Shown here: piece by piece, positions 1-12,968 of the stretch
Layout of the letters: the number at the start of each line of letters is the position of its first letter
Position numbering within the stretch: the first letter of the stretch is position 1
Source: Nitrososphaerales archaeon
GTDB taxonomy: Archaea; Thermoproteota; Nitrososphaeria; Nitrososphaerales; UBA213
Assembly (NCBI GenBank): GCA_965197925.1
Contig: CBDAOC010000003.1
Location: forward strand, 1-12,968
DNA: 12,968 nucleotides
Direction of reading: 5' to 3'
The notes under the pieces: model-generated
Told to the model about the DNA's origin: nothing
Database searches by the model: none
Seen by the model: the letters and a program-made list of their open reading frames with translations, nothing else
Translations under genes and position numbers: made by a program

Positions 1-553
1 TCCTATTCATGCATATGTTCTGTTTAACTTTGGGCCTATCAACAACAATGCTATCTATTGTAGGAAAGGCTGATTTCATATCGTGCTTGTTTGCTTCAGT
101 AATTACAGATGAGAGGTACTCCTCTTCTATCAACAAGCATGTGACGTTTGGTACCTAGCTTGCCTCTATCCGTTGGGTTTGCTCCGGTCGTTTTCCCCCT
201 AATGGGGCCTTCGGTACGCTATCCATGGATTGCCAGTCCCATCCCATGCTCTTCAATTCATCATATATTTCCAGCAGCCTCTTCCATACCTTCTTGAATA
301 CTCCTATCCCAATCCATTCCTGAAATCTTGCATGGCAAGTTGAACCAGAACCAAATTCTTTAGATACCTTCTTCCACTGGCATCCAGTTCTTAATACATA
401 CAGTATTCCATTCAACACTTTTCTAAATGGCACAGCTGGCCTTCCAACTGTTCTTGCTGGTTTCTCTGGTGGCAACACTAGTTTGAACTCTACCCATAGA
501 TCATTTGGTATATGCCATATGGTCGGCATGCTCTTTTTCTTTGATTTTCTCAC
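1..553 (-). pseudogene. IS5-family transposase, frameshifted (OrfA 155-553 plus broken OrfB)
   Basis: OrfA is 132 aa with slippery GGGAAAA at 191-197 (minus strand). There is an extra 2-bp deletion near 111-115 relative to copy 2, and the expected DKGY motif reads ATG AAT AGG A. Confidence 0.85.
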
Positions 554-577
554 AAATTTAGCTAGAGAGAACAGATC
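1..577 (-). mobile_element. IS5-family element (IS402/IS427-like), copy 1, runs off the window edge
   Basis: Reverse complement aligns to 8307-8885 with about 25 substitutions and one 2-bp indel by manual count. Encodes the typical N-terminus (W..P..LW...LPP...GRP...R.V.NGILYVLRTGCQW) and, after a -1 shift, GANPTDRGKLGTKRH. Confidence 0.9.
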
Positions 578-652
578 TAGAATATACGAAAACGTAAACT
601 AGCCATTTTAAAATTTTGACAAATCTGGCGACCATTATATAGTGAGTAAAAA
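570..652 (+). repeat. 83-bp dispersed direct repeat, copy A (upstream region of IS copy 1)
   Basis: Identical to 6250-6332 except 3 mismatches (620/6300, 628/6308, 642/6322). Confidence 0.95.
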
Positions 653-897
653 ATAATGAATGAATCACGCAAGGCGAGGTCAGGTAATGATGAACTTTAG
701 CAATTTAATCTGATCAAGTGATTGAATCAGAGCCTTATAATATAACTATGCCCAATGGCAGAGCTTGGATATTGTTGGATTGTTTGAATCAAAAATTCTC
801 TAGCTTGCTTATCTTCTACATACATATCTATAGATGAATCAAGTTTTGGCTTGAATCTAATACGCTTACAATTAGGATCATCGCATTCTTCGCAGTT

Positions 898-923
898 TGT
901 TCAATATTACTGTTCAATATTAC
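898..923. repeat. perfect 13-bp tandem duplication TGTTCAATATTAC x2
   Basis: 898-910 equals 911-923. Confidence 0.9.
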
Positions 924-1228
924 TACCCTGTTTATTTCAGCAATGCAGCCAGTTATTCATTCTTCTTCTTCATTCCTGACTTCAGCTTTATCATCTACAC
1001 TACCTTTCAAAATCTTGAACTAGAACAAAAAAATTACCTGTCATACACAATATCAATGCTAACACAGTTCCATTGTTTATTGATTATATTATCCCTACCC
1101 CAATCCGACTCCGTCATCATACATGAAATTATATTGTGCAGATGCTATAGCGTTTTTTGGATCGATTTCTTCCAGTAAACATTTGTACCTTTGCATACAT
1201 CTAGAACTCTGTCTTTAACCTTTGGTAA

Positions 1229-1471
1229 ATGAAATCATTGCTAAATTTTGCAATAAATGCTCAAAGCTCCTTAATAAAAACAATACTTGAAATTGAAAAG
1301 AAAAAGGTTGTTGACGCAAATGCAGCTGCAAAAATGATTACACCAGAAATAATTGAAGAGTTAGTGAATAAGGCAGTTGAAAAACGAATTGAAGAAATGA
1401 TAACTGCCCATCCTAATGTTTCAAAAGAAGTTAAAGCGATTGCAGTGATGAATATAAAAAATAAAAAATAA
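1229..1471 (+). CDS. small hypothetical protein (80 aa, helical/charged)
   Basis: ATG-TAA ORF with protein-like composition, followed by T-rich tracts at about 1477-1497. No recognisable motif. Confidence 0.45.
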   Translation: MKSLLNFAINAQSSLIKTILEIEKKKVVDANAAAKMITPEIIEELVNKAVEKRIEEMITAHPNVSKEVKAIAVMNIKNKK

Positions 1472-1627
1472 TTGTATTTTTGTAATTCTTTTTTCTTGAA
1501 GTATCCATACAGAATAAGAATTACATGAGGATCAACGTGTTTGAATTTTGAGGATACTTTTTTTTATTACATCTTCAAGTTCTGTTTTTGTAAACAGTGA
1601 TATGTTTTAACCCTTCAAAATAACATA

Positions 1628-2293
1628 CGACTGATCCCAAAACTGATCATTTAGTGAATAATTGACGATCATTTGGATCTATTTGCAATGCTGCCTGTAG
1701 CAGATCATGAAATTTCAGGAGATAACAGATGAACAATGGAAGATGATATCACTACATAAGCCAGCTAGAACAGGAAGGCCAAGAGCAGACGACAGAAAGA
1801 CGGTCAACGGAATCCTGTTTGTCGGGATAACAGGATGCAGGTGACTGAGATGCCACAAAGATACGGCAAGTCAACTGCACACCGCAGACTGCAGAACTGG
1901 CAACAGCAAGGAATATGGGAGAATATCCTCTCCGCTGCAGTCAAATCAGAAGTCAGGCAAGATGCAGCTGCAGAAGATATCAGTTGCTTCATCGGTTCAT
2001 GCCAAAAAAAGAAGCGTCATAGGATACAACGGATTCAACAGGATTTCAGGCACAAAAATACACGTTGCGGTGGAACAAAACGGACTGCCAGTCTCAGTAG
2101 TAATGTCCTGCAAATCAGCATGACTCTGCAAGGTTTACAGATGTGATGGATGGTATCTCACAATATCTGGATGAGAGATCTATCAGAAAAATTGCACGGT
2201 GTTATGCAGACAAGGGCTACAATGCAGAATTCATCAGAGAATACCTCACCAAAAGAAAAATCTCTGACTGCATACCTTACAGAAAAAACAGCA
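1628..2293 (+). mobile_element. IS5-family remnant (left end plus degraded transposase, 3' end missing)
   Basis: Left IR CGACTGATCCCAAAAC (1628-1643), preceded by TA, matches the IR of the 6574-7441 element at 13/16. Transposase homology ends at IPYRKNS. Confidence 0.85.
1707..2293 (+). pseudogene. IS5-family transposase pseudogene
   Basis: ATG1707 gives MKFQEITDEQWKMI..KPARTGRPRADDRKTVNGILFV.ITGCR*. Other frames continue EMPQRYGKSTAHRRLQNWQQQGIW, GYNGFNRISGTKIHVAV and YADKGYNAEFIREYL. Paralogous to 6578-7361, with several frameshifts. Confidence 0.88.
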
Positions 2294-2953
2294 ATATGCG
2301 GTGGTTGCCAGTGTCTGCGACGCAGAGTCTGTATCTGTTGGCTGCCACACTTTGTGGACCACTAAACTTGATTGGCATGATTTTGTGTTGTATACTCATA
2401 ATTATGTATTTCGTATTTCAATTTTTCAATAAATTCATCAGGTATGAATATACTAATGCAGAGTGAATAGACTTCTTGCGTAATTATCAACAAAACATGT
2501 AGTCTAATCGAATCAATTCATCAGTGTCATGGAATCACAACAAAGTATTTCCACCGTATCCTGAAATTGACCAGTCCACAGATGATGTCGCTGACGCGGT
2601 CATAACGGCACAACATGTTCCTAAAGACATCCTGACACGTCTTGATGTAAAATGATTTCATGGGTGGCCTTATGGTCGCCTTTCAATTAGATCCAAACAA
2701 GCTGATCTGCATTACAATTATGTTAAAAACAGATGGTTTCTACAAGACCGTTTGATTGAATCTGACATCGATGGTGGAATCACGGTTTCCTTTGAGTTCT
2801 CCGAAGACGAAACCGCAGTTGGCTCTGTACTTGTTGCGGTAAAATAACCTGAAGAATTATTGATGAGCTAGAAAACATTATCGACAAAATAAGAACAATG
2901 CATGACAAATCACATGCAGATGCTTTTCGTCATCCAAGAAAATGACACGTAAA

Positions 2954-3412
2954 TCAAGAACTAGTATTGCGAGGCAAAAAATGATCAAGACATGAGTCAT
3001 CTTTGATGCGATTTATGATATCTGATGTAAACAACATGTCTGATGCATTGGCATTATCAGTCCAGCATCCATATATTATGTACAGCGGTTCATCAAAAAT
3101 ATAGTAAATCTTCAGATACTCTCCTGTGTATCCACCACTTGCATGAAGATTGGTAAATATCGGATCAGTTACTACAAAAATTATTTTGTTTGTGTTTACA
3201 TGTTTTGTAAGAAATTCTTTTACTTCTGGAATTTGTCTCATGTCATTAAGAGTTACAGAGTTACTTACATCATCAATTCTTTCATATGATGAAATAGTTT
3301 CATATAAAGTTTCATATAACGCAGGATATGAAAAAAATAATGATATTGTTGTGTATGTTCCAATCAACATTACTGCAACTACGACAATTATGATCAGAAT
3401 TTTGGTTTTCAT
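2954..3412 (-). CDS. hypothetical membrane-anchored/secreted protein (152 aa)
   Basis: MKTK followed by the hydrophobic stretch ILIIIVVVAVMLIGTY (signal/anchor), then a soluble domain with two Cys. Confidence 0.75.
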   Translation of the reverse strand: MKTKILIIIVVVAVMLIGTYTTISLFFSYPALYETLYETISSYERIDDVSNSVTLNDMRQIPEVKEFLTKHVNTNKIIFVVTDPIFTNLHASGGYTGEYLKIYYIFDEPLYIIYGCWTDNANASDMLFTSDIINRIKDDSCLDHFLPRNTSS

Positions 3413-3451
3413 TTGACAGAATTTTTATTGTTATCGTCATATATATCTCAC

Positions 3452-3592
3452 ATGACCAAAAGTATGATATTACGAAGATTAAGAAGGATTGAAGACGAGT
3501 TAGATGATGTTCTTACCAAACTAGATGATACCACAATCAAACAACTTGAAGATGAGCTTCAAGGTGAAGCTCAGGAGGAAGATGTCAAATGA
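3452..3592 (+). CDS. small acidic coiled-coil-like protein (46 aa), not in the ORF track
   Basis: MTKSMILRRLRRIEDELDDVLTKLDDTTIKQLEDELQGEAQEEDVK*. Its stop overlaps the next start (ATGA at 3589-3592). Confidence 0.6.
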   Translation: MTKSMILRRLRRIEDELDDVLTKLDDTTIKQLEDELQGEAQEEDVK

Positions 3593-3852
3593 GCATTACG
3601 GTGACAAATTGTAAATTCTGTCACAACGAAATAACATGGAAAAAAGAAAATGGAAGGTACATACCTCAAAACATAGATGGAACTAGGCATACAAGACGAC
3701 AGTGTGAAGGTCTAAGGAATCAGGAAAGTGGTGAAGCAGATTCAGTCTCTGATTCCCAAGACTTTCTGGGCAGACTAGTAACAGGAACAAACGACAGGCT
3801 AGTGCTGGACATAGGACCGTACAGACTGGACATAAGGAAGGGGACGAACTAG
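3589..3852 (+). CDS. small putative zinc-finger protein (87 aa), virus/MGE-like
   Basis: CKFC-(x)-W..P...DGTRH....C gives a CxxC...H...C ligand set. ATGA-coupled to the upstream ORF. Confidence 0.65.
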   Translation: MSITVTNCKFCHNEITWKKENGRYIPQNIDGTRHTRRQCEGLRNQESGEADSVSDSQDFLGRLVTGTNDRLVLDIGPYRLDIRKGTN

Positions 3853-3911
3853 TTGATTGGGTTTCGTCACCTTCCCACCCCCTATTTTTTCATGGGAGCT
3901 GTCAAGTATGG

Positions 3912-4227
3912 ATGCGCATGGCCGAGATAAAAACATTGACGAAAAGGATGAAGATAACGAATACTCACAGGGCCCTATCGTCAATGAAGCACTCAAAAGC
4001 CGCAGAAGGAAAGGATGCTAGCGTAAGGTACGGTGACGGGGAAACTGGATTCAAGACTAAAAAGAAGAATGTCAGAACACGGGATAGGCATATCCACTGG
4101 ATTCATTCCAGAGAATGAAAGGAAGTATCAGAGAGTATGCAAGATGCATCAGGTCGATGTCAAATACAATAGGCATGCCAGGAATGTTGGGATATGGAAC
4201 AACCTGTCCAAACCGGGTGAAGGCTAG
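3912..4227 (+). pseudogene. probable frameshifted hypothetical gene
   Basis: Two overlapping same-strand ORFs (3912-4118, 4033-4227) continue the small-gene cluster. No motif recognised. Confidence 0.3.
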
Positions 4228-4325
4228 GAGTGGTTCAGGAATTTGAACTTGCTATAGCAATGTTTGACCTAATGCAGATGGTAAAACGTATTTCCTACAT
4301 GTATCTGCTTCATTTATCATAATCT

Positions 4326-4505
4326 TCAAATTCTCCTAGTTAGTTCGTGCATTACTCCATTAATTAGTATTCTATTTTTTGCCACCTTTTCGAAAATATT
4401 AGGATGGTCAGTATGTACTGGATAGAGAGTTTTTACACTAATTTCAGATACTGCTTCAAGCAAATCTCGTCTTCTTGCATATCCCGAGCAGTGACTTTTC
4501 CAAAA
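4326..4505 (-). pseudogene. 3' fragment of an MBL-fold/beta-CASP (RNase J-like) hydrolase
   Basis: SHCSGYARRRDLLEAVSEISVKTLYPVHTDHP matches the C-terminal H.SGHA...DL.......k.l.PVH(T/G)E motif, with the SGH His changed to Tyr. No N-terminal MBL domain is present. Confidence 0.7.
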
Positions 4506-4724
4506 CCACTTCTCCTCTGGAATATTTGGTCTAGGCTCAGTGAAATCCCACCAAAAGATGCACAAGAAAAATGAATTTTGCAGATATTTCCGGACTAGCT
4601 ATATGTTAGGTTAATGTTTCTGAAGAACTAGGAGAAAGTTTGTTACACGTGATAGAAAGTTACGTTTAGTCCGTTTCAAAAGTAATAACCCTATTTCTCA
4701 GTCTTTATCAAACGAGTTTTCATC

Positions 4725-5327
4725 CTATGAATCTATTTTTCTGTAGCTTCCCCGGGTCATTTTTGCAATGAATCCGAATCTTCTCTCATCTTTCAAAGAT
4801 GCAGAATTATACTTAATGTCTAGAATCAAATAAGCGGTTTTACCTTCCGACACATGAAAGGTAGCACCATAATCGTCAAACATATACAGGCTTTCACCCT
4901 GAGGCATAATTACAAAAACAGGCCCAAATTCTTCAGGCAATATCTCCTTTAATTCTTCAGGTAATATCTTCTTTCTTGAGGGTTGTTTATCTAAGATAAT
5001 TTTGTATCTGCCTTGAACATTAACTGCAGGAATTTGACCAAAATTTTTTAGGTTAATAGCTGTTTCCACACTTACAGCATCAAATTGTTTTCGCATCTCG
5101 TCAGACATTTTCTCAGACTTCCATTCATCAATTGTCATAGATTCTCCTTTTTTGTTCAACACTTTCACCGGAATGATACTTGTACCAAAGTCGCCAATCC
5201 AAGCTCTAAACATTATTTTTCTTTCTTTTCTTAATTGTGTGGTTTCATATGCTAGAATTATGAAGGCAGCAATAGTAGCAATACTAGCAATACTGCCGAT
5301 ACCTAGCCAAATTGTTAGGTCTACCAT
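4725..5327 (-). CDS. hypothetical protein with N-terminal membrane anchor (200 aa)
   Basis: Hydrophobic N-terminus IWLGIGSIASIATIAAFIILAY followed by basic residues and a beta-rich soluble region. Confidence 0.8.
   Translation of the reverse strand: MVDLTIWLGIGSIASIATIAAFIILAYETTQLRKERKIMFRAWIGDFGTSIIPVKVLNKKGESMTIDEWKSEKMSDEMRKQFDAVSVETAINLKNFGQIPAVNVQGRYKIILDKQPSRKKILPEELKEILPEEFGPVFVIMPQGESLYMFDDYGATFHVSEGKTAYLILDIKYNSASLKDERRFGFIAKMTRGSYRKIDS
4927..4974. repeat. 24-bp in-frame tandem duplication (22/24)
   Basis: aattcttcaggcaatatctccttt / aattcttcaggtaatatcttcttt, encoding KKILPEEL-KEILPEEF. Confidence 0.9.
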
Positions 5328-5427
5328 AAGATTAGGAAGTAAGATTCCATGTAATTAACGTTAATAAATGAATAAGAAGTTGAGCGGAGATTCAGTCCAG
5401 TCGAATTTAGAATATTCCCGCTTTATG

Positions 5428-5595
5428 AGCTAGTAGAAACCATACCATAAATACAGTCAATCCATGCATGTTGCAGGCTATCACTTTGAACATCAGTTCC
5501 CTGTTCTGCATCCTCACCGTTCTTGATGCCATACGGTCACCAAGCATTCTCTTTGTCACTGGTAGTATGGTTTTATTCTTGTCTTGGCGTTGATT
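5428..5595 (-). mobile_element. IS5-family (archaeal DDE_Tnp_1-type) 3' remnant with probable right end
   Basis: NQR..K.KTILPVTKRMLGDRMASRTVRMQNRELMFKVIACNMH resembles the C-terminal ET.FS.IKR.fG..l.SR....Q..E.......N signature. It ends in ATGGTTTCTACTAGC, an IS5-like terminus. Confidence 0.7.
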
Positions 5596-5762
5596 ACTAC
5601 TGGTTGTCGGGTTCATCCTCCAGCTCGTCATCAGTGGTTACTGGAGGTACTTCCTGCGAACCTTCTGTTTCATCTAAACAAAGAGCTCCTTAAGCGTATC
5701 TACTGTATCAAAGCGTGCTATAGACTTGAGATAAGTATAAAGAAGAATTTCATCGTACAAGT

Positions 5763-6236
5763 TTGAGCAAAATGTCAGTGCTAAAAGATGATGTAAAAAG
5801 TATAATCGAATTATGCAAATCAAAGGAAAATAAGGAACTTGATTTCAAACTAAAGTTAGACTTATCAGATGACAAAGCCAAAAACGAAATAGCTAAAGAT
5901 ATTTGTGCTTTTGCAAATGGTGAAAATGGGGGTAGAATTATTATTGGTGTGGATGATGAGACAAAGGTATTACTGGGTATCGACAAGCCATTAGATCATG
6001 ATAGAATCCAACTGATCGTTAGTAAGAGAGTCCTTCCGCCTCCAGAATTTGTAGTAGCTTCTTATCAGTTAAACTCCAAATTCGTTGGGATTATCAAAAT
6101 AGTGCCCGGAAGGGCAATTCATAGGATGAGCAACAACAACAAAGTACATGTTCGTAGAGAAGCAATCACAGATACAGCAACCCCTGAAGAGATATTTATA
6201 CTAAGAGCTTATCCGAAAATTAACATCATAGCCTAA
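5763..6236 (+). CDS. Schlafen/AlbA_2-domain protein, probably C-terminally truncated by an IS end
   Basis: Motifs ENKELDFK, EIAKDICAFANGENGGRIIIGVDD and VHVRREAITDTATPEEI. An alternative start is ATG5772. The last residues (RAYPKINIIA) are read from an IS inverted repeat at 6205. Confidence 0.85.
   Translation: MSKMSVLKDDVKSIIELCKSKENKELDFKLKLDLSDDKAKNEIAKDICAFANGENGGRIIIGVDDETKVLLGIDKPLDHDRIQLIVSKRVLPPPEFVVASYQLNSKFVGIIKIVPGRAIHRMSNNNKVHVRREAITDTATPEEIFILRAYPKINIIA
6205..6221. repeat. orphan IS5-type terminal inverted repeat GAGCTTATCCGAAAATT
   Basis: Matches the reverse complement of 9277-9293 (GAGCCTATCCTAAAATT) at 15/17. Preceded by TAA. Confidence 0.75.
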
Positions 6237-6249
6237 TTGTTTATACCGA

Positions 6250-6332
6250 AACAGATCTAGAATATACGAAAACGTAAACTAGCCATTTTAAAATTTTGAT
6301 AAATCTGACGACCATTATATAATGAGTAAAAA
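6250..6332 (+). repeat. 83-bp dispersed direct repeat, copy B
   Basis: 80/83 identical to 570-652. Confidence 0.95.
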
Positions 6333-6573
6333 TTGATCATAGTTGAATGAATTGGCAGCTATAAAAAAAGCGTGTGTTCAAGTACCGGTGGGATAACAAT
6401 AAGCAACAACCTTAGGTTCTCCTCTTAGTGAAAATGCCACTATTGTTATCACTATGCGATCTCCATAGTTGTGGTAGTAAATGAATCGCTTACGAAAACT
6501 TCCTACTTCTTTTTGGTGTGAAATGCATATTGGAATATTTCGATAATCTATCACTTTTTCCTTTTTTTATATG

Positions 6574-7441
6574 CAACTCATCTCAAAACCCTACAATACA
6601 TCAAAAATGATGCAAGATTAACAAATGCCAGATAGTTTTCTGCCGTTCTTTCATACCTGATTCTTGTTCTGTGAAATCCATTCTTGAGCCATGCAAGGAA
6701 TCTCTCAACTACAAATCTTGTCTTGCTGTAATGTTTGCAATCATTATTTTGCAAGATGAACTTGGAATTTATTTTGTATGGGATGCAACATGCAATATTT
6801 CTATCCCACAAATACATTCTGATGTATTTTGCATCATTTTGTCTGCATAAACTGGTTCTATCTGTTGTATTGAATCATCAAGATAGTCTGAAATTGATCC
6901 TGTAACATCCATGCATTTTGTACTGTCATGTTCATTTGCTGGACTCAGCAGTATGGATATTGGAAATCCGTTACCCTCTACTGCGGCATGTATTTTTGTA
7001 CCTGTTATTCTCTTGAATCCATTATATCCAGTTACATTGCCCATTTTTTATTAGGAATGGATGAAGAGTCAGCTGATTTTTTTAGACTAATTTTGCCAGA
7101 TTTATGTGCTGAGTGAATAGTACGTGATAGAATCTTTTTCCAGATTCCTTTTTGTTGCCATTTGTTTAACCTTCTGTTTGCAGTAGAATCATCACCATAT
7201 CTTTTTGGCATATCGTCCCATCGGCATCCAGTAGTTAGAACATGGATTATTCCGTTAATGATTTTTCTATCATAATCCCTAGGCCTGCCAGTTTTTGCAT
7301 GTGGTGGTATGTGTGATTCCATCATACTCCACTGTTTGTCTGATAATTCTTGGAATTTCATAAAATAATTTTAGATGTCGCTATTCATGGATCTAAATGG
7401 TCGCTAAAAATTGTCTAAATGGTTAGTTTTGAGATGAGTTG
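6574..7441 (-). mobile_element. full-length IS5-family element (868 bp) with perfect 16-bp terminal IRs
   Basis: CAACTCATCTCAAAAC (6574-6589) and GTTTTGAGATGAGTTG (7426-7441). The transposase stop lies inside the right IR. Flanks are TG and TA, possibly a mutated TA duplication. Confidence 0.93.
6578..7361 (-). pseudogene. IS5-family transposase split over three frames
   Basis: OrfA 7032-7361, then an A6 run at 7044-7049 at the usual OrfA/OrfB junction, then GYNGFKRITGTKIHAAV. A second shift near 6836-6840 destroys YADK(GY)DA. C-terminus is RFVVERFLAWLK..FHRTRIRYER. Confidence 0.9.
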
Positions 7442-7498
7442 TACATATACAAATAAAAGGTTTCTGACCACTCGGTAAAGTGCATGCTTCCTTGTCAA

Positions 7499-8158
7499 TC
7501 AAAGCCGATACAAACTATCAGGAGGTAGATAGTTAGAATTAGCATTAGTCTTATGCTTTATTAACTCACCATGGAGAGAACGTGCAGCATTGAATATTTC
7601 TTCAAATGCGGAGTTACTAAAATCTGTCTCTTTATCTCGACCATCATCTGAAAAGTAAATTTTTTGTCCACTAAATATGATATGAAAGCAACCCTTGGTA
7701 TTGGTGCCATATTCAATACAAGTAGTTTTTCTGGCACCAGTAATTCCATGTTTATCCAAATTTTTTATTCGATCATCAATATGTGTAAAGAAGTTTCTGA
7801 TATCACGGAATTTGTTTGCTGCATTATACAACTCAGTTAAAGGATGTCGTAATTCCATCATATTACCACATTTAATCGATTCTATTAGATTATAGAGGTC
7901 GCCGACTAGAGAAATGATAGCACGTAAAACGGCATAATCTTCGCTGGAGAGATCGATATTGATAATCATAGTATGAATGCCATCAACTTTAGTTGATACA
8001 CGACCCTGCCATTCTCTCGAAAATTTGGGTATCATAATATATAGAGATTCAAGTGTAGTGAAAATCCACGGAAGAATGTAATACATATGCGGATCTAGAC
8101 CATCGCTTCGCTCAGAACACCACCAGTGAATTGGTTCATCAATGTTAAAACTGCTCAT
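7499..8158 (-). CDS. hypothetical protein, putative HEPN-domain RNase (219 aa)
   Basis: Intact long ORF. Helical region contains KFRDIRNFFTHIDDRI, an RxxxxH motif (R-N-F-F-T-H at 7781-7798). The ORF is well supported, the HEPN call less so. Confidence 0.7.
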   Translation of the reverse strand: MSSFNIDEPIHWWCSERSDGLDPHMYYILPWIFTTLESLYIMIPKFSREWQGRVSTKVDGIHTMIINIDLSSEDYAVLRAIISLVGDLYNLIESIKCGNMMELRHPLTELYNAANKFRDIRNFFTHIDDRIKNLDKHGITGARKTTCIEYGTNTKGCFHIIFSGQKIYFSDDGRDKETDFSNSAFEEIFNAARSLHGELIKHKTNANSNYLPPDSLYRL

Positions 8159-8306
8159 TGTTTGTAGCTAATGCAACGGTTTTGTAGATAAATCCTACTC
8201 TATCCCGCGGCTATGTAGAAATTATACTATAAAGACAGTCATTCTGTGCATGTTATAAGCAATTACTCTAAATGTTAATTCCTTGTTCTGCATCTTAACA
8301 AGTCTT

Positions 8307-9293
8307 GATCTGTCCTCTCTAGCTAAATTTGTGATAAAAGCTAAGAAAAAGAGCATGCCGACCATATGGAATATACCAGACAATCTATGGGAAGAGTTCA
8401 AACTAGTGTTGCCACCAGAGAAACCAGCAAGAACAGTTGGAAGACCGGCCGTGCCATTTAGAAAAGTATTGAATGGAATACTGTATGTATTAAGAACTGG
8501 ATGCCAGTGGAAGAAGGTATCTAAAGAATTTGGTTCTGGTTCAACTTGCCATGCAAGATTTCAGGAATGGATTGGGATAGGAGTATTCGAAAAGGTATGG
8601 AAGAGGCTGCTGGAAATATATGATGAATTGAAGGGTATAGGATGGGACTGGCAATCCATGGATAGCGTACCGAAGGCCCCATTAGGGGGAAAACGACCGG
8701 AGCAAACCCAACGGATAGAGGTAAGCTAGGTACCAAACGTCACATGCTGGTTGATAGAAGAGGTATTCCTCTCTCATCTGTAATTACTGAAGCAAATAAA
8801 CACGATATGAAATCAGCCTTTCCTACAATAGATAGCATTGTTGTTGATAGGCCCAAAGTTAAACAGAACATATGCATGAATAGGATATGATTTCCCTGAG
8901 ATAGAGTATGGAGTTAGGAAGGGGATATGTGGATCACATTCGTCATAAGGGTGAAGTATTGAAAAAGAATTTGTACAAAGCAAAGAGATGGGTTGTAGAA
9001 AGAACCGCATCCTGGCATAATAGGTTCAGAAAGTTATTGGTAAGGTTCGAGAAGAAGAAGGAAAATTATCAGGCGCTAGTAGAATTTGCTAACTGCCTAA
9101 TAGTGTATAGAGCGATATATTGGTAGTGTCATAAACACGTTAATGCAACTGTTTCTAGTATCTACTATCTACAATACTAATAAAATCAATAGTAAGAAAA
9201 CTAAACCCGACAGTTTGAACTAATATTCTTGCATTCTAAATGTTATCATTTCTACCAATCATTAACTATCAGCTAGAATTTTAGGATAGGCTC
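8307..9293 (+). mobile_element. IS5-family element (IS402/IS427-like), copy 2; right IR present, left IR not found
   Basis: Homology with copy 1 begins at 8307. Right IR AATTTTAGGATAGGCTC at 9277-9293 is followed by TTA. Confidence 0.88.
8331..9126 (+). pseudogene. IS5-family transposase pseudogene
   Basis: GTG8331 OrfA runs to 8729 with a -1 heptamer G GGA AAA at 8687-8693. OrfB is broken near 8880 (DKGY lost) and 8921. C-terminus is RWVVERTASWHNRFRKLLVRFEKK. Confidence 0.9.
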
Positions 9294-9328
9294 TTAGTTT
9301 AATTTTCCTTAAGTATCGGCGGAAAACT

Positions 9329-10111
9329 ATGAGAGGTATGGAATTAACTTACTATAAGGAAAGCTATCTAGACAGGGTTTTTAGAAAGGGTGGAATCCAA
9401 AGAAGCCGTAAGATTGCAGGGTTGGCTTGGCGAAATTTGATAAGTTTGCTAGACCTAGTGAGCAGATAATTTTGGATATCAGAGAGGGAAGGCTTGACCC
9501 CTATAGAATGCTGGATGATTATGTAGGATACATGGACAAGACCAACATTAACCCGAACAGCATGAGCACGTATATGTAGTGGGTGAGAGGTTACATGATT
9601 TATTCAGATGTGGATATTTCTCCTTACAAATTCAAGCAAAGAGTAATGCTCCCCACAAAACGGATTCAGGGACGCCGAATTGAATAGGGAACAAATTAGT
9701 CGTGTTCTATCTGTACTACCGTTAAAACTTAGGATATTCTACATGATGATCATGACCACTTTGAGACGACCCAACGAAATTATCCATTTACGAGTAAGGG
9801 ACATCAATTTTGACACTAATCCAACTACGATAATGATCCCAGCTAACCTCTCCAAGAAGAGTGGAGGAACGACATTCACAACAATAGAGACTTCAGATCT
9901 AATATTGGATCATATCAAGCGGAATAAGCTGGGAATTGACGATTATATCTTTGGTAAAATACCCATGAGTAAAACACCGGTAGAACAGATGGACTATCTA
10001 TTCCGATATCACATGTGTAAATATTCAGATCTAAACTTAAGAGCCGAAGGAACCAACAGGCATGACATCTATATCTATAGTTTCAAGAAGTTTAGTTATA
10101 CTAGAGAATAA
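9329..10111 (+). pseudogene. tyrosine recombinase/integrase pseudogene
   Basis: N-terminal part (..DPYRMLDDYVGYMDK..INPNSMSTYM*WVRGY) has a TAG at 9577-9579 and shifts near 9427 and 9670. Catalytic box I is TTLRRPNEIIHLRVRDINFD and HxxR is degenerate (IYSFKKF). The ORF ends before the catalytic Tyr. Confidence 0.82.
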
Positions 10112-10216
10112 TGGAAGATAATATAGGATGGATTTTAGTATAATTTCTGGTACAATCTAACCATAAATTTCGATATTGTTAAATGTATAAGGAATAACTA
10201 GCCAATAGGTGTAATA

Positions 10217-11440
10217 ATGGAAGAAGCACAACATATTTCTACACTTCAGGGATACATCTTCGCATGCACTATTAAGACTGAGAAAGAGTGTTTTGACCGC
10301 ATGCTCTTCGCAACTAATAGGATATATGTGGACAAGGTCTATCAGGTTAAGAAAAATGATGCTTTGTTTTTGTTCAACTTGAATACTGATATTCTTTATG
10401 GTGTGTTTAGAGCCAAATCAGATGGGAAAAAGGATATCGTACCAGAAGCTTGGAAAGGAGGCTATCCATATCAGGTAGAAGTATTTAGAGATGGCGAAAT
10501 AAGAGAAGTGAAAAAAGCTTCAAACATACTTTCGAAAATGGGTATAAATTGGAAAGTAACTTTAGATGAAAACAGAACCAAACTGCTGTTAGACTACTTT
10601 GGAAATCCTGTAGAATTTGACTGGGGACCCTTGTTAAGGGAGAGGCATACCGAGAAGAAAGGAAATAATTCTTTGTTAGAAGAGAGTGTGGAAGATAAAC
10701 CAAGGTTATCTACTACAACATTATGGGATTACCCACGCCAAAGTTATGGAAAAAACCCAAAAGGAGATAACAAGTACGCTGGCGTAACTCCAGCATTCAT
10801 TATCTATAACATGATCAAGCGTTATACAGAACCTGGTGATTTGGTTGTAGATCCGATGGCAGGTAGTGGAACAACATTAGAAGTATGTAATGAAGAAGGC
10901 CGTAAGTGCATTGCTTATGACATCTCTCCCCCAAGACCAAATATCATCCAAAATGATGCTAGAAAAATACCACTTTCTGACAATAGTGTAGATATGATAT
11001 TTGTAGATTCTCCGTATGGAGATAATATAAGATACAATGAGCATCCTGATGACATGGGAAAAATTTCTTCAGAGACCGAAATATTTTATGATGAATTGAA
11101 TAAAGTGATGCAGGAATGTCAAAGGATATTGAAGCCTGGAAAAGTTCTTGGTTGGTTAATAGGAGACCAATGGGTTAAGAAAAAATTTACTCCTGTTGGA
11201 TTCAAAATCTATCAGAGATTATGCAAGCATTTTGAGACGGTAGATACTATTTGCGTCGTTCGTAGAGGACAAGCATCGAACACGGGAATATGGTACAACA
11301 GAGCTTTACGTTTTAATTTCTATTTACGTGGTTTCAAATATTTGTTCATAATGAGAAAAGTCCCTTCAAATGATGTTATTAAGAAAGAAAGAAAAATCAG
11401 TTGGTCCCGATATCCTAGGAACAATGTAAAACGAAAGTAA
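10217..11440 (+). CDS. DNA amino-methyltransferase (probably N4-cytosine) with N-terminal DCD domain
   Basis: aa ~12-90 (GYIFACT..TEKECFDRMLF...LFLFN...LYGVFRA.SDG..DIVPEAW...YPYQV) fit the DCD consensus. aa ~163-407 form the MTase: TTLWDYP, motif I DPMAGSGTT (aa 212) and motif IV-like DSPY (aa 264). Confidence 0.9.
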   Translation: MEEAQHISTLQGYIFACTIKTEKECFDRMLFATNRIYVDKVYQVKKNDALFLFNLNTDILYGVFRAKSDGKKDIVPEAWKGGYPYQVEVFRDGEIREVKKASNILSKMGINWKVTLDENRTKLLLDYFGNPVEFDWGPLLRERHTEKKGNNSLLEESVEDKPRLSTTTLWDYPRQSYGKNPKGDNKYAGVTPAFIIYNMIKRYTEPGDLVVDPMAGSGTTLEVCNEEGRKCIAYDISPPRPNIIQNDARKIPLSDNSVDMIFVDSPYGDNIRYNEHPDDMGKISSETEIFYDELNKVMQECQRILKPGKVLGWLIGDQWVKKKFTPVGFKIYQRLCKHFETVDTICVVRRGQASNTGIWYNRALRFNFYLRGFKYLFIMRKVPSNDVIKKERKISWSRYPRNNVKRK

Positions 11441-11467
11441 GTAAAATGAAATCGAAAAGGTAACACA

Positions 11468-12169
11468 ATGAAACTTGCTGATTTAGTAAAGCTCTATGAA
11501 CGTATGAAAGAAGAGTATGGAGTTAATGCTTACAAGCATATTTCTCAACTCTTACGTGATGCTAAAGAAATTCATAAACAGAGCTTCTTGCAAAGTGATA
11601 CTACAAAGCGAGCTATCAATGAAGGAAGAACGCCTGATCATGAACAATCATGGAGAGCTTTCAAAGGCAAAAATCTTGAGAAGTTAATAATGCATATAAT
11701 AGAGGATGAGGTAGAAACACTTGGACTGAAGATAGTAGAAGGCAACACATTAGAAAGGACGAATAGTTCTAACCTCTCCAAAGAATTGAATTCGGTAAAG
11801 AGGAATCTTTTGATTGATTATGGAGAATTTGGTTACCATTTGCCCGATGTTGATCTAATAATCTATAATCCTTCCAAACGTAAAGTTATAGCGGTGATTT
11901 CTAGCAAGGTTACCCTGCGAGAGAGGATAGCGCAAACAGGCTACTGGAAAATTAAACTTTCCAATGACGAGATAACAAAACATGTTAAAGTCTTCTTCAT
12001 AACACCTGACGAGGATGGTACTCTTACTACGAAAAGTCCTGCTAAAAAAGGCAGAGCAATAGTAGAGGTTGATACTGATGGAAGCTATATAATGAGTGAA
12101 ACTAAAGTTGACGAGAGTAATAAAGTCAAGATGTTTGACAAATTTATTGATGATCTGAAAATCTGTTAA
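11468..12169 (+). CDS. type II restriction endonuclease, BsaWI/MjaVI-like (CCGG family)
   Basis: QSWRAFKGKNLE, LPDVD-x-K (PD-X19-K), KVTLRER (the R-(D/E)R motif of CCGG-family enzymes) and a downstream TPDED. Starts 27 bp after the MTase on the same strand. Confidence 0.85.
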   Translation: MKLADLVKLYERMKEEYGVNAYKHISQLLRDAKEIHKQSFLQSDTTKRAINEGRTPDHEQSWRAFKGKNLEKLIMHIIEDEVETLGLKIVEGNTLERTNSSNLSKELNSVKRNLLIDYGEFGYHLPDVDLIIYNPSKRKVIAVISSKVTLRERIAQTGYWKIKLSNDEITKHVKVFFITPDEDGTLTTKSPAKKGRAIVEVDTDGSYIMSETKVDESNKVKMFDKFIDDLKIC

Positions 12170-12238
12170 TTAATTGAGGTATAGGCATAATTCCATAACA
12201 AAAATAACCTGGTGCATCTGATTGATTAACTTCCGAGC

Positions 12239-12710
12239 ATGTGCTTCAATGCCCTTAATGGCCTTGATGTAAGACCGTTATTCAAAAAGAGCCAAGAGAT
12301 TGCAGGAAAGAAACCCAAAATGCTGCTATCTGACGGAGCTAAGAATTTCATGCAGGCTCACAAGAAAGAATGGTACATCCGATACAAGGAAGAACAGACC
12401 CAACATATCATACATATTCACTTCAAAAATGACAGAAATACAAACAAGATGGAACGTCCGAATGGGGAAATCAGAGACCGTGAAAAAGTAATGAGATCTC
12501 TAAAAACTGACGATTCACCAATTATCAAGGGTATGTAGATTTATCATAACTACATTCGTTCCCACATGGGAATTGATGGACATGCCAAGTGAGAAAGCAG
12601 GAATCAAGCTGAGGGACTAAACAGGTGGATTACAATCATTCAAAACTCTCAGGTCTCTACACTTGACAGGAGAAAATTATGAGTCAAAGCCTCGTTAACT
12701 TGACAGAACC
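12239..12710 (+). mobile_element. IS6-family remnant (5'-truncated transposase pseudogene plus right IR)
   Basis: GKKPKMLLSDGA..F and NNKMER-like NTNKMERPNGEIRDREKVMR. Homology reads through TAG12536-12538 (IYHNYIRSHMGIDG..EKAGI..RWITIIQN). Terminal AACTTGACAGAACC (12697-12710) is the reverse complement of GGTTCTGTCAAGTT, an IS6-type end. Confidence 0.88.
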
Positions 12711-12968
12711 GATGAAGGTAATTTTTTTATAGAGTAATATGCCTTGTTGCATAACTATGAAATCCATTACTGAATAACGAAAATATTCTATAATTGTGGT
12801 GAGAATTTCTGAATTGGGTTTTTAATTATTTAATCATAAGACGAAAAATTACAGAATTTTTGAGTTGTGCAACAAAGCAGAGTAATACAATACTAATACA
12901 AAATGAACAATAAACCAGTATGTCCAGAAGGGAAAATGTCCAGTAAAGAACATGGTGTATGTATACCC

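Follow-up and report, generated by a model that had tools for sequence, protein, structure and literature searches.

A predicted restriction–modification cassette with a DCD-fused methyltransferase in an ammonia-oxidising archaeon

The closest described relatives of the locus analysed here come from genome comparison. In its passages on DCD domains, the survey by Bell, Wolf & Koonin 2020 (BMC Biol 18:159, PMC7641849) notes that DCD is often fused to a methyltransferase and that a PD-(D/E)XK nuclease gene usually comes after the fusion, and it lists such DCD–methyltransferase and nuclease pairs, found in silico, in archaea and thermophilic bacteria. For the nuclease, the reference enzyme is BsaWI (W/CCGGW); Tamulaitis et al. 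2015 (PMC4652773) give E92, D145 and K165 as active-site residues and R169-D170-R171 as the motif that reads CCGG. A third point of contact is the survey of archaeal restriction–modification systems by Anton et al. 2023 (PMC10609329), where a group of persistent orphan m4C methylases, HG21, with unknown site, is listed for 5/5 Nitrososphaera genomes. We found no experiment in the literature on the reader-plus-writer function of a DCD-methylase. Among later papers in which the term DCD domain occurs, the EcoSal Plus 2025 review has text on EVE domains only, and the paper on BisI homologues and the 2026 paper on BREX carry only the Bell et al. reference.

The present gene pair lies in a window of 12,968 nucleotides, by which we mean the whole stretch of DNA analysed. 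The host genome (98.7% complete) is that of an ammonia-oxidising archaeon; a methanogen host was considered and rejected, as MCR_alpha was not found in this genome and archaeal AmoA is present. A first-pass annotation, made from the letters of the DNA, had described a Type II-style methylase–restriction pair in which a single uninterrupted frame joins a DCD domain to an amino-methyltransferase. Both parts of that description hold: the frame carries Pfam matches to PF10539 and PF01555, and a RE_BsaWI ORF begins 27 nt downstream of the methylase stop codon (Table 1). Reading of the sequence also places a Shine–Dalgarno-like AGGTG at 10207–10211, upstream of the fusion gene. One 2,086-nt contig in each of runs X1 and X3, which come from two different studies, covers 10157–12242 with 0 differences and is thus identical across the DCD–methylase junction. 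In run X9, which belongs to a third study, the sequence from 10100 to 12203 differs by 10 substitutions and by one nucleotide inserted after 11425, close to the C-terminal end of the methylase, and has no indels in the linker. The first-pass annotation had named a stop or a mis-assembly in the linker as evidence against the fusion; module-bearing assemblies of other studies contain neither a stop nor an indel there.

Table 1 Features of the gene pair and its immediate flanks
Feature	Position	Strand	Description
Left-flank short ORF, probably a remnant	9680..10111	+	Weak Phage_integrase Pfam match, E 1.5e-3, below cut-off
Methylase 5' intergenic region	10112..10216	+	105 nt, A+T-rich; sequence read and ORF list
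DCD–methyltransferase fusion gene	10217..11440	+	407 aa plus stop; ATG start, uninterrupted ORF
DCD domain, modelled EVE/YTH-type PUA-like fold	10244..10606	+	aa 10–130; Pfam PF10539, AF2 model, structural alignments
Linker region	10607..10771	+	aa 131–185; alignment and model confidence
Amino-methyltransferase core	10772..11437	+	aa 186–407; circular permutation with respect to the beta class
Motif I DPMAGSGTT	10850–10876	+	aa 212–220
Motif IV DSPY	11006–11017	+	aa 264–267
Predicted BsaWI-family (CCGG-family) PD-(D/E)XK restriction endonuclease gene	11468..12169	+	233 aa plus stop
Nuclease catalytic and recognition block	11843–11926	+	P126-D127-x-D129 ... S145-x-K147 ... R151-E152-R153
Right-flank high-copy repeat	12188..12538	+	Begins right after the nuclease stop; transposase fragment ORF 12239–12538 inside

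The surroundings are those of a decayed island, as had been noted from the sequence: IS4/5-type transposase pieces (DUF4096, DDE_Tnp_1), a Schlafen/AlbA_2 ORF and the weak integrase fragment lie around the pair. At the right-hand repeat, summed contig depth climbs from ~28 to ~1580 (12188–12250), and the transposase fragment inside it shares 46% identity (E 1e-19) with the transposase adjoining the second DCD-methylase copy of the genome. To call the pair the only intact module went too far, because several further ORFs of 150–219 aa in the window, without a Pfam match, are also open. Scans of the window for tRNAs and Rfam families returned no match, and NCBIfam gave no family at cut-off for the methylase or the nuclease protein.

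Within the 407-aa protein, N6_N4_Mtase (PF01555) is matched in two stretches (E 1.3e-23). The best solved relative is TTHA0409 (2zie; phmmer E 4.5e-12), which aligns in reversed order, with query residues 159–252 on chain residues 187–282 and query residues 246–322 on chain residues 27–104. As motif I precedes motif IV, the enzyme is a permuted relative of the beta class and not a strict member of it. The catalytic-domain motifs are common to this protein and to beta-class N4C/N6A enzymes (TTHA0409, M.RsrI, M.PvuII and CcrM); unlike those enzymes, in which motif IV comes before motif I, it has the motif X/I block first and motif IV afterwards, and it bears an extra N-terminal DCD domain. The usual catalytic motif IV of N6_N4 amino-methyltransferases is (S/D/N)PP(Y/F), and that of the beta-class enzymes is (S/D)PPY, whereas the motif here is an unusual DSPY; its residues D264, S265, P266 and Y267, which align to the SPPY of TTHA0409, are invariant in 81/81 sequences. 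DSPY is compatible with both N4C and N6A methylation and does not decide between them. Other strongly conserved segments of the methylase are aa 161–194 and aa 349–376. There are also relatives of the same permuted methylase, at 38–47% identity, that have no DCD; the core enzyme therefore needs no reader, an observation that tells against the mechanism we prefer below.

The nuclease is, by its sequence motifs, a CCGG-family, BsaWI-like Type II endonuclease, as had been proposed at first pass. In the 233-aa protein, RE_BsaWI (PF18643) is matched at aa 105–209 (E 2.9e-35; 120.9 bits, the cut-off being 26.2) over positions 2–105 of the 105 in the profile; the R-E-R motif is intact, as are the putative catalytic residues. 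When aligned to BsaWI (4zsf), E71, D129 and K147 fall on E92, D145 and K165, and R151-E152-R153 falls on R169-D170-R171, so that the R-(D/E)R motif is present; all of these residues are kept in 31–32 of the 32 partner nucleases. The two enzymes differ elsewhere. Whole-sequence similarity to BsaWI is marginal (phmmer E 0.76), and, of the residues named in the BsaWI study, K85 (outer base pair) is A64 and D175 (the second acidic residue) is T157 in the nuclease alignment. The acidic residues D181, E182, D183, E200, D202 and D204, conserved in 29/32, are candidates for the second acidic position. Taken together, the motifs appear to be the standard set of a modification-blocked Type IIP enzyme of the CCGG family and not that of a modification-dependent enzyme. 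Genome composition lends the predicted site no support, because neither CCGG (observed/expected 0.92) nor NCCGGN (0.83–1.32) is avoided in the 2.9-Mb host genome, and it is uninformative about specificity. The 1,953-bp module contains 0 CCGG sites, which is not significant (14.7 are expected in the whole window from its mononucleotide composition).

The N-terminal part is, on the evidence of its structural model, a genuine PUA-like domain of the EVE/YTH type. Dev_Cell_Death (PF10539) is matched at aa 12–95 of the 407-aa protein (E 7.6e-20; 71.4 bits, the cut-off being 27.8), which confirms the DCD identity assigned at first pass; the length of ~80 aa assigned with it was too short, as the AF2 model and structural alignments extend the domain to about 120 aa (aa 10–130). 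A search of PDB sequences with the DCD alignment profile returned a marginal EVE match, MJECL36 (E 0.14), and otherwise chance rows, so that a fold search was needed. The AF2 model of the domain (pLDDT 89.9, pTM 0.83) was aligned by VIA-align to the EVE protein PH1033 (Z 13.0, rmsd 2.4, 116 aligned residues), YTH domains (Z 9.6–10.9), VcaM4I (Z 10.2) and THYN1 with 5mC DNA (Z 8.9), and McrB-N with m5C DNA was also matched; the 15 chains at Z >= 8 are all of EVE, YTH, ASCH or THYN1 types. Foldseek gave 48 matches at E <= 1e-3 with YTH and EVE proteins on top, in line with the PUA-like fold suggested from the sequence. Conserved aromatic and polar residues (F51, N54, F64, W79, Y83 and Y85) are candidates for lining a pocket. 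Among nuclease-linked members, conservation is lower in the DCD than in the methylase core (0.44 versus 0.74 mean pairwise identity) and W79 is replaced by F in 8/32; both observations weigh against the mechanism preferred below.

The linker that follows has two unlike halves. Residues ~131–160, the linker proper, are of low model confidence and vary in length and sequence (mean pairwise identity 0.16–0.28), and residues 161–185 are strongly conserved, are modelled with low confidence and probably form a DNA-contact loop of the methylase; pLDDT is below 50 throughout aa 142–185. A complex prediction between the DCD (aa 8–135) and the methylase part (aa 150–407) was neutral on docking (score 0.02, mark 0.32).

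The rarity or novelty implied at first pass did not stand. The architecture is real and widespread and had been described by genome comparison in 2020, in the DCD passages of Bell et al. A homologue search with the DCD-methylase returned 3133 hits, and the best 120 of these all have both the DCD and the methylase Pfam domains (120/120), with 98% identity to P0003 and 62–76% to the 119 others. Of 268 pattern-matched stretches from a set of genomes at species level, 264 belong to the family, and the DCD is kept in 81/81 family members. The family is large, not rare. The nuclease accompanies it unevenly: in 31 of the 80 loci examined in relatives, a strong nuclease homologue lies directly downstream, in 4 more the nuclease is full-length but divergent or is cut by a contig end, and about half of the 80 loci are solitary methylases. 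Of 60 related genomes, 3 contain the methylase, and the nuclease adjoins it in these same 3; 8 genomes of the host's own family gave none. The cassette is spread over many archaeal and bacterial phyla and is a self-contained, patchily distributed, mobile two-gene unit.

One group of solitary methylases stands apart. Thirty-two Nitrososphaera-type sequences form a clade (SH-aLRT 100) in which 31 loci have no nuclease and the 32nd is too short to tell; the nuclease-free loci sit in a housekeeping neighbourhood, between AA_kinase and PstS/PhoU genes. The DCD core residues F51, N54, G62, F64, W79, Y83 and P84 are kept in 37–38 of 38 nuclease-free loci, which ties the DCD to methylation itself and not to control of the nuclease. 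The HG21 group of Anton et al. might be this solitary DCD-methylase.

We consider it very probable that the locus is an intact, horizontally acquired restriction–modification cassette, with a permuted N4-cytosine or N6-adenine methyltransferase that carries a complete EVE/YTH-type DCD on a flexible linker and would protect the host sites, and with a BsaWI-family nuclease predicted to cut at a CCGG core. The elements of this statement are either shown or a direct consequence of family membership. The role of the DCD is held far more tentatively. It is possible, at rather less than an even prospect, that the domain reads the product of its own methylase: it would bind the mark on the parental strand and thereby hold the enzyme at hemimethylated sites after replication. 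The resulting maintenance bias would keep host sites protected and make unmethylated incoming DNA less likely to be methylated into immunity. A constant ligand for the DCD is plausible because the cassette moves between many phyla, and the sole mark certain to accompany it would be its own product. Own-mark reading would also explain why the Nitrososphaera lineage keeps a solitary, persistent DCD-methylase after nuclease loss. Against own-mark reading, an RNA ligand is possible, since RNA readers (YTH) are among the closest structural matches. As a whole, the identity of the cassette together with own-mark reading by the DCD is the best explanation we can offer, and we put it somewhat short of even.

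Other roles for the DCD have to be weighed against own-mark reading. The published inference for this architecture, given in the DCD passages of Bell et al. (PMC7641849), is that the domain recognises a different, pre-existing modification and that the methylase adds a supplementary methyl, sparing the DNA from the neighbouring nuclease. The structural relatives of the DCD do include the readers of modification-dependent nucleases (VcaM4I and McrB-N), yet the motifs of the nuclease here appear to be of the modification-blocked kind, and the unit has two genes with no second methylase (0/34 ORFs downstream of the nuclease in the loci examined). The cassette also occurs in many phyla whose own modifications differ, and solitary methylases keep the DCD, so that we regard such supplementary marking as quite unlikely. 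It is unlikely, if less so, that the DCD reads no modification and is a general nucleic-acid-binding or target-recognition helper (a clamp, a module that grips an unmodified base once it is flipped out, or one that binds single strands) and makes the methylase bind more tightly or act more processively. The permuted order would put the N-terminus where beta-class enzymes carry their target-recognition region, and ParB_N DNA-binding modules, with or without HTH_ParB, occupy the same N-terminal position in 9 of 69 representatives of relatives scanned. Against a helper of this sort, the long, variable, low-confidence linker favours a tethered domain over an integral recognition domain, the methylase segments aa 161–194 and aa 349–376 are better candidates for sequence recognition, and the close ligand-bound structural matches are all modified-base readers.

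A last alternative starts from the missing controller. No helix-turn-helix or controller-type protein is encoded among the 20 window ORFs scanned, as the first-pass annotation had observed, and the 105-nt gap 5' of the methylase holds no controller ORF by the ORF list and the sequence. The DCD might then replace the controller as regulator of the operon, sensing methylation of its own promoter or binding mRNA and so timing methylase and nuclease. Some relatives do bear an N-terminal HTH_17/MerR domain (12 of the best 120 homologues; 2/81 loci), of the kind that autoregulates other methylases. These variants retain the DCD, however, so the HTH is no replacement for it; nuclease-free methylases, which have nothing to time, retain the DCD core residues as well. 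The upstream region (10112..10216) lacks CCGG, and a scan of it for operators revealed short, weak repeats only, none convincingly operator-like. We judge a regulatory role very improbable.

We know of no measurement of what DCD domains do in prokaryotes or, by extension, of what plant DCD proteins do, and the DCD-methylase family, small in its gene number (two) and abundant, offers a system for such tests in which the target (a CCGG core) can be predicted. Were own-mark reading true, it would reveal a way for a Type II system to reduce the chance that invading DNA becomes protected by accident. It is rather doubtful that the most far-reaching form of this reading applies, in which the parental-strand mark recognised by the DCD is the N4-methylcytosine or N6-methyladenine that the enzyme itself writes. 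The enzyme would then be the first Type II methyltransferase of prokaryotes to have reader–writer maintenance built in and, after nuclease loss, could have been kept by the Nitrososphaera lineage as a heritable epigenetic methylase. The nuclease-free clade suggests that soil ammonia oxidisers possess a persistent epigenetic methylase; its recognition site could be found in existing methylome data.

In eukaryotes, reader–writer maintenance methylation is represented by the SRA domain of UHRF1 with DNMT1, of which own-mark reading by the DCD would provide a bacterial and archaeal counterpart. The likeness, which applies to that reading only, is that a PUA-like or SRA-type base-flipping reader would guide a methyltransferase to hemimethylated DNA; in the DCD-methylase, by contrast, reader and writer share one polypeptide and the proposed mark is m4C or m6A. 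It is an analogy of mechanism alone and not of family, with the DCD-methylase known here from sequence and model. The closer comparison is with the module of Bell et al., which in the passages that describe it has the same architecture as here (an N-terminal DCD, a Rossmann-fold methyltransferase and then a PD-(D/E)XK nuclease) and shows no difference in kind. The locus thus adds a further instance to an architecture that had been catalogued in 2020, and the present analysis contributes the assignment of the nuclease to the BsaWI family, the large size of the methylase family, the patchy distribution of the two-gene unit and the nuclease-free Nitrososphaera clade.

The DCD-methylase and the nuclease behind it form an intact methylase–endonuclease pair of known families, in which a genuine PUA-like DCD domain is tethered to the methylase. 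In the 407-aa protein, Dev_Cell_Death (PF10539) matches residues 12–95 (E = 7.6 × 10−20; 71.4 bits, cut-off 27.8) and N6_N4_Mtase (PF01555; E = 1.3 × 10−23) takes up the remainder, and the 233-aa protein covers the RE_BsaWI profile in full (PF18643; E = 2.9 × 10−35). Neither protein has an NCBIfam model at cut-off. The first-pass annotation described one uninterrupted frame with an endonuclease directly after it, and the ORF calls, Pfam matches and intergenic gap bear this out (Table).

Coordinates of the gene pair, the second host copy and the loci of the large nuclease-free clade
Feature	Location	Strand	Description
DCD-methylase	10217–11440	+	407-aa frame, ATG start, no interruption
Nuclease	11468–12169	+	233 aa; 27-nt gap after the methylase ORF
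Second DCD-methylase of the host genome (G000)	contig C20, L082:567–1785	−	frameshift-split, overlapping 238-aa and 199-aa ORFs
32-sequence clade	L014, L016–L019, L021, L023, L025–L028, L030–L039, L041, L042, L045, L047, L048, L051–L054, L060, L075

To a first-pass concern about a stop or mis-assembly in the linker, public sequencing runs give a clear answer: contigs from X1, X3 and X9 carry no linker stop or indel, and the fusion is not an assembly artefact. A single 2,086-nt contig covers 10157–12242 with zero differences in X1 and again in X3 (runs from two studies; one of the two runs may be the source sample). The X9 contig, from a third study, covers 10100–12203 with 10 substitutions and one A inserted after 11425, which alters the methylase only in its last residues and agrees with a 415-aa database variant (P0003, 98% identical). 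This natural strain variant stops a few bases 5′ of the nuclease start codon. Alternative low-depth contigs in two runs match the window over 10157–10288 and then diverge, which suggests the same promoter-proximal segment at another locus or in another strain. An RNA library (X15) yielded a 298-nt contig identical to 10417–10714, which is a weak hint that the DCD-methylase gene is transcribed.

The window is a complete 12,968-bp contig (C3) of a 2.91-Mb genome in 20 contigs. That genome has 38.1% GC, carries archaeal amoA, lacks mcrA and belongs to an ammonia-oxidising archaeon. The pair sits in a heavily decayed island, as had been noted at first pass: four DUF4096 transposase pieces, several DDE_Tnp_1 pieces and a Schlafen/AlbA_2 ORF flank it, a weak integrase fragment lies immediately 5′ of the methylase gene, and a high-copy repeat, which includes a transposase fragment, starts just beyond the nuclease stop codon. 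The 20 window ORFs scanned include no HTH or controller protein, again in line with that annotation, and tRNA and Rfam scans of the window found nothing. Two closely similar DUF4096 (IS4/5-type transposase N-terminal) ORFs, at 155–553 (−) and 8283–8729 (+), are inverted about 7.7 kb apart and enclose IS fragments, the Schlafen/AlbA_2 ORF (5763–6236) and unannotatable ORFs (4725–5327, 7499–8158 and 2954–3412). An exact 12-nt direct repeat, AATAATGGAAGA, occurs where the integrase-like fragment ends (10107–10118) and, 106 nt away, across the methylase start codon (10213–10224). The second host copy, with an N-terminal part 62% identical to the window gene, adjoins a transposase; no BsaWI-family nuclease homologue was found elsewhere in the host genome.

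The DCD identity of the N terminus, earlier proposed for a segment of about 80 residues, holds by both Pfam and structure; the length does not, as the domain spans about 120 aa and exceeds the Pfam match. Searched against all representative structures, the DCD matched the EVE protein PH1033 (Z = 13.0, rmsd 2.4, 116 aligned), YTH m6A readers (Z = 9.6–10.9), VcaM4I (Z = 10.2), THYN1 with bound 5mC DNA (Z = 8.9), ASCH (Z = 8.8) and McrB-N with bound m5C DNA (Z = 7.6), and no unrelated fold exceeded Z = 8. Foldseek agreed. The conserved residues F51, N54, F64, W79, Y83 and Y85 are candidates for lining a pocket.

The best solved relative of the methylase, TTHA0409 (2zie; E = 4.5 × 10−12), aligns as two segments whose order is exchanged (query 159–252 with chain 187–282, query 246–322 with chain 27–104); the enzyme therefore has the beta-class layout in circularly permuted form. 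Motif I (DPMAGSGTT) precedes motif IV, which reads DSPY, an unusual form, without exception in the 81 family members; the predicted product is m4C or m6A, between which the sequence does not decide. Residues 131–160 vary in length and sequence across the family, and residues 142–185 have pLDDT < 50 in the model, yet 161–185 are almost invariant, consistent with a DCD on a tether and with a DNA-contact loop belonging to the methylase. An exhaustive search with residues 150–407 found 5,073 representatives at E ≤ 10−3. Among 69 of at least about 230 aa, picked from the 150 listed and scanned with Pfam, only P0123 has a DCD, and many are stand-alone proteins of 238–290 aa (38–47% identity); nine carry an N-terminal ParB_N, with or without HTH_ParB, and one a DUF3102. 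The DCD was thus joined onto a permuted methylase that already existed, at a site where other DNA-binding modules are also accepted.

A word-indexed protein search gave 3,133 matches to the DCD-methylase. The 120 listed (62–98% identity) all have PF10539 and PF01555, and come from Nitrososphaerales, Bathyarchaeia, Nanoarchaeota, Thermodesulfovibrio, Syntrophorhabdaceae and others; in 12, the N terminus also bears an HTH_17/MerR domain, which may be an autoregulatory module. This domain precedes the DCD in P0015, P0030, P0032, P0034, P0040, P0043, P0046, P0048, P0052, P0057, P0062 and others, and at loci L008 and L009; HTH-bearing members are Thermodesulfovibrionales and relatives. Of 268 pattern-matched stretches in one-genome-per-species contigs, 264 code for a relative. 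We examined the neighbours of the best 80; with the window added, both Pfam families are present in 81 of 81 sequences and the HTH in 2. The survey of the combined architecture proposed at first pass found a strong homologue of the window nuclease (P0002) directly downstream at 31 of these 80 loci. The homologue is full-length but divergent at two, truncated by the contig end at two and reduced to remnants (61 and 84 aa) at two; three Dehalococcoidia loci have weak RE_BsaWI matches, convergent or upstream, 38 have no nuclease even though 700 bp or more of sequence follows, and two are too short to judge. The remnants, directly 3′ of intact DCD-methylases (L003:1634–1816 and L070:3713–3964), seem to capture the nuclease in the course of decay.

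Same-strand ORFs 3′ of the nuclease are mostly housekeeping, with Z1 and ResIII in two loci; methylases are absent among them (0/34), which makes the unit a cassette of two genes. The same-strand Z1 + ResIII helicase-type gene behind the cassette in two bacterial loci (L007:6169–8043 and L013:6190–8046) looks like a further defence gene stacked behind the pair. Of 60 host-related genomes (eight from the host's own family, 52 from its order), three have the methylase and the same three, adjacent to it, the nuclease; it was found in none of the eight same-family genomes, and such patchy presence is the pattern of horizontal transfer.

The 81 methylases were placed in a quick maximum-likelihood tree. 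It has a 32-sequence clade (SH-aLRT 100) labelled throughout as Nitrososphaera, Nitrososphaeraceae or unclassified Thermoproteota, in which 31 of the 38 nuclease-free loci fall together with one locus that is too short to judge. Housekeeping neighbours are common to its loci: AA_kinase lies upstream, and downstream is PstS-like PBP_like_2, PhoU or a secreted F5/8-type-C protein. Four Nitrosopolaris-type sequences form a second nuclease-free clade, sister to the locus with the 61-aa remnant. Nuclease-free copies keep F51, N54, G62, F64, W79, Y83 and P84 in 37–38 of 38, and residue 85 is Y in 33 and F in five; their mean pairwise identity is 0.63 for the DCD and 0.81 for the methylase core, compared with 0.44 and 0.74 in the nuclease-linked set. 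Because the tree is midpoint-rooted only and its rows are kin, we claim only that the nuclease was lost repeatedly while the DCD was retained. The large clade may correspond to HG21, given as a persistent orphan m4C methylase group with an ‘unknown site’ (PMC10609329).

We tentatively favour recognition of the methylase's own mark at hemimethylated sites, which would bias the enzyme towards maintenance, because the cassette moves between phyla as a two-gene unit and the methylase's own product would be the sole modification certain to accompany it. A DNA-binding helper blind to modification seems unlikely. Somewhat less probable is the published model, supplementary methylation of DNA that already carries another modification; two points speak against it, neither decisively, namely that the nuclease has canonical Type IIP motifs and that the cassette contains no second methylase. 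The DCD is retained in every family member, nuclease-free ones included. An autoregulatory role is improbable: both its persistence in solitary methylases and its place beside the HTH in HTH-bearing variants count, though not decisively, against a purely regulatory function.

Among 14 control genomes, the RE_BsaWI family was found in M. jannaschii only; no DCD was found there, and its BsaWI-type nuclease, which we take to be MjaVI, is therefore unpaired with a DCD-methylase. Direct similarity of the window nuclease to BsaWI is marginal (E = 0.76). In the alignment, E71, D129 and K147 correspond to the BsaWI active site (E92, D145 and K165), and R151-E152-R153 to R169-D170-R171, the CCGG-reading R-(D/E)R motif (PMC4652773); equivalents are conserved in 31–32 of 32 partner nucleases. 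Together with the profile match, this agrees with the first-pass call of a CCGG-family, BsaWI-like enzyme. By contrast, BsaWI K85 (outer base pair) aligns with A64, and D175, the second acidic residue, with T157.

A full-text search of the open-access literature found no experimental study of a DCD-methylase fusion, as first supposed, and the later papers examined that contain the term DCD add nothing on it beyond reference-list citations of Bell et al. or review text on EVE domains. The architecture, which the first pass could not confirm as unreported, is explicitly stated in the section ‘DCD, an EVE-like domain...’ of Bell, Wolf & Koonin 2020 (PMC7641849). The locus is a further example of a known architecture, not a new category, and that architecture is usefully extended by the BsaWI-family assignment of the nuclease, the family size and the Nitrososphaera clade of solitary methylases.
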